The notes under the pieces: model-generated
What the model was told of the DNA's origin: nothing
Seen by the model: only the letters and a program-made list of their open reading frames with translations
The model's database searches: none
Part shown: positions 1-64,000 of the stretch, one piece after another
Numbering within the stretch: position 1 is the stretch's first letter
Layout of the letters: every line of letters starts with the position of its first letter
Position numbers and translations under genes: made by a program
Assembly: GCA_012690745.1 (NCBI GenBank)
Contig: GCA_012690745.1_4086.1
From: a phage
DNA length: 64,000 nt
Strand: one strand, 5' to 3'

Positions 1-548
1 GTTAGCGGTTTAACTCTAAGTTTATAAATGTGATGTTGCCACGTAACCGAGTATCCCTCAGATGTACGAAATGCATCTTGGACGACATAGAAGCGGTTTA
101 GACCTGTATCTTTACCCAATACATCAAAATCACGTAAATTTGGTAGTTCTATCACATCCCCTGGCATGATTTTTCTACCTAAACGCTGCATCATTGTATT
201 ATAATGGATTGTGATGTCCATAGTGTTGAAATTAAAGAACAATCCTGGGATTTTCAAGTCTGGAGTTGCTTCTTGAACTTGATAGACACAACTAAGTGTG
301 ATAGCTTCAAGGTTGTAGTTTCTGTTTGGTGTGTCACCAAAAATTAAATCGCCAATACTTGACACAACTGATCCTGAAGATGTATAATCACCTCCATAGG
401 ATAAGTCAGTGTTGTCAGCAACTTGTTTTGGACCGACATATGCATAAAGCCACATGTCAACTCCACCAATGTTGTATTGTTCAGCAATGGCAGAATCAAT
501 GAACTTGTAATCATTGGTTCTACCTTTTTTCCACATTCTATATGTCAT
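1..548 (-). CDS. Virion structural protein, N-terminal part only (gene runs past the window start); possibly a baseplate wedge gp8-like protein
   Basis: ATG at 548 on the minus strand, open frame to position 1. Hand translation begins MTYRMWKKG and contains IGGVDMWLYAYVGP, reminiscent of a T4 gp8 segment. Lies downstream of the gp6-like and giant structural genes. Weak by-eye similarity only. Confidence 0.4.
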   Translation of the reverse strand, partial: MTYRMWKKGRTNDYKFIDSAIAEQYNIGGVDMWLYAYVGPKQVADNTDLSYGGDYTSSGSVVSSIGDLIFGDTPNRNYNLEAITLSCVYQVQEATPDLKIPGLFFNFNTMDITIHYNTMMQRLGRKIMPGDVIELPNLRDFDVLGKDTGLNRFYVVQDAFRTSEGYSVTWQHHIYKLRVKPL

Positions 549-609
549 GATTGTCTCCAAAATAAATCGGGTATATCTTTATTTACCTTGTAGACAAACC
601 GTAAGAATG

Positions 610-618
610 TGATATAAT
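610..618 (+). promoter_or_regulatory. Extended -10 sigma70-like promoter (TGaTATAAT) upstream of the ClpA-like gene
   Basis: TGaTATAAT about 40 nt upstream of the ATG at 659; an AGGAG Shine-Dalgarno at about 649-653 precedes the ATG. Confidence 0.4.
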
Positions 619-658
619 GTTTATTAATTAGAGTGACGTGAATCACATAGGAGAATAC

Positions 659-2947
659 ATGAATCTTACTCAATTGTTCAAAAAAAGCGACGAACTGGCA
701 ACATCTCTAGGTCATACATTCTTGACTATTGACCACGTAAGTGCCACAGTACTGACTATTGATAGCATCAAGAACGTATTTGAAGATATGAACATTGATG
801 CAGACAAACTGCACAACCGCCTGATGAACTATCTTAAAAATACAACAGTTCCACATGCACCAAAAAGTGTTAAAGATGAAGACGCGAATCGAACTTCACT
901 TCTAGTGAATCGCGTTGTACATGAGCTTTCTAAAAAATCAGTTATTGAACAACTAAAAAGTGATGATTTTTCGATTGATGCATATTTTGTTCTATTCGAA
1001 TGTCTGTCTTTCCCTAACACAGCACTAGAAGCTGCGTTAAAAGAAGAAGGTGTTAGCTGTACTGAAGCTGCACGTGCATTACAGAAACACGTTGAGTCAC
1101 TTGATAAGGGTATCAACTTACAAAGTATTAATGACGAACCGATTGGAGATAAAAAAGTGGCCCAACAGCAGCAATCATCTAAACAAAAAGGTTTGGAAGA
1201 CTATACAACGAATCTAACTGCTCTTGCAAAAGAAGGCAAACTAGATCCTATGATTGGTCGCCAGAAAGAATTGTCTGCATTGATTGAGACTCTTGCTCGC
1301 AAAACCAAAAAGAATGCTATTCTCACTGGTGAAGCTGGTGTAGGTAAAACACAAATCATCGACGGACTTGCACAAGCTATTGCTGATGGTAACGTACCTG
1401 AACACCTGAAAGACGTTGAAATTCTTTCACTAAATGTTGGTGCATTGACTGCTGGTACTAAGTATCGTGGTGAATTTGAAGAACGCATCGACAATTTGCT
1501 AAAAGAACTAAAGAAACGTGAAAATACTATTGTTTTCATTGATGAAATTCATATTATGGTTGGGGCTGGTTCCGCAAGTAATGGTTCTATGGACATGAGC
1601 AATATGCTTAAGCCAGCACTTTCACGTGGTGAGATTCGTGTAATTGGTGCAACAACATATGATGAATATCGTAAAAATATCGAGAAAGATAGTGCATTAA
1701 CTCGTCGTTTTATGAAAATTGACGTAGTTGAGCCGACAATTGATGAAACTCGTGCAATTGTTAATGGTTTGAAACCAACGTATGAAAAATTCCATAATGT
1801 TGAGTTCACATCTGATGCAATGGATGCTGTAATTTCTCTCAGTGATAAATTCCTGAAGAATAAGCACTTCCCAGATAAAGCAATTGATCTAATGGATGCT
1901 GCTGCGGCTAAAGTTCGTTCACGTGACAACAATAGTAAGCTAATTACTGCCAATTTGATTCAAGAAGTTGTTGCTGGTATTGCCAATTTGGATATCAACG
2001 TGGTTGCATGTACTGAAAGTGATCGTATGCGTAATCTACCAGATGCACTACGCTCACGTGTATACGGTCAAGAGGAAGCTATTCAAAAATTAGTTGATAA
2101 CGTGATGGTAGCTCGTGCAGGACTGCGTGACAAATCTAGTGTTCAGGGTGCATTTATGTTTGTTGGACCATCTGGTACTGGTAAAACAGAAATTACCAAA
2201 GCATTAGCAGACGCAACTGGTGCGGAACTCATTCGCTTTGATATGTCAGAATTTTCTCAAGAACATACTGTTTCTAAACTAATTGGTTCACCTCCAGGTT
2301 ATGTTGGTCATGATTCTGGTAACGGTTTACTGTTGGATAAAATTGAGCAGTTCCCTAATGCAGTACTGTTACTTGATGAAATTGAAAAAGCAGATCGTAA
2401 AGTACTACTAACCTTCCTACAGGTTTTGGATGAAGGTCGTCTGACTGGTTCTCAAGGTAAAACTGTATATTTTAATAACGTAACTGTTATTATGACTACA
2501 AACCTTGGTGCGGCTGATTCAACAAAGCGTAGCATTGGTATGAGCGGTAGTGACACTGCACAGGACAAGGCAATTAAAGCATTCTTGCCACCAGAGTTTA
2601 TTAACCGTATTGATAGTATCGTTACGTTTAAAGACCTAAGCAGTGAAGCTATTGACAGCATCATTGATAAGTTCATGGGTGGTTTGAATGAACAAGTCAA
2701 AGACCGTAATGTTAAAGTTACATTGACAAAAGCTGCACGTGAATGGCTTGCGAAAAATGGGGTAAAAGTTGGTATGGGTGCACGTCCAATGAAACGTACC
2801 ATTGAACAAAACATTCGTGTACCACTAGCTAAAGAAATGTTGTGTGGTTCACTTGTGAATGGTGGTAACATTACATTTGATGTTATTGATGGTAAAATCG
2901 GTATTAAGCCGAAACGTACCAAAGCTGTAGATAAAGCACTAGTATAA
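659..2947 (+). CDS. clpA: ClpA-family AAA+ unfoldase with Clp N-domain and two AAA modules
   Basis: D1 Walker A GEAGVGKT and D2 Walker A GPSGTGKT, Walker [10 protein letters not shown], sensor/arginine-finger region [10 protein letters not shown], and an IGM tripeptide at the position of the ClpA IGL ClpP-docking loop. Spacing between D1 and D2 fits ClpA rather than ClpB (no long M-domain). The track ORF begins at GTG 638; the ATG at 659 has the better RBS. Confidence 0.85.
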
Positions 2948-2956
2948 AAAAAGAAA

Positions 2957-2983
2957 AGGAGAGCATTATGCTCTCCTTTTTTA
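2957..2983. terminator. Bidirectional rho-independent terminator between the convergent clpA-like and giant structural genes
   Basis: Nine-bp stem AGGAGAGCA / TGCTCTCCT with a 3-nt loop, flanked by an A-run upstream and a T-run downstream. Confidence 0.7.
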
Positions 2984-5900
2984 TTACTTAACTAATAATA
3001 TATTTTTAATATCATTACCACTAACTTGTAGACTATCAGTGTATACTGAAAGATCTATAGTGTAACTATTTTGTGTGTAACGTTTTAACATATCATAATT
3101 ACCTAAATTAATTCCATTGAAAGAATATGTGGTATTAAGTTTAAAATCATGTTCTGCACTATACATTACACCACGGAGTAAATTATTTGCATTTCTAACT
3201 TCAACTTTTTCATATCCAATCGATATAATATCATTCATGTTCGCGGCTGAACCGGATAAAACATTATTTCTAATACTATAAGGACTTATTGATTTAGGTT
3301 GAGAAACATAGGTTGTATTTTCTTCACTAATGGTTGTGATGTTAGTAACAGTACCACCAACAACACCGATATACATACCGTCAACCATTGGGAATCCATA
3401 AACCCATATCCCTTCATTATTTCTAAACGGTTGAATAACACTTGAATCATATTCGATAACGTTGATTTCTAAACTATCAGTCATTTTAGTTCTTGCCAAT
3501 TCACTAAGAACTCCCGCACCCGTAATTGGTAAGTTATAACCGTTATCGATAGTAATTCCATCAACATCAAATATTTCATTGGAGATTATCCAAACGTCAA
3601 CGTCATCTGGTGTTATTCCGTCATTGTACTTACCACCATTTAAAGTAATATCGTAGAAAACATCATAATTAATTACATCAATGGTGTAATTTCTATTTTG
3701 TTCATACAATTTAATACCATTCTTGACAAATTCAGGGTCAGCAAATGTTCTAACACGAACAATGTTCAATGCTAGAGGCTGTACTGGCTCATTTTGTTGT
3801 GCAAGAGTGATGTTATCATAACGGAGAACTGCACCAGTACTCTCATCAATCAATTCAATCGTTTCCTTACCTGTATTTCTTACAGTGAATAGGATCGGAG
3901 TTGTATTGTTTTTGATGTTAGATACACGCAAGATTGTTTCCCATGTGTGATTTTGATATCTCACAAAATCTTCACCATCAGGAGTGAAAATCATCACCTT
4001 ATCACCATCAGATAGGTCATTGTCAACTATTTCTGCTTCAGTTAAGCTATTAATAGATCTCACACGATAGAAATATTTTTCATCAAACTTCGATGTTGTT
4101 TTATTAATATCATTTTCAATCTTAGCATATGAAGGAATACTTACAATTGCTTCTGTATGTTTATATGGATTGATAATTGCCATACCTTCAGTTTGATATC
4201 TGCTGTTATCACGTAATTGTACAAGAGATACATTGTCAAACCCATATCCATCAACTGTAAATCTAATTTGTCCAACATCACGCCCAGAAGGGTTTATGTC
4301 AGATATATCCACAATATAAGGATCAACTTCATCATCTTTAACTTCCCATTTTATTGAAGAAGTTTGAGATTCCAATGCTAGGTTATCAAATGCATTCATA
4401 TCATTGAAGTACTTAGCTTCAGTAATACTATCAAGTATATATTGATAATCAGAATACATTGGATTATTTTGATCTAGTGGTAAATCATCAAGATTTATTT
4501 CAGCTAGTTCAACCATTTCACCATTTGTGATAAAATAATCTTCCATGAAATCATCAATACTTTGTTCATCAGGTATACTTTGATATACACCGTTAACATT
4601 TAAGTAAACATATTTTCGTGGAATCATTGTAATTGCATAGATATCAATTGGGGTCTTACTAAGAATCTCTTCAGCTTTTTCGTACTTATCAGTAGCGTCT
4701 TTGTCGAATAACCCTCTCATACCTGCTAATACGTGAATAGCATCAGTATAGAAACGGGTATCACCACCTACTTCATCATAACGATAAACATATACACCAT
4801 ACTCAACTTCAAGTTTAACTTTTACTTCATAGTCTGATGCGTCAGGATTTTTATCTTTAATTAATGAAATGTATTTTTGATACAATTCACTGCTTATTTC
4901 AAAATATCCATAGTTATAATCATTACTAGAAGAAAAGCCTAATGGAAGTCTAGTACTAGGATTGTCATTATAAGTAAGTCCACTAAATCCACATCCAACT
5001 TCATCGTGAATTTTCTCATCACTTATATCTTTATAAAGTTTCAAACGGTTTGCCAATGTGTTATACTGAACATATTGTCTAAGGTCAGTAAACATATCGT
5101 TATGCGTTGATTCTTTATAAACACGTTCCAATGTAGCAGTGAATTCATCAGTTGCTTCTAAATCTTCCGCATGGTCTTTATACCACTGGTTAACGCCATA
5201 TGCTGTTCCTAGTGTTACATCCAATTCTGGATAGTAGATTTGCATTTGATAAGCAATAAGAAGATCGAAAGTTTCTTCACTATATTCTGGGAAAGAATAT
5301 ATATAACGTTGTAATTCATAGTTACTAACAGCATCCTTTTCATTGGATTGATATTTGTTATTAACACTTACTAATTCATTTATGCTTGCCAAATCTTCAT
5401 TTGGTTTACACTGAATATTATCATAATGCATAATAATATCAATTTCTTGGAATCTTCTATTTGGTGTAACGAAATCACTTGGTAGTGAACCTACCTGTTC
5501 CCATTTTTGGGTAATTTCATTAAATTGAGCGTACTCATAATCCCAAATATCTTTTTCAGTTTTGATCCAAGAACCGTCAACGAAAATATATCCATTAGGA
5601 TCTAAATCATTACATAGACCTTTTATTAAATCATCATCAGATGTCTTTTGCTCTATTTGTGAACGAATTTTAGTTCTATAAGGTTTAACTTCTTCAAAAT
5701 ATTCAACAATTTGATTAATCAAATTATCGTTTGAATAGTTTTGAACTAATGATTGTTCCAAACCAACAATATAGATATATGATGTTTTAAATACCCAATC
5801 CACAACACTTTGTTCAACATGTACATATTTGACCATATCAAAAACAATTTCGCTTTGATGTAAATCGAAAGAATTTTTGAGTAAAGCTAGTGCTTTACGA

Positions 5901-8900
5901 ACGTTGATTTCACGATTGCTTAGTGAACCATTATCATTATGAACACTATAATCTGCGTAAAGCATATCATTGAGTTCAACTGTACTGTTTTCACGACCAA
6001 TCGCTTTCCAATAAATTGAATCGCGTGATTGTGATTTAATATACAATGTCCAAATGTTTTCACTATCGGTAACTCTGATAATATCGCCAACTTGGTAGTT
6101 TTTAGTATTAGCATCTTCTAAGCTTGACTCTTGAGTATAAGTCGTGTTACTATCATATCCAACATCATACCAATCAGCATATGACCAGTACTGAGTCATG
6201 TCTAATGAGGTTCCTAGTGATTCAACATAATCAGATTGTTTAATCATTTTATGTTGTCCCTCACCTTTGTTTTCTAACGTTATAGTAACAACACTACCCG
6301 CGTTTGCTGGACTATTCATTAACTGAATATATCCATTTTCGTCGAAGTGAATAAAATAAACAGCACTAGAAGTTAATGGATTTGGTAGATATCCACTAGT
6401 ACTTAAAATAACAGCGTCATTTTCTTTAAATTTATCACTTTCAACTGCAATAACTAATTCATTATTGTAAGACAACACACGGAAAGAAACTTCATTAGGG
6501 TTAACTTCAGTGGTTTTAACATTAAACACATCTTCCATAACAACACTATTAGTGGTTATGTTTTGTGACCTATAATAATTATTAGCACTTTCTACAAAGT
6601 TTCTACGAGCTTCTATAACATTTTGGAACCAAGTTTTGTTTGATCCTAAACCGTTATCAACATCTGGATATAATAAATTAATCACAGAACCTGATTCAGT
6701 TGTTTCTTGACCAATTAGTGAGTTCCACATTGAATCCCAAATTAGTGGGTTAAAGTTATAGCTGTCACCTTCTTTACATAGTTGATACTGGTCATGTTTA
6801 ACAACTTCAGTACTATCCATGTAATAAGAAACAGTTAAAATACTGGTATCATCATTCACTTTAAATTGCATATTACTAAGAATAAACGAGTTTTCATTTA
6901 TTGGAGCGAACCAAGGAATGTTTAGCTGTGTTGGATCTTTAATAATACGAGCAATGTCAGTACATGATTTCGTTCTGGTATGTAGTGGTGGTACATAAAT
7001 TGTATCACGTACCCAGAAATAGTATTTTGTTACATAACTATCAGTTGAACTATCATATTCCAAAAATGTACTATAATTATCTTCAAGTGCAGTTCCACTT
7101 GGTAGATACATAGTATTATTTTTGTTTTTCTTAGCAACATCTTTACAGTATTTGTCCCAGTTATATGGCTCAACTGGTGAACAAACCCACTCTAACACAT
7201 CAATGGTACTATGTGGTAACAAACGTCCCCAGTTGTAACGTTTGTATTCATTGGTTGCATCAATATCAACATTACCGTCTGCGTCATAAATTGCACGAGT
7301 ATAATCCAAATAAAATGCAGTGCTAGTGTTCCACCATACTTGACCAACTTTATCAGCACCCCAAGCCTGGATTAACTCTCCATTACTATTATACTGTGCA
7401 GGATCAACTGGTGAAGTATATGTTACGTTTTGCATAGCCGCACCTGGAATAACACCATTAATTGGGTCATAAACGTTTAGATATAGCTCAGTAATGTTAG
7501 TACGTTCATCATATGTCGTTGGACGATCAAATAAAGTACTTTGTGGTGCTTTAAAACTATATTTCTTGTCAATGTAAGCTTGACGATCATCAGTACTGGC
7601 AAAACGTGATACATAACGATACAAACGTGGACGTGTATCTGGATCAGTAAATTCAATATCAATAGAAGTGTCAAATGGAACTACCATAACTTTAGGATCA
7701 GAACCAGCAGTATAATATTGACTTTCTACTGTTAAAGTATCTGGCATAAAGTTAGTTTCATCAACAAAATAATAATAATCACCATCTTCAAGTGGTACAT
7801 TATCAGTTAAAGTTACTTTACAAAATTGTTCAGCATACACATCGGTATTTTCAATAGGTGTTATAGAAACCATTTGTACATTAGTATCAACCAATTCAAA
7901 AATGTTCCACAAACCATTACCGTCTTTAAACATCCACACAGATTCAGGATTTTCACCTTTACCATTAGTATAAGTTATGCGGTCATTATATGCAGTACTG
8001 AAATCTTTTGTTGTGTACGATACTTCATCCAATGTTACTGGACCAATATCTGGAAGTTGGATGTTTTCACTTCTTCCACTACGCATTGGGAATGAGAACT
8101 TACCATTTGGACGTGTAATCCAACGAGGATCTTTACCTTGCTCACCGAAGTATACAATATGATTACCATTACCATTTGAAGTTGCATTTACATCAAAAGA
8201 AACCATTTGAGGTTGTTGTTTAAATTGGTCATTGATTAGTTTAAATTGAAGGTTTTTCTTACCATCAATATTACCATATGTACCAATTTTAAATGCCCAT
8301 TCTTGTAATGCTTTATATTCATCAGTGTCATATGATTTAGAAACACGAAGTACACGTTCTAAAACTTGGTTAGTACCTTTATCGTGAATGAATCCTTTAT
8401 AGAAATCAACACGACTAACATCACTACTAATCATACGCTGTAGATAATCACGAGATTGATAACCAATCAAATGGTTTGACAACTCTTGTAATTGTACATC
8501 ACTTACTGGAGTTTCACTATCATAATAATGTTGGAAATCCGACACTAATTTTTCAAATGATGGTAGTGTTCCAGCTTCCAAGATAATAAATCCAGGAGCT
8601 TGTAGGCGACCAGTCCATGAACCAGTAATATATCCATACATTTTAATTAGTTCTTGAATAGAACCATATGTTGGCTGATAAATGTAATCACCAAAAATAG
8701 TTTTATCATCAAAAATAACAGCATGTTCATATGAACACAAACTTAAACGAATCAATGCAATGCGTTTATTAGATTCTAAAGTTCTAACAGTGAAGATATT
8801 TCCAATACGAGAAGTTTCAATTTCATATTGGCGAATACCTTGGTTATTATCATCAAGTAATGACCATACACCACCATTATTTTGCGTAATAGATTGTACT

Positions 8901-11900
8901 GAACCAAAGTCTGCCCCAAATTTAGCGTTTGCAGCACTTGGGGTACAAGAAATAAATTCACCAGTTACTAGAGAATTCTGACTCCAGATCACGAAATCTT
9001 TAGCAATAGTGTTCCAATCTTGTTGAGCACCACTATCATTTACATCTTCAAAAATCCAACCATGTTCTTTAAGATATTCACCATATCCACAAATAAAAGT
9101 ATAAACTTCTTGGTAACTATTGAAAACTTTACCATATTCAATTGAAGCTTCAGACTTCCATTCATTATAATGAACAACATTACGGTTTTCCAATTTAAGA
9201 GTTACTTTTCTACCATTTTTTACTGGAAGTTTATATTTAAATTTAGCACCAACTAGATCATATCCATCAATCTGATATGCACTACCATTCCAAGTAATTT
9301 TGATCGCACTCATTTGCTCATCACGGATATTATTAGAACGAACAAGACCAATGGTTTGGTTTTCTTGTGAAATAAGACCGAAAGATTTAGCATTGAATGT
9401 TAGCTGATCTGCTTTAGTAAATCCTCCAATTTTATGACCAACATTTATATAAGAAGAACGAACTACATCCCCATACTTGGTGGTAATATTTTTATTTTGA
9501 TACATCAAATGGTCACTTACAAACATTTGATAACCAATTGTTCTTGTGCTATTTTCACCATGAACTACTGTATTTTTATCAAAATTAATACGCTTACGTG
9601 TATCACCATAAAGGAATTGTGAACCATCAGTGAATACTTCTTTTAAGTTATCGTTGCGGGTATCCCAGAAATAGTTAGCAAATTGTGCTGGTTTAGCTTT
9701 ATACAAAAGCATCATTTGGTCATATGCAAACAATGTAGTGTTCATGTATGTAAATTCCATGTCACCCATATCACCATATGTCCAAGGTTCTGCTCTATGA
9801 TTTAAAGATCCAGACACTAAACCTAAAATTTCAGGTGCAATATATTCAACCACACAAATATCAATACCAGAAGATGTTTTATTTCCAGTTTTTGTAATTT
9901 TGAATGGCTGTACACCAAATCTTTTATATTTGTCATATTGACCACGACGATCACCAAATAAAATAGTTCCAGTACTGCTATCTCCAATAGTTCCGTCAAT
10001 ATCCCAAAGACCACTAGGAACTAAATCACCTTGCTCATTCATAACAAGTGCTTCATATACATATACAACATCACTATCACGTTCACCAACTTGAACAGCC
10101 GTTGGTTCGTATTCTTGGTTCCACCAAGTTGGACGTTGTGTAAAGCCAAACATTTCCCACGGATGGGTAGCTGGGCGATATGTACCATATTGGTCAGTGT
10201 AAATGGCACGCCATGAACCACGTGCAGGAATTTCAGTACTTTGACCATTAACTACATAATAAGTGCCAGTATAGTTCCAAGTTCTCCAATTGTTAGGATC
10301 ATAATCATGTGTACTATTACTGATACCATTAGTTGCGGTGAAGTTAATGTATCCACGTAGTAATAATGTTTGTTTCTCTTCAGCACTATATTCAGTTTTA
10401 GTGAAATATGGTGTAGGGAAAAGGTCATCACTATTCAATACTGGTACGTAATCAACATCTTTGAATTTATTATCAATACTATTAAAAATTCTATTTTCTA
10501 ATTCATATACAACATCATCCATTTTATCAACACCATTGATAACACGGTATGCTTTGGAAATAATACCAGTATGACTGATGTTATAACAGCTTGGTTTACT
10601 ACCAGCAGTGAGGAATGTCGCTTTTTCTGGTACATATGCTTGAAGAATACCTAAGAACTGTGGTGTTGGTGGTATAAATGCACGAATGAATCCAGAAGTA
10701 CTTCCAACATTATCATAATAGAATGGGAATGAACTATCACGTCCCATATTAATAGTAGTTAAAATTGCATCAACAATGTTTGCAGCACTATTTTGTAAAA
10801 AGTCTGATGGATTTTCATCATACATACGAAGCATTTGTGTATTAAATTTATTAATGAATCTAAAATATTCAGATTGCATAAACATAGTTGCTTCAAACAA
10901 ATCAATATCTTCATTTGCAGTATGTGCCATCAATGGAAGCATAGATGCTTCATTTTGGATAATTTTAGTACCTACGCCATTATTAACCAATCCTTTAGCC
11001 AAACGTTCTTCATAGTCATTGAAATCATCAGAAGAACCACGTGTAATGTTCTTTTGAATAATATCCTGAAAATGTAAAGTGTAGTCACCTTGGTTAATGT
11101 ATATAATATTAGAATTATATGGGTTATTTTGTAGGTTGATTGGAACTTCATATGCACCTAATTCTTTATTAGGAGTTACAGTACTGCTATAAGTTCTAAT
11201 TTGAATAACAGAATCTTCATCCAATTCTACAGTACTATCTAGAGTGATGCTTTGTACTTGACCTTTTGAAACATTTTTGGTATATTTGGACACATCAACA
11301 CCATCAACCACAACTTCAATAATATCAGAATCATTATCTAAAACTTTTTGTGCCAATTCGAATGTATGGTCATATTTTACAATCTGAACACCATCACCAG
11401 TAATTGGATGCCAATCTAGATAAGTTTCACGGTCAGCTTTATAGTACTGATATGTTCTATCAACTTCAATAACATATGCATACATACCATCAACTGGTTC
11501 TTTAAAAACTTCCATATCATAAACAGTACTGAATACACGATACATATCAGTACGTTGGACTTGTGGAGTTTGTTTTACAAATTGTTTAGAGTACTCTTCT
11601 GAACGAACCCAATCGGTTTGAAGATTCATTTCATTATTTTCATCAATAATGTTATAATAGTATAAACCATCAATTTCAACTTCTTTTCCAAGATGGTCAT
11701 AGGTATAACGTTGGGATTGTAAAAAGTTTTCATAAATGTAATAATTATAATCACCAAGTTCAATGTTATATCCATATACACTATCAGTTGCATAGTTGTA
11801 ATTTATTTTAAAACCAAACAACTCTGAACCTTTAAAGTTACTTGATGGATATGTAGTACTGTTGTCAAGTTTGATACCATTACGATCATAAAGTTGGAAT

Positions 11901-12955
11901 TTAGGGAATACGTTAACACTAGTTTTTGATTGTGCACGAACCCACAAAGATCCATTCCAGTACATAGAACTATTACCATACTCATTACCTTTAGTGATTA
12001 GAACAACATCACCATCTTGAGGTTCACCACTTGGGCGTGATTCGGTTTCTTCTTCTGGATCTAGTGCTAAACCATAAACACGAGTACCATCTTGCATTTT
12101 TTTCACATATACATTATAAATTCTATTGTTTTCACCATTGTTACCAATACTGGTGAATAGAATACGCATTCCATCTTGCGGAATAATACCATCAATACGT
12201 ATACCACTATTAATATCTTTTTGAACGATATCTTCAGGTTTAATAATATCAGAGAACAGATCAACAGTTCCACGGAATTTTGTACCGTAGTTAATTAGCT
12301 CAATATTTTTATTATATTCAATAATTGGTGCACGTGCACGAATAAAACGTGAATCTTGCATTAATTCTTCAGTTAATATTGAGCCATCTTCTAATGTTTC
12401 ACCTAAAGTATACCAAAAGTTTTGTAGTGACCATGTATTACCATTAAGTGCTCCACGTTCCATTACAATGTAATCAGGTGAAGTAATATTATAAGAGTTT
12501 TTAGTATCCCAAAGATATGAGCTAAAATTGTTCATTTTATTTGGGTTAATAGCTGGAGTCCATGCATAAAACTTACCGTTGAACAAACGGCTTTCATTAT
12601 CGGTTAGTGCTCCATAATGATTCATGTATCCAACTAGATCATCATAAAATTGAATTGAACGAATTGTCGAATCATCATTTTTTGAGACGTAAGCAGTGGA
12701 CAACTGATAAAGTTGACGTGCTACAGTACTTTCATGTAAGAAGATATTACCAGCAGCGGCAGGAGAACCCATATCACCAATATAGCCGTCAACTAATTCG
12801 TTTTCAGCCGGATTAAACCATTGTTGAATAACATCATCACTGACTTTTTGAATATCTTCTAAGCCTTGCATCCACTCAGGCAATCTTTTAATAAAAAGCT
12901 TCTTCTGTACTGCTTCAGCCATCTGTGTAGGTTGAAACTTAAAATTATTAGTCAT
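2984..12955 (-). CDS. Giant virion structural protein (~3,320 aa), probably baseplate-wedge/tail-fiber (gp7 position)
   Basis: Uninterrupted 10 kb ORF immediately downstream of the gp6-like gene. The internal ATG at 12955 is preceded by GGAG with a 7-nt spacer; the track ORF start is 12985. Function inferred from position only. Confidence 0.6.
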   Translation of the reverse strand: MTNNFKFQPTQMAEAVQKKLFIKRLPEWMQGLEDIQKVSDDVIQQWFNPAENELVDGYIGDMGSPAAAGNIFLHESTVARQLYQLSTAYVSKNDDSTIRSIQFYDDLVGYMNHYGALTDNESRLFNGKFYAWTPAINPNKMNNFSSYLWDTKNSYNITSPDYIVMERGALNGNTWSLQNFWYTLGETLEDGSILTEELMQDSRFIRARAPIIEYNKNIELINYGTKFRGTVDLFSDIIKPEDIVQKDINSGIRIDGIIPQDGMRILFTSIGNNGENNRIYNVYVKKMQDGTRVYGLALDPEEETESRPSGEPQDGDVVLITKGNEYGNSSMYWNGSLWVRAQSKTSVNVFPKFQLYDRNGIKLDNSTTYPSSNFKGSELFGFKINYNYATDSVYGYNIELGDYNYYIYENFLQSQRYTYDHLGKEVEIDGLYYYNIIDENNEMNLQTDWVRSEEYSKQFVKQTPQVQRTDMYRVFSTVYDMEVFKEPVDGMYAYVIEVDRTYQYYKADRETYLDWHPITGDGVQIVKYDHTFELAQKVLDNDSDIIEVVVDGVDVSKYTKNVSKGQVQSITLDSTVELDEDSVIQIRTYSSTVTPNKELGAYEVPINLQNNPYNSNIIYINQGDYTLHFQDIIQKNITRGSSDDFNDYEERLAKGLVNNGVGTKIIQNEASMLPLMAHTANEDIDLFEATMFMQSEYFRFINKFNTQMLRMYDENPSDFLQNSAANIVDAILTTINMGRDSSFPFYYDNVGSTSGFIRAFIPPTPQFLGILQAYVPEKATFLTAGSKPSCYNISHTGIISKAYRVINGVDKMDDVVYELENRIFNSIDNKFKDVDYVPVLNSDDLFPTPYFTKTEYSAEEKQTLLLRGYINFTATNGISNSTHDYDPNNWRTWNYTGTYYVVNGQSTEIPARGSWRAIYTDQYGTYRPATHPWEMFGFTQRPTWWNQEYEPTAVQVGERDSDVVYVYEALVMNEQGDLVPSGLWDIDGTIGDSSTGTILFGDRRGQYDKYKRFGVQPFKITKTGNKTSSGIDICVVEYIAPEILGLVSGSLNHRAEPWTYGDMGDMEFTYMNTTLFAYDQMMLLYKAKPAQFANYFWDTRNDNLKEVFTDGSQFLYGDTRKRINFDKNTVVHGENSTRTIGYQMFVSDHLMYQNKNITTKYGDVVRSSYINVGHKIGGFTKADQLTFNAKSFGLISQENQTIGLVRSNNIRDEQMSAIKITWNGSAYQIDGYDLVGAKFKYKLPVKNGRKVTLKLENRNVVHYNEWKSEASIEYGKVFNSYQEVYTFICGYGEYLKEHGWIFEDVNDSGAQQDWNTIAKDFVIWSQNSLVTGEFISCTPSAANAKFGADFGSVQSITQNNGGVWSLLDDNNQGIRQYEIETSRIGNIFTVRTLESNKRIALIRLSLCSYEHAVIFDDKTIFGDYIYQPTYGSIQELIKMYGYITGSWTGRLQAPGFIILEAGTLPSFEKLVSDFQHYYDSETPVSDVQLQELSNHLIGYQSRDYLQRMISSDVSRVDFYKGFIHDKGTNQVLERVLRVSKSYDTDEYKALQEWAFKIGTYGNIDGKKNLQFKLINDQFKQQPQMVSFDVNATSNGNGNHIVYFGEQGKDPRWITRPNGKFSFPMRSGRSENIQLPDIGPVTLDEVSYTTKDFSTAYNDRITYTNGKGENPESVWMFKDGNGLWNIFELVDTNVQMVSITPIENTDVYAEQFCKVTLTDNVPLEDGDYYYFVDETNFMPDTLTVESQYYTAGSDPKVMVVPFDTSIDIEFTDPDTRPRLYRYVSRFASTDDRQAYIDKKYSFKAPQSTLFDRPTTYDERTNITELYLNVYDPINGVIPGAAMQNVTYTSPVDPAQYNSNGELIQAWGADKVGQVWWNTSTAFYLDYTRAIYDADGNVDIDATNEYKRYNWGRLLPHSTIDVLEWVCSPVEPYNWDKYCKDVAKKNKNNTMYLPSGTALEDNYSTFLEYDSSTDSYVTKYYFWVRDTIYVPPLHTRTKSCTDIARIIKDPTQLNIPWFAPINENSFILSNMQFKVNDDTSILTVSYYMDSTEVVKHDQYQLCKEGDSYNFNPLIWDSMWNSLIGQETTESGSVINLLYPDVDNGLGSNKTWFQNVIEARRNFVESANNYYRSQNITTNSVVMEDVFNVKTTEVNPNEVSFRVLSYNNELVIAVESDKFKENDAVILSTSGYLPNPLTSSAVYFIHFDENGYIQLMNSPANAGSVVTITLENKGEGQHKMIKQSDYVESLGTSLDMTQYWSYADWYDVGYDSNTTYTQESSLEDANTKNYQVGDIIRVTDSENIWTLYIKSQSRDSIYWKAIGRENSTVELNDMLYADYSVHNDNGSLSNREINVRKALALLKNSFDLHQSEIVFDMVKYVHVEQSVVDWVFKTSYIYIVGLEQSLVQNYSNDNLINQIVEYFEEVKPYRTKIRSQIEQKTSDDDLIKGLCNDLDPNGYIFVDGSWIKTEKDIWDYEYAQFNEITQKWEQVGSLPSDFVTPNRRFQEIDIIMHYDNIQCKPNEDLASINELVSVNNKYQSNEKDAVSNYELQRYIYSFPEYSEETFDLLIAYQMQIYYPELDVTLGTAYGVNQWYKDHAEDLEATDEFTATLERVYKESTHNDMFTDLRQYVQYNTLANRLKLYKDISDEKIHDEVGCGFSGLTYNDNPSTRLPLGFSSSNDYNYGYFEISSELYQKYISLIKDKNPDASDYEVKVKLEVEYGVYVYRYDEVGGDTRFYTDAIHVLAGMRGLFDKDATDKYEKAEEILSKTPIDIYAITMIPRKYVYLNVNGVYQSIPDEQSIDDFMEDYFITNGEMVELAEINLDDLPLDQNNPMYSDYQYILDSITEAKYFNDMNAFDNLALESQTSSIKWEVKDDEVDPYIVDISDINPSGRDVGQIRFTVDGYGFDNVSLVQLRDNSRYQTEGMAIINPYKHTEAIVSIPSYAKIENDINKTTSKFDEKYFYRVRSINSLTEAEIVDNDLSDGDKVMIFTPDGEDFVRYQNHTWETILRVSNIKNNTTPILFTVRNTGKETIELIDESTGAVLRYDNITLAQQNEPVQPLALNIVRVRTFADPEFVKNGIKLYEQNRNYTIDVINYDVFYDITLNGGKYNDGITPDDVDVWIISNEIFDVDGITIDNGYNLPITGAGVLSELARTKMTDSLEINVIEYDSSVIQPFRNNEGIWVYGFPMVDGMYIGVVGGTVTNITTISEENTTYVSQPKSISPYSIRNNVLSGSAANMNDIISIGYEKVEVRNANNLLRGVMYSAEHDFKLNTTYSFNGINLGNYDMLKRYTQNSYTIDLSVYTDSLQVSGNDIKNILLVK

Positions 12956-13003
12956 TTTTGGACTCCATATAATTCGTTCATTCATTTGATTTATTTATGA
13001 TAT

Positions 13004-13027
13004 AAAAAAGGCGTTCCGAAGAACGCC
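13004..13027 (-). terminator. Rho-independent terminator (minus strand) after the gp6-like gene
   Basis: Stem GGCGTTC / GAACGCC with a CGAA loop; on the minus strand it is followed by a U-run (plus-strand A-run 13004-13009). Confidence 0.55.
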
Positions 13028-13034
13028 CGTTATA

Positions 13035-16000
13035 TTAAGAACCGATATTAATATTACTTTTAGCTAGTGAGTTAACAATTTGAACATTTTCAACAGATGC
13101 AGTACTCAAAAATATTTGGTCTGAACGTGAAGGGATTTCAAATAGAGAGCCAAATTTTGAATTTGGATTTTGTGCAACTATAACAATGGTACTAATATGT
13201 CTACCTAACTGTGAGTGTATGTAAGTACACAAATCAGTATAATAGAAACTTTCACCGAAATCCCAGTTGTCAACATTGAAGTATTCATTAGTTAATGCTA
13301 TAACATTTTGACGAATTTCATCGTCACTCATTGTGCTGTTTGGTAATTTCACTACTTTAAAATCAGCTTTGTAATCTTCAGCAGCACTGTTGCCAAATAA
13401 AGGTAAGTACTCAGCACTATGCCAAATAATACTATCACTAATGACTATTTTTTGTTCAACATCTTTGAACATATCTTTCAATTCAACCGATGTAGGTGGT
13501 TTAGGAATACTACCAACAGCATTATTTTTCAACCAAACGTCAACTTCAGTTTTATATGAATTGGTTAATACATACATATCAATTAAGTTTGTTCTACTAG
13601 GATCAATGCGATTGTCGTCAGGTGCATAGTGTTTCCAATGGAAGTCTATACTAGTACGTGCATTAGTTTTAACAGTGTACTGTGAAGTAACATCTTTGTA
13701 TCCATAATAATCTAGCTTCTGATTCTCGTCAGCATTAGTTCCCATGTTATTAATTGCACGATAAAAAGCCAATTCAGGACTAACAGTGCCAGTATCATCG
13801 GAATAAGTTAAATTACTAATTAGCTGTCCTAAACGATCATTGTTATTACCAACTGTTTGTTCAATAAAATAATATTTACCATCATAGTTAAAACCAACTA
13901 AAAATCCAGAACCTTTACTATATAATCCACTCAATGTGGTTGAACGAATTGCGTTATTTCTAACAAATTCAGTTCTTTTATATGCATTCGGCTCTGCCAA
14001 GGCTTGTTCCATTGTATAAGACCACGATGAATCAAGAAGTGTGAAGGTATCATTTGGTAACGACAGTACTGATATAGTGAAATCACTATTTTCCTGAAAT
14101 ACCAAAATACCACCATATTTTAATGCATCGGTTCCAGTCCAAGTAGGAACAATTTCTTTAAATTGGTTTGGTTCCAATGGTATACCATTACTATCTACTT
14201 TCCTAGATGTAACAATAACACGAGAACCATCTAGATAGCCATTCTCTTGTTGAATTGTGTCATAAATTTGAAAATCTATATTACTTGTCAATCCTGAATT
14301 ACTACTACTAGTAGTGTTAGATGATAAAATTTCAATCTTATCACTTTGAACTGTACCAGTACTAATATCAGTAATTTTTTTAGATGATACAAAGTAAAAT
14401 CTTACTTTTTCTCCACCCACAAAAATATATTCAATACCGTTAGCATCAAATTCCCAAGTTTCTGCTGTATATTTTACATTAATTATAATTAAAACTTCAT
14501 TGCCATTATATACAATAGTATCATCATTGGTACTTACTTCAATAGGAACCCATGATGTCGTTTCTTTGTCATGTACAATAACAAAATCAGTTTTTTTATC
14601 TAGCATAGCAGAAATTGCTTGAACTTCAACCGAGTTAAATCTAGTTCTATATGGTAAAATGTACTCTATGGCTTGCATTCCACTTGGAACCGATGTACTC
14701 AGTACATAAAATCCATTATCCAATACACTAACTACACTAGCCCATATAGTAGTTCCAGAATTAGAAAATTTAATTAGAGTACCAACCTGATATGAACCAT
14801 AAACTGTACCAGATGAACCCAAAATTCTACCATATGTGTTAGTTGTATAATTTGAATTGTATACCGGAGTCCATGCTTGTTGTATTTCAATACCAATTGT
14901 ATTTGATGGAAACGCTTGGTAACGTTGTATTACCGCATTTTCACCAATCAATGGTTGAATATTGTCAATAACAATACTAGCATTTGTTTTTGTAGTTGGT
15001 AGTAATAATGACCTATTAAATTGTGTGTTTTCTTGATATAATGCACCATCATCACTAAAAACATCGGTATTTTGATACTTACCAGTAGGATCATTAATAT
15101 CAATAAATCTTGATTGTCCACTATAAATTCTATTAATAGCTTTAGATTTAAGTACAGTATTGCCTAAACTAAGTGGTGCAATATTATAATCTTCACCATT
15201 GACAAAACGGTTTTGTGTATAGTACATTTGTGGTGCACGTGCTTTAATCTGCTCAATAGTCTCTGCACTTTGTGCACGGTCGGACTCATATTGTAATGAA
15301 AAACGTATATCCAATGTACTAGATTCATAACTTGACTGTGTTTTTGTACGATATGTATATTTTACGCTTTTGTTTTGAATTTCAGAAGTTTTAATGTTAT
15401 ATGTTTTACCATTACTAACACGATACCATACGCGGAACGTCCCACGGGGAACAACACCACTTCTTGAGTCTGGATACTTAATTGTTATTTGATCTTTATC
15501 ACGAGTAGTAACAGCAAAAATTGTTTTTAATTGACGATTAACAGTGTTATATGCAATACTTTCCATTGATGGAACTTTTGTCCATTTGGTACGAACAATA
15601 CCATCTTCATTTATTTCTTGAACCCATACATCAGTTTCGTTGATATTATCAACGTTAATATCTTGTATACGGTTCTCTTCACGGATAGCATATTGATAAT
15701 CTTGATATGTCAATGTACCTTGTACGAAATATACAAAAAAACCAGTATTTGGTGAGCTAAATCCATTACCATCATTTTGATAAACAATATATTTTTGCTC
15801 TTGTGGTTCTGGATGTCGTTCTTCAACACCAACAGACGTAATATCAGGATTCACTACTTCAAATGTCATAGATTCACCATTGACAGTTGCAATAAATGGA
15901 ATACTGGGTGCTGTCATTGGGATGGTGTTCATTCGATATAGTTGACGGGAGACACCATTAACATCAATACGCTTGACTGGATTACCAAATTGGTTAGTAC

Positions 16001-16496
16001 TGACAAATGAACTGTTCATTACTAGAATGAAGTTTTCATACCAGTTAGCATCCATCGGGTCATTCCAACGAATGATTTTATCTTTTAATGATTCATTAAA
16101 ACTATTACGAACATCTTGGTTTGTTTTAATTTCGGTTAATTTAGCAACTGCACGACCTGGATATGAGCGGCGTGGTGAGTAAGAAATCATTTTAGCTAGT
16201 TTTAGTACTGATGCACGACGAGTTGCAGTATCTAAAAAGTTTTCACGTGTGTTCAAATCCATACGAAATGCCAAGTTCTGCCCTAGCATAGAAATCGTAT
16301 CTAAAATAAAAATAAACTGGTCGTTTTCGATCCAGTCGTTGAATGAGTCTGGGTAAGTTGCACGTAGATAATCAATCATACTCTGACGGATAGTATCGAA
16401 GTCATAAGCTGTAAGATTGATTTTATAAAAACTTTCATATACTTGAGTCCAATCCTCACCAGCGTATAAATTTGATTGCCTTTTTTGTTGTGACAT
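13035..16496 (-). CDS. Baseplate wedge protein, gp6/gpJ-like (1153 aa)
   Basis: N-terminal region (ENFLDTATRRASVLKLAKMISYSP) resembles the T4 gp6 N-terminus (ESFMRTANLRSSVVQAAQDNGYLP as recalled). Conserved order gp25-like then gp6-like. Confidence 0.65.
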   Translation of the reverse strand: MSQQKRQSNLYAGEDWTQVYESFYKINLTAYDFDTIRQSMIDYLRATYPDSFNDWIENDQFIFILDTISMLGQNLAFRMDLNTRENFLDTATRRASVLKLAKMISYSPRRSYPGRAVAKLTEIKTNQDVRNSFNESLKDKIIRWNDPMDANWYENFILVMNSSFVSTNQFGNPVKRIDVNGVSRQLYRMNTIPMTAPSIPFIATVNGESMTFEVVNPDITSVGVEERHPEPQEQKYIVYQNDGNGFSSPNTGFFVYFVQGTLTYQDYQYAIREENRIQDINVDNINETDVWVQEINEDGIVRTKWTKVPSMESIAYNTVNRQLKTIFAVTTRDKDQITIKYPDSRSGVVPRGTFRVWYRVSNGKTYNIKTSEIQNKSVKYTYRTKTQSSYESSTLDIRFSLQYESDRAQSAETIEQIKARAPQMYYTQNRFVNGEDYNIAPLSLGNTVLKSKAINRIYSGQSRFIDINDPTGKYQNTDVFSDDGALYQENTQFNRSLLLPTTKTNASIVIDNIQPLIGENAVIQRYQAFPSNTIGIEIQQAWTPVYNSNYTTNTYGRILGSSGTVYGSYQVGTLIKFSNSGTTIWASVVSVLDNGFYVLSTSVPSGMQAIEYILPYRTRFNSVEVQAISAMLDKKTDFVIVHDKETTSWVPIEVSTNDDTIVYNGNEVLIIINVKYTAETWEFDANGIEYIFVGGEKVRFYFVSSKKITDISTGTVQSDKIEILSSNTTSSSNSGLTSNIDFQIYDTIQQENGYLDGSRVIVTSRKVDSNGIPLEPNQFKEIVPTWTGTDALKYGGILVFQENSDFTISVLSLPNDTFTLLDSSWSYTMEQALAEPNAYKRTEFVRNNAIRSTTLSGLYSKGSGFLVGFNYDGKYYFIEQTVGNNNDRLGQLISNLTYSDDTGTVSPELAFYRAINNMGTNADENQKLDYYGYKDVTSQYTVKTNARTSIDFHWKHYAPDDNRIDPSRTNLIDMYVLTNSYKTEVDVWLKNNAVGSIPKPPTSVELKDMFKDVEQKIVISDSIIWHSAEYLPLFGNSAAEDYKADFKVVKLPNSTMSDDEIRQNVIALTNEYFNVDNWDFGESFYYTDLCTYIHSQLGRHISTIVIVAQNPNSKFGSLFEIPSRSDQIFLSTASVENVQIVNSLAKSNINIGS

Positions 16497-16563
16497 AATT
16501 TATTCCTTTAAATCAGTAAAGTACTAGTTCAGTACTGGGAATTATATATAGAAATATTTATTC

Positions 16564-16592
16564 AAAAAGAAAAGCACTCCGAAGAGTGCTTT
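16564..16592 (-). terminator. Hairpin with U-tract on the minus strand between the gp25-like and gp6-like genes (partial terminator or attenuator)
   Basis: Stem AAAGCACTC / GAGTGCTTT with a CGAA loop, then a U-rich tract on the minus strand. Confidence 0.4.
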
Positions 16593-16597
16593 TGTAA

Positions 16598-16993
16598 TTA
16601 TAAAGACGATACTGAATATGTTGCCATTCTGTTATTACTTCTTGCATCGAATACAATAGTAAGTTCTTCTAATGTATCCAATACTACGTACTGTAATACA
16701 ATATTCATTTGGTATCCATATTCTATTCTTGAAATTTGCAATTTCTTAAGATTTAAGCGTGGATCTAAGCTAATTATTCTACGGGCATCTGCTTCCAAAA
16801 GGTTGATAGTATTATAACCTTCCAATTCAAACAGCAAATCCCATGCAATAAAACCATAGTCAGCATCAAATGCTCTTTCGCCTTTTTTTGTATTGAAATG
16901 ATTCATTAAATCTTGGCGAACCAATTCACTATCATACAATGTTTCAGTTCTACCCACTACTGGGGTAGAAAAACCTTTAAAAACAACTGCCAT
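16598..16993 (-). CDS. Baseplate wedge protein gp25/gpW-like (131 aa)
   Basis: Size, and position between the lysozyme and gp6-like genes. ERAFDADYG-type motif typical of the gp25/GPW family. Confidence 0.6.
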   Translation of the reverse strand: MAVVFKGFSTPVVGRTETLYDSELVRQDLMNHFNTKKGERAFDADYGFIAWDLLFELEGYNTINLLEADARRIISLDPRLNLKKLQISRIEYGYQMNIVLQYVVLDTLEELTIVFDARSNNRMATYSVSSL

Positions 16994-17008
16994 TGACTAT
17001 TTCCTTTA

Positions 17009-17497
17009 TTATACGGATTCAACAATACGTGCCATCTTTTCCGCTCTTGAAGTGGTTTGTTTATACCATGTACTATCACGCAATTCCTTACCAGCAGTTT
17101 TATAATCAGCCTTACCTAATGCGGTCATTGCTTTTTTAAATTTTAAAACTTTGGTTTTTCCCATCTGGAATACCATCAACCATAATACACGTTGAACCTG
17201 TACAGGTGCGGTCATACCAAATTGTTCATAAATTGATTTTGCATCATTGTACGCAGTTTGAGCATCTTTAAGAAGAAGTTGGTCAGCTTGTGCTTCTGTT
17301 AAACCATTCTTGAAATTTTCACCAGGTAAAACTAGGTGACCATAGCCAATAGTATCAAGACCTAAGCTGTCTTTATATACCCAAAACTTATCATTTTTAA
17401 AATAACCAAGTTTTTTCTGATAAGCAATAGTTCCTTCAAATTCTTTAATTTCCTTAAAAAATTGCTCATCTGTATTTTTAATTTCCCATTTACTCAT
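17009..17497 (-). CDS. T4-type lysozyme (glycoside hydrolase family 24), stand-alone
   Basis: EFEG...KDSLGLDTIGYGHL matches the T4 lysozyme catalytic Glu/Asp/Thr arrangement. Strongly similar to the C-terminal domain of the upstream spike protein. Confidence 0.8.
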   Translation of the reverse strand: MSKWEIKNTDEQFFKEIKEFEGTIAYQKKLGYFKNDKFWVYKDSLGLDTIGYGHLVLPGENFKNGLTEAQADQLLLKDAQTAYNDAKSIYEQFGMTAPVQVQRVLWLMVFQMGKTKVLKFKKAMTALGKADYKTAGKELRDSTWYKQTTSRAEKMARIVESV

Positions 17498-17533
17498 AAA
17501 GATATCCTCGTTTTATTTATAGTACTAAAATAT

Positions 17534-20197
17534 TTATTGACATGCCTCTAAACGACGAGCCATTAACTCAGCACGGCGAGTAGTTTGGCGATACCAAGCT
17601 GAATTACGTATTTGAGCAGCAGCTTGTTTATAATTACCTTTAGCTAATTCAGACAACATAGTTTTAAATTTAAGTACCCCACCTTTACCCATCTGGAATA
17701 CCATTTGGCATAGTACTTGTTGAGCCAAATAAGGTGTTTTCATGTTGTATGAAGCATAAATTGATTTAGCATCATATATAGCTTTACTACTATCACGAAC
17801 TAACATATCGTTGGCTTGCTGTTCAGTTATTCCATCTGAAAAGTTTTCACCACTAATAATTAAGTGACCATAACCAATAGTTGGATACCCACGACTATCC
17901 AAATAACGCCAGAATTTACCATTACGATAATATCCTTTTGCTTGTTGGTATTGTAATGTACCTTCATATTCTTTTAATTCAGAAATAAATTGTGCATCAC
18001 CTGGAACAACTTTCCAATCGATTGCAGTTTTATCAACATTTCCAATATTATAGGTAGGTTGCTCCACCGGAGTTGTTGAAGCTCCACTTCTCTGTGTTCT
18101 TCTCCTACGAGGCACATGACGAGAACCACGTTGAGAATATCCAGTACCTATCGTTTTGATTTTTGTTGTAACTACCAATTCATCACTATCAACTGAAGGT
18201 TGTACAACTGCTTTTGGAGCAGATTGATTAGTTGCTTGACCACCAATTAATGTTTTATTCGCCGCATCAGACCCTGTTCCTGTTTGTGAAGCATAAAATA
18301 ATCCTGGGTCAACAGAACCACTGAATCCAAGAACATTTGCTGATGTAACACGAATTTCAAACTGTATGACACCATTTGCTTTTCCAACAACTTGACCTTT
18401 TTGAACAACATCTTTGTTTAATAAATCAGATTGAATATTATAAAAAATAGATTTATATCCAGACTTATGTTGTATTAAAAGAGCACCATTAGTAATTACT
18501 ACCACACCACCATCTGGTGCAACTACATCACCTTTACATTGTATTTCCCAACCTGAACGGTCTGCCTTTCCTCCACTTTGTGTTGGAACACCTTTCCCCC
18601 AGTAACCATATTGTCGAATAGTACCGCTACATGGCATTAACATATGTAAACCTTCATATGTAATACTATATCCAGTCATCCCAGGATCAGATGTCATCAA
18701 ATCTTGTGATTGAACTTGTTCAGTTTCTGATGTATAGTTAACAAACTGAACAGCTTCAGTGTCTTGTGCTACGGGTAATTCTGGTGATACATCATTTGCT
18801 GGTTGTGGTTGTACTGGTGATTCACTAGAACCACTTCCACCACCTTGTCTTGGTGGTTCAACATAACTACCATGATTTTCAGCGTTAACCCATGCAGCGA
18901 TATCATGAATGTGTTCATTAAGACCAGCAGATGGTGTTCTAAAGTTTGGTGCAGTAAATTCAGCAGTACCGCTATTACCACCACTATTAACTGTTAATGT
19001 TTGACCACCACCACTAATAATTGCTGATGATGATCCAATTAGGTTTGCAGATGTTGCGGCAGAAATAGAAGCATTTGAACCAGCCGTAATATCAGTACTG
19101 CTACCACTTTGCATACGTAATGATGCAGCCGTAACTAAACGAAGGTCTGCCCCAGAATTAACAACAACTTGTCCACCAACTTTTGCATCAAGAGCACCAA
19201 TTAGATCTAATTTAGTATTTGCACCAACTCGTGCATTGAAATCTTGTCCGGTTTCAATATTATATGAACGTCCAGCAGTAATATTAATATCTTGACCAGC
19301 ACGAATATTAATATTCTTATCACAGTGCATGTCAATATCACCTTCACCAGTGAATTTTATACGTGCAGTGCCATCACGGTTAATTAAAAGAACATCACCA
19401 GTAGCTTCTGATAAAAGAAGTTGTGCACCACTACGTGTTTTTATTACGACACCTTCATTTTTACGAGAACCAACACGTGTATCGTTTACTGGGTTATTAA
19501 ATTGTGTATCTTGATATCCATCTGGGTCTTGATCCCACGTTGGTGCTGTTAATTCCTCTTCAGTATATCCATCATCAATAATAAAACTATTACCACGTGG
19601 CGAAGACATACCATATACAGTACTGGTGGTTTGTCGAGTACTACTACGATTCGCCAACCCAGCTTCTTCGTCATATAAAAGGTTTTGCTTTTTAAGACCT
19701 GCGATGATTGGAACGTTAGCATATTTGTCTTGCATATCGGTAGTGATAGTGTTACGATCATAGTCAGTAACAGGAAGTGGCATATCAGTTCCACCATAAT
19801 TACTTACTTCAGTTGCCATACCCGGAACCATAGTATTCATACGCTGGTCATATACACAACCAATCCAATATGCTTGGAATGTACGGGCTTGTGCAAAAAT
19901 TACAACAACTGTACACCCTACGTCTGGTGGTACTGCCCAAAAACCGTATCCTTTTGGATATTGACCATATGCATCAGCACTTGGAATACCTGGTGTTTTA
20001 CCAGCAAAAGGAGACATGTAAGATGCTTCTATCCATGATTCTTTTGAGTTTTTATCACTTTGAGAACCTTGTATCCAAACTTTCAGTTTTCCTGATTTAG
20101 TTGGATCTCTGTTATCCATAACAGTTGCTAACTGCGGATAAGATGGGTCAAAACGACCCAACTGCTGTTGTGCATACTTTTTACTTGTATCTGCCAT
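17534..20197 (-). CDS. Baseplate central spike (gp5-like) with C-terminal T4-lysozyme domain
   Basis: N-terminus ATVMDNRDPTKSGKLKVWIQG resembles the gp5/VgrG OB-fold start. Gly/Ser-rich repetitive middle region. C-terminal ~165 aa (EYEGT...LDSRGYPTIGYGHL) is a GH24 lysozyme domain. Confidence 0.7.
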   Translation of the reverse strand: MADTSKKYAQQQLGRFDPSYPQLATVMDNRDPTKSGKLKVWIQGSQSDKNSKESWIEASYMSPFAGKTPGIPSADAYGQYPKGYGFWAVPPDVGCTVVVIFAQARTFQAYWIGCVYDQRMNTMVPGMATEVSNYGGTDMPLPVTDYDRNTITTDMQDKYANVPIIAGLKKQNLLYDEEAGLANRSSTRQTTSTVYGMSSPRGNSFIIDDGYTEEELTAPTWDQDPDGYQDTQFNNPVNDTRVGSRKNEGVVIKTRSGAQLLLSEATGDVLLINRDGTARIKFTGEGDIDMHCDKNINIRAGQDINITAGRSYNIETGQDFNARVGANTKLDLIGALDAKVGGQVVVNSGADLRLVTAASLRMQSGSSTDITAGSNASISAATSANLIGSSSAIISGGGQTLTVNSGGNSGTAEFTAPNFRTPSAGLNEHIHDIAAWVNAENHGSYVEPPRQGGGSGSSESPVQPQPANDVSPELPVAQDTEAVQFVNYTSETEQVQSQDLMTSDPGMTGYSITYEGLHMLMPCSGTIRQYGYWGKGVPTQSGGKADRSGWEIQCKGDVVAPDGGVVVITNGALLIQHKSGYKSIFYNIQSDLLNKDVVQKGQVVGKANGVIQFEIRVTSANVLGFSGSVDPGLFYASQTGTGSDAANKTLIGGQATNQSAPKAVVQPSVDSDELVVTTKIKTIGTGYSQRGSRHVPRRRRTQRSGASTTPVEQPTYNIGNVDKTAIDWKVVPGDAQFISELKEYEGTLQYQQAKGYYRNGKFWRYLDSRGYPTIGYGHLIISGENFSDGITEQQANDMLVRDSSKAIYDAKSIYASYNMKTPYLAQQVLCQMVFQMGKGGVLKFKTMLSELAKGNYKQAAAQIRNSAWYRQTTRRAELMARRLEACQ

Positions 20198-20210
20198 AAT
20201 ATTTTATTCC

Positions 20211-22460
20211 TTAATCAACTATACTATCGTGACGTTTGAGTGCACGAATTACAATTGCAGCTTGAATTTGTTGTGTAAAAGAACCACCTGCACCAAAATC
20301 ATGAACAATTTTATTAACACGATAAATTGTTTGGTTAAATGTGGTTGGTGTATTAATATCCAAAACACCAGTGTTATCATTTATTGATATTACTGGTTGT
20401 AATTTTAGTAATAGATACGCTTCAGATGTTATATAATTTGCTACATGATAATCATCTGGGTTAATTTCCATATCTTCACCATTAATTACTTGTTCTAGAT
20501 ATTGTAAGTAAGAGTAATCACTCCACCCTAACCAGTACGGGTCGCCTACTACACGCATATCGAGTTTACACAAAAAAGGTCTATTGTAATAGTTGTCACG
20601 TATTTTACGTCTATCCATTTCATATGTGCTGCTGTTATCGTTTAACGAAGCGGATAAAGTTGTTTCATTGTTAGTTGCTTCGGTTGGCATTGTGAACACT
20701 TCACCATAACGGTGACCAACACCATCAGTACCGCCATCGTTTTCTTCATAAGTGGTTACATAATCTTCAATATATTGAGGTAAAACATTGACTTGATAGT
20801 TATTATAACGGTCTTGTTCTTCTGCGTTACCAACCTGCATTTGATTTTTTGCTAAAGTTTCAACTTCAGTTAACAATTGTTGTTGGGCTTGTGTTAACAT
20901 CCCTCCTAAATCACGAGTTACACGTAAATCACTTGTTTTTGCCCATGCGTCTGGTATACTATTGTATTGTACACCTTGAATATTGAGTTCTTGGGATGTA
21001 TGTGTACCTGCATGGTTCGCTACATCTTGTATCGGACCAGGGTTACGTGTAGTGGCTACGAAAAATTGCTGATCAAATTTCAAATCCAAATCAAGTATCT
21101 CACTATTAAGCCCACTAAATTGATAATTATAAGTTTTCATGTTTATTTTTGGTTTTTGATCATTAGGATCTACGTATTTTTCTGCGTTCTCAAAAAAGTA
21201 CTCAAATGTGAAATTTTCAGGTTGTAAATCCGATTCATGAACAATATCACCTATTTTAAATCTAACAATATAAAAAATTACTTTATAAACAGAAGTATTA
21301 CGATAATTATCAAAACCAACGTATTGTTTAACTGGTATAATGTTTACAAATTGACGCACACTAGTACTATCATCGGCTTGTACAGTACATGTATCAATAA
21401 CGTCATCAATAATTCGAGATATAGGAGTACTTGGGTTCCATGAAAAGTTTTTAGAACCTTGTGCACCACTTTTAGTTGTTCCGGCCTCTGCCATTTGTTT
21501 AGAATCATAGTTTATAAACAAATCTTGCAAATCAGGTGCTACTTTAAATTCGAAAAATTTACCTTCGGATAATTCACCAAATTTATATCTAAGATAACCA
21601 TATTGTTGGTCAGCCATCTGATTTAATTTATCTTCTAAATCAAAGCAGAAGTCACCAAAGTTTTCAGCAGTACAATTGAATGGTTCTTTTAAGGTCCATT
21701 CAATGTTATCAACTAAAGCTGCTCTATTATGAACTAAGTTCATAGTATACATCATAGTACTACCACTTTGTGAAGCACTTGCAGTAACACTATTAATTTT
21801 AACTGACCAGCGTCTTGTTGTTTCTGGGATAATTTCAGGTATTCCATTTTTATTAAAGCCAATAAACTTTAATTCCAAGATCAATGGCAAGTCCATAAAT
21901 TTATGATATCTAAGTTTGTTACTTAACGAAATTAATTCATCATATAGACTCATACTATTATTTTCAGACATATTAAGTACTGCTGTATTAAAACAATAGT
22001 TTGTTGTCATTCCTGGTGTTGAAGGTCCAGCTTGTGTCATTTGTACACTAGTGATATTATATTTGCCAGTAACACCACTTTCTGATATCACATGTCGTTG
22101 CACTTCTGCATCTGGGTAAAGCCAAAAGTTTTTAAAATCATCTTTATCTAAGGCAAATAAACAAAAGTGCCAAGTTGGGTTATCATATTTCAATAATTTA
22201 TTGTCATACGGTATTACAAACTGACTTAAATCGAGATCTTCATAAACTTGATCAACACTAGCACTTTGTTTTGGTAATGATACTACATTACTTACATTTG
22301 CTTTGTAATTATTTTTTGTAATAGTTTTTACATCATTTTGTAATGTATTTGCTGTAGCTTTCAAACTATCAAGTGCATTAGATGTGGTGGTTTTAGCCTT
22401 ACCAGTAATACTTGTAATATCATTTTGAAAATTATCAACTGTACTTCGTAAATCTGCCAT
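20211..22460 (-). CDS. Hypothetical baseplate/tail protein (749 aa), possibly hub-like
   Basis: Long ORF directly upstream of the spike gene in the same late operon; no recognisable motif. Confidence 0.5.
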   Translation of the reverse strand: MADLRSTVDNFQNDITSITGKAKTTTSNALDSLKATANTLQNDVKTITKNNYKANVSNVVSLPKQSASVDQVYEDLDLSQFVIPYDNKLLKYDNPTWHFCLFALDKDDFKNFWLYPDAEVQRHVISESGVTGKYNITSVQMTQAGPSTPGMTTNYCFNTAVLNMSENNSMSLYDELISLSNKLRYHKFMDLPLILELKFIGFNKNGIPEIIPETTRRWSVKINSVTASASQSGSTMMYTMNLVHNRAALVDNIEWTLKEPFNCTAENFGDFCFDLEDKLNQMADQQYGYLRYKFGELSEGKFFEFKVAPDLQDLFINYDSKQMAEAGTTKSGAQGSKNFSWNPSTPISRIIDDVIDTCTVQADDSTSVRQFVNIIPVKQYVGFDNYRNTSVYKVIFYIVRFKIGDIVHESDLQPENFTFEYFFENAEKYVDPNDQKPKINMKTYNYQFSGLNSEILDLDLKFDQQFFVATTRNPGPIQDVANHAGTHTSQELNIQGVQYNSIPDAWAKTSDLRVTRDLGGMLTQAQQQLLTEVETLAKNQMQVGNAEEQDRYNNYQVNVLPQYIEDYVTTYEENDGGTDGVGHRYGEVFTMPTEATNNETTLSASLNDNSSTYEMDRRKIRDNYYNRPFLCKLDMRVVGDPYWLGWSDYSYLQYLEQVINGEDMEINPDDYHVANYITSEAYLLLKLQPVISINDNTGVLDINTPTTFNQTIYRVNKIVHDFGAGGSFTQQIQAAIVIRALKRHDSIVD

Positions 22461-22471
22461 ACGTTACTCCA

Positions 22472-22786
22472 TTAGCCTATGTTTCGAGTACCATTAAGAT
22501 AATTCTGTACTCTTTGATTTGCTGGTATTCTAATTGTTACTCCACTTTTAAAATTATATATAGGATCTTCTCCTAGTATGTCTGGATTTAACAATGCGAA
22601 AATATAATATAAGCGTTCATTACCATACATTTCGTATGCTAAACGCCAAGGTTGATATTCATATTTCAATGGGATCTCATAAAAATCATCAGTATCAGCC
22701 GGAACAATATCACGTGGTAAAGTATACCCAAGATACCATGTTTGTTTCACCTTAGCGTAAGGTGAGTATTGACTATAGTTGGACAT
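22472..22786 (-). CDS. Hypothetical protein (104 aa) in the baseplate operon
   Basis: ORF tightly packed between structural genes on the same strand. Confidence 0.45.
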   Translation of the reverse strand: MSNYSQYSPYAKVKQTWYLGYTLPRDIVPADTDDFYEIPLKYEYQPWRLAYEMYGNERLYYIFALLNPDILGEDPIYNFKSGVTIRIPANQRVQNYLNGTRNIG

Positions 22787-23517
22787 TAAATGAATCCTCC
22801 TTTACGTAATAGTTCACCACGTTTGAATGCATTGAGGTTGAACGTTTTAGTCATATAATCCGATGTTGGTTGTTCTTCAAGTTGTAACATAACTGAGATT
22901 TTTTGTGGAACCCAAACTTCATCTTGTGGGTTCATATATCCAGTACTTCTAAGTTGTTCGAAGAATTTTCTACTATCCATGTCGGATAAATTAAAAGTAC
23001 TATCGCTACTATTCAACGGAACTTGAATATAAGAAACATCATTTGGGTAAGTAAAATTATAAGATTTTAAAATAACAGGAATATCATTATATGTATAACG
23101 ACCATATCCACTTAGAAGTAAGATTGGTGGTGGTGCACCTGCAATTGCGAGTTCGGGGTTATTAGCCGAAGCAGCTTGTCTACCAAAATCCATCAACGAA
23201 ACAGAACGTATAAAATGAACACATGCCAACGCATACATAGCTTCTGCTGCTGTATTCGCATAAAATTCACCCTGAATCGTGAAAACTGTATTAGTAGTGT
23301 TCTTATAGTTGTTATAGTTACTGTTAGTATGTATAGGGGACTGTGTTTCATACTGAATTGACCTTTGTTCAGTAATTGTTGGTGTTACAGTCCAAACCAA
23401 CCCATTAGTTGGACGCAGAAACGAAAGTAGAGTTGGTTCGGAGCTATCTCCAAAATCACCATATACATAGTTAGCACCTGCGGCTTTAGGTCGTAATCGA
23501 ATTCTACGATCAATCAT
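22786..23517 (-). CDS. Hypothetical virion/baseplate protein (244 aa from ATG 23517)
   Basis: The ATG at 23517 is preceded by GGAG with an 8-nt spacer and a late-promoter octamer; the track ORF extends to 23607 only through a non-ATG start. Confidence 0.5.
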   Translation of the reverse strand: MIDRRIRLRPKAAGANYVYGDFGDSSEPTLLSFLRPTNGLVWTVTPTITEQRSIQYETQSPIHTNSNYNNYKNTTNTVFTIQGEFYANTAAEAMYALACVHFIRSVSLMDFGRQAASANNPELAIAGAPPPILLLSGYGRYTYNDIPVILKSYNFTYPNDVSYIQVPLNSSDSTFNLSDMDSRKFFEQLRSTGYMNPQDEVWVPQKISVMLQLEEQPTSDYMTKTFNLNAFKRGELLRKGGFI

Positions 23518-23552
23518 CTTTTTGATTCTCCATAATAAGGGAACATTTGATG

Positions 23553-23560
23553 TATTTATA
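23553..23560 (-). promoter_or_regulatory. T4-type late promoter (TATAAATA on the minus strand) for the baseplate operon
   Basis: Perfect TATAAATA octamer on the minus strand about 35 nt upstream of ATG 23517. Confidence 0.45.
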
Positions 23561-23648
23561 CGTGGGACAAACTGCTTTTTGGTGCTATAATAACATTGAT
23601 GGTACAAGGATTGTACCTATTGGATTTAAACATGGAGAGTAAAATACA

Positions 23649-24488
23649 ATGACAAATAGACCAAAGCGTAAAAAGTATCTCAATAATGCTGATTTACTTC
23701 GTGAAATACAAAAAAGTAAAATTTCATATTGCTGGTTATTAGACAAATCATATAGTATGTATGATTATATTGTTTTTCATGAGTCAGGAATTACTGCTGA
23801 GTTACTAGAAAAAGCTAAGGCAGCACGAATTAAACGACTGAACAATGAAATGCTTGATAGTATTCGTGAAAAGGAAAATATGAGTGCTAAAAAAGCTAAA
23901 GAATATGCAGATGAACACAATTTAGTTATCACTGACGTTCCAATTGATGAAGTTGTTATTCGTGTTATTACAGATGAACATATTCCACCAGATACTAGAG
24001 TTAACTTTGAACCATTCAAGCATTATATTGTAGATAATGAAGGTATTCTCTATGAAGTTTGTCGTTCTCACTGGAAAGGCGACCTTGAAACTGGTGAATT
24101 CAGTACTGTTCATGGTAAAATTACAAATGAACTTGGGAAGATGTTCATTAAACTTGCAGAGGAAATCTCACACAAATCTAATTACAGAAACTATACATAC
24201 TTAGATGAAATGATGGGTGATGCAAGAATACAATTAGTTAAAAACGCACTTCTCTTTAAAGAGAGCATTCTTTATAAAAAAGATAAACCAGCAGTTCAGC
24301 TAAATCCTTTCTCTTACTATACATCATTCGTAAACAATAGTTTTCGTTCTATATTGAATAGTGAGAAAAATGTTCGAAATATACGTGATGATTTACTTGA
24401 AATGCATGGCTTTACGCCATCACATACACGTCAAATTGAAATTGAATTGAACATGATTGAAAGGAAAAATGAAGATGGCTCTGTTTGA
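23649..24488 (+). CDS. gp55: Late-transcription sigma factor, gp55-like, with an internal insertion
   Basis: N-terminus KKYLNNADLLREIQKSK resembles the T4 gp55 N-terminus. Followed by gp47 and gp46 homologues as in T4 (55-47-46 order). About 100 extra residues relative to T4 gp55 (185 aa, as recalled). Confidence 0.55.
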   Translation: MTNRPKRKKYLNNADLLREIQKSKISYCWLLDKSYSMYDYIVFHESGITAELLEKAKAARIKRLNNEMLDSIREKENMSAKKAKEYADEHNLVITDVPIDEVVIRVITDEHIPPDTRVNFEPFKHYIVDNEGILYEVCRSHWKGDLETGEFSTVHGKITNELGKMFIKLAEEISHKSNYRNYTYLDEMMGDARIQLVKNALLFKESILYKKDKPAVQLNPFSYYTSFVNNSFRSILNSEKNVRNIRDDLLEMHGFTPSHTRQIEIELNMIERKNEDGSV

Positions 24489-25506
24489 TAAAGCAATTAC
24501 ATTCACTGATATTCATTTAGGTTTAAAGAATAACAGCAAGCAACACAATGAAGATTGTTTAAACTTCATTAAATTCATGATTGAGGTAGCTAAAAAAAAT
24601 AATATCAAAGTTTGTGTTTTTATGGGAGATTATTTTCATAATAGAAGTAATATCAATATCCAAACACTAAACTATGGTTTACAAATTCTTCAATTATTAA
24701 ATGATAATTTTGAAAAAGTATATTTTTTAGTAGGCAACCATGATATGTATCATAAAAACAAACGTGATATAACAAGTATCAATATGGCTCAAGTTTATGA
24801 AAATATAGAATTCATTAATGAAATTACAACATTTGATGATTGTACTTTCATTCCATTTATGATTGAAGATGAATATAAGTTGTTACCTCAACTAAAAAGT
24901 AAGTATGTTTTTGGTCACTTAGAGTTACCAGGTTACTTGCTTAACAAGATGGTAGAAATGCCTGATCATGGTAAAGAAACAGAAGGTTCTTTTGGTGGTT
25001 GTGAGTATGTTTTTAGTGGACATTTTCATAAAAGGCAGTCAAAAACAACTTCAAAAGGAACTCGTGTAGTTTATACTGGTAATTGTTTTCCACATAATTT
25101 TTCCGATACATGGGATGATGCAAGAGGTGTGATGATTCTTGAACATGGAAAAGAACCTATTTTCAAGTCATGGGATAATGCACCAAAATATAGAACATTC
25201 ACACTTTCTGAATTGTTGACTGATCCAAGCTATTATCTACAAGATAACACAATATCAAAAGTTCAAGTTGATATATCAATAACAACAGATGAGATTAGTT
25301 TTATTCGTGATACATTTACTAAACTTTACAACATTAGAGAGTTTAATGTTGTAACGAGCAAGCAAAGTATCGCAGAATTAATTGAAGATGGTGTTAGTTT
25401 TGAAAGTACTGAATCAGTTGATGAGATTGTGTTGCAGCAAATTATGGAAATTGACTCACCCATGTTTGATAAAAATCTTCTAATCCAAATTTACAGATCG
25501 TTATAA
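24475..25506 (+). CDS. gp47: Recombination nuclease subunit gp47 (Mre11/SbcD-like metallophosphatase)
   Basis: Metallophosphatase motifs ITFTDIHLG, GDYFH, GNHD, GHLE/GHFH. The track ORF starts at TTG 24457; the ATG at 24475 has an RBS. Confidence 0.8.
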   Translation: MALFDKAITFTDIHLGLKNNSKQHNEDCLNFIKFMIEVAKKNNIKVCVFMGDYFHNRSNINIQTLNYGLQILQLLNDNFEKVYFLVGNHDMYHKNKRDITSINMAQVYENIEFINEITTFDDCTFIPFMIEDEYKLLPQLKSKYVFGHLELPGYLLNKMVEMPDHGKETEGSFGGCEYVFSGHFHKRQSKTTSKGTRVVYTGNCFPHNFSDTWDDARGVMILEHGKEPIFKSWDNAPKYRTFTLSELLTDPSYYLQDNTISKVQVDISITTDEISFIRDTFTKLYNIREFNVVTSKQSIAELIEDGVSFESTESVDEIVLQQIMEIDSPMFDKNLLIQIYRSL

Positions 25507-25514
25507 GGGACTAT

Positions 25515-27662
25515 ATGCTAAACATTACACGTATATCTATGAGGAACTTCTTTTCATTTGGTAATGCACCACAATCAATTGAATTGAATGGTTCTGACAT
25601 TTCATTAGTACTGGGTCAAAATAATGATGCAGTTATTGAAGGTGGTGACAGCACCGGACGTCGAAATGGTGTCGGGAAAAGTGCTATTATTCAAGGATTA
25701 GTTTTTGGATTATTTGGGAAAAGTATTGGTAATGATATTAAAATTCCTAACTTAGTCAATAAAACTAATGGTAAAAATTGTGAAGTAGTTGTAGAATTTG
25801 AAAAAGATGGTGTACAATATCTTGTTGAGCGTGGGAGAAGTCCCACGTATTTCAATTTTGTTACTTTAGGCAAAGATAATAAAATTGAAGATGAATCAAG
25901 GGGAGAAAAGAAAGACACACAAGAAGATTTGAATGAAATTCTTGGTATATCTCAATTATTATTTGAACATATTGTAGTACTGAATGCTAACGTTGAACCT
26001 TTCTTAGCTTTATCCACACAAAAACAACGTGATATGATAGAAGAACTTCTTGGAATAACACAGTTGACGGAAAAAGCTGAAATGCTAAAGGAGATGTATA
26101 AGGATACTAAACGTTTAGCCGAACAAGAAAAGTTCAAAAATGAAACTGTAGCTGCAAGTAATGAACGTATTCAAAAAAGTATTGAGACACTACAAGAACA
26201 GGCAAACCAGTTTGAAATTGATAAAAATAATAGAGTATCTAAGTTAAATGAAGAGTTGAATATATATAAAACTTTAGACTTTAATGACCTCTATGAAGCT
26301 GCTGATATAAAAGAGAAAGCTCTTATTCATAACGCAAAGCGTGGGGAAATCGAACGCCGTGTACAAGAGTTGGCGTTAAAATTTGATGCATATGACCGTG
26401 AACTTGAAAGATCTAAAAGAGCATTAAATCTAAGCATTGATAAGCTAAAAACTATTGATATTAGTGCAGAATTGGAAAATCATAATGAGTTGGAGATATG
26501 GAAACAGTTAGAGGGTATTCTAAAAGAGAATAATAACCAAAAACGTTTCAAAGAACAAAAACTAAACTCACTAAAAATAGCTTTAAAAGGATATGAATGT
26601 TCAATTAATGCTGAAATTGACAAATTATCAACAGTTGAAAACAGCAAATGTCCACTTTGTATGTCTGAATTAGAACATAACGAACATACTTCTTCAATTA
26701 AAGACAAAATCCAAAGTACTATTAATGATCTTCAAGCTAAAATTGATAGTTCTTCTTCTGAAATTGAAACATTACTTCAAGAAATTGATAGTATTGAGAT
26801 TTTTGATATGCCACCTAAGCCTGTGACATATTATAATACACTTTCAGAAGCACAAATGCATGAACATAAGCTTCAAGAATTGGTCAGAAAGAGTGAAGAA
26901 GAACAAATAAACATCTATGCAAATGAACTTATGTCATCATATGATGAACTTAACTCATATGAACTAATGGAAGTTCCAGATACATTAAACAAATATGAAG
27001 TTAAAGAGTTAGAAATGACTGTAAATTCATTATCACAGCAATTAGATCGTGAATTGAAGACTACTAACACATTTATTAGCCAAATTAATACCCTGAAGAC
27101 TGATTCTTTAGTACCAATTGATTATAGCGACTATAATAATCTTGATAAAATGTCAAATCACCAAGATTTCTTGGTTAAATTACTTTTAAACAAGGATTCT
27201 TATGTCCGTAAACGTATTATTGAGCAAAATATATCATATTTGAATACACGACTTCAGTACTATATCGATATGTGCGGTTCTGAGCATAATGTTGTGTTTT
27301 TGAATGATTTGAGTGTTGAAATTGAGAAGAGTGGACAGTACTTTGACTATAAACAGCTTAGTAGAGGTGAGCGTACAAGGGTAAACATCGCATTATCTTG
27401 TGCTTTCCGTGATACATATGAGTCATTATACCAAAGTATTAATATTCTTATCATTGATGAGATGATTGACCAAGGTCTTGACTCAAGTGGTGTTCTACGT
27501 GTGTGGTCTATCTTCCAAGATATGGCTGCTGTACGTGGTAAGAACGTTTATGCTATTTCCCACAGAGAAGAGTTACTATCTAAGACTGAAAAAATCCTCA
27601 AAGTTGTTAAAGAGGACGGTTTCAGTACTGTTGAATATGCAACCCTTGATGATGTTTTCTAA
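25515..27662 (+). CDS. gp46: Recombination ATPase subunit gp46 (Rad50/SbcC-like)
   Basis: N-terminal Walker A NGVGKS, central coiled coil with a CPLC zinc hook, ABC signature LSRGERTRV, and Walker B LIIDE. Confidence 0.85.
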   Translation: MLNITRISMRNFFSFGNAPQSIELNGSDISLVLGQNNDAVIEGGDSTGRRNGVGKSAIIQGLVFGLFGKSIGNDIKIPNLVNKTNGKNCEVVVEFEKDGVQYLVERGRSPTYFNFVTLGKDNKIEDESRGEKKDTQEDLNEILGISQLLFEHIVVLNANVEPFLALSTQKQRDMIEELLGITQLTEKAEMLKEMYKDTKRLAEQEKFKNETVAASNERIQKSIETLQEQANQFEIDKNNRVSKLNEELNIYKTLDFNDLYEAADIKEKALIHNAKRGEIERRVQELALKFDAYDRELERSKRALNLSIDKLKTIDISAELENHNELEIWKQLEGILKENNNQKRFKEQKLNSLKIALKGYECSINAEIDKLSTVENSKCPLCMSELEHNEHTSSIKDKIQSTINDLQAKIDSSSSEIETLLQEIDSIEIFDMPPKPVTYYNTLSEAQMHEHKLQELVRKSEEEQINIYANELMSSYDELNSYELMEVPDTLNKYEVKELEMTVNSLSQQLDRELKTTNTFISQINTLKTDSLVPIDYSDYNNLDKMSNHQDFLVKLLLNKDSYVRKRIIEQNISYLNTRLQYYIDMCGSEHNVVFLNDLSVEIEKSGQYFDYKQLSRGERTRVNIALSCAFRDTYESLYQSINILIIDEMIDQGLDSSGVLRVWSIFQDMAAVRGKNVYAISHREELLSKTEKILKVVKEDGFSTVEYATLDDVF

Positions 27663-27672
27663 TTAAAGTTAA

Positions 27673-27697
27673 AGGGAGCCTTAGCTCCCTTTTTTTA
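27673..27697 (+). terminator. Rho-independent terminator after gp46 (overlaps the stop of the convergent minus-strand gene)
   Basis: Stem AGGGAGC / GCTCCCT with a 4-nt loop followed by TTTTTTT. Confidence 0.65.
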
Positions 27698-28172
27698 TAT
27701 CTACCATATTTAATTTACCGTCCTTAATTAGCTTTCTAGCTTGTTTAGTTCTTTCCTTGACGTTACCTCCAGGAACTACTCCTAAATCGCTTAGAATGGC
27801 GTTCTGCTGCGTTGCTGGAAGCCTTTTAAACTTAGCTACGTCAACGGTTAATGCCGTGTGGTGAATGACCTGCTCATCTTCTGGTATATGATTGTTCCTT
27901 TCAAGATAATCTGCCAGATTACGCAATACTTCATGTAATGGCTTATCAGTTAAATGACTTAGGCATCGTTTATATGAGTTTGCTACTCTCCCTTCCCATC
28001 CATTCACTTCGTTTTGAAGAACCTGCCTACAATGTTGATTTCCACCATGATAATGGTCCAGTACTGGTTTTGTTATTTCTATACCAATTATAGGGTCAAT
28101 CCCATTCTGCTTCTTTAATAGTTCATTTCGATAAGATGCTGCTTCTTTAGGATTTTTTAATCTCTTTTTCAT
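27681..28172 (-). CDS. Endonuclease VII-like / HNH-type nuclease (163 aa)
   Basis: LDHYHGGNQHCRQVLQNEVNGWEG resembles the T4 endonuclease VII HNH-like motif (LDHDHE...G.VRGLLC..CN...G as recalled). Confidence 0.4.
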   Translation of the reverse strand: MKKRLKNPKEAASYRNELLKKQNGIDPIIGIEITKPVLDHYHGGNQHCRQVLQNEVNGWEGRVANSYKRCLSHLTDKPLHEVLRNLADYLERNNHIPEDEQVIHHTALTVDVAKFKRLPATQQNAILSDLGVVPGGNVKERTKQARKLIKDGKLNMVDIKKGS

Positions 28173-28232
28173 AGCTGTTTGTCCTGTTTTGTTAAATAAA
28201 GTATATTAAAAAGTTTTGTGAGGTACAATAGA

Positions 28233-29180
28233 ATGGCTAAAATGACACAACAACAATTTATAGATAAATCAATTAATCTACATGGTAGTATTTACACCTA
28301 CAATAACACCGTGTATGTTAATGCACATCAACCAGTGTCTATTACATGTAAAATTCATGGTGACTTTACGGTAGTTCCTAATAAACATATTTCCGCAAAG
28401 CAAGGTTGTCCGGTTTGTTCTGATATTGCAAAGAAAGAACGTAAATCTAAAAAGTCACTGGAGTCATTCTTTACTGAAGCAAAAGAAGTACACGGTGATA
28501 AGTATGATTACTCTAAAGTGTTTTTCAACATTCGTTCAGAGAAAATTACTATCATATGCAAAGAAGAAGGTCATGGTGAATTTAATCAGGTAGTTAGTAA
28601 TCACCTAGCTGGACAGGGTTGCCCTGAATGCTCCAAAGCACTTATTGGTTTAAAGAAAAGAACACCAGAAGATGTATTCTTTGAAGATTGTAAGTACATT
28701 CATATGGATGCATACGACTACTCCAATACAAAATATAATGGTATGTATGAAACAATTACACCAGTATGCAAACGTCATGGAGAATTCACAGTACTGGCAA
28801 CTAAACATTATCATAGAAAGCAAGGTTGTCCGGTTTGTTCTGACATGGAACTAAAGTCAAGACCAGTTATTGAAATTCAGAATTTTTTAAAAGAGTATGA
28901 TATAATATTTGAAATGGAAAAGAAGTTTGATGGTTGTAAAAATATAAACCATTTACCATTTGATTTTTATATTCCTTCACTGAATCTTCTAATAGAGTAT
29001 GATGGTATTCAACACTTCAAACCAATAGAGTACTTTGGTGGTAAACAAGCTTTAGCTGAACAGCAAAGAAATGATGAAATAAAAAATCAATTCTGTTTTA
29101 ATAACAACATTACTCTTCTTAGAATAAAGTATTTCGAAGATCATATTAAAATCATCAAAGACTATATATCAAAACTTTAA
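28233..29180 (+). CDS. Homing-endonuclease-like protein: three tandem zinc-ribbon repeats plus a C-terminal PD-(D/E)xK (Vsr/DUF559-like) nuclease domain
   Basis: Three copies of the repeat (Y-x-Y ... HGEF/HGDF ... GQGCP-x-C). C-terminal FDFYIPSLNLLIEYDGIQHF is typical of Vsr-like PD-(D/E)xK domains. The track ORF starts at GTG 28218; the ATG at 28233 has an RBS. Confidence 0.55.
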   Translation: MAKMTQQQFIDKSINLHGSIYTYNNTVYVNAHQPVSITCKIHGDFTVVPNKHISAKQGCPVCSDIAKKERKSKKSLESFFTEAKEVHGDKYDYSKVFFNIRSEKITIICKEEGHGEFNQVVSNHLAGQGCPECSKALIGLKKRTPEDVFFEDCKYIHMDAYDYSNTKYNGMYETITPVCKRHGEFTVLATKHYHRKQGCPVCSDMELKSRPVIEIQNFLKEYDIIFEMEKKFDGCKNINHLPFDFYIPSLNLLIEYDGIQHFKPIEYFGGKQALAEQQRNDEIKNQFCFNNNITLLRIKYFEDHIKIIKDYISKL

Positions 29181-29203
29181 AATATGATATAGTTTTTTTA
29201 GAA

Positions 29204-29235
29204 CCAAGTAATAAAAATGTTACTTGGGTTTTTAT
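29204..29235 (+). terminator. Rho-independent terminator after the homing-endonuclease-like gene
   Basis: Eight-bp stem CCAAGTAA / TTACTTGG with an 8-nt loop followed by GTTTTTAT. Confidence 0.55.
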
Positions 29236-29305
29236 ATGTGTAAAAGTTGGAACTAAGTACTTAATGAATATTTTTATAAAAATAGTGAGACAACTTTAAA
29301 GTTTG

Positions 29306-29314
29306 TGCTATAAT
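29306..29314 (+). promoter_or_regulatory. Extended -10 sigma70-like promoter (TGcTATAAT) driving an ORF-free region
   Basis: TGcTATAAT with no protein-coding gene downstream before the terminator at 29752-29777. Confidence 0.4.
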
Positions 29315-29319
29315 GTTTG

Positions 29320-29777
29320 TTGTAGTAATGACAATCCTGTTGAATGCAGAAATGCATATAAATTAGAACCTGATCCTATCGAAAATGTAGATGGCAGATG
29401 AGCAGTTCAACAGTGCGATGAGCAAAAGAAACCCGTTAGATGTGGGCATAGTTTGAACCCCTCACGGCAATGCGGCTCAATAAAGAACTCCGATAAGCAT
29501 ACAGAGAGTTCCTAGATAGACATATAAGGATCGCACCTTACCAGATTTGCTAAGGGAGTTTATTAAGTGATTTTAATAAACAGCCTGAAGTTTGATTGTA
29601 TAGACTTTCAGGTGAGTGTCAGGATGATTAAGACTGACGACCGTTGCACATGACTGCGATAGAGAGAAACAGAGCAACCCGCTTTCGTTCTTAATATATT
29701 TTTAAGAAATTCGCAATACAATAAATGCTGAAACCATCAGCGTCAAGAAATAGAGACTTCATTGTCTCTTTTTTATT
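29320..29777 (+). ncRNA. Candidate structured non-coding RNA (~460 nt), unclassified
   Basis: ORF-free, visibly more GC-rich than flanking DNA, bounded by a promoter-like element and a strong intrinsic terminator. Several internal stem-loops (for example CCTGAAG...CTTTCAGG, GTCAG...CTGAC). No tRNA T-loop motif found. Confidence 0.35.
29752..29777 (+). terminator. Rho-independent terminator ending the ORF-free transcription unit
   Basis: Stem AGAGAC / GTCTCT with loop TTCATT followed by TTTTTTATT. Confidence 0.65.
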
Positions 29778-29993
29778 GTCTTCATTCCCCTGCGGGGGGA
29801 TGAAAATGTCCTCAACAAATCCCGTCAAGTATTAAATCTTTTAAAGTTCTTTATAATTAATTTAATTAAATGAATATGAGTTACGTAGTAACGAATATTC
29901 TTCAGCTAACGAATGAAATGAGTTAGATGAATCCAATAATATTAAAATTAATCCTTTCATAATTCAATTCAAATAATTCTGTAGTTTAAAACC

Positions 29994-30021
29994 AAAAAAA
30001 AAACCAGCAACAATGTGCTGG
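29994..30021 (-). terminator. Rho-independent terminator (minus strand) after the 69-aa gene
   Basis: Stem CCAGCA / TGCTGG preceded on the plus strand by A10, which is a U10 tract after the hairpin on the minus strand. Confidence 0.65.
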
Positions 30022-30032
30022 CTATATGAAAA

Positions 30033-30242
30033 TTAGTGCTTCTCGTTTTGTTTTTTAATTTTTTTATTAAAAGACTTAACTAATAAGTCTCTATCTATTA
30101 ATGGCATATTAAGGAGTGTTCCATAGTCAATGTTATCCATATATACAGAACATTCCATTAGTGCATTTTTGATTTCTGACTTATTCAGTTCTATCTCCTT
30201 CAGTACTTCTTGTATTTCTTCAGGAGATGACTGGAGAAGCAT
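30033..30242 (-). CDS. Hypothetical small protein (69 aa)
   Basis: Start overlaps the stop of the upstream 278-aa gene (translational coupling); followed by a terminator. Confidence 0.45.
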   Translation of the reverse strand: MLLQSSPEEIQEVLKEIELNKSEIKNALMECSVYMDNIDYGTLLNMPLIDRDLLVKSFNKKIKKQNEKH

Positions 30243-31078
30243 TACTCGAAAAAATGACTAGGATCATATTTTAGTCCATCAATTTCCCATTGATGATTAC
30301 ATCCATCACATTCTACTTCCATACTATGTGATACTCCAATTTCAAGTACTTCATCCATTTTTTCACGAATTAGTTTAAGTACTCCCTTCGATTGTTGTCC
30401 AAGCCATTCATTAATAAATTCTTTTTCAACTACTTCATCACCATCTGGTGTTATAATTTTTGCAATAACTCCACCGATCATGTCGAAGTTAAGTTGAGCC
30501 ATGTTTTCAAATACTTCAGAAAATATTTTTACTTTTTCATCTTTATCAATATCAGCAGTTTCAAGAAACTTAGTCTTCTGTTGCTCACTGAACATGCGTT
30601 CAGCAAACGATGAATATTCTTTCCATGTAAGTGGTCTAAATTCTAAACGGAGTCCATTATCTAAATCAATTGATGGGATTTCTTCAAATGCTTGTGCAGT
30701 TTCAAGAAGATATGATAGATTACGCTCAAATCGACCTTCTTTTTCACATTCAGGACATACAACGTTAATATCATATGTTTCTTCTTTAGAAGCAACTTTA
30801 ATAGCAATAAGAAGCATTTCAACGTCATTTACATACAACTCATCAGCGTCAATTACATTAGGAACACAGTTTTCAATAACACGGGATACTGCATCTCCGT
30901 TTAGTAACATATCGGGGGTATTAAGTGTCATTTCATCACGTGCACTACGTGCACAAACTCCACATTTGACACCTTTTGGACCTAGGACTCCTTCTTTATA
31001 AGGAATAACGCCGTTTGTAACTAACTTAGTACTGATCTCTTCAATTTTAGTGTACTTAGCAAGTGGATTCATAGCCAT
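30242..31078 (-). CDS. Hypothetical Cys-rich late protein (278 aa), possible zinc-ribbon assembly protein
   Basis: CGVC, CPEC and CDGC pairs; transcribed from a perfect late-promoter octamer. Confidence 0.5.
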   Translation of the reverse strand: MAMNPLAKYTKIEEISTKLVTNGVIPYKEGVLGPKGVKCGVCARSARDEMTLNTPDMLLNGDAVSRVIENCVPNVIDADELYVNDVEMLLIAIKVASKEETYDINVVCPECEKEGRFERNLSYLLETAQAFEEIPSIDLDNGLRLEFRPLTWKEYSSFAERMFSEQQKTKFLETADIDKDEKVKIFSEVFENMAQLNFDMIGGVIAKIITPDGDEVVEKEFINEWLGQQSKGVLKLIREKMDEVLEIGVSHSMEVECDGCNHQWEIDGLKYDPSHFFE

Positions 31079-31112
31079 TTTATTAAATCTCCATGTAATA
31101 AATGTGTTTTAG

Positions 31113-31120
31113 TATTTATA
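31113..31120 (-). promoter_or_regulatory. T4-type late promoter (TATAAATA on the minus strand)
   Basis: Perfect octamer about 35 nt upstream of ATG 31078. Confidence 0.45.
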
Positions 31121-31208
31121 AGACCAAAAAAGATTAAATTAAACTAATTTTTATATTCTCTATAGTTTCATAAATATTTCTATAATACATCTATTAAAAG
31201 GGAATGTT

Positions 31209-33413
31209 ATGGCTGGAAATACAAGTGATTACCTACTCCAGCAGTTGGTTAATCAAACTAAAGATAACAACGATAGTTTGAGTGCTATACGTGAGTTATT
31301 GGCTGAAAATATAAAAAATGATAGAAAGAAATCCGGTTCTAAAAGTGGAAAACGTAATGGAAGTAATTCATCAAGTACTGGAAACCGTGGCTCTCGAACA
31401 AATAACAAAGCTGATGATGGTAAAGAATTTGGAAAAATATTTAAATCATTATCATCTGAAGTATCGAATGTCGGCAAAACTATGATGAGTACGTCTGCAA
31501 ACGTTAGCAATGTTGTAAACTCACTAGGAATGAGTGCATCTTCATTTGCTGGTTCATTAGCAATGATCCCAGGTCCAGTTGGTGCAGCAGCATCTGCCTT
31601 CAAATTGGTTGCTGACGCTGGTTTAGCAGTTTATAATGTGTTAAATGCACAGCTTGAAGTTTATAATAGAATAAACAGTGCTGGTGTCGCTCTATCTGAA
31701 GGTTACGGCTCCATATTAAAAGGTGCTGGTGCATCAATGATGAGTATTGATGCATTTGGTGAAGCATTACAAACTCATAGTGCCGTTGTTGCACAATTAG
31801 ATGGTGCATATGGTGATGGTGTTTCTACATTTGGTAAATTATTGGGTACTGTGCAACAAGCACAAAATCAATTAGGTTTATATGGTGTTTCTCAAAAAAC
31901 ATTAACTGATTTAACTGCACGTAATATTAAATTCCAAAAGCAATTTGGTGGAAGAGAAATGTTACGTAGTATGGATCAAGCAAAAAGTACTGAACAGTTT
32001 ATCATGAGTATGACTAAGTTCAGTAAAAGTATGGGTGAGTCAGTTGATGCACTATTAAATAAAACACAAAACTTAGATAAATCATTAGACACACGTTCAA
32101 TGCAAATCGCATTACAAAACTATTCTGGCTTATCTAGTAAAGCAGCAGTTGCAACATCAAAAGCATTTAACGAAGCTGCTGCCAGTATGGGTGATGCTGG
32201 TGCAGATTTTCTACGTTTAATTTCACATCGTTTAACTATTGGTGGAGTACCAGATGATTTATTGACTCCAGTACTGAACCAATTTGCTGATTTAGGTGAG
32301 AACTTGGTACGTAGTGGTGTTACTGATTCACAAGAAATTCGCCGTCAACAATTGGAATTTGTTAAAAAGAACAAAGAACTAATAAAGCAAGATTTATTAA
32401 ATCAGATACAATTAGGAAACACTACGGCAGCAACCTTCAACCAACAACTACTTGATATGGAAGCTGCGATTAATGATCCTAAGAGTCAACCAGCAGATAA
32501 ACTAACACAATTCACTGATAGATTCAATAGATGGATTAGTAAAGAATTTACTGAACCATTTAATAAAATGTATGCAGATACACAAAATTCTATTGCGGAT
32601 TACCTTACTGATATTGCAGACCGTACTGATGGTGCATGGGAATTTATCGGAGAGTTAGCACTTGATGGTTTTGGTTTGGTTCCTATTGCGAAAGATGCAG
32701 TTGCGTATTTGGATAGGATTGGTGGTGAGTTTGAGCAGTGGTTAGAAGGGTTAGGTACTGAAATTTTTGGTAGTGGATATAATAAAGTTTCAGAAGCATT
32801 TGATAGCTTTATGAATAACCTAATGGATCTTCCTGGTAAACTTTGGGATTCTGTTAAAGGTTGGTTTGGTGGTTCAGACGACAAAGTAAAAGTAGAAAAC
32901 AATTCTGTTACCGATGGTGCAGAAAAAGTTAATAATTATTTTGAAGAAAAAATGAATTCATTTGGTGATTATATTTCTAGTTCATTTGATGGTTTTTTAA
33001 AATGGAATTCAAGTAGAAACTTTAAACAACCAAAACCCCTTGATGAATCAGTTGCTGAAAAACTTATTAGTAGTGGTCTTGAAAATAAGCCAAGAGCAAC
33101 TGCGAGAATCGAAAAATCTGAACATGTTGCACCATATGTTACCATAACTCCAAAAACTTTTGATAAATCAGCATGGGGTCCAAATGAACCACCAATTCAA
33201 GCTGAACCGGACGATTATGAGGCCATGAAAGCGATGATAAATAGTGGTAGTAGTATGGCAAATGCTAATAATAATGCCACAATATCAGAAGACATGAAAG
33301 AGTTACTTAAAAAACTTGCTGATGTTAATGAGCAATCTCTATCTGCCGTGCAACAGACAAATAACTATCTAAGAACTATCTCTGAAAACACTCAAGGTGA
33401 GAGAAACAGTTAA
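31209..33413 (+). CDS. Hypothetical virion protein (734 aa), tape-measure-like or internal protein
   Basis: Basic Ser/Gly/Arg/Lys-rich N-terminus, then long Ala/Gln/Leu-rich predicted helical segments with FG/GxxG motifs typical of tape-measure proteins; directly upstream of the portal gene. Functional call is inference. Confidence 0.35.
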   Translation: MAGNTSDYLLQQLVNQTKDNNDSLSAIRELLAENIKNDRKKSGSKSGKRNGSNSSSTGNRGSRTNNKADDGKEFGKIFKSLSSEVSNVGKTMMSTSANVSNVVNSLGMSASSFAGSLAMIPGPVGAAASAFKLVADAGLAVYNVLNAQLEVYNRINSAGVALSEGYGSILKGAGASMMSIDAFGEALQTHSAVVAQLDGAYGDGVSTFGKLLGTVQQAQNQLGLYGVSQKTLTDLTARNIKFQKQFGGREMLRSMDQAKSTEQFIMSMTKFSKSMGESVDALLNKTQNLDKSLDTRSMQIALQNYSGLSSKAAVATSKAFNEAAASMGDAGADFLRLISHRLTIGGVPDDLLTPVLNQFADLGENLVRSGVTDSQEIRRQQLEFVKKNKELIKQDLLNQIQLGNTTAATFNQQLLDMEAAINDPKSQPADKLTQFTDRFNRWISKEFTEPFNKMYADTQNSIADYLTDIADRTDGAWEFIGELALDGFGLVPIAKDAVAYLDRIGGEFEQWLEGLGTEIFGSGYNKVSEAFDSFMNNLMDLPGKLWDSVKGWFGGSDDKVKVENNSVTDGAEKVNNYFEEKMNSFGDYISSSFDGFLKWNSSRNFKQPKPLDESVAEKLISSGLENKPRATARIEKSEHVAPYVTITPKTFDKSAWGPNEPPIQAEPDDYEAMKAMINSGSSMANANNNATISEDMKELLKKLADVNEQSLSAVQQTNNYLRTISENTQGERNS

Positions 33414-33424
33414 GGACGAAAATA

Positions 33425-35164
33425 ATGAGTTGGAAACGACATATGACAGTGGGAAGGTCTAAACTATCGACCATCCCGAATCAGTCCAGTAATAGCAATA
33501 AATCAACAGGAACGAAAACAAATTTCGCTTCCTATCTTCCTGTTGTATATAATGGATTGGCAAACCGTACTGAGCGTTATAGTCAGTATGAGCAAATGGA
33601 CCAAGATCCTGAAATTAGAACTGCATTGAATATAATTGCTGACTTTTGTACCCAAAGTACTGAAGATTTTGGTTTACCATATAAAATCAAATATAAAGAT
33701 GATATTGGTGATACTGAAGTAACTACTATTGAAGATCGTTTAGATGCATGGACTGAACAAAATGATTTTAAAACACGAATGTATGAAATTGTGCGTGGTC
33801 TTCTGAAATATGGTGATCAATTTTTCATTCGAGATCCAGAAACATTCGATTGGTATTGGGTAAGTCCCAAAAATGTTGAGCAAGTATTTGTTAACGAAGC
33901 CACTGGTAAAACACCAGTAATTTATTATATACGTGATGTATCATTAAATTTGAAAGATAAAGTTTTTAGTAACCTTCAAGTAGGATTTGATAAAACCGCT
34001 TATCCAGGAGCTATTCCAACAACAATGGGTGGTGGTGGTTCAGTAGCTGCTGGTGGTGCATCTGGTTTTACAAGTCAAGGAAATACGGCTGACCCATTCA
34101 GTACTAACGGTCAATTAGACGTTATTCCTGTTGGTGCAGAACACGTAATTCATCTAACGCTAAATACAGGACAAGATGGAGTATGGCCTTTTGGTACTAG
34201 TATACTTGAGGACGTATTTAAAGTCTATAAGCAAAAAGAACTTCTGGAAGATAGTATCATAATTTATCGTGTACAACGTGCACCTGAGCGTCGTGTATTT
34301 AAAATTGATGTTGGTGATATGCAAGCACACCAAGCGATGGCTTATGTTGAAAGATTTAAAAATGAAATCCACCAGCGTAGAATACCTTCAAACAAAGGTG
34401 GAAGTACTTCATTAATGGATGCAGCATATAATCCATTAAGCATTTTAGAAGACTACTTTTTCCCACAAACTTCTGAAGGTCGTGGTTCAGATGTTCAAAC
34501 ATTACCAGGCGGTGATAACTTAGGACAAATTGATGACTTACGTTATTTTAATAATAAATTGATTCGTGGTCTTCAAATACCAGCTTCTTATCTACCACAA
34601 GGTCCAGATGATGGTGGTGTTTCATTATTTGGTGATGGTGCTACACAAGCTATGGCAAGTGAATTGCGATTCAATAATCAATGTATGCGTTATCAACGTT
34701 TAGTTGCAAAACATTTTGATGCTGAATTCAAAAGATTTATGGTTAAAAATGGATATAACATTAGTACTTCATCTTTTGAAGTTATTATGAATCCACCTAT
34801 TAACTTAGCTTCTTATCGTAAAGCTGAACTAGATGCTAAACTAATTAATACATATCTTCCTCTTAATGACTTGCCTTATATGGCGAAACAAACAATTCTT
34901 GAAAAAATGGGCTTTTCTAAAGCTGATATTGTTAAGAATGAACAAATGTGGTTACAAGAGAATCCACAAGATGGTTCCCAACCTTCTGGTGGTGAAGAAG
35001 ATTCCGCTGGATTACAGTCTGTTGGTATTGATGCTCCAAATGATCCTGGAATGGATCTTGGTATTGATGGAGAAGGTAATTTGGAAAGTGCTGATGCCGA
35101 ATACCAAGAGCAACAGAGTGGAAGTGGTGGTTTCAACCCTAATAATTTAGGCAATTCTTTTTAA
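33425..35164 (+). CDS. gp20: Portal vertex protein (gp20-like)
   Basis: IIYRVQRAPERRVFKIDVGDM and TLPGGDNLGQIDDLRYF closely parallel T4 gp20 ([21 protein letters not shown] and TLPGADNTGNMEDIRWF as recalled). Confidence 0.85.
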   Translation: MSWKRHMTVGRSKLSTIPNQSSNSNKSTGTKTNFASYLPVVYNGLANRTERYSQYEQMDQDPEIRTALNIIADFCTQSTEDFGLPYKIKYKDDIGDTEVTTIEDRLDAWTEQNDFKTRMYEIVRGLLKYGDQFFIRDPETFDWYWVSPKNVEQVFVNEATGKTPVIYYIRDVSLNLKDKVFSNLQVGFDKTAYPGAIPTTMGGGGSVAAGGASGFTSQGNTADPFSTNGQLDVIPVGAEHVIHLTLNTGQDGVWPFGTSILEDVFKVYKQKELLEDSIIIYRVQRAPERRVFKIDVGDMQAHQAMAYVERFKNEIHQRRIPSNKGGSTSLMDAAYNPLSILEDYFFPQTSEGRGSDVQTLPGGDNLGQIDDLRYFNNKLIRGLQIPASYLPQGPDDGGVSLFGDGATQAMASELRFNNQCMRYQRLVAKHFDAEFKRFMVKNGYNISTSSFEVIMNPPINLASYRKAELDAKLINTYLPLNDLPYMAKQTILEKMGFSKADIVKNEQMWLQENPQDGSQPSGGEEDSAGLQSVGIDAPNDPGMDLGIDGEGNLESADAEYQEQQSGSGGFNPNNLGNSF

Positions 35165-35237
35165 ACATAAATAACAGTGTATAAGAATGAGGGTTTATTT
35201 TTACCCTCATTTATAATGCATATTTCAAGGAGATCAA

Positions 35238-35465
35238 ATGTTAAAGGACATCTTTGAATCTAGCAGTGATTCAATGTACGACCCTGAAGATGATCAGAAC
35301 GTATATAAAATTACTGATTCCAGAAAACCGAAACTAACATTACAAGTATTAAACAACTTAAGAAAGTACCGTGAATTTAAAGCACATGAAGAACAACGCC
35401 GCAAAAATGTGGTTGCAGTTGTTTATGCCGCTGCACCAACTGGTGACGGTTCTGGGTTAATGTAA
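35238..35465 (+). CDS. Small prohead core protein (gp67-like position), 75 aa
   Basis: Small acidic ORF between the portal and protease genes, as for T4 gp67. Position-based. Confidence 0.35.
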   Translation: MLKDIFESSSDSMYDPEDDQNVYKITDSRKPKLTLQVLNNLRKYREFKAHEEQRRKNVVAVVYAAAPTGDGSGLM

Positions 35466-35566
35466 ATCAAAAATCGCACTTTTTAAAGCTTTTAAAAAAG
35501 GCGATTTTATTCAGTACTAAATAATATCATACTTTATACGAATGTAATATATCTATGGAGGATATA

Positions 35567-36415
35567 ATGGCGAATTTAAAACTACTACAAGAAGCAATTG
35601 CGGCGTTTGCAAATGGCGAACAAGATATTGCTGATAAAAAAATGCGTAAGTATTTCGTTGAGCAAGCTCAAGAAATTAACAAACAACTAGAAGAAAGCAT
35701 GGAAGATGAAGACGACGATGAAGATTGTGAAGTCGAAGTTAAAGTCAAAGATGAAGAAAAGCTTGACGAAGATTTTGATGTACAACCAGACGAAGGTCTA
35801 AATGCTGAAATCGAATACACCCTTGGTGAAGAAGATGAAAGTGCAGAAGAAGAAGTTGAATTCTCTGCTGATGCAGATGGTGACGGTGAAGACGATGTTG
35901 ACGTTGAAGTGAAAGCTGATGCTGATGTTCCTTCCGAAGACCAATGGGAATCAATCCAAGATGCTTTCCGTGGCCTACAACAAATGTTTGATGAAATCGG
36001 TGACGGTGAAGTTGATCTAGATTCTGAAGAAGAAGTAGAAGATAGCGAAGAAGAAGTTGGTGTTGACGGTGACGACGAATTTGCTGATGTTGAATTCGGC
36101 GATGAAAAATTCGGTGAATCCTTCAAACTAGAAAAAGTTGCTCCAGTTGATAAGAAAGAAAAAGCTGGCACTCATTCCAAATCTCCAGTAGCACCAGAAG
36201 CTAAATCTCCAGTAGCAGGAGCAGAGCCAGTTAAATTCGCTAAGAAAACTGACCAAGCCCCACTACTAGACCTAGATGATAAATCTGTTCTACCAAAAGA
36301 TAGCCTAGATCTTGGTAAAAATGCTCGCGGTGAAATGAAAGATGTTAAAGCACCAAAAACTACTGCATCTAATTCTAAATCACCACTAAGCAAAGCACAA
36401 CCTAAACTAAAATAA
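35567..36415 (+). CDS. Highly acidic head-module protein (prohead core/scaffold or internal protein)
   Basis: Extreme Asp/Glu content (EDEDDDEDCEVEVKVKDEE...) and a C-terminal KSPVAPEAKSPVAGAEP repeat. Track ORF start 35555; the ATG at 35567 follows GGAGGA. Confidence 0.45.
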   Translation: MANLKLLQEAIAAFANGEQDIADKKMRKYFVEQAQEINKQLEESMEDEDDDEDCEVEVKVKDEEKLDEDFDVQPDEGLNAEIEYTLGEEDESAEEEVEFSADADGDGEDDVDVEVKADADVPSEDQWESIQDAFRGLQQMFDEIGDGEVDLDSEEEVEDSEEEVGVDGDDEFADVEFGDEKFGESFKLEKVAPVDKKEKAGTHSKSPVAPEAKSPVAGAEPVKFAKKTDQAPLLDLDDKSVLPKDSLDLGKNARGEMKDVKAPKTTASNSKSPLSKAQPKLK

Positions 36416-36435
36416 ATATCTGAAAGGAGATCATT

Positions 36436-37059
36436 ATGAGTAGTATGATTCGTGAATGGTCTTCATTCAATGATTCTAAAGTTGTTTTGGAACATCGTGA
36501 TAATGGATTTGGTGGGCGTGACTGCTATCTTCGTGGTATTGCTATTCAAGCCGACCAACGAAATTTGAACGAGAGAATTTACCCTTTATCTGAAATTACA
36601 AGGGCAGTAAATAACATGAACCAGCGTTTAGCTAAAGGTGAAAGCATTCTTGTTGAATGTGACCATCCAGAAACACTAACTATTAACCTAGACCGTGTAG
36701 CAGCAATGATTACTAAGGTTTGGATGGAAGGTGCTAATGGTATGGCAGAAATCAAACTACTTGATACTGCACATGGTCAGAATATCCGTAAAATGCTAGA
36801 GGCTGGTGTAAAACTTGGTGTAAGTTCTCGCGGTTCCGGTAACGTTGATTATAATGGAATAGTTTCTGATTTTGAAATTATCACTATTGATATTGTTGCT
36901 CAACCTAGTGCTCCAGAAGCATACCCAACAGCGGTATTTGAATCTCTGATGAGTAAGTACGGATCACCTTGTAATAGTTCTAAAAAAATCACTGAATCTA
37001 AAAAAGTAAATAATTTAGATTCTGAAATATACGATTTTTTCAAGAAATTAAAAGGTTAA
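36436..37059 (+). CDS. gp21: Prohead core protease (gp21-like)
   Basis: CYLRGIAIQADQRNLNERIYP, ECDHP and GVSSRGSG match conserved T4 gp21 segments. Confidence 0.8.
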   Translation: MSSMIREWSSFNDSKVVLEHRDNGFGGRDCYLRGIAIQADQRNLNERIYPLSEITRAVNNMNQRLAKGESILVECDHPETLTINLDRVAAMITKVWMEGANGMAEIKLLDTAHGQNIRKMLEAGVKLGVSSRGSGNVDYNGIVSDFEIITIDIVAQPSAPEAYPTAVFESLMSKYGSPCNSSKKITESKKVNNLDSEIYDFFKKLKG

Positions 37060-37070
37060 CATTTTAAAAA

Positions 37071-37078
37071 TATAAATA
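37071..37078 (+). promoter_or_regulatory. T4-type late promoter (TATAAATA)
   Basis: Perfect octamer about 48 nt upstream of the scaffold gene ATG; a hairpin ATCTGTA...TACAGAT lies in the leader. Confidence 0.45.
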
Positions 37079-37125
37079 TCTGTATGTTGAAGTACAGATA
37101 TTTCAGTACTTAAAGGAGAGAACGA

Positions 37126-38241
37126 ATGTCTAAATTAGAAAAGCTTCTAAAAGAATCATCTCTTTCTGATGAGGCAAAACAGCTAATTCAGGAAGCATGG
37201 AATGAAGAAAAGAATACACTAGCCGCAGAGATGCGTGAAGAAATGAAAGGCCGTTATCAGCAAGATTTGGCTGAACTAACCGAAGGTTTGAACACTATGG
37301 TTACTCAAGTCATTTCTGAAGAAATGGGTGCTGTATATGAAGAGAAAAAACGTCTCGTTGAAGATCGTGTAACTCTACGTAAAACACTAAGCAATTTCTC
37401 TGCGTTTTCAAACTCTGTTTTGGCTGAAGAAGTTAAACAAATGCGTAAAGAACGTAAGCATCTTCATGAATGCATGGGTAAATTCGTTAATTTTTCTAAC
37501 GGTATCCTAGCAGAAGAGCTAAAAGAATTCCACACTGAAAAACGCCAACTAGTAGAAACTCGCGTTAAACTACTTGCTGAAGGTTCACGTCAAATTGCTG
37601 AAGCTCGTAATAACTTCATCAAACGTACATCTGAAAGTGCTGCTAAATATATTGCAGAAACCACTCAGAAGAATCTATATGCGTTGAAACAAGATCTAGT
37701 GGAAGCAAAACAAAATATGTTTGGTCGTAAAATCTTTGAAGCATTTGCTCAAGAGTTTAATGTCAAACAATTTAATGAAAACTCATTGCTACGTTCCCTA
37801 ACTGAATCAATTAAATCCAAAGAAGATGAAATTGCTCAAGTTAAGCAAGAACTACATGAAACTGCTAATGCGGTTAAAGCTGCTAAAACCAAACTACGTA
37901 TTATGGAAGATGCACAAGCACGTAATGCGATTATGTCTGAACTAGTAAAACCACTAACTGCACAGCAAAAACAAATTATGGAATCCCTTCTAGCTACTTC
38001 ACCTACTGAAAAGCTTAAAGAAGATTTCAGCAAGTACCATAAGTCAGTACTTAACGGTACTAAAGTAAATGAATCTGCTACCACTCGTCAAGCAGTTCAG
38101 TCTTCCGCTAAGAAAACTCTTGCAGAAGGTAAAGTAATCACTGGCAACCGTCAGGCTATTGTTGAAAGCGAAGAAATGACCGCTGACGATATGGCATTCC
38201 TAAAAGAACTCGATGTTCTTTCAGGTATCAATAAAAAATAA
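37126..38241 (+). CDS. gp22: Prohead scaffold protein (gp22-like), coiled-coil rich
   Basis: Lys/Glu/Ala/Gln-rich predicted helical protein between the protease and capsid genes. Confidence 0.6.
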   Translation: MSKLEKLLKESSLSDEAKQLIQEAWNEEKNTLAAEMREEMKGRYQQDLAELTEGLNTMVTQVISEEMGAVYEEKKRLVEDRVTLRKTLSNFSAFSNSVLAEEVKQMRKERKHLHECMGKFVNFSNGILAEELKEFHTEKRQLVETRVKLLAEGSRQIAEARNNFIKRTSESAAKYIAETTQKNLYALKQDLVEAKQNMFGRKIFEAFAQEFNVKQFNENSLLRSLTESIKSKEDEIAQVKQELHETANAVKAAKTKLRIMEDAQARNAIMSELVKPLTAQQKQIMESLLATSPTEKLKEDFSKYHKSVLNGTKVNESATTRQAVQSSAKKTLAEGKVITGNRQAIVESEEMTADDMAFLKELDVLSGINKK

Positions 38242-38279
38242 ACATTTTAAAGCATTTTAATAATCAAATTTTTCAGTTC

Positions 38280-38287
38280 TATAAATA
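38280..38287 (+). promoter_or_regulatory. T4-type late promoter (TATAAATA) for the major capsid gene
   Basis: Perfect octamer about 45 nt upstream of ATG 38333; the leader is shared with the acidic-protein gene. Confidence 0.5.
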
Positions 38288-38332
38288 ATATCATACTGAA
38301 AAACGAATATAACATCTTTAAGGAGATATATA

Positions 38333-39508
38333 ATGTCACAACTACTAAATGAATCCAAATGGGTAGCAGTAAAAGAGAAACTAGTTGAAGGTCTACAGGG
38401 TACTCGTAAGTCTGTAATGGAAACTGTTCTTGATAACCATCGTAAAGTTATGCTAACTGAATCCGCAACTTCTGGTGCAACTACCGCTGGTAACATCGCT
38501 ACTCTAAACAAAGTGATTCTACCAATTATGCGTCGTGTAATGCCAACCGTTATTGCTAACGAAATCATCGGTGTTCAACCTATGACTGGTCCAGTTGGTC
38601 AGATCCACACCCTACGTGTACAATATGCTGATAACGCACCTGGTGTAATCGCTGGTGAAGAAATGCTTTCTCCATACAAAATCGCTAAATCTTACTCTGG
38701 TGATCTAAATGCGGATAATAGCAACCCACAAGCTGCTCCTACTAGCCAACTAGAAGGTACTATGGGTCGTCGCGTTAACATCCGTATTCTACGTGAAACT
38801 GTTGAAGCGAAATCTCGTCGTCTATCTGCACGTTGGACTGTTGAATCTGCACAAGATGCACAATCCCAACATGGTGTTGACGTTGAAGCAGAACTAATGG
38901 CTGCAATCGCTCAAGAAGTTACCGTAGAAATCGACCAAGAGCTACTAAGCCGTCTACGTGCACTACCTGGTGCTGCTGCTGTAACTTATGACCAATCTAA
39001 AGTTACTGGTGTTGCAACCTTCGTTGGTGATGAGCACGCTGCTCTAGCAACTCTAATTAACCGTCAAGCAAACGAAGTTGCTCGTCGTACTAAGCGTGGT
39101 GCTGCAAACTGGGCTGTTGTTTCCCCAACTGCACTAACCATTCTACAATCTGCTACTACTTCTAGCTTTGCACGTACCACTGAAGGTACTTTCGAAGCCC
39201 CAACTAACGTTAAGTTTGTAGGTACTCTAAACAGCACTATGCGTATTTTTGTTGATACTTATGCAAGTGATGCAGAAGATATTCTAATTGGTTATAAAGG
39301 TAATGCAGAAACTGATGCTGGTGTGTTCTATTGCCCATACATCCCACTAATGGCTTCCGGTACTGTAATGGACCCTAACACTGGGGAATTGGTCACAACT
39401 TTCCTTACCAGGTATGGTTATGTACAATTGACTGATAGTACTTCTTCTCTTGGTAACGCTGCTGACTACTACAGCAAAATCGCTATCAAAAACGTTACTT
39501 TCATGTAA
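38333..39508 (+). CDS. gp23: Major capsid protein (gp23/gp24 family), short 391-aa form
   Basis: IATLNKVILPIMRRVMPTVIANEIIGVQPMTGPVGQIHTLRVQYAD parallels T4 gp23 (IAFDICGVQPMNSPTGQVFALRAVYG as recalled). Confidence 0.85.
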   Translation: MSQLLNESKWVAVKEKLVEGLQGTRKSVMETVLDNHRKVMLTESATSGATTAGNIATLNKVILPIMRRVMPTVIANEIIGVQPMTGPVGQIHTLRVQYADNAPGVIAGEEMLSPYKIAKSYSGDLNADNSNPQAAPTSQLEGTMGRRVNIRILRETVEAKSRRLSARWTVESAQDAQSQHGVDVEAELMAAIAQEVTVEIDQELLSRLRALPGAAAVTYDQSKVTGVATFVGDEHAALATLINRQANEVARRTKRGAANWAVVSPTALTILQSATTSSFARTTEGTFEAPTNVKFVGTLNSTMRIFVDTYASDAEDILIGYKGNAETDAGVFYCPYIPLMASGTVMDPNTGELVTTFLTRYGYVQLTDSTSSLGNAADYYSKIAIKNVTFM

Positions 39509-39552
39509 TTGTAATCGATTTAAAAGATTTAATCAAGAAATTAAAAACAATA

Positions 39553-39581
39553 GGGACTCTTCGGAGTCCCTTTTCTTTTTT
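39553..39581 (+). terminator. Rho-independent terminator after the capsid gene
   Basis: Stem GGGACTC / GAGTCCC with a TTCG loop followed by TTTTCTTTTTT. Confidence 0.7.
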
Positions 39582-39584
39582 GTG

Positions 39585-39613
39585 TTGACATGTCACATTT
39601 TTTGTGTAATAAT
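39585..39613 (+). promoter_or_regulatory. Sigma70-like promoter (TTGACA - 17 bp - AATAAT) upstream of the split homing-endonuclease gene
   Basis: Perfect -35 hexamer TTGACA; -10-like AATAAT at 17-bp spacing. Confidence 0.45.
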
Positions 39614-39641
39614 ACGCGTACATTATAAATGAAGAAGAGAA

Positions 39642-40566
39642 ATGACAATGAATCCAAATGAAGAAAAATTTATTAATACAGTGAATGAAAAGTATGGTAC
39701 TGGTGTGTATTTGTTTGATAAAATGGTATATATTAATGCTCATAAACAGGTTGAACTTTATTGTGTAGAAGGTGGTCATTATTTCAAAATCACTCCTATG
39801 CAAATAGTCCGACCTTCTGCAAAAGGATGTAACATTTGTCAAAAAAAACACAGCATACACGACCGAAACGTTTATTGAAAAAGTTAAAACCATCCATCCA
39901 ACATTGTCATTTGAGAAAACTATCTACAAAAAACAAAGTGACAGTAATGGGCGAGTCATCGTTACATGTCATAATGATCCGAATGATGTGCATGATTGGG
40001 AAGTATCAGCCGCAACATTATTAAAAGGAAAAACTAGTTGTGGAATATGTTCTGGTAAAGGTGGAAGAAGTACTGAACGTTTCATTGAACTTGTGTCGCC
40101 TATCCATAACCATAAGTATGATTATAGCTTGGTGGATTACAAGACTAGTGATGAACATGTGGATATTATTTGTCCTGAACATGGTGTCTTTAAACAAATA
40201 CCCAAATCTCATATGGCAGGAAGAGGATGTCCATCATGTGGTGAGTATGGTTATCAACCATCAAAACCTGGATATTTCTATGTTCAAAAACTAACTAACA
40301 ATGACAAGACGGTGTACAAGTATGGAATCACTGGTGATATGAAACGCCGTGTAAACGAACAAAGTCGCAATTCTGAGTTCGAGCATGAAGTACTTGTAGA
40401 ACGCTACTTTGAAGATGGCAATCAACCATTACTGTTGGAAAAGTTCATAAAGAAATACATTGAAAGTGGTGTTGTAAGTACTGAAGAGTTATCGTCAGGA
40501 TTTACTGAAACATTTGATGCTAAGTATCTTGAAAGTGTTTTAGAAATTGTAAATACTTTTAAGTAA
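39642..40566 (+). pseudogene. Homing-endonuclease-like gene (zinc-ribbon repeats plus T5orf172/GIY-YIG-like domain) split by a frameshift at an A8 run
   Basis: ORFs 39642-39878 and 39904-40566 carry the same repeats as the 28233 gene. Removing one A from the A8 run at about 39841-39848 joins them in frame (…NICQKNTAYTTETFIEKVKTIHPTLSFEKTIYKK…). Confidence 0.5.
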
Positions 40567-40589
40567 ACAATCTAAAGGAGTTGACACGG

Positions 40590-40940
40590 ATGTTAACTGT
40601 ATACAAATTTAACAAAGAAGAGTACTTAAAGAGTCAGTACTCAAATATAGAAATAAATGTTCCTTATGGTACGTTAGTTGGATATGATGAAGCCACTGAA
40701 ACATTGTATTATAATGATGATAGATTGGATTATAGTTTAGATTCTTTCATAGAAGATATACTTAATACACATACTGAAGATATGTTGTATGAAGAATACA
40801 TCGATCATTATAGAGAACGTATGTCGGTGCTGCATTCTGATGCTCCTGTGCTAAACATTGCACAAGAACCATCGGAATTTCAGCCACATAATCCTTTTCA
40901 ACGTTTAATTGATATTGGTTTAAAATTCACTATTAGTTGA
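40590..40940 (+). CDS. Hypothetical protein (~116 aa)
   Basis: ORF with AGGAG upstream of ATG 40590; the track start 40581 is TTG. Confidence 0.4.
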   Translation: MLTVYKFNKEEYLKSQYSNIEINVPYGTLVGYDEATETLYYNDDRLDYSLDSFIEDILNTHTEDMLYEEYIDHYRERMSVLHSDAPVLNIAQEPSEFQPHNPFQRLIDIGLKFTIS

Positions 40941-40978
40941 TAGATAAATATCTCCATATTAATGATGGAGATTGAATC

Positions 40979-41288
40979 TATGTCACAGATATGTTATGTT
41001 ATAATAAACTCTGCATGGCCTGACTATGTTAAGATTGGTTTCACTTCTAAATCTGAAATGACAGAGCGTTTGAGAACGTATCAGACAGCTACCCCGTTTC
41101 GTGATTTTGAAGTTTATCATGAAGTTCACTTTGAAGACGCACGTTTAGCTGAAAAAGAGATACATAAAAGGCTTAAACAAATGAATGCAACTAGACAACC
41201 AAACACGGAGTGGTTTAAAATGTCTAAAAAGATAGCAGCAAACATCATTGATTCTGTGTGGGATGATATGGATAACGACTTGCTATAG
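40979..41288 (+). CDS. Small stand-alone T5orf172/GIY-YIG-like domain protein
   Basis: CYVIIN...YVKIGFTS...RL..YQT...EVHFED parallels the C-terminal domain of the adjacent split gene (YFYVQK...YKYGITGD...EVLVERYFED). Confidence 0.45.
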
Positions 41289-41328
41289 GAATAAATATAG
41301 TATATATTAATCATAAAGGGATTTATAC

Positions 41329-42939
41329 ATGAGCATAAGTTTTAATAACCCATTGGATACAATGACCAGTACTGGTGCTAATGGATCTTTAGAACTAATA
41401 GTGCTTGGTGGTACACCAACTAACCCAAGACCTATTCGTTTTAATTCGTCATCAGTTATTATACCAGTACAAACGTTACCTACTGGTGAACAAGGTGCAA
41501 TGGTTTTTGATCGAAACGAATTAGTTTTGAAGTATCATAACGGTACAAGTTGGATTGCAGTATACGATACTGATACTATTTTGGAACCAATTAGAATTTC
41601 ATTAGATGAAGTAAACAGAAAATTAAATTTAAAAGTAGAAAGTGTAACATACAGTAGTAGTACTGTTCCTAGTGCAAGTATTAGTGGAACAAACTTAAAC
41701 ATTGTATTCCCTACTGCTTCTAGTGGTGGTTCTGGTCCAACTGGTCTTTACACTTCACTTAAACCAGGTGCTATTACACAATATTCATTGACTTCTGGTC
41801 AATCTGTTGCTAGTATACGTGAACAAATGTCAGGACAATCGAATGGACAAAGTGGGAGAAACGGTTCACAAGGTGCTCCGTGGAAAACGTCTGACGGTTG
41901 GTGTTTTGCTGATGGTATGTGGTGGCAATGGGAGGGGGAAAATGGTACAATTACCAAACAAGTACCAAACCTTAACCAAAACGCGTACTTAAAAGGGATA
42001 TCCACATCAGGTGTAACTAAAACTGATAGTGTTATTGGTAGTAGCGGTAATATTAGCGGCACAGTATTAAGTGTTGCCCAATTACCATCACACTCATTTA
42101 GTTTTAGTGGGACCACAGGGGCTGCTGGTCGTCATGGTCATAGTCAAGCACTAAAAGGTATGGACCGTAGTGGTCTAAATGCGTTAACTTCAAGTAATGA
42201 TAACGGTATACCAACTGTAATCAATAACATTAACGAAGCACCAGACCACATTCACTCATTTAGTGGAAACACTAACACACTTGGTGGAAACCAACCACAC
42301 TATCATGGTATTAGTAACATTGATGTGGAACACTTTAACGTTGCATATCTATATAACATTGCTGAATCTAACGTCGCATTGAGTGAAAAAGTTGCAAACA
42401 CTCGTTATGTACTAAAAACTGGTGATACAATGACTGGTTCATTGACTATTGCAAACAGTGCGTCAATTAAGTCAAATGATACATCATTAGTTCTATATTT
42501 CCGTAACGCAAGCGGTGGTGAGCGTGCGGCAGTGTATCATAACTCTTCAAATAATACATTGAGATTACGTTCCGGTGGAGCAGAAGTTACTGTAAACTCT
42601 TCTGGTACTTTAGCTGCTCCATCATTAACTGTTTCTAACAACTCAGCTACTGTTGGTGGTAAAAATATTGTTCGTTCAATTAACGGTACTGCTGCTGATG
42701 CTAGTGGCAACGTTACTTTGCAAATTAGTACTAATAACGTACAAAGTATTCGTTTGAGTGCACGTATTGAAACAAGTAAAATACCTGATTCTTCATGGAC
42801 ATATACACCAGAAGGTGCATTTATGGATGGCGTATGGATTTCTGTTAATGGTAGTTCAGGCACTCACTTAGAACGAATTAGTTATCGCTATGTTCAAATG
42901 CAAATAAATGGTAACTGGGAAACAGTACGTCAACAATAA
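41329..42939 (+). CDS. Tail fiber / short tail fiber-like protein with collar-type His motifs
   Basis: Ser/Thr/Gly-rich repetitive sequence. HxH-type motifs (PDHIHSFSG, PHYHG, GRHGH) resembling the phage tail-collar / gp12 receptor-binding region. Confidence 0.45.
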   Translation: MSISFNNPLDTMTSTGANGSLELIVLGGTPTNPRPIRFNSSSVIIPVQTLPTGEQGAMVFDRNELVLKYHNGTSWIAVYDTDTILEPIRISLDEVNRKLNLKVESVTYSSSTVPSASISGTNLNIVFPTASSGGSGPTGLYTSLKPGAITQYSLTSGQSVASIREQMSGQSNGQSGRNGSQGAPWKTSDGWCFADGMWWQWEGENGTITKQVPNLNQNAYLKGISTSGVTKTDSVIGSSGNISGTVLSVAQLPSHSFSFSGTTGAAGRHGHSQALKGMDRSGLNALTSSNDNGIPTVINNINEAPDHIHSFSGNTNTLGGNQPHYHGISNIDVEHFNVAYLYNIAESNVALSEKVANTRYVLKTGDTMTGSLTIANSASIKSNDTSLVLYFRNASGGERAAVYHNSSNNTLRLRSGGAEVTVNSSGTLAAPSLTVSNNSATVGGKNIVRSINGTAADASGNVTLQISTNNVQSIRLSARIETSKIPDSSWTYTPEGAFMDGVWISVNGSSGTHLERISYRYVQMQINGNWETVRQQ

Positions 42940-42949
42940 GGAATGTGTA

Positions 42950-43465
42950 ATGCAACTAACAAATTTTAAGATGTATGAAAAAGAAGGTGGTAATCCTAAT
43001 TCTTTGTATATGATGTCCGATGAAGGTATGGATTGGTATGAATCTCGTGAATTGTTTGACATTAATAAAGCAAAATTTATGTATGATACTAATGGTTTAA
43101 TTGTTTCAGCATCATATAACATTTATGATCTAGTACCTTTAGGTTTTAGTGTTTCTGAAATTGAATATGATGGTGATATTAACAAACTTTATGGTATGGT
43201 TTACGATGGAAATACTATTCATGACTATATTGAAACTAAAGAAGAAAAAATTGAACGCCTAAAAAATGAATTATCTAATTTGAAATACATTGCAATTCAA
43301 GAACTTGGACACTTAAAAACTGCTATGGATCTTGAGTTAGCAACTGATGAAGAAGCTGTATTGTTTGTAAAATTGAAAGATTATGTAACGCAATTGAATT
43401 CAATCAAACCAGCAGACATGATCAAGAAAACATTTTCATTTCCAGTTAAACCGGAAAAAAAATGA
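42950..43465 (+). CDS. Putative tail fiber assembly chaperone
   Basis: Small gene immediately after the fibre-like gene with overlapping RBS. Position-based; weak. Confidence 0.3.
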   Translation: MQLTNFKMYEKEGGNPNSLYMMSDEGMDWYESRELFDINKAKFMYDTNGLIVSASYNIYDLVPLGFSVSEIEYDGDINKLYGMVYDGNTIHDYIETKEEKIERLKNELSNLKYIAIQELGHLKTAMDLELATDEEAVLFVKLKDYVTQLNSIKPADMIKKTFSFPVKPEKK

Positions 43466-43494
43466 GACAACACGTAAAGACGTGATACAATTAA

Positions 43495-43530
43495 GTCATC
43501 TCACCGATTGTGGTGAGGTGACATTTTTTT
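43495..43530 (+). terminator. Rho-independent terminator
   Basis: About 11-bp stem (GTCATCTCACC / GGTGAGGTGAC, one mismatch) followed by ATTTTTTT. Confidence 0.65.
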
Positions 43531-43555
43531 GAAAACACACATGGAGAAATACAAA

Positions 43556-43858
43556 ATGGCTAAATCTAAAAAAGAAGTTAAAGTTGAAATTCGTGATCTA
43601 AACGATGAACAACGTAAACGTCTCGGTGACGCACTTAACAACATTGTTGTACAACTAACTTTCATTGATGATACCAAAGCATCCTTATCTGATTTTGTTT
43701 CTAGTGTTTCTGATGAACTTGGTATCGATGCATCTGATATCAAACAAGCTGCACAACGTATGTACAAAGGTGATTACTTTGACAAACAAAATAAACTCGA
43801 TAATATCGAAACTATTCTTAGTGTTACTAATAATCTTCCACAAGCAGATGATTACTAA
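43556..43858 (+). CDS. Hypothetical protein (100 aa)
   Basis: ORF with GGAG RBS, bounded by terminators. Confidence 0.4.
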   Translation: MAKSKKEVKVEIRDLNDEQRKRLGDALNNIVVQLTFIDDTKASLSDFVSSVSDELGIDASDIKQAAQRMYKGDYFDKQNKLDNIETILSVTNNLPQADDY

Positions 43859-43880
43859 TTAGTACTAAAATATATTAAAT

Positions 43881-43908
43881 AGCCTCCAATGACGGAGGCT
43901 TTCTTTTT
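43881..43908 (+). terminator. Rho-independent terminator
   Basis: Stem AGCCTCC / GGAGGCT followed by TTCTTTTT. Confidence 0.6.
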
Positions 43909-43937
43909 AACTTAATAAACGTAAGGGAATACAAACG

Positions 43938-46900
43938 ATGTATATCGATGCTTATATGGAACGTAAACGTACTGGTGATATTCTTCATGTAGTTGAACGT
44001 AAGAATGGTAAACGTATTCTACGCGAATTAGATCCAGTATATGAATATTATGTTGAATCCCCACAAGGAACACATAAAACTGTTTATGGTACAATGGCTA
44101 AACATTTTGAGTTTCAAACTCAAGCTCAAATGAATAAAAGTGTAGAGCAACACAAAAGTGAAGGTCTACGTATTTTTGAAAGTGATTGTAACATTACATT
44201 TAAAACATTAGCTAAAGAATATATGGGAAAAGGTTCACCCGATTTGAACATCGTGTTCTTCGATATCGAGACTGATTTCCATAAGAAATTTGGTTATGCT
44301 CCACCATCAGACCCGTTTAACCGAGTAACCGCTATTTCTCTATATCAATCATGGACTGGAAAGGATTATGTACTTACTTTACCACCTGCTGATATGGAAA
44401 TTTATGAAGCACAAGATATTGTTCGCCAACTAAATGAAGAAACAAACGATCCTAACAGTACTGTAATTTTATATACAGACGAAAAGGAAATGTTTATGGA
44501 ATTCTTTAGTTTAATTGATGATTCTGATGTTATTTCAGGATGGAATAGTGAATTCTTTGATATTCCATATATGATCAATCGAACTAAAAAAATCTTCAAT
44601 GAAGCAACAACTGCTCGTTGGTGTTTATGGAATAAAAAACCAAATTCACGTGAAGCAGACAACTTTGGTAAAACTGTTCAAACATATGATCTGGTAGGTC
44701 GCGTCCATCTTGATTATTTGGCTTTGTATAAGAAACATGCTGGTCAAGTTGAACAATCTTATAAACTAGATTATATTGCTGAAAAAGTAACTAAAGAAAA
44801 TAAAGTATCATATGAAGGTTCATTGGATAAACTTTACAGAGAGGATTACATTACTTTCTTGCGTTATTCTAAACAGGATAGTATTCTTCTTAAAAAGATT
44901 GATGCTAAATGTGACTATATCAACCTACACAATCGACTTGCACACAAAGAATGTGTACTTATCAGTACAACAATGGGTTCAGTAGCACTAATCGACACTG
45001 CTATTATCAACTTAGCACATACTCGTGGTGAAGTTGTTTTCAACAAAGCACCGAAAGATGATCTTGAGTTTGATCCAGAAATGGAATATTATGGTGAAGA
45101 TGGTGAAGATGAAGATGAGAAAATTAGTGCAAAAGCAGCAGGTGCATGGGTACAAGATCCAGTACTAGGACTTGTAAGTGACCTTGGGTGTACTGACTTT
45201 AACTCTCTTTACCCTACTGTTCTACGTACTTTGGGTATGAGTACTGAATGTATTCTTGGTCAATTACGTCAAGATTACACCGATGCGTATCTTGCAGCTA
45301 AAATCCAAGAACAGAAGAACAAATCTAAATCTAAATCATTTGAACCAGATTGGACTGCGGCATGGCATGGTTTATTTGCTGCTGTTGAATTTACAATGGT
45401 TCATGAAAAGTCAGAAGAAACATTGATTGTTGATTTAGAAGATGGGAGTTCTTTTAAAGCAACGGGCAAAGAGCTATATGATATTATTTTTGCAGAAGAT
45501 AGTACTATTGTACTTAGTGCAAACGGAACACTTTTTGATAAGTCTAAGTCTGGTGTAATTCCTGACATTCTAACTCAATGGTATTCTGAACGTAAAGCAC
45601 AGCAAAAAATGGTCATTGACTACAAACATATGTATACTGATGGTTGGGAGTTTAATGGCTATGAAAAAGTCGAACCACTACTATCAAACTATACCCCTGG
45701 TACAATGTTTAGAACTAATATTCATGATAATGATCCTGTATACTTACTTCGTAAAGAAATTGGTAAAGGACAGTGGGATGAAGTTGCTAAGTTGATTGTA
45801 GAAAACGGATTAGTACTAAAAGATGGTCGTATTTTCTGTCCTAAAGAAGAAAAAGATTACTTCAAACAACGTAGTGCTTTCTGGAAACAGAACCAACAGA
45901 TTCGTAAGATTCTTCTAAACAGTCTATATGGTGCACTATTGAACAAAGGTTCTCGTTTTTTTGACAAACGTTTAGGTCAATCCGTAACATTAACTGGACG
46001 TTCTATGACCAAACATATGGCAAGTCGTATCAATGAAATTACTACTGGTGTATATAACCACCAAGGTGGTTCAGTAATTTATGGTGATACTGACTCAGTT
46101 TACTTTAGTGTAACTCATTATCTGAAAGAACAAGGTATTCCATATAATCTATCTAAAGAAGAGATTGTTGATATGTATATTAAAATTGGTGAAGAAGTTG
46201 GTGAATCTTTCCCATCATTTATGCATGAGATGTTCAACACTGGTATTGAAAAAGGTAAGATTGTTGGTGCAGACCTTGAGATGGTTGGTTCGCGTGGCCT
46301 ATTCTTGAAGAAAAAACGTTATGCAATTCTGAAGTACTGGGAAGATGGGTTCCGTAAAGATATTGATGGTAAACCAGGTGAAATCAAAGCGATGGGTCTT
46401 GAAATTAAACGCTCAGACACGCCAAAATACATCCAGAACTTCCTAGAAGAGACTCTAATCGCATTACTGGTAGGTGAGAGTGAACAGCAGCTAAAACAGC
46501 GTGTACGTGAGTTTAAGGACGTATTTAAGGATATGCCTGTACATGAAAAAGGTTCACCAAAAACTGTAAAAAACTACACTAATTTAGAGGCTGAATATCA
46601 GCTAACTGGTAAGTGTAAAGTTGGTCACGTTCTTGCTGGTATCCAATGGAACCGTCTACGTGAAGTTTATGATGATAAATCTGTTCCAGAAGTAACAGAT
46701 GGAACAAAAGTAATTGTCTGTAACTTAAAAGATAATCCTATGGGAATTAAAGCAGTTGGTTATCCAATTGACTGTGTTGAGTATCTTCCAGAATGGTTCT
46801 TGGAACTACCATTTGATACTGAAAAAATGGAAGAGATTGTTCTAACTAAAAAATTAGAGAATATTTTTGGTATTTTGGATATGGATATTGGTATTCATGA

Positions 46901-46943
46901 AAAAAGTACTGCGTCAGTAAACAATGGATTCTTCACTTGGTAA
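43938..46943 (+). CDS. gp43: DNA polymerase, family B (gp43-like), with 3'-5' exonuclease domain
   Basis: Exo I FDIETD, polymerase motif A DFNSLYPT, motif C YGDTDSVYF, KxxxNSxYG motif (KILLNSLYGAL). Confidence 0.9.
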   Translation: MYIDAYMERKRTGDILHVVERKNGKRILRELDPVYEYYVESPQGTHKTVYGTMAKHFEFQTQAQMNKSVEQHKSEGLRIFESDCNITFKTLAKEYMGKGSPDLNIVFFDIETDFHKKFGYAPPSDPFNRVTAISLYQSWTGKDYVLTLPPADMEIYEAQDIVRQLNEETNDPNSTVILYTDEKEMFMEFFSLIDDSDVISGWNSEFFDIPYMINRTKKIFNEATTARWCLWNKKPNSREADNFGKTVQTYDLVGRVHLDYLALYKKHAGQVEQSYKLDYIAEKVTKENKVSYEGSLDKLYREDYITFLRYSKQDSILLKKIDAKCDYINLHNRLAHKECVLISTTMGSVALIDTAIINLAHTRGEVVFNKAPKDDLEFDPEMEYYGEDGEDEDEKISAKAAGAWVQDPVLGLVSDLGCTDFNSLYPTVLRTLGMSTECILGQLRQDYTDAYLAAKIQEQKNKSKSKSFEPDWTAAWHGLFAAVEFTMVHEKSEETLIVDLEDGSSFKATGKELYDIIFAEDSTIVLSANGTLFDKSKSGVIPDILTQWYSERKAQQKMVIDYKHMYTDGWEFNGYEKVEPLLSNYTPGTMFRTNIHDNDPVYLLRKEIGKGQWDEVAKLIVENGLVLKDGRIFCPKEEKDYFKQRSAFWKQNQQIRKILLNSLYGALLNKGSRFFDKRLGQSVTLTGRSMTKHMASRINEITTGVYNHQGGSVIYGDTDSVYFSVTHYLKEQGIPYNLSKEEIVDMYIKIGEEVGESFPSFMHEMFNTGIEKGKIVGADLEMVGSRGLFLKKKRYAILKYWEDGFRKDIDGKPGEIKAMGLEIKRSDTPKYIQNFLEETLIALLVGESEQQLKQRVREFKDVFKDMPVHEKGSPKTVKNYTNLEAEYQLTGKCKVGHVLAGIQWNRLREVYDDKSVPEVTDGTKVIVCNLKDNPMGIKAVGYPIDCVEYLPEWFLELPFDTEKMEEIVLTKKLENIFGILDMDIGIHEKSTASVNNGFFTW

Positions 46944-47093
46944 GGAGTAATAATATGGTTATTGTAAATGAAATTGAACTAAACTATGACGAAGTAAACG
47001 ATACTTTCACTAATGAGATGTTGAATCTTACTGAAGAAAGTGTAAATGAGGCATGGGAAAAATATGTAGAATGGACTTCATTACAAGGTAAAA

Positions 47094-47393
47094 ATGATGA
47101 GTAATATATATAAGCGTATTGGTGAAGTATTAGAAGGTAATGGTATCATTAATTCTGTACTAGCATATGATAATGATGAAGAAGTAGTTCTAATTGGTGC
47201 GGGTTTTACTCGCACTGGTTCAGTGGAAGTTGACGGAGAGATTGCTGATGTTTACACTCTTGTGAAAAAGCGTAAAGTTGTTTTTGTCGATGATGTACAT
47301 ACATTAAAAGACTTGAAAAAATTACGCGATAAAATTGGCATGAGTTCTACAATTGATAAGCCTTATCTTCAACGTTGGAATACAAAATACTGA
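47094..47393 (+). CDS. Hypothetical protein (99 aa)
   Basis: ORF in the replication module. Confidence 0.35.
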   Translation: MMSNIYKRIGEVLEGNGIINSVLAYDNDEEVVLIGAGFTRTGSVEVDGEIADVYTLVKKRKVVFVDDVHTLKDLKKLRDKIGMSSTIDKPYLQRWNTKY

Positions 47394-47400
47394 TAAAAAA

Positions 47401-47430
47401 TTGAGACAAGCATCATTTTTGAGATATAAT
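47401..47430 (+). promoter_or_regulatory. Sigma70-like promoter (TTGAGA - 18 bp - TATAAT)
   Basis: Both hexamers present upstream of the clamp gene. Confidence 0.4.
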
Positions 47431-47495
47431 GGTGCTTGTAGTAATCTTACATAAAAAAACATTTTTGATTAACAAATAAAACGGAGAATTATATA

Positions 47496-48227
47496 ATGGA
47501 TCTACGCAACGTACTACGTGACCTCGTAAACACAACCAGCGGTATTGACTTCTCTTGTATTGCAGTAAGCAGTGAAGACCGTGGTGAAGGACAACGTGTA
47601 TATCTAGAAGCGTACACAGATGACCGAACTCTTGTAATGCGAGCATATACTAAAGAAGATGTTCCTGAAGTTCAGGGTCGTTTTGGTTTAGGTAATCTAG
47701 GTCTTCTTCAGGGTCTAATGTCTCTAAAAACATACAGTACTGAAGGAACCACAATCACATCAAATGTTAAAGATGGTTCAGTTAAAAGTCTGGCATTTAA
47801 ATCTGAAGATGCAAGCACTACATTTATGGTACAAGCTGAAAAACTTATTCCAGTTCAACCACGTTTTCATGAACAACCATATGACGTACAGGTTATTCCT
47901 AGTGCAGCAAAAGTTCAGGAACTAAAGAGTTTTTCTGGTGTATTTAAATCTTTTAGTTCTCTTGTAACTCCATATACTGAAGGTGACACCCTATACTTTC
48001 ACGTTGGTGAGAAAAACAAAAGCAACCACGTTGGTTCTCTAGCTTTTTCTAAAACTGAAGGTGAATTAGGTCTTGGTTTTGGTTATAATATTGATCGCGT
48101 ACTTCAAGCATTATCTCGCGTATCCAATGCCGAATCAGTATCACTTGGTATTACTAAAACTGGTATGCTAAATGTAACACTAGATACTGGAATTGCAGTA
48201 TACAAATTTTACGTAACAGGCTGCTAA
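47496..48227 (+). CDS. gp45: Sliding clamp processivity factor (gp45-like)
   Basis: Length about 240 aa; N-terminus LRDLVNTTSGIDF and GLGNLGLLQGLMSL resemble T4 gp45 segments. Modest by-eye similarity. Confidence 0.5.
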   Translation: MDLRNVLRDLVNTTSGIDFSCIAVSSEDRGEGQRVYLEAYTDDRTLVMRAYTKEDVPEVQGRFGLGNLGLLQGLMSLKTYSTEGTTITSNVKDGSVKSLAFKSEDASTTFMVQAEKLIPVQPRFHEQPYDVQVIPSAAKVQELKSFSGVFKSFSSLVTPYTEGDTLYFHVGEKNKSNHVGSLAFSKTEGELGLGFGYNIDRVLQALSRVSNAESVSLGITKTGMLNVTLDTGIAVYKFYVTGC

Positions 48228-48235
48228 TATAAATA
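48228..48235 (+). promoter_or_regulatory. T4-type late promoter (TATAAATA) followed by a leader hairpin
   Basis: Perfect octamer directly after the clamp stop; hairpin GGGGAACA/TGTTCCCC just downstream; drives the Zn-ribbon and GroES-like genes. Confidence 0.4.
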
Positions 48236-48291
48236 ACGGGGAACATAGTGTTCCCCAAATTGGTTTGATTTAAAAAGTAAAGGAATACAAA

Positions 48292-48498
48292 ATGCCATTA
48301 TATACATATCGTTGTGAAAAAGAAGAATGCAAACATAGCATGGAAAAAATTGTTAAAATTGCAAACCGTGATGAACCTCATGATTGTCCTAAATGTAATG
48401 GTGAAAAAACTATGAAGTTGGAAGTATTCACTCCAGGTGATAAGGGTGCTAATCTTTATTTCCGTGGAAAATGGTTTGCAAATACTGGAGGTTACTAA
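48292..48498 (+). CDS. Small zinc-ribbon protein (68 aa)
   Basis: Two Cys pairs (CEKEEC and CPKC). Confidence 0.45.
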   Translation: MPLYTYRCEKEECKHSMEKIVKIANRDEPHDCPKCNGEKTMKLEVFTPGDKGANLYFRGKWFANTGGY

Positions 48499-48499
48499 T

Positions 48500-48799
48500 A
48501 TGAAAATTAAAATGATTAATGATTACGTTCTTGTTCGACAAATTGAAGCACAGAATAAAAGTACTGGTGGTATTATTCTAGGTAATGTTGAACCACCATG
48601 TATTGGGATGGTAATTTCCGTTGGTCCAGGTAAAATTCTTCCGAACGGACAACTTGCAGAACATAATATTAAAGAAGGTGATATGGTTGTGTTTGGTCGT
48701 TCATCTTTGAACACACCACTGACTGAAGATCTTGGTGGCGGCGAAGATACATATTATGTAATGAAAATCGAAGAGATTTTTGGTAAGAAAAATGGCTAA
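48500..48799 (+). CDS. GroES-family co-chaperonin (functional analogue of T4 gp31)
   Basis: VLVRQIEAQNKSTGGIILGN mobile-loop region and the overall pattern parallel bacterial GroES ([20 protein letters not shown] as recalled). Confidence 0.7.
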   Translation: MKIKMINDYVLVRQIEAQNKSTGGIILGNVEPPCIGMVISVGPGKILPNGQLAEHNIKEGDMVVFGRSSLNTPLTEDLGGGEDTYYVMKIEEIFGKKNG

Positions 48800-49517
48800 A
48801 AAGAAATTTATTCCATTTTGGATGGTCCCTGCTCACTGGGGACTTTCTGGAAAGGCAAAAGAGATAGCTAAAGCATACTACTACAATGATGATTATGAAG
48901 CTGATATGAAAGTTGCTGAATTGACATATCTAACTCCATATGAAGTTGAAGTGGCCCAATTGGATATTAAAAAGAAATATAGCGTAATTGGAGATTTGGA
49001 ATATCTAATTGCTGTACTTGATGTTGAACTAAAATATTCTAAAATTACTCGTGAACAGTATGATGTTAAAGTTCTTGATGCAAAACTAAGTACTGGTTCT
49101 ATTACTGAAAAAGAATATGATATGGAAATCATTGAGTTAATGCCAGACGGTGATGAAAAAAGGCTTAAGGCTATAGAATTTGCATATCGTTATGAAGAAA
49201 TCACTCAAAGTGAATATTCAAAGGAGATATATACACTTCGAAAAGAGCCTTGGATTGATTTGGATGTGGTTCTTGATCCTGAAACAAATGAAGTTGAGTT
49301 TGTTTTTGACTATAACGAATATTTCTGGAAAAAGTTGAAAGCCGAAGGTCATCCAGGTAATGATGAAGAAGAAATCATAGATAACTTTGTTAGAGACTTG
49401 GGGCGTAAACTTGCTACGGATGATTTCAGTGATGATTACGACACAAAGCTAGTGAGTGCGAACGAAGGATTAGACAAGCTACCTGGTTTACCTGAAGGAT
49501 TTCGTTCATATAGATAA
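48792..49517 (+). CDS. Hypothetical protein (~241 aa)
   Basis: ORF overlapping the GroES-like stop; the ATG at 48792 is in the track ORF frame. Confidence 0.4.
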   Translation: MAKKKFIPFWMVPAHWGLSGKAKEIAKAYYYNDDYEADMKVAELTYLTPYEVEVAQLDIKKKYSVIGDLEYLIAVLDVELKYSKITREQYDVKVLDAKLSTGSITEKEYDMEIIELMPDGDEKRLKAIEFAYRYEEITQSEYSKEIYTLRKEPWIDLDVVLDPETNEVEFVFDYNEYFWKKLKAEGHPGNDEEEIIDNFVRDLGRKLATDDFSDDYDTKLVSANEGLDKLPGLPEGFRSYR

Positions 49518-49526
49518 AAATAAAAA

Positions 49527-49555
49527 AGGAGAGCATTTGCTCTCCTTTTCTTTTG
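49527..49555. terminator. Bidirectional rho-independent terminator between convergent genes
   Basis: Stem AGGAGAGC / GCTCTCCT flanked by A-run and T-run; near-identical to the hairpin at 2957-2983. Confidence 0.65.
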
Positions 49556-49562
49556 TAAAATA

Positions 49563-50252
49563 TTAAACCAATGCTGGGATGTATTGGAAAAGTTTAACAC
49601 CGAAATCCCCTGCTGCATCAGCAGACTGGGAACGTAGATAAACTTCAGTAACACCATCTTTAGCAAGTAGCGGAACACCAGTTAGGTCATCAATTAGTAG
49701 ACGGCCTTCTTCGGATTCAGTACTTGGTACACCTTGTGGTGATTTAAGATCTTTGTTAAAGACACCAGCACGTTCAACTAGGAAGGTTACAACGGAAGCA
49801 TCAGCAATACTAACTGAACCTGCACTCAATACACCATCAGGTGCGTTGGTGAAACCAGTAACTGGAAATACTTCAAGACCATTACCTGCGATGTTAGAGG
49901 TAGCGATGATAACCGCACGTTGTTGAACAACATCGACAATACGTTTAACGTTAGTTTGTGCTGCATAAGATGCATTGTAATCAGCTTCTAGTGTGCCAAG
50001 AACAAATGCAGTTCCATCAATACGTTTGATACCTTTATCATTTAGATATGCTAGAATTTCTTCTGGAATATCAGTGTTTAGAAAACGTTGTAGACCAGCA
50101 TAAGAAGAAACTGCACCAGTAACTAGAACGTTTACGTTTCCTAGCTTACTGATAGCAATGGATGCTAGGGCGTTAGTGCCACAAAAGTAACCTAGAATAC
50201 GTTCAAAGGAATAACCATTGATACGTTCAAAAGAAGTATTAGTATATGACAT
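49563..50252 (-). CDS. Hypothetical late protein, paralogue A (229 aa), probably virion-associated
   Basis: Clear paralogue of the adjacent 50267-50866 gene (shared ...QQRAV(L/I)(V/I)(T/A)TS...F..ER..VFNK... segments). Confidence 0.45.
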   Translation of the reverse strand: MSYTNTSFERINGYSFERILGYFCGTNALASIAISKLGNVNVLVTGAVSSYAGLQRFLNTDIPEEILAYLNDKGIKRIDGTAFVLGTLEADYNASYAAQTNVKRIVDVVQQRAVIIATSNIAGNGLEVFPVTGFTNAPDGVLSAGSVSIADASVVTFLVERAGVFNKDLKSPQGVPSTESEEGRLLIDDLTGVPLLAKDGVTEVYLRSQSADAAGDFGVKLFQYIPALV

Positions 50253-50266
50253 AATCTATCCTCCTA

Positions 50267-50866
50267 TTATAGTTGAACAGGAAGAGCAGCACGTACTTTA
50301 ATTGCTACAGCAGTAGATGCACCTGCATCACCAACACCATCAGTACCTTGACTTACGAAAGTTTTGGTACGGAAAACTTTAGCTTGAGCGATAGACTTAG
50401 CTAGGTCAACAGTTGGATCAACTGGAGCAGGACATGCTGAACCAGGACGAACTTCTTGCTTGTTAAATACGTCTTGACGTTCACAGATGAAAGTCAATGC
50501 AACAGAATTAGCACCACCTGCTACATCAGCACCACTAGTACCGAACGCAACTACGTTTGGATTAGCATTTTTGAAATCAGCAGGAATAACAACTTCTGAA
50601 TCAAGAGCTAGTAGAGAGGTAGTAACTAGAACTGCACGTTGTTGTAGTAGTTGGGTAACCATGAATAGGTTATATTGAGCATTACTTAGAGCAGTTTGAT
50701 ACGCTTCAGCTTGAACATCAGAACCGTCAGAAGTAACTTTGGTAGTACCTAGTTCAACATCAGTTGGTAGATCGATTACGATGGTAACGAAACCGTTATT
50801 ACCACCCCACCATTCGCGAGCAACGCTAGACATACCATAGTTACGGTTAAAAGAATTAAGACTCAT
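50267..50866 (-). CDS. Hypothetical late protein, paralogue B (199 aa), probably virion-associated
   Basis: Paralogue of 49563-50252; preceded on the minus strand by two late-promoter-like TTGATAAATAA elements. Confidence 0.45.
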   Translation of the reverse strand: MSLNSFNRNYGMSSVAREWWGGNNGFVTIVIDLPTDVELGTTKVTSDGSDVQAEAYQTALSNAQYNLFMVTQLLQQRAVLVTTSLLALDSEVVIPADFKNANPNVVAFGTSGADVAGGANSVALTFICERQDVFNKQEVRPGSACPAPVDPTVDLAKSIAQAKVFRTKTFVSQGTDGVGDAGASTAVAIKVRAALPVQL

Positions 50867-51009
50867 GAAAATCTCCTTGTCAAATTTTGTGCAGGTATAT
50901 CCTGCTTAAAGTTATTTATCAAAAAATATCACTAGCATTTAAATTTACTGAGATATTTAATGAATTTCTATGATATTATTTATCAAATCTGGGAAAGTGA
51001 TTCAAGATG

Positions 51010-51018
51010 TGCTATAAT
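51010..51018 (+). promoter_or_regulatory. Extended -10 sigma70-like promoter (TGcTATAAT) upstream of the RNase H gene
   Basis: TGcTATAAT about 65 nt upstream of ATG 51085. Confidence 0.4.
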
Positions 51019-51027
51019 TATCAATGA

Positions 51028-56285
<5,258 letters not shown>

Positions 56286-56305
56286 TTAAAAAATATGGGA
56301 CAGTA

Positions 56306-56314
56306 TAAAAACCT
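56306..56314 (+). promoter_or_regulatory. Extended -10 promoter (TGcTATAAT) upstream of gp32
   Basis: TGcTATAAT about 100 nt upstream of ATG 56412. Confidence 0.4.
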
Positions 56315-56411
56315 GTGCTATAATGTAAAACGTTGAAGGAACAATGAAGTTTCTGAAACATTGAAGCCAATTAACAAATAACAAAGAAACCCAAAATCAA
56401 GGAAGATATAT

Positions 56412-57464
56412 ATGAAATCTCTAGCTGAAATTCGTGCACACCTAAAAGCAGAACAAGAAAAAGCAGAAGCTCAAAAGAATGGTACATTTACTGGCGAGCG
56501 TAAAGCTGATTCGTTCTTAGCTTTCTGGAACGTACCTTATAACGAACCACTAAACCTACGTTTTCTACCAGATGCAGATGAGTCTAACCCATTCTTCTGG
56601 CGTGAACGTGACATGATTAACCTAACTTTCAATGGTGTAGTCGGTATGCACACTGATAAAGTTACCGTTCAAGTGCCTTGCAACGAAATGTGGGTTCCTA
56701 AATCCTGTCCGGTTCTGAAAGAAGTACGTCAATGGTTCCAAAGTGCGAATGAAACAGGGAACGAAGAACTAAAAGCAATGGCTGGTCGTTACTGGAAGAA
56801 GAAAACCTATCTAATGCAATGTTTTATTGCTCCTGATAGCGTTGCAGTAAAAGACGACATTGCACCAGAAAATCCAATTCGTCGTATTCTGGCTAACAAA
56901 GATATCTTTGATAAAGTTAAATCCATCCTGCTAAACCCAGGCATCAAAGAGTCTCCAACTCACTACGTTCAAGGTCGTGATTTTGGTATTGTTAAAACTA
57001 AGAATGGTGGTGGTTATAATAGCTACGACATGTCTCAATTCTCCATGTCTGAGCGTCCACTAAACGAAGAAGAACTAGCAGCAATTGAAAAATATGGCCT
57101 ATACAATCTAAATGATTTTATGCCAAAACAACCAACTCCAGAAGAGTTGAAAGCAATTGAAGAAATGTTCGAAGCATCAGTAAATGGTGAAGCATATGAT
57201 CCAGCACGTTGGGCATTTGCATATCGTCCAGCAGGTGTACCAAAACCTAACTCTGGAACTGTTACTGAATCAAAACCAACTCCTGCTCCAGTACAACAAG
57301 AGTCAGCACCTGCACCAGTAGCACCTACTGCTCCAGTTACACCAGCCCCACAAGCTGCTCCAGTAACTCCAGTCGCTACCCCAGCAGCAACCACTCCTGA
57401 AGCACCAAAAGAACAACTATCTGCATCTGCACTAGTTGCTCGTTTGAAACAACAAGGTAAGTAA
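56412..57464 (+). CDS. gp32: Single-stranded DNA-binding protein (gp32-like) with Pro/Ala-rich C-terminal tail
   Basis: LNLRFLP and the Cys/His cluster (VPCNEMWVPKSCP) parallel the T4 gp32 zinc-binding core; the C-terminus is PAPV-repeat rich. Confidence 0.75.
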   Translation: MKSLAEIRAHLKAEQEKAEAQKNGTFTGERKADSFLAFWNVPYNEPLNLRFLPDADESNPFFWRERDMINLTFNGVVGMHTDKVTVQVPCNEMWVPKSCPVLKEVRQWFQSANETGNEELKAMAGRYWKKKTYLMQCFIAPDSVAVKDDIAPENPIRRILANKDIFDKVKSILLNPGIKESPTHYVQGRDFGIVKTKNGGGYNSYDMSQFSMSERPLNEEELAAIEKYGLYNLNDFMPKQPTPEELKAIEEMFEASVNGEAYDPARWAFAYRPAGVPKPNSGTVTESKPTPAPVQQESAPAPVAPTAPVTPAPQAAPVTPVATPAATTPEAPKEQLSASALVARLKQQGK

Positions 57465-57482
57465 TAGTTTTTGAAAAGTTAA

Positions 57483-57511
57483 GGGGCAACGGAGTTTGCC
57501 CCGTTTTATTT
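57483..57511 (+). terminator. Rho-independent terminator after gp32
   Basis: Stem GGGGCAA / TTGCCCC followed by GTTTTATTT. Confidence 0.65.
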
Positions 57512-57533
57512 CATAAAATTCAAGGAGCGAATT

Positions 57534-58652
57534 ATGAAAATGACAAGTGGTTTTGCGAACATTCTTAAAAACAGTACTGGTAGTGTTAAAAAGAATACTG
57601 GTGTTAGTGTTGGTTTTCATGATCCAGATACATGGGTTAGTACTGGTAACTATGCACTAAATTATCGCATCAGTGGCTATTTTGACCGTGGTATCCCACT
57701 AGGCAAAGTAACGATGTTTGCTGGTGAATCAGGTAGTGGTAAATCTTTTATCGTATCTGGTAATATTGCACGTGAAGCTCAAAAACAAGGCATCTTTGTT
57801 GTTATGATTGACTCAGAGAACGCATTGGATTCAGATTGGCTTCAAGCACTTGGTGTTGACACTTCTGAAGAAAAACTTTTGAAAGTCAATATGGGTATGA
57901 TTGGTGACGTTGCAAAATTCACCTATGAGTTCATTGAAGGATATCGTAAAGAATACGAAAATACACCTAAAGATGAACGTCAAAAAGTATTGTTTATTAT
58001 TGATTCAATTGGTATGCTAAACACTGAAGTAGCCAATGATCAAATGAAAGCGGGTAACCTTAAAGGTGACATGGGTCATAAACCCAAACAGCTTAAAGCA
58101 TATATCACAAACTGTGTAAACTCTATTGGTTCATTGAACATTGGTATGGTTTGCGTTAACCACAGTTATGAATCTCAGGACATGTTTAACCCAGATCCTA
58201 AAGTTTCAGGTGGTAGTGGCTTGATTTATGCTTCATCTATGGTTATCGCAATGGGTAAATTAAAACTTAAAGAAGATGAAGACGGAAATAAAACTTCCGA
58301 AGTAAATGGTATTCGTGCTAAATGTAAAGTCATGAAGACTCGTTACAACAAGCCGTTCGAAGATGTAGAAATTAAAATTCCTTGGGATAAAGGTATGGAC
58401 CCACGTAGTGGTCTACTAGATATGTTTGAAAAATACGGTCTAATCACTAAATCAGGTAACCGTCTATTGTATGTTGATATTGTAACTGGCGAACAGATTC
58501 TAAAATATCGCAAAGAGTGGATGCGTAATGAAGATTCATGTCTTGATTTGGTAATGCATCAATTTAAAAATCATCCTTTGATTGAAGAAGTTAAAGAAGA
58601 AGAAAAAGGTGATGAAACTTTTGGTACTGATGTGGATATTAGTGAGGAATAA
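57534..58652 (+). CDS. uvsX: RecA-like recombinase UvsX
   Basis: Walker A GESGSGKS; GMDPRSGLLDMFEKYG parallels T4 UvsX GIDPYSGLLDMALELG. Confidence 0.85.
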   Translation: MKMTSGFANILKNSTGSVKKNTGVSVGFHDPDTWVSTGNYALNYRISGYFDRGIPLGKVTMFAGESGSGKSFIVSGNIAREAQKQGIFVVMIDSENALDSDWLQALGVDTSEEKLLKVNMGMIGDVAKFTYEFIEGYRKEYENTPKDERQKVLFIIDSIGMLNTEVANDQMKAGNLKGDMGHKPKQLKAYITNCVNSIGSLNIGMVCVNHSYESQDMFNPDPKVSGGSGLIYASSMVIAMGKLKLKEDEDGNKTSEVNGIRAKCKVMKTRYNKPFEDVEIKIPWDKGMDPRSGLLDMFEKYGLITKSGNRLLYVDIVTGEQILKYRKEWMRNEDSCLDLVMHQFKNHPLIEEVKEEEKGDETFGTDVDISEE

Positions 58653-59113
58653 TGAAACCTTGGCATTGGATTATCAAAGATGATAAATCTAAAATTATTG
58701 AAATGATTGAGTTCTTTAACAAAGAAGTTGAAGAAGCTCGTCGTGAAGTAAAGAAGATTGGCATCATTGAAAAAATTGCTCAAGAGATTCCTGGCTGGCA
58801 TGAGACGCGTCTAAGCCAGCTTCAAGAACTTGAAGCAGTATTGGAAATGTTAGAAATTGAAATGCGTCAGGTACAAGCCGAGAAATTCAAATACTTTCTC
58901 GAAGGATACCGCCGTGCACTATCTTCATCTGACTGTAAAAAGTATGTTGAAGGTGATAAAGATGTTTGTGAGTTAGCAGAACTTATAAACGAGGTATCTT
59001 ATATAAGAAATACATATTCAAGTATTGTTAAATCCTTAGAGATGAAAGCTTTTCAGTTAAACAATATTGTGAGACTACGTGCCGCTGGTATTGAGGATGC
59101 ACGTTTAGAATAA
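58652..59113 (+). CDS. Hypothetical protein (153 aa)
   Basis: ORF overlapping the uvsX stop; followed by a terminator. Confidence 0.4.
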   Translation: MKPWHWIIKDDKSKIIEMIEFFNKEVEEARREVKKIGIIEKIAQEIPGWHETRLSQLQELEAVLEMLEIEMRQVQAEKFKYFLEGYRRALSSSDCKKYVEGDKDVCELAELINEVSYIRNTYSSIVKSLEMKAFQLNNIVRLRAAGIEDARLE

Positions 59114-59122
59114 TTATCATTA

Positions 59123-59147
59123 AGGACGCATATCGCGTCCTTTTTCT
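59123..59147 (+). terminator. Rho-independent terminator
   Basis: Stem AGGACGC / GCGTCCT followed by TTTTTCT. Confidence 0.6.
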
Positions 59148-59160
59148 ATGCGAGAATAAA

Positions 59161-59979
59161 ATGACAAAATTAAATGAGTTTTTATCAAATGTAGCAGTTC
59201 TAGATACTGAAACTACTGGGGTTGAGAGTGAAGATGATATTATTGAATTTAGTATCTCGTATCCACATACTTCACATGAAAACATTGATACTATTGATAA
59301 CTATACATTGAGATACAAACCCTTGAAAGATATTCCACCAGAGGCATCTGCTGTGCACTTTATCAGTACTGAGGATGTAGCTAATTGTGTTGGGTATAAA
59401 GATGATTTAGATAACATTGATGCACTTATGGGATGCCGTAAGTATTTTGTTGGTCATAATGTACAATTTGACCGTAGAATGATGGTAGATAACGAATATA
59501 AATATCGTAACTCAATTTCACAGTACTTACTTGATGAAAATAAATGGATTTGTACCCTTCGTCTTGCTAAGAAAATGTTCGCAGAAGATATTGAATTTAA
59601 AAACTTAACTCTAAGTTATTTGTGGTATAAGTTTGGATGTTATCGTGATGTTCATCGACCTGTTAATGCACACGCAGCAAAAGACGATGTGTTCATGTGT
59701 TATCAGGTTCTAATCAAATTAGTTGAAATTGCAATCGAACGTGGACATATTGAACCTAATGGTGATATTGGTGAGCAAATTGTAACTTTCTGCAACACAC
59801 CAATGCGTTATCAATTCATGCCATTTGGTAAACACAAAGGTGAGCCAATGAGTACAGTTCCATTGAATTACATTGAATGGATGATTGCTAATAGTGACAT
59901 TTTAGATGCAAGTAACCCTAACTGTGATAAAGATTTAGTATATACATTTGAGTACGAATATAATACTCGAACTAATTAA
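59161..59979 (+). CDS. DEDDh-family 3'-5' exonuclease (DnaQ-like)
   Basis: Exo I LDTETTG, Exo II VGHNVQFD, Exo III HAAKDD. Confidence 0.6.
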   Translation: MTKLNEFLSNVAVLDTETTGVESEDDIIEFSISYPHTSHENIDTIDNYTLRYKPLKDIPPEASAVHFISTEDVANCVGYKDDLDNIDALMGCRKYFVGHNVQFDRRMMVDNEYKYRNSISQYLLDENKWICTLRLAKKMFAEDIEFKNLTLSYLWYKFGCYRDVHRPVNAHAAKDDVFMCYQVLIKLVEIAIERGHIEPNGDIGEQIVTFCNTPMRYQFMPFGKHKGEPMSTVPLNYIEWMIANSDILDASNPNCDKDLVYTFEYEYNTRTN

Positions 59980-59994
59980 TAAAGGTAATCATGG

Positions 59995-61479
59995 ATGAAA
60001 ACTTGTAAGTTAACCTTATTGGATGAGGTGAATTGTAAATTTGAGGGACTTGATCCCTCAATTAGACAAAAGATGATTCGTGCAACTGAATATGTGTTAC
60101 CATATGCAAAGTTCACACCAGCAGGACGTATTGGACGTTGGGATGGTAAAGTTCAGTTTATGAATTTAGGCGGGACAACTTATTATCATATGTTAGATAA
60201 GTTATTGCCTATTCTTGATGAAGCTAAGATTGACATTGAATTAGTAGATCATAGGGTAGATTATGGATTTAAATTTGACCCCATTGATGAAGATATTTTT
60301 AGTGATGTTGTATTCGGTGCAGGACACCACATGGAAGGTAAATCCATAAAACTACGTGAACATCAAGTTAATGCGGTTAATGCATGTTTGGCTAATCCAC
60401 ACGGACTGCTATTGGCAGCTACTGGTGCAGGTAAAACTCTCATTACTGCTGCATTGTCAAAGAAAGTGCAAGAGTATGGACGTTCTGTTATAATAGTACC
60501 AAGTACTGACTTAGTACAACAAACATATGATGACTACATTATGTGTGGGTTGGATACTGGCATGTTCTATGGTTCACAAAAAGATTTTGGTCACCAACAT
60601 ACTATTACGACTTGGCAATCATTTAACTCTCTATGGAAGAAAACCAAGAAAGGTGAAATTGAATTAACTGAACAAGACGTGAATGATTTTATCGATGGAG
60701 TAGTTTGTGTTATCGTTGATGAGTGTCAAGGTGCAGGCGGTGACGCATTAGTTCAAGTACTTTCTAAAGTTATGAATAACGTACCATTACGTTGGGGTCT
60801 TACTGGAACAATTCCTAAAGATCCGGTAGTTGCCGCGAAAATCAAATGTAATGTTGGTGATGTTATATTTAAAATAACTGCAAAGGAATTACAAGATAAA
60901 CAAATACTAAGTACATGTAATGTGAATTGCATCAAACTAAAAAGTAGTATGAAGTTTGCATCATATGCTGAAGAGTTGAAATACTTAGTAACTGACAGAG
61001 ATAGGATGGCATATGTAGCGTCATTGATATCTGCGTTATCTGAATCAGGAAACACTTTAGTTTTAGTAGATAGACTTGAAGCAGGTGAGTTGCTATGTGA
61101 ATTTTTAGGCATTCCCAAATCAGAATTCGTTCGTGGAGAAACTAAAAAGAAAGATCGAGAATCATCTTATGGTGAAATTCGTTGGGCTGATAATAAAATA
61201 CTTATTGCGACATACGGCGTTGCCAGTACTGGTATTAGTATTTCAAGGTTATATAATGTAGTATTGATTGAGCCAGGAAAAAGTTTTGTAAGAACTATAC
61301 AGTCAATTGGACGTGGATTACGCCGAGCAGAAGATAAAGACCACGTAGAAATATATGATATTAGTGGTTCTAATAAGTATAGTGCCAAGCATTTACGAGA
61401 ACGTTTAGCTTACTATAAGGAAGCACAATATCCTCATAGTATAATAGATGTTAAAGATTGGGAAAACACAGCGGGATAA
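59995..61479 (+). CDS. uvsW: Superfamily-2 DNA helicase, UvsW-like
   Basis: Walker A ATGAGKT, DExx box VIVDECQ, motif VI SIGRGLRR. Confidence 0.65.
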   Translation: MKTCKLTLLDEVNCKFEGLDPSIRQKMIRATEYVLPYAKFTPAGRIGRWDGKVQFMNLGGTTYYHMLDKLLPILDEAKIDIELVDHRVDYGFKFDPIDEDIFSDVVFGAGHHMEGKSIKLREHQVNAVNACLANPHGLLLAATGAGKTLITAALSKKVQEYGRSVIIVPSTDLVQQTYDDYIMCGLDTGMFYGSQKDFGHQHTITTWQSFNSLWKKTKKGEIELTEQDVNDFIDGVVCVIVDECQGAGGDALVQVLSKVMNNVPLRWGLTGTIPKDPVVAAKIKCNVGDVIFKITAKELQDKQILSTCNVNCIKLKSSMKFASYAEELKYLVTDRDRMAYVASLISALSESGNTLVLVDRLEAGELLCEFLGIPKSEFVRGETKKKDRESSYGEIRWADNKILIATYGVASTGISISRLYNVVLIEPGKSFVRTIQSIGRGLRRAEDKDHVEIYDISGSNKYSAKHLRERLAYYKEAQYPHSIIDVKDWENTAG

Positions 61480-61491
61480 ACCCGCTGTTTG

Positions 61492-61500
61492 TGATATAAT
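61492..61500 (+). promoter_or_regulatory. Extended -10 promoter (TGaTATAAT), overlapping a terminator-like hairpin
   Basis: TGaTATAAT directly after the hairpin GCGGG/CCCGC at 61471-61485. Confidence 0.35.
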
Positions 61501-61534
61501 GTGTCATATGACAACAACAAGGATGTAAAATAAA

Positions 61535-61963
61535 ATGGAATTGAGATCTAGTATTGCTTTTATTTGTGACCAAGAAACTTTAGAAGTTATGGATGTATTG
61601 TTGAACGATGATGGTATTATGGATGACATGGTATCTTCTCTTGACTATATACCTGAGCTAGAAACGGATGATACTAACGTATGGAGATGTAATATTGATA
61701 GTGATTCTTGGATTAATATTTATGAATTACAGACACGAATTGATTCTAAAGTAGAATCATTGAAATATGATATCATCTATGCAAGTACTGACACGAAAAC
61801 TTTTATTGATGTAGTAAGTCTAAGTGGTAATTTTGATTCATATCTGGATACTGATGTAGATAAAATTCAAGAGATGTGTGAAACTTATGGACTTGAATTT
61901 TATGGCGTAGAAGACCAAGATGATGAAGAATATTATGATGACGAAGAAGATTCGCAGTACTAA
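61535..61963 (+). CDS. Hypothetical protein with acidic C-terminus (142 aa)
   Basis: ORF; C-terminus DQDDEEYYDDEEDSQY. Confidence 0.4.
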   Translation: MELRSSIAFICDQETLEVMDVLLNDDGIMDDMVSSLDYIPELETDDTNVWRCNIDSDSWINIYELQTRIDSKVESLKYDIIYASTDTKTFIDVVSLSGNFDSYLDTDVDKIQEMCETYGLEFYGVEDQDDEEYYDDEEDSQY

Positions 61964-61972
61964 GGAGATGAC

Positions 61973-62470
61973 ATGAACGTATTAACACCTGAAAATAATT
62001 CTTTTGACATGGATTTAGTAACAGAACATATCCCTGAAGAAATGTATTGTGTTTTGGATCTAAGCCCAAATGGTGAATCTGATTTTTATTTTAGACATAT
62101 TCTAAACACCGTATCATTTAATAGTATTAGTGCTGATCTTCAAATTGGTGAAAAGATTATTCAAGTGCCTCTAGGATGGCAAATTATGTTAGGTGATGAA
62201 GAAACTGGTATGGTTGAGATGTGTACAATTGAAAACATTCTTAACATGAAAGAACCAAAAGCTTTTGTTTACAATCCTATCCGTTCAATGTATCCTAAGT
62301 TTGAACCAGTCAAAGTACTACGTGTATTTGCATTAACTACAAAGTGGCAGATACCAATGTTACCTAAAAAGAATTTACTATGCGTCCCACTACATAGTGG
62401 TGAAAATCCACCATGTGTGTACTTTGCAGATGAAAACGAAAAAATTCAAGATTTGTATCTAGGAGTATAA
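61973..62470 (+). CDS. Hypothetical protein (165 aa)
   Basis: ORF with RBS. Confidence 0.4.
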   Translation: MNVLTPENNSFDMDLVTEHIPEEMYCVLDLSPNGESDFYFRHILNTVSFNSISADLQIGEKIIQVPLGWQIMLGDEETGMVEMCTIENILNMKEPKAFVYNPIRSMYPKFEPVKVLRVFALTTKWQIPMLPKKNLLCVPLHSGENPPCVYFADENEKIQDLYLGV

Positions 62471-62474
62471 AATA

Positions 62475-63320
62475 GTGTTTGATTTCAGTGATATTAAAAA
62501 TAAGTCGGTCGATGATGATGAAAAACCAACACAGCATTCTTTTTCTATTGCTGAATTTCTAAAACACATTGACCGTGCTGATTATAAGTACTATAATGAC
62601 ATGACCGAAAAAGAACGAAAAGAGTTTACTCCATATACTGTTTTGCGATGGGTAAGCTCTTTAGATGATTCGTTACAAGTAACCTACCCTAGTAGTAAAG
62701 TTGAAAGTGTATTTGGAAAATGGAAATCTGGTGGTAAAGAAGCACTGACTGAACTAGTTACTGAATTAAAGTCTTCAGGGACAAATGTTTCATCAGTAAC
62801 TAAGTACTGTCATAGTGATTATGATTGGCGTATTAAATTTGCAGTCCAATCAAAAGATGACGCACAAAAATTAATATCCTCAATGGTCGAATTTGGCGTA
62901 TCAGGTTCCGAAATTGTTTCATTAGTAGATACTGAAGTTGTCAAATACCAACTTATTATGCTAAATGATATGGTTAATGATGGATTTTGGGATATGAAAG
63001 AACATCCAGAATTAGTATATCAGCTTATGTGTTCAGTCCATGATATGATTGGTGGACAAGAAATGCCACGTAACTGGTTAAACTTTTCTAAGAATTTCAA
63101 AAAGGCAAATAACGAATTATTTGAGTTAATTAAAAGCTCACAACCTGATACTATATCTACTCAAATGAATGAAGATGAGTACAAAATTGTTCTATTGCAG
63201 TATGATAAAAAAACATTTGAGACATTTCTTGACAATAATGGTTTTCAAGATAATGAAAAGAAATCTATGATGAAATTGTTTAAAGAAGAATGTAAAAAAT
63301 ATGGCAAAGAAATCAAGTAA
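62475..63320 (+). CDS. Hypothetical protein (281 aa), GTG start
   Basis: GTG start preceded by AGGAG at a 9-nt spacing; no in-frame ATG for about 40 codons. Confidence 0.4.
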   Translation: MFDFSDIKNKSVDDDEKPTQHSFSIAEFLKHIDRADYKYYNDMTEKERKEFTPYTVLRWVSSLDDSLQVTYPSSKVESVFGKWKSGGKEALTELVTELKSSGTNVSSVTKYCHSDYDWRIKFAVQSKDDAQKLISSMVEFGVSGSEIVSLVDTEVVKYQLIMLNDMVNDGFWDMKEHPELVYQLMCSVHDMIGGQEMPRNWLNFSKNFKKANNELFELIKSSQPDTISTQMNEDEYKIVLLQYDKKTFETFLDNNGFQDNEKKSMMKLFKEECKKYGKEIK

Positions 63321-64000
63321 TAAAGTATATACCTGTAGATTTTGTGATCGTGAATTTAAACGTGAAGAAACTGTAAACACACATAAATGTATAAAACGTG
63401 ACCGATACGAAGACCGCCAAAGCCGCCAGATGATGGAGGCTTTTCGTATATATATGCAATTTATGGAATTGAATAAGTTCCCATTTAAAAAAGGCGTAGA
63501 GCCTTTTATTGCTTTTATAAAGTCAAAGTACTTTAATGATTTTTATAGTTTTGCCGAATACTATTTGAATAATAGAGATATTATTAATGTGGACGAGTTT
63601 GTAAAGTACTTGATTATCAATAACAAACCAATCACGGAATGGAGTACATATAAAGCAAAAGATGAATGGATATTAAAAACAATTCGTGCCGAGCACCCAA
63701 AAGAAGCAATTGCAAGAAGTGTTATCTCACTGGTTGAATGGGCTGAAAATTTGAATGTACAATGGAATACTTTCTTTGAAAATGTAAGTTCTGCCCGTGC
63801 AATTGCATGGATTGAGAGTGGTAAAATTTCACCTTGGATTATCTGGCTTGCTCCTAAAAAAAGTACTAATAAGTTTTTTAAAAAACTATCAAACTCAGAA
63901 ATTGAATATATACTTAAATACATCGATCCAAGTTATTTTGAAATCAAAACTATAAAATACAAAAAGGATTGTGATGAAATTAAGATTATGCTATGTGAGG
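63301..64000 (+). CDS. Hypothetical zinc-finger protein, 5' part only (runs past the window end)
   Basis: ATG at 63301, open frame to 64000, not in the supplied ORF track because it has no stop in the window. N-terminal CRFC...H.C zinc-finger-like motif. Confidence 0.4.
   Translation, partial: MAKKSSNKVYTCRFCDREFKREETVNTHKCIKRDRYEDRQSRQMMEAFRIYMQFMELNKFPFKKGVEPFIAFIKSKYFNDFYSFAEYYLNNRDIINVDEFVKYLIINNKPITEWSTYKAKDEWILKTIRAEHPKEAIARSVISLVEWAENLNVQWNTFFENVSSARAIAWIESGKISPWIIWLAPKKSTNKFFKKLSNSEIEYILKYIDPSYFEIKTIKYKKDCDEIKIMLCE

Follow-up and report, generated by a model that had tools for sequence, protein, structure and literature searches.

What is encoded between a homing-endonuclease-like gene and the convergent genes downstream of it, around positions 29285-29829 of the 64,000-nucleotide stretch of phage DNA analysed here (called the window), where no plausible open reading frame (ORF) is present? 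The initial annotation read the region as a promoter-to-terminator unit specifying a structured RNA, possibly a new phage RNA. Based on our analysis, it is very likely that the element is a structured non-coding RNA (ncRNA) gene belonging to a new family, and it is also probable, with somewhat less certainty, that 29285-29829 (+ strand) is a self-contained ncRNA gene having its own promoter and terminator, both judgements being drawn from sequence comparison. It is noted that the initial annotation did not contain the family of four to five copies, the conservation after the terminator or the copies in bacterial islands.

The locus and its transcription signals

The window copy is located between the EndoVII gene and the baseplate hub, with convergent − strand genes downstream, while in 121Q the counterpart of the element adjoins the start of the − strand EndoVII gene. 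The locus has the following features besides the folded domains.

27681-28172: EndoVII gene, a syntenic core gene and not island cargo
28218-29180: homing-endonuclease-like ORF, an insertion missing from 121Q, with the junction at 29254
29204-29227 and the following T-run: upstream terminator from the terminator scan, belonging to the homing-endonuclease-like gene
29285-29314, +: predicted promoter, with -35-like GTGAGACA (family consensus TTGGrAC), TG at 29306-29307 and TATAAT at 29309-29314
29321-29365, +: variable 5' leader from alignments and fold, with hairpin UGCA-GAAA-UGCA at 29344-29355
29727-29747, +: small hairpin GCUGA/UCAGC, whose 3' strand holds motif R1 AUCAGCGUCAAG (29736-29747)
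29752-29777, +: intrinsic terminator, with stem AGAGAC/GUCUCU at 29752-29769 and then a U-run (TTTTTT)
29781-29804, +: sequence-conserved GC hairpin UUCAUUCCCC-UGCG-GGGGGAUGAA
29808-29829, +: conserved tail CCUCAACAA and motif R2 AUCCCGUCAAG (29819-29829), the 3' limit of family conservation
30002-30023: terminator of the convergent downstream genes (69-aa ORF and hub operon)

Of the accessory island with two nuclease genes that had been described around the element, the inserted homing-endonuclease-like ORF stands, but the EndoVII gene belongs to the syntenic core. The extended -10 promoter placed initially at 29306-29314 was recovered by the promoter scan, with a GTGAGA/GAGACA -35, a spacer of 16-18 nt and TATAAT ending at 29314 with TG before it, that is, a sigma-70-type extended -10, the predicted transcription start being near 29321. 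The promoter aligns and is conserved among paralogs and orthologs, and also in the copy on the E. coli chromosome (TTGGGAT..TGTGATATAAT); a TGnTAnAAT-type motif is present in 49 of 64 distinct copies. The terminator scan gave both the upstream terminator and the strong one at 29752-29777, with seven terminator-like sites found versus 1.4 expected in shuffles. The predicted RNA thus has about 455 nt, and readthrough of the terminator would lengthen it to about 510 nt. The 5' leader is dispensable, certain island copies beginning about 10 nt ahead of domain 1. As had been noticed by eye, the region is richer in GC than its surroundings, with a content of 0.39-0.415 over 29300-29800 versus 0.21-0.31 in the flanks, and the DNA immediately downstream of the element is very AT-rich (GC 0.23).

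In GenBank records such loci are either blank or annotated as 'hypothetical proteins' or 'repeat_region', the last in the record of UE-S1.

Coding potential

The longest ATG ORF between the promoter and the terminator on the + strand has 21 aa (29391-29456), as was noted before, and is accompanied by a 32-aa TTG ORF and a 28-aa GTG ORF; a 36-aa ATG ORF (29725-29835) crosses the terminator, and the maximum on the − strand is 45 aa. No ORF is shared in position, strand or frame across the copies, the longest ORFs of which have about the length seen in shuffles (median 67 aa versus 55 aa). Of the 484 pairwise indels, 399 (82%) have a length not divisible by 3. The conserved small coding frame that the initial annotation had named as a competing explanation is hence not found among the copies. 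It could still be argued that the element encodes one or more conserved micro-proteins, considering that short ORFs of 21-45 aa are present, that an SD-like AAGGGAG (29552-29558) stands 8 nt upstream of the GTG of the 28-aa ORF (29567-29653), and that hypothetical proteins are annotated here in several records. However, with no ORF conserved, with shuffle-like ORF lengths and with the frame broken by most indels, this is the least credible of the explanations considered. The reading of AAGGGAG as a ribosome-binding site is rejected because the ORF behind it is unconserved and the motif is itself the 3' strand of pseudoknot PK3.

The predicted fold

The + strand folds better than its shuffles, with z = −3.1 and none of 100 shuffles as good, versus z = −1.9 for the − strand. 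In the comparative alignment, which had been suggested as a check, the relatives conserve the region with abundant covarying pairs, and the predicted fold of the RNA comprises two domains, no fewer than 14 helices and two to four pseudoknots, as follows.

29366-29562, +: domain 1 (alignment A2)
29370-80/29390-97, +: H1 of domain 1, with invariant loop GAAAAUGUA
29402-04/29414-16, +: H2 of domain 1
29419-23/29475-79, +: H3 of domain 1, long-range
29485-90/29506-11, +: H7 of domain 1
29526-29/29536-39, +: H8 of domain 1
CCC-UUAG 29432-39 with CUAAGGG 29550-56, +: PK3 of domain 1
AUG 29470-72 with CAU 29521-23, +: PK4 of domain 1
29563-29581, +: variable linker (alignments)
29582-29722, +: domain 2, a double-pseudoknot core (alignment A1)
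29582-93/29602-13, +: Pa of domain 2
29617-21/29635-39, +: Pb of domain 2
29655-59/29711-15, +: Pc of domain 2
29662-66/29682-86, +: Pd of domain 2
29689-91/29705-07, +: Pe of domain 2
Pa loop 29595-29601 with 29716-29722, +: PK1 of domain 2
GUUGC 29643-47 with GCAAC 29674-78, +: PK2 of domain 2

Over three alignments 92 base pairs were tested, with 91-96% of the cells paired versus 33-66% when the partners were slid, and 65 of the pairs show compensatory changes, giving good support to two pseudoknots and weaker support to two others. In domain 1 (A2, 36 pairs), 95.1% of the cells are paired versus 33-49% with slid partners, a control that corrects for phylogeny, and 24 pairs have both-side changes, with the observed score reached by none of 500 shuffles, a control of pair counts that does not correct for it. 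Here two of the three pairs of PK4 covary, and PK3, mostly invariant, is consistent with the alignment, not proven by it. In domain 2 (A1, 42 pairs), by the same two controls, 95.7% are paired versus 37-45%, and both-side changes occur in 36 pairs, with a score again reached by 0/500 shuffles; RNAalifold on A1 gives 26 of 31 nested pairs compensated. All seven pairs of PK1 covary, with 99.6% paired, and PK2 is 100% paired, with three of five pairs covarying. The window copy scores 156 bits against the domain-2 covariance model (R1). In many copies the linker holds an extra hairpin module with a UACAAnAnAG loop, a module that the window copy does not have. The fold is assigned to the + strand because of the G·U pairs, and the compensatory changes together with these strand-specific pairs call for selection that acts on the + strand as a folded single strand.

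Copies in jumbo phages

By BLAST, 71 phage records match, at four to five places per genome, and about 90 members of the family were recovered, every viral one in jumbo phages of about 350 kb. As judged from the alignments, the RaK2/121Q-like jumbo phages each retain four to five anciently diverged copies. 121Q has four paralogs, about 70-80% identical, each on the + strand, at ~90.3, 192.7, 247.4 and 326.6 kb. When the window and 121Q up to 335 of its 348.5 kb were scanned with the covariance model, these four and the window copy were the only matches; in a 366 kb metagenomic phage the copies are at ~41, 188, 269 and 332 kb. A metagenome search with a longer gapped pattern gave 56 loci, all 56 of which were confirmed as members. 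In a 17-mer scan of 186,000 bacterial genomes, for which the pattern is too short and produces chance matches, nhmmer confirmed one of 120 among the matches listed (in a Buttiauxella metagenome-assembled genome, L113).

At the site between EndoVII and the hub, Asteriusvirus, Mimasvirus and Eneladusvirus all carry a syntenic copy. The genes that flank the paralogs differ from paralog to paralog. Since the divergence among paralogs is about that between orthologs of different genera, and since the paralogs are syntenic across genera, the paralogs have not been recently mobile.

This bears on another explanation, that the element is a repeat acting at the DNA level (a site of recombination, packaging or protein binding, or a decayed mobile element) with its structure incidental. 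The dispersal with defined ends and the repeat_region of the UE-S1 record could be so understood, as could the near-palindromic GC hairpin and the direct repeats R1/R2, being possible protein-binding sites, and the homing-endonuclease-like gene inserted beside the element. However, such a repeat would not be expected to have 65/92 compensated pairs, including pseudoknots between a loop and a distant strand, strand-specific G·U pairs, paralogs without recent mobility and a conserved promoter on its copies, and we thus consider this explanation very improbable.

The family occurs in culturable jumbo phages that infect E. coli, Salmonella, Klebsiella, Erwinia and Yersinia and are under development for therapy.

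Copies in bacterial integrative islands

About 15 members are in integrative islands of enterobacteria, with a chromosomal copy in two E. coli isolates. The island order is integrase, RNA, CI-like repressor, Cro-like protein, 286-aa protein, LprI-domain protein and invertase, where the RNA is convergent with the CI-like repressor gene, always about 335 nt away. This neighbourhood in the main group amounts to few independent observations because the copies are closely related. The integrase is in some islands a tyrosine recombinase and in others a large serine recombinase, with the RNA unchanged. PDC-M45, a candidate defence system, was found in one island. The island copies form at least three clusters nested among the phage copies, and the family appears to have moved repeatedly between jumbo phages and small enterobacterial islands, with a placement like that of moron cassettes. 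The search for a co-occurring partner protein gave none, the island proteins having no homologs beside the phage copies, with the single exception of a DUF4326 domain elsewhere in 121Q.

Comparison with known RNAs

The covariance-model scan that had been suggested gave no known family at curated or permissive thresholds. With the 4227 models of Rfam 15, which cover tmRNA, RNase P, group I/II introns, 6S, ROOL, GOLLD, OLE, HEARO, raiA and riboswitches, the whole window gave zero matches at the gathering score, and 29100-30050 gave at E up to 10 only short terminator-like sRNA matches far below that score; for 11 homologous loci under permissive conditions (E up to 5-10) no consistent match overlaps the element. 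ARAGORN found no tRNA or tmRNA gene and no tRNA-like domain in the window. In the literature no description of the RNA family was found, the genome papers of CBB and UE-S1 being silent on the element. The earlier impressions that the RNA is neither tRNA, tmRNA nor group I intron and may be new to phages are thus borne out within these sources.

Several particular candidates were rejected. For tmRNA, the Rfam match is noise, at 5.5 bits where the gathering score is 47, and ARAGORN gave none. A group I intron (RF00028) has no match even at E up to 10. The element interrupts no gene, lying between the homing-endonuclease-like gene with its terminator and the convergent − strand genes, and has its own promoter and terminator. 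The order in domain 2 is PK2-5', Pc-5', Pd-5', PK2-3', Pd-3', Pe and Pc-3', and here an extra helix encloses the would-be 3' strand of P3, with no P4-P6 between the would-be P3 and P7. A hammerhead-like reading of CUGAU...CGAAA...GUC was rejected by eye and by Rfam. Guide RNAs of the retron, bridge-RNA or omega-RNA type were rejected too, the inspected phage sites having no RT, IS110 recombinase, IscB or TnpB neighbour. Bridge and omega RNAs (IS110, IscB/TnpB, HEARO) resemble the present RNA in being structured ncRNAs beside a recombinase gene in islands; however, the integrase type is interchangeable here, no recombinase gene lies next to the phage copies, HEARO has no match and no hypervariable guide-like loop was identified.

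With tmRNA and RNase P RNA, which phages carry on occasion, the element shares a length of 350-450 nt, several pseudoknots and conserved single-stranded blocks, and its block ACAGAGCAACCCGCUU may loosely resemble the ACAGAACCCGGCUUA of RNase P. RNase P nevertheless differs, since it has no Rfam match and the pairing partners of PK2 and Pd are not those of P4.

A close likeness is that to ROOL and GOLLD (also OLE and raiA), which are non-coding, of about 450-650 nt, with many covarying helices and pseudoknots and many invariant unpaired nucleotides, and which reside on phages, prophages and mobile elements as free-standing genes with promoter and terminator. The present family resembles them in size, structure and mobile carriage and is a separate family: the Rfam models of these known families match neither the window, the window copy nor the 11 homologous loci; ROOL and GOLLD come from Firmicutes and from rumen and lake samples while this family belongs to Enterobacterales and their jumbo phages; and the present family has four to five diverged paralogs per genome, no tRNA genes beside the copies in the annotated flanks inspected, and, behind the terminator, a conserved tail with the R1/R2 repeat. 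ROOL, GOLLD and OLE assemble as RNA-only homo-oligomers (PMC12286853), which by analogy may be a mode of action for the present RNA.

A precedent for abundant long ncRNAs in such phages is PA5oct, of the same broad clade, where RNA-seq gave four ncRNAs (ncRNA001-004), ORF-less, on the + strand and of 236-619 nt, two of them highly expressed throughout infection (PMC7318152). By nhmmer --max, ncRNA001, 002 and 004 give no match to the family, and neither does the domain-2 covariance model to ncRNA001 and 002 (default filters) or to ncRNA004 (filters off, best 3.2 bits). The similar 3' C-run/G-run hairpin of ncRNA004 is a weak lead only.

The 3' end and two further explanations

The GC hairpin at 29781-29804, which the initial annotation had placed outside the unit, is real, but together with the tail it is counted here in the unit because the conservation among copies passes the terminator and continues to about 29829. 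The GC hairpin recurs in 61 of the 64 copies and is 89.6% paired, with little covariation; its U·G pairs (at one position 20 U·G and 9 C-G) fit the + strand only. The terminator stem has four of five pairs covarying. About 22 of the 29 copies aligned have the terminator hairpin, and two paralogs of 121Q, the one at 90 kb and the one at 193 kb, have none. Motif R2 is a direct repeat of R1, the two flanking the terminator, so the tail and R2 are part of the RNA only on readthrough. R1 and R2 vary in parallel, their U/C position agreeing in 64 of 64 copies and the base after CGUCA in 28 of 29; an alignment scan for partner columns with Watson-Crick covariation to R1/R2 gave none that is convincing. 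A simple RNA from promoter to terminator leaves the conserved GC hairpin, tail and R2 behind an apparently efficient terminator unexplained.

One alternative is that the element is an attenuator acting in cis, as a giant riboswitch or a sensing leader, and controls readthrough of the terminator at 29752-29777, with readthrough going into co-directional genes in most phage paralogs and being antisense in the islands (to cI) and in the window copy (to the 69-aa ORF and hub operon). The order of promoter, large conserved fold, intrinsic terminator and more conserved sequence is consistent with this, as are the + strand gene about 50-180 nt downstream in three of the four 121Q paralogs, the fixed distance to the convergent CI-like repressor in the islands, the tail kept in the two paralog lineages that lost the terminator, and the parallel change of R1 and R2, as expected for alternate pairing with a common partner. 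For pairing of the Pa 5' strand with the terminator, the mean duplex energy is −5.56 kcal/mol for cognate and −4.88 kcal/mol for mismatched combinations (permutation p = 0.06, kinship ignored), and for the Pa 3' strand the cognate against non-cognate comparison gives p = 0.22, also with kinship ignored, neither difference being significant. On the other hand, the paralogs and contexts have no same-strand gene, or class of gene, in common downstream of the RNA, downstream of the window copy there are only convergent genes behind their own terminator, 450-650 nt with several pseudoknots far exceeds known riboswitches, and a single regulon is difficult to square with four to five paralogs whose neighbours differ. 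An attenuator is therefore unlikely in our judgement.

Slightly less likely again is a replication origin with a structured primer transcript, in which an early RNA made by the host polymerase would, by its fold, G-run/C-run hairpin and tail, promote a persistent RNA-DNA hybrid priming the leading strand, with the copies as multiple origins on a 350 kb genome and with the islands replicating without a rep gene. It is known that ColE1 RNA II, of about 550 nt and structured, uses a G-run/C-run interaction, and that T4 origins use RNA polymerase transcripts. Like ColE1 RNA II and T4 oriF/oriG, the element would give a structured host-polymerase transcript of about 500 nt with a 3' G-run/C-run (here the conserved CCCC...GGGGGG element) and AT-rich DNA immediately downstream, and like the T4 origins it has several dispersed copies on a large T4-like genome, spread round both 121Q and the 366 kb metagenomic phage. 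The promoter is early and of host type, the phages encode RNase H-type enzymes, and no recognisable replication gene was seen in the islands inspected. However, the present RNA is far more conserved and pseudoknotted, without sequence similarity to those transcripts, and R-loop formation would require far less than its several pseudoknots and invariant unpaired nucleotides; in most copies an intrinsic terminator stands ahead of the GC hairpin; and neither a conserved antisense regulator equivalent to the RNA I of ColE1 nor a recognisable initiator site was seen. The GC skew has no sign change at the four 121Q copies, in a test that is weak for T4-like phages.

Proposed function

We propose that the unmodified host RNA polymerase would use the sigma-70 extended -10 promoter, and that the RNA would be made early in infection and, from the islands, constitutively. 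Its tertiary structure would let it act in trans: it might bind some conserved factor of the host or the phage as a scaffold or decoy, it might be a ribozyme, or it might self-assemble in the manner of the ornate RNAs ROOL and GOLLD. In each case it would serve phage-host or phage-phage conflict. From the context we are mildly inclined towards action in trans, for which the differing genes beside the paralogs and the window copy facing convergent genes are cited, while any single molecular role is at most a tentative assignment. For a role in conflict, the gene order of the islands beside the repressor and the PDC-M45 of one island are cited. It is possible, with a good deal of speculation, that the family represents a new class of multi-pseudoknot RNA-only machine (a ribozyme or a self-assembling complex), a weapon or shield in virus-host conflict, where the four to five specialised jumbo-phage paralogs, with host-type promoters, may be expressed at the start of infection, and where the islands have captured copies beside their immunity switch, perhaps interfering with phages that need the same RNA.

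Concluding remarks

To our knowledge, the large and highly structured RNA classes of bacteria and phages are few, namely rRNAs, RNase P, tmRNA, group I/II introns, OLE, GOLLD, ROOL, HEARO and raiA, and new classes are worth knowing because large RNAs of known role include ribozymes and core ribonucleoprotein components. The present one is, from its sequences, a heavily pseudoknotted and apparently undescribed RNA family of jumbo phages and of repressor-adjacent sites in enterobacterial islands. It can be studied easily, since its phages are culturable, two E. coli isolates carry it naturally in the chromosome, and the fold is already defined by about 90 diverse sequences; the blank, 'hypothetical protein' or 'repeat_region' annotations at its loci can now be corrected. 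Since four to five ancient paralogs are kept in each genome of the clade, strong selection is implied; and since exchange with islands bearing immunity and defence genes has been repeated, a role in phage-host or phage-phage conflict is indicated, for which we know of no precedent among RNA effectors of this size.

Signals and coding potential of the RNA gene

The extended -10 promoter and the strong intrinsic terminator of the initial annotation are both present, and their positions predict a + strand RNA of roughly 455 nt.

Signals of the window copy
29309-29314, +, TG-extended -10 TATAAT of a sigma-70-type promoter, with the -35-like GTGAGACA (promoter scan)
~29321 to ~29777, +, predicted RNA (from promoter and terminator positions)
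29736-29747, +, R1, a short direct repeat (AUCAGCGUCAAG) just 5' of the terminator
29752-29769, +, intrinsic terminator, then six T (terminator scan)
29781-29804, +, GC hairpin (conserved sequence)
29819-29829, +, R2, the other repeat (AUCCCGUCAAG), at the end of the conserved tail

As had been noticed by eye, the element is more GC-rich than its surroundings, with a GC content of about 0.40 compared with 0.21-0.31 to either side. It folds better than shuffled sequence, with z = -3.1 for the + strand and a weaker z = -1.9 for the - strand. The absence of a plausible ORF is borne out: on both strands of the window copy, ORFs are at most 45 aa long. The longest ORFs of the family copies (median 67 aa versus 55 aa in shuffled sequence) vary in strand and frame, and 399 of 484 pairwise indels are not a multiple of three. 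A micro-protein gene is effectively excluded by these frame-breaking indels, together with the covariation and the strand-specific G·U pairs described below.

It is noted that the -35 of the "divergent RpoD-like" promoter class of the CBB genome paper, TGAAACG, resembles the RNA-gene -35 (TTGGAAC/TGAGAC). Elsewhere in the window, a 54-nt stretch (47393-47445) is 76% identical to the RNA-gene promoter region 29276-29329 and may be another promoter of this class.

Family, paralogs and synteny

The window belongs to a 121Q/PBECO4-like jumbo phage with a genome of about 350 kb, an Asteriusvirus. Its segment 29254-29830 has 99.8-100% identity in 121Q, PBECO4, phAPEC6 and others, where it is unannotated or carries short "hypothetical protein" calls. 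By BLAST, 71 phage records were matched, at 4-5 places in each genome. The window has a single copy, and in 121Q, most of which was examined, there are four paralogs with a mutual identity of roughly 70-80%.

Paralogs in 121Q
~90.3 kb, +, following a sigma-factor gene
~192.7 kb, +, with a 203-aa ORF and a DNA methyltransferase downstream
~247.4 kb, +, located in the 121Q sequence
~326.6 kb, +, corresponding to the window copy

A covariance-model scan of the window and of 121Q outside 335-348.5 kb gave these four copies, at 125-156 bits, and no further ones. The window copy is situated between EndoVII and the operon of the baseplate hub, a site that also holds an ortholog in Asteriusvirus, Mimasvirus (CBB, GAP32) and Eneladusvirus (Serratia BF-like, Yersinia Yen9-04), with the best matches of RaK2, XaC1 and XbC2 to the window copy being other paralogs. 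Judged from this synteny, the paralogs are ancient and each has been kept.

Around the window copy, a homing-endonuclease-like ORF of 320 aa (28218-29180, +) is inserted between EndoVII and the RNA promoter, with the junction at 29254; it has repeated treble-clef zinc-finger motifs (DUF723, DUF4379), a C-terminal DUF2726 nuclease-like domain and its own terminator (29204-29227). It is missing from 121Q, PBECO4 and most relatives, a version at the same site occurring in only two phage records (OR844650 and OR845138, 84.7% identity). Note also that a perfectly bidirectional terminator (27671-27692) separates the gp46-like gene from EndoVII, and that the hub operon ends in a strong - strand terminator (30002-30023), some 175 nt beyond the RNA tail, so that readthrough from the RNA gene would go antisense into an already-terminated region.

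By pattern scans followed by nhmmer confirmation, about 90 family members were recovered. All IMG/VR matches are jumbo-phage contigs of about 350 kb or fragments of them, 56 of 56 JGI metagenome loci were confirmed, and the RNA is present in two complete bacterial chromosomes, both of E. coli, and in one Buttiauxella MAG. The distinct full-length set holds 64 sequences, with identity to the window copy down to about 60%.

Folded structure

The comparative alignment that the initial annotation had proposed reveals abundant compensated pairs in two domains. For domain 2 (29582-29722; 34 sequences), RNAalifold gave 31 nested pairs, 26 of them with compensatory changes. With two pseudoknots added there are 42 pairs, with 95.7% of cells paired versus 37-45% when the 3' partner is slid by 1-3 columns; two-sided changes occur in 36 pairs, and none of 500 shuffles matches the observed values. 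In the first pseudoknot, PK1, the loop of helix Pa (29595-29601) pairs with 29716-29722 and all seven pairs covary (for example AUUGUAU/AUACAAU, AUCGAAU/AUUCGAU, UUCAUGU/ACAUGAA), while in PK2 GUUGC (29643-47) pairs with GCAAC (29674-78), with compensation to GUCAU/AUGAC in the 121Q 90-kb paralog and to GUUAC/GUAAC in CBB. Domain 1 (29366-29562; 33 sequences) has 36 pairs in nine helices, 95.1% paired versus 33-49% when slid, with 24 pairs compensated; the long-range helix H3 and the three-pair pseudoknot PK4 are part of this set. For a further domain 1 pseudoknot, PK3 (CCC-UUAG with CUAAGGG), the sequences are only consistent with pairing, since they are nearly invariant. Many unpaired blocks are also invariant (among them UCGAAAAUGUAGA, GAAACCCGUUAG, CACGGCAAUGCGGC, GACCGUUGC, GAGAGAAAC...AACCCGC).

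G·U pairs are frequent, and since on the opposite strand these would turn into A·C mismatches, the + strand is the folded one. A purely DNA-level repeat, as the dispersed copies might otherwise be read, is effectively excluded by the covariation together with these strand-specific G·U pairs.

Many copies, the window copy not among them, carry a hairpin module with the loop (G)UACAAnAnAG followed by CGUC(U/C)AAAA, at two sites, the inter-domain linker and the inside of hairpin Pe (L010 ~1700-1750; L019 ~2725-2770 and 2860-2900; L172, E. coli LR-29-1, 9225-9260 and 9378-9410). The module has the look of a structural insert that is mobile, and its loop resembles the PK1 3' strand (AUACAAU).

The 3' end

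Of the 5 pairs of the terminator stem, 4 covary, and the stem is missing in two paralog lineages. The additional GC hairpin pointed out earlier, 3' of the terminator, is real and sequence-conserved (61 of 64 copies), and virtually all copies conserve the tail ending in R2. R1 and R2 form a direct repeat that flanks the terminator and the GC hairpin, with the general form A[U/C]C(A)[G/U/C]CGUCA[A/G]. Between the two, the U/C position is concordant in 64 of 64 sequences and the base after CGUCA in 28 of 29, and RaK2 has CUUCA in both; no Watson-Crick partner for either was found by covariation across the family sequences. This same-sense co-variation points to a shared ligand, a processing signal or an alternative pairing.

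Such a 3' architecture supports a rival reading, a cis-acting attenuator with readthrough controlling downstream or antisense genes; against it, a conserved target is lacking and the p values of the antiterminator test were 0.06 and 0.22.

Comparison with known RNAs

The failure to assign the element by eye to tRNA, tmRNA or group I intron agrees with the scans: Rfam 15 gave no matches in the whole window at curated thresholds and nothing relevant in the window copy and 11 homologous loci at permissive ones, and ARAGORN found no tRNA or tmRNA. The family is similar in kind to ROOL and GOLLD, as a large ornate RNA, but belongs to neither. No mention of the element was found by full-text literature searches or in the CBB and UE-S1 phage genome papers. 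For the related jumbo phage PA5oct, four ncRNAs were defined by RNA-seq (PMC7318152); for the three that were compared, ncRNA001, 002 and 004, no homology was detectable. PA5oct ncRNA004 (L174 1117-1735) ends 3' in a C-run/G-run hairpin followed by CUCC..CCCG (TTTCCTTCCCAAACGGGGAGGAAATCTTCTCCGCCCG) and has UCGAAAC..UGUGUAGGAU and GAAACAGAG motifs reminiscent of the family, to which neither nhmmer nor a covariance model shows homology.

Islands outside jumbo phages

At about 15 loci, jumbo-phage genes are missing from the vicinity, and these loci share a neighbourhood with a common order: an integrase (of tyrosine type, for which a large serine recombinase can stand in), the RNA, a CI-like repressor (HTH and S24 peptidase; convergent with the RNA, about 335 nt downstream), a Cro-like HTH_35 protein, a 286-aa protein, an LprI-domain protein and a DNA invertase. 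The copy in E. coli LR-29-1 is part of a ~10.8-kb island located between ffs and ybaA (NZ_AP027515.1, ~3,472,900-3,483,600), which also holds the candidate defence system PDC-M45 (DuOB, DUF488, mSLOG-DUF4326), a serine recombinase, a DUF2188 protein and a tyrosine integrase that is interrupted by IS3; the second E. coli genome with the same RNA is NZ_CM130020.1. The chromosomal copy retains promoter, terminator and tail. The island copies form at least three clusters nested among the phage copies, which implies that transfer took place more than once.

In a metagenomic island (L182 7945-8607, -), the copy matches the profile in two pieces about 58 nt apart, indicating an insertion or disruption within the RNA, with a serine recombinase gene nearby. 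An ADP-ribosylglycohydrolase-like gene lies near the RNA in Xanthomonas phage XbC2 (L009 2325-3251, XbC2_348, record annotation) and, putatively, from an N-terminal motif seen by eye, in another island (L192 2364-3998); these neighbours may be coincidental.

The dispersed copies, the G-run/C-run hairpin, the AT-rich downstream DNA and the islands having no rep genes would fit a further rival reading, an origin or primer RNA, while the skew signal is absent, the conservation exceeds the needs of an R-loop and the terminator lies in the way.

Implications

The possible new phage RNA of the initial annotation has thus become a structured family: the comparisons support that the window element and its relatives constitute a large pseudoknotted ncRNA family, for which no earlier description was found. 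Promoter, RNA and terminator make up an autonomous, conserved cassette, which persists with a complex conserved fold, several maintained paralogs and changing neighbours, and also in mobile islands with immunity and defence genes. The RNA would be transcribed by the host RNA polymerase early in infection, and constitutively from islands, and would act in trans via its tertiary structure. Our preferred reading is a scaffold, decoy, ribozyme or self-assembling RNA that serves in conflict between phage and host or between phages, with any single molecular role, taken by itself, being rather unlikely. The genomics is unusual, in that each jumbo phage has 4-5 paralogs and there is exchange with temperate islands; large structured RNA classes are seldom newly found, and this one is present in tractable E. 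coli systems.

Follow-up and report, generated by a model that had tools for sequence, protein, structure and literature searches.

A Recent, Isolate-Specific Frameshift Probably Splits a T5orf172-Type Homing Endonuclease Gene in an Asteriusvirus-Type Jumbo Coliphage

Introduction

Homing endonuclease genes (HEGs) of the T5orf172 type encode zinc fingers arranged as "beads on a string" (CapR, DUF723 and DUF4379), lie near capsid genes, vary in presence from phage to phage and are unstable through frameshifts (PMC10448857). The ICP1/T5-like members of this group (Barth, Nguyen and Seed 2023, PMC10448857) are the closest described relatives of the gene reported here, which lies in a 64,000-nucleotide stretch of phage DNA (the window). 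The two are alike in having a C-terminal T5orf172/GIY-YIG domain together with CapR/DUF723/DUF4379-type modules, as well as in their location at capsid genes, their presence or absence between near-identical phages and an apparent frameshift inactivation in single isolates. They differ in that the window belongs to an Asteriusvirus jumbo coliphage, in that the Pfam T5orf172 score is sub-threshold and in that homing and cleavage by this allele group are putative. Other GIY-YIG enzymes, those of the free-standing T4 seg genes and I-TevI, which an intron encodes, have the nuclease at the N-terminus, whereas the window gene has it at the C-terminus. I-TevI also binds DNA through a helix-turn-helix and minor-groove elements, in contrast to the Zn ribbons of the window gene.

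The gene is broken at a run of As, and this invites comparison with IS transposases, Shigella mxiE, Thermus dnaX and the A-tract genes of endosymbionts. In these systems an open reading frame (ORF) is likewise broken at an A run, and changes of tract length in the RNA fuse the frames. Homologues in those systems keep both the out-of-frame state and the run, which is usually 9 nt or longer, whereas the relatives of the window gene have A7 and are in frame. The event that the window gene would need, removal of one A from the A8, is also one that has gone unseen with E. coli RNA polymerase (RNAP). A second frame of reference is the model of Goddard and Burt, reportedly of 1999, in which homing endonucleases pass through a cycle of gain, fixation, degeneration and loss. 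At the locus described here, PBECO4 has an empty site, slurp01, G17, 121Q and SHEFM2K have intact alleles and the window has what is probably a freshly broken one, and the window allele would be an example of the degeneration step, with no substantive difference from the model.

Results

Gene Structure and Domain Architecture

Two plus-strand ORFs make up the locus, the first at 39642-39878 (78 aa, ATG start, frame 0) and the second at 39904-40566 (220 aa, TTG start, frame +1 relative to the first). The sequence between the two frames, TGT CAAAAAAAAC, contains eight As at 39841-39848. The initial annotation had read the two ORFs as halves of one gene separated by a surplus A, and both parts of this reading were borne out: deletion of one A from the run yielded a single ORF of 307 aa without a stop, and nine related phages encode intact orthologues of 305-307 aa, each collinear with the repaired product. 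The coordinates of the locus and of its counterparts in related phages are given in Table 1.

Table 1. Features of the split gene, its insertion site and the corresponding site in three related phages.
Feature	Position	Strand	Description
Intrinsic terminator of the major capsid gene	39552-39581	+	Hairpin 39552-39571 and T-tract; left edge of the insertion site
Homing-endonuclease cassette, 1,007 bp	39583-40589	+	Promoter, RBS, gene and replacement RBS for the downstream gene
Sigma-70-type promoter-like site	39585-39613	+	TTGACA-17-AATAAT with TG (extended -10); 11/12 positions matched, best in the region
Upstream fragment	39642-39878	+	Residues 1-68 native (first Zn-ribbon module), then 10 out-of-frame residues and TGA
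A8 homopolymer, site of the +1A insertion	39841-39848	+	Relatives have A7 (CAA AAA AAC/T = Q-K-N)
Remainder of the gene, +1 frame	39847-40566	+	Zn-ribbon modules 2 and 3, T5orf172/GIY-YIG nuclease domain
Conserved downstream gene, 116 aa	40590-40940	+	ATG at 40590 after AAAGGAG; right edge of the insertion site
121Q allele, same site	L010 1756-2853		365 aa, four Zn modules
SHEFM2K allele, same site	L012 1749-2747		332 aa, divergent
PBECO4 empty site	L011 1610-1727		Cassette absent

The single-gene reading had at first been tied to an "intact paralogue" at 28233, and this part of the claim held only in a reduced form. ORF 28218-29180 (plus strand, 320 aa) does share three Zn-ribbon modules with the repaired protein at 23-32% identity, in an alignment that crosses the junction, but its C-terminal domain is a different one, with a weak match to DUF2726 and no match to T5orf172. 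As the homology is confined to the Zn-ribbon repeats, this ORF is a partial paralogue, and we rejected it as a true full-length one. The decisive support for a single gene comes instead from the nine collinear orthologues.

The region of this second ORF also showed features of its own. Window positions 28174-29253, with modules of the DUF723/DUF4379 kinds, constitute a second homing-endonuclease-like insertion that is absent from G17. Beside it, positions 27744-28173 (the 5' part of an endonuclease VII-like gene on the minus strand, 27681-28172) differ strongly from G17 through numerous mismatches and short indels, whereas the rest of the 62 kb compared is about 99% identical. From the alignment, this flank looks like a co-conversion or recombination boundary beside an HEG.

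The repaired protein matched phrog_681, "endonuclease", with E = 1e-63, and the 78-aa upstream fragment matched the same family by itself (E = 2.6e-7). Among Pfam families, the treble-clef Zn-finger family DUF4379 was above the cut-off, T5orf172 (PF10544) was sub-threshold at 16.9 bits (E 0.009; cut-off 20 bits), and MUG113 and DUF723 were sub-threshold too; a search of NCBIfam gave zero matches. Nearly all of the 217 relatives retrieved in a database search carry DUF723/DUF4379 and some carry T5orf172/MUG113. When aligned homologues were searched individually, 15 out of 40 matched PF10544 at E<=0.01, the best at 9.5e-9. A profile of the C-terminal domain also matched the T5orf172 protein encoded at 40962-41288 with a probability of 91% (hhalign, E 1.1e-6), and the UniRef name of an intact orthologue is "GIY-YIG nuclease family protein".

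Residue conservation was consistent with these matches. Three Cys/His Zn-ribbon modules (C41/C63/C66, C109/C133/C136 and C177/C196/C199) are invariant. In the C-terminal domain, K226, G228, E266, G286 and E289 are invariant and Y213, I229, R236 and F291 are conserved in at least 90% of 39-40 homologues, at identities down to 27%. These residues form the GIY...(K/Y)xG...R...E pattern of T5orf172/GIY-YIG nucleases; by analogy, the Tyr of "GIY", the "YIG"-like K-x-G-I, the Arg and the Glu may have catalytic roles. Structure prediction was carried out on a 94%-identical orthologue (P0004) in place of the repaired window protein, and the predicted fold has the beta-beta-alpha-beta-alpha core of the GIY-YIG family. 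The proposed order of Zn-ribbon repeats followed by a T5orf172/GIY-YIG-like domain is supported by the three invariant modules, the C-terminal residue pattern and the profile match. We conclude that the intact gene is a free-standing HEG and that its product, with three tandem Zn-ribbon modules and a C-terminal nuclease domain, falls within the T5orf172 branch of the GIY-YIG superfamily.

Insertion Site and Alleles in Related Phages

The major capsid gene (38333-39508) lies directly 5' of the terminator that forms the left edge of the insertion site. This terminator is a strong one, with an 8-bp stem of which five pairs are GC and the tail TTTTCTTTTTT; PBECO4, 121Q and SHEFM2K have kept it, and the G17 annotation lists it as a terminator. 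When PBECO4 was compared with the window by blastn, homology ended at 39582 and restarted at 40590, so the intervening cassette brings with it a putative promoter, the gene and a new ribosome-binding site (RBS), AAAGGAG, for the downstream gene. At this site PBECO4 has 44 unrelated bases, and its annotation passes from the capsid gene directly to a 351-nt ORF. The consensus-like promoter noted in the initial annotation was recovered upstream of the gene, and weaker sigma-70-like matches around it were no commoner than in shuffled sequence. The other alleles have promoter-like sites as well, TTTACA-17-TATAAT in 121Q and TTGTGA-17-TATTAT in SHEFM2K.

The gene is absent from PBECO4 and from Salmonella SD phages, although their flanks are 98-99% identical. 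Taken over all the phages compared, the site 3' of the capsid-gene terminator has at least three HEG alleles, each with its own sigma-70-like promoter, and one empty state, between flanks that are about 99% identical. An empty site, several alleles and an essential capsid gene as neighbour are the genomic hallmarks of a free-standing HEG. The description of the gene as homing-endonuclease-like thus stands on its presence or absence at a fixed site, on its alternative alleles and on the adjoining capsid gene, and the intact protein presumably homes.

A gene 400 nt downstream of the HEG specifies a stand-alone T5orf172/MUG113 protein (40962-41288, plus strand, 108 aa, 50 bits). The protein is without a DNA-binding module and is also found in PBECO4, which is without the HEG. 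This protein may be a remnant of an HEG or a domesticated nuclease domain.

Sequence identity places the window in an Asteriusvirus-type Escherichia jumbo phage of the 121Q/PBECO4/slurp01 group. The window is 99.2-99.7% identical to Asteriusvirus phages. The region of the gene is 99.4-99.7% identical to IA-38, ECO103 4-12-1, EC22.5-2, slurp01, G17 and Sharanji, and more distant from Ecwhy_1, WPEC5, E9.1, 121Q, PBECO4 and others; no record in the phage collection was identical to the window. Over 1.4 kb, the sole indel between the window and the six close relatives is the A run, which is A7 in all six. E9.1 has A7 in frame (CAAAAAAAC), and Ecwhy_1 and WPEC5 have A7 with different flanking bases (CCAAAAAAAT), which still encodes Q-K-N in frame. 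All nine relatives with the window-type allele therefore combine A7 with an intact ORF, with products annotated at 305-307 aa, and 121Q has AATAAAAAT at this position, without a run. Since none of these nine departs from A7 in frame and 121Q lacks an A run, the A8 of the window is derived and unique. All of these phages, 121Q included, have a single intact ORF, and A7 is the ancestral state.

In the 90%-identity cluster of a collection of 15 billion proteins, at least about 45 contigs encoded an intact form, and the split form came from a single Logan contig and a single NCBI contig. Searches of IMG/VR viral and JGI metagenome contigs with exact and degenerate DNA patterns across the A run, for A7 and for A8, gave no match, and the cassette had no match in complete E. 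coli genomes; no extra alleles were thus available from these sources. Many intact copies are deposited as "Escherichia coli" proteins on contigs of 340-360 kb, and the contig with the split copy is one of 95.9 kb from an E. coli WGS assembly. Phage gene copies filed in this way indicate that Asteriusvirus genomes recur in assemblies of E. coli isolates, through a carrier state or contamination.

Authenticity and Age of the Additional A

A surplus A in a homopolymer might be an artefact, with the phage truly A7, its gene intact and the eighth A a miscall in the consensus. A single-base difference in an 8-nt homopolymer is the commonest type of consensus error on some platforms, and the A7 of nine out of nine relatives with the window-type allele would fit such an error. 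However, an independent assembly repeated the A8. The Logan assembly, built with k-mers straight from the raw reads of run SRR3205935, contained a contig of 34,373 bp with 100% identity to window positions 36642-43566, A8 included, and the gene caller on that contig likewise gave products of 78 and 220 aa. At NCBI, the 76-aa hypothetical protein EFJ0710127.1, from a 95,914-bp E. coli WGS contig, equals the first ORF from its second Met and includes the out-of-frame tail; a separate look-up of contigs encoding this product gave no record. The Logan and NCBI contigs with A8 may come from the same isolate, although their assembly pipelines differ; an error common to both would be conceivable if they share one read set from a homopolymer-prone platform. 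Full-text searching for SRR3205935 turned up no paper.

The distribution of other indels also bears on this question. Over 62 kb of alignment with G17, the remaining small indels are homopolymer-length changes and all are intergenic, often beside RBSs or terminators (29994-30003, with A10 versus A7 at 29994, as well as 47453-47466, 49522, 56288 and 2977). Random miscalls in homopolymers would mostly strike coding DNA, which is about 90% of the sequence, and the intergenic pattern is instead what selection on real mutations leaves. About 19 other coding runs of A or T of at least 7 nt occur in the window and all are in frame, including two A8 runs (24592 and 43455). The window allele also has a unique non-synonymous change, P284S, and this too speaks against an artefact. 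With A8 in two assemblies and the other coding homopolymers in frame, a sequencing or assembly error is unlikely, and the additional A is probably a real mutation.

Comparison with other alleles suggested that this mutation is recent. For the repaired window allele against that of Ecwhy_1 and WPEC5, dN/dS is 0.07 at a dS of about 0.5, with values of 0.02 before the run and 0.08 after it. Low values on both sides of the run indicate that both halves were maintained as coding sequence, and the gene, its downstream half included, had been under strong purifying selection. The window and slurp01 differ in the HEG by three non-synonymous and no synonymous changes. Together with the low dN/dS, this indicates selection on the coding sequence up to the very recent past. 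Two of the three differences arose on the slurp01 side, as the window shares T13 and G45 with more distant alleles; at P284S, all other compared alleles have Pro. The change at codon 45 (window position 39774) falls in the first Zn-ribbon module, where the slurp01/G17 clade has Cys (VEGCH) in place of the Gly (VEGGH) of the window and more distant alleles. From these counts, the frameshift would post-date all synonymous divergence from the nearest relatives, and the lesion appears to be very young, with too little time for visible decay.

The age of the lesion is also relevant to the idea that the split gene has working pieces, either a 78-aa DNA-binding fragment that occupies, for instance, the HEG target or a promoter, or a re-initiated 220-aa nuclease with altered specificity. 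The frameshift does fall exactly after the first complete module (C41...C63-x2-C66), a stand-alone T5orf172 protein is encoded nearby, and stand-alone DNA-binding domains derived from T5orf172 HEGs exist, such as CapR (PMC10448857). Yet the split arrangement is present in one isolate only, and zero synonymous differences from intact relatives leave no time for selection to have shaped it. No Shine-Dalgarno sequence was found before the TTG at 39904 or before later in-frame starts of the downstream fragment, and independent translation of the second ORF was rejected on this ground. We therefore regard functional fragments as highly improbable, and a pseudogene remains the preferred reading.

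Prospects for Expression across the A8 Run

Expression could also depend on slippage, in which case the A8 would yield a small, controlled amount of full-length nuclease by transcriptional slippage or ribosomal frameshifting. The length of the run is near the threshold for RNAP slippage, the heptamer A_AAA_AAA has the phase of a -1 slippery sequence, and low expression would suit a nuclease. The direction of the shift is wrong for the heptamer, though: as the downstream frame is +1, a -1 shift leads into the third frame, which is closed at 40024, and programmed -1 frameshifting was rejected. Restoration would need a ribosomal +1 or -2 shift, or a transcript that loses one A or gains two. The 82 nt downstream of the run are less structured than shuffled controls (MFE -2 kcal/mol, z +1.7), and the shift site has no stop or rare codon to stimulate a +1 shift. 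Ribosome sliding needs longer tracts. It has been described on poly(A) for longer iterated AAA tracts (PMC4363877).

As to transcriptional slippage, reporter assays with E. coli RNAP detected none on fewer than eight As, and rescue of the deletion type was undetected on every poly(A) run tested there (PMC6260861). Across genomes, slippery runs are typically avoided only from 9 nt upwards (PMC1088944). At the lower limit of detection of RNAP slippage, A8 might still give a trace of full-length product, which is not expected to be of importance. The out-of-frame state, moreover, is not conserved, the relatives being in frame with A7 or an interrupted run, and slippage is for this reason implausible as a designed feature. 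We consider the chance of slippage-dependent expression to be very small. A related scenario is that the A7/A8 tract is a reversible phase-variation switch for the HEG, or that rare loss of an A in transcripts keeps up a trickle of nuclease, with A8 as a maintained silent state; to this we likewise give very little credence.

Discussion

The three explanations offered in the initial annotation did not fare equally. A recent pseudogene is favoured, as the A8 is unique and two assemblies agree on it; a homopolymer error is disfavoured, and designed slippage does not hold because the shift is not conserved. The split HEG is thus likely to be a very young, isolate-specific pseudogene that arose by the gain of a single A in A7. 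In the sequence of events that we propose, replication slippage at the homopolymer would have added one A to the in-frame A7 of the Gln-Lys-Asn codons. Translation would then stop 10 codons on, after the first DNA-binding module, and would leave the remaining 240 codons, nuclease domain included, out of frame and without a ribosome-binding site of their own. The nuclease would accordingly no longer be made in meaningful amounts. Decay of a selfish gene that is dispensable to the phage would be expected to begin with such a lesion. The one tolerated coding frameshift sits in a class of gene that the phage can lose, as purifying selection would leave it.

For annotation, the two hypothetical proteins at this locus should be replaced by one frameshifted HEG pseudogene. 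The process is known and expected and involves no new mechanism, and the finding matters little beyond annotation. The locus nevertheless provides a natural series of the HEG life cycle in jumbo coliphages, with one empty state, three alleles that are intact and a fourth that has probably been freshly broken.
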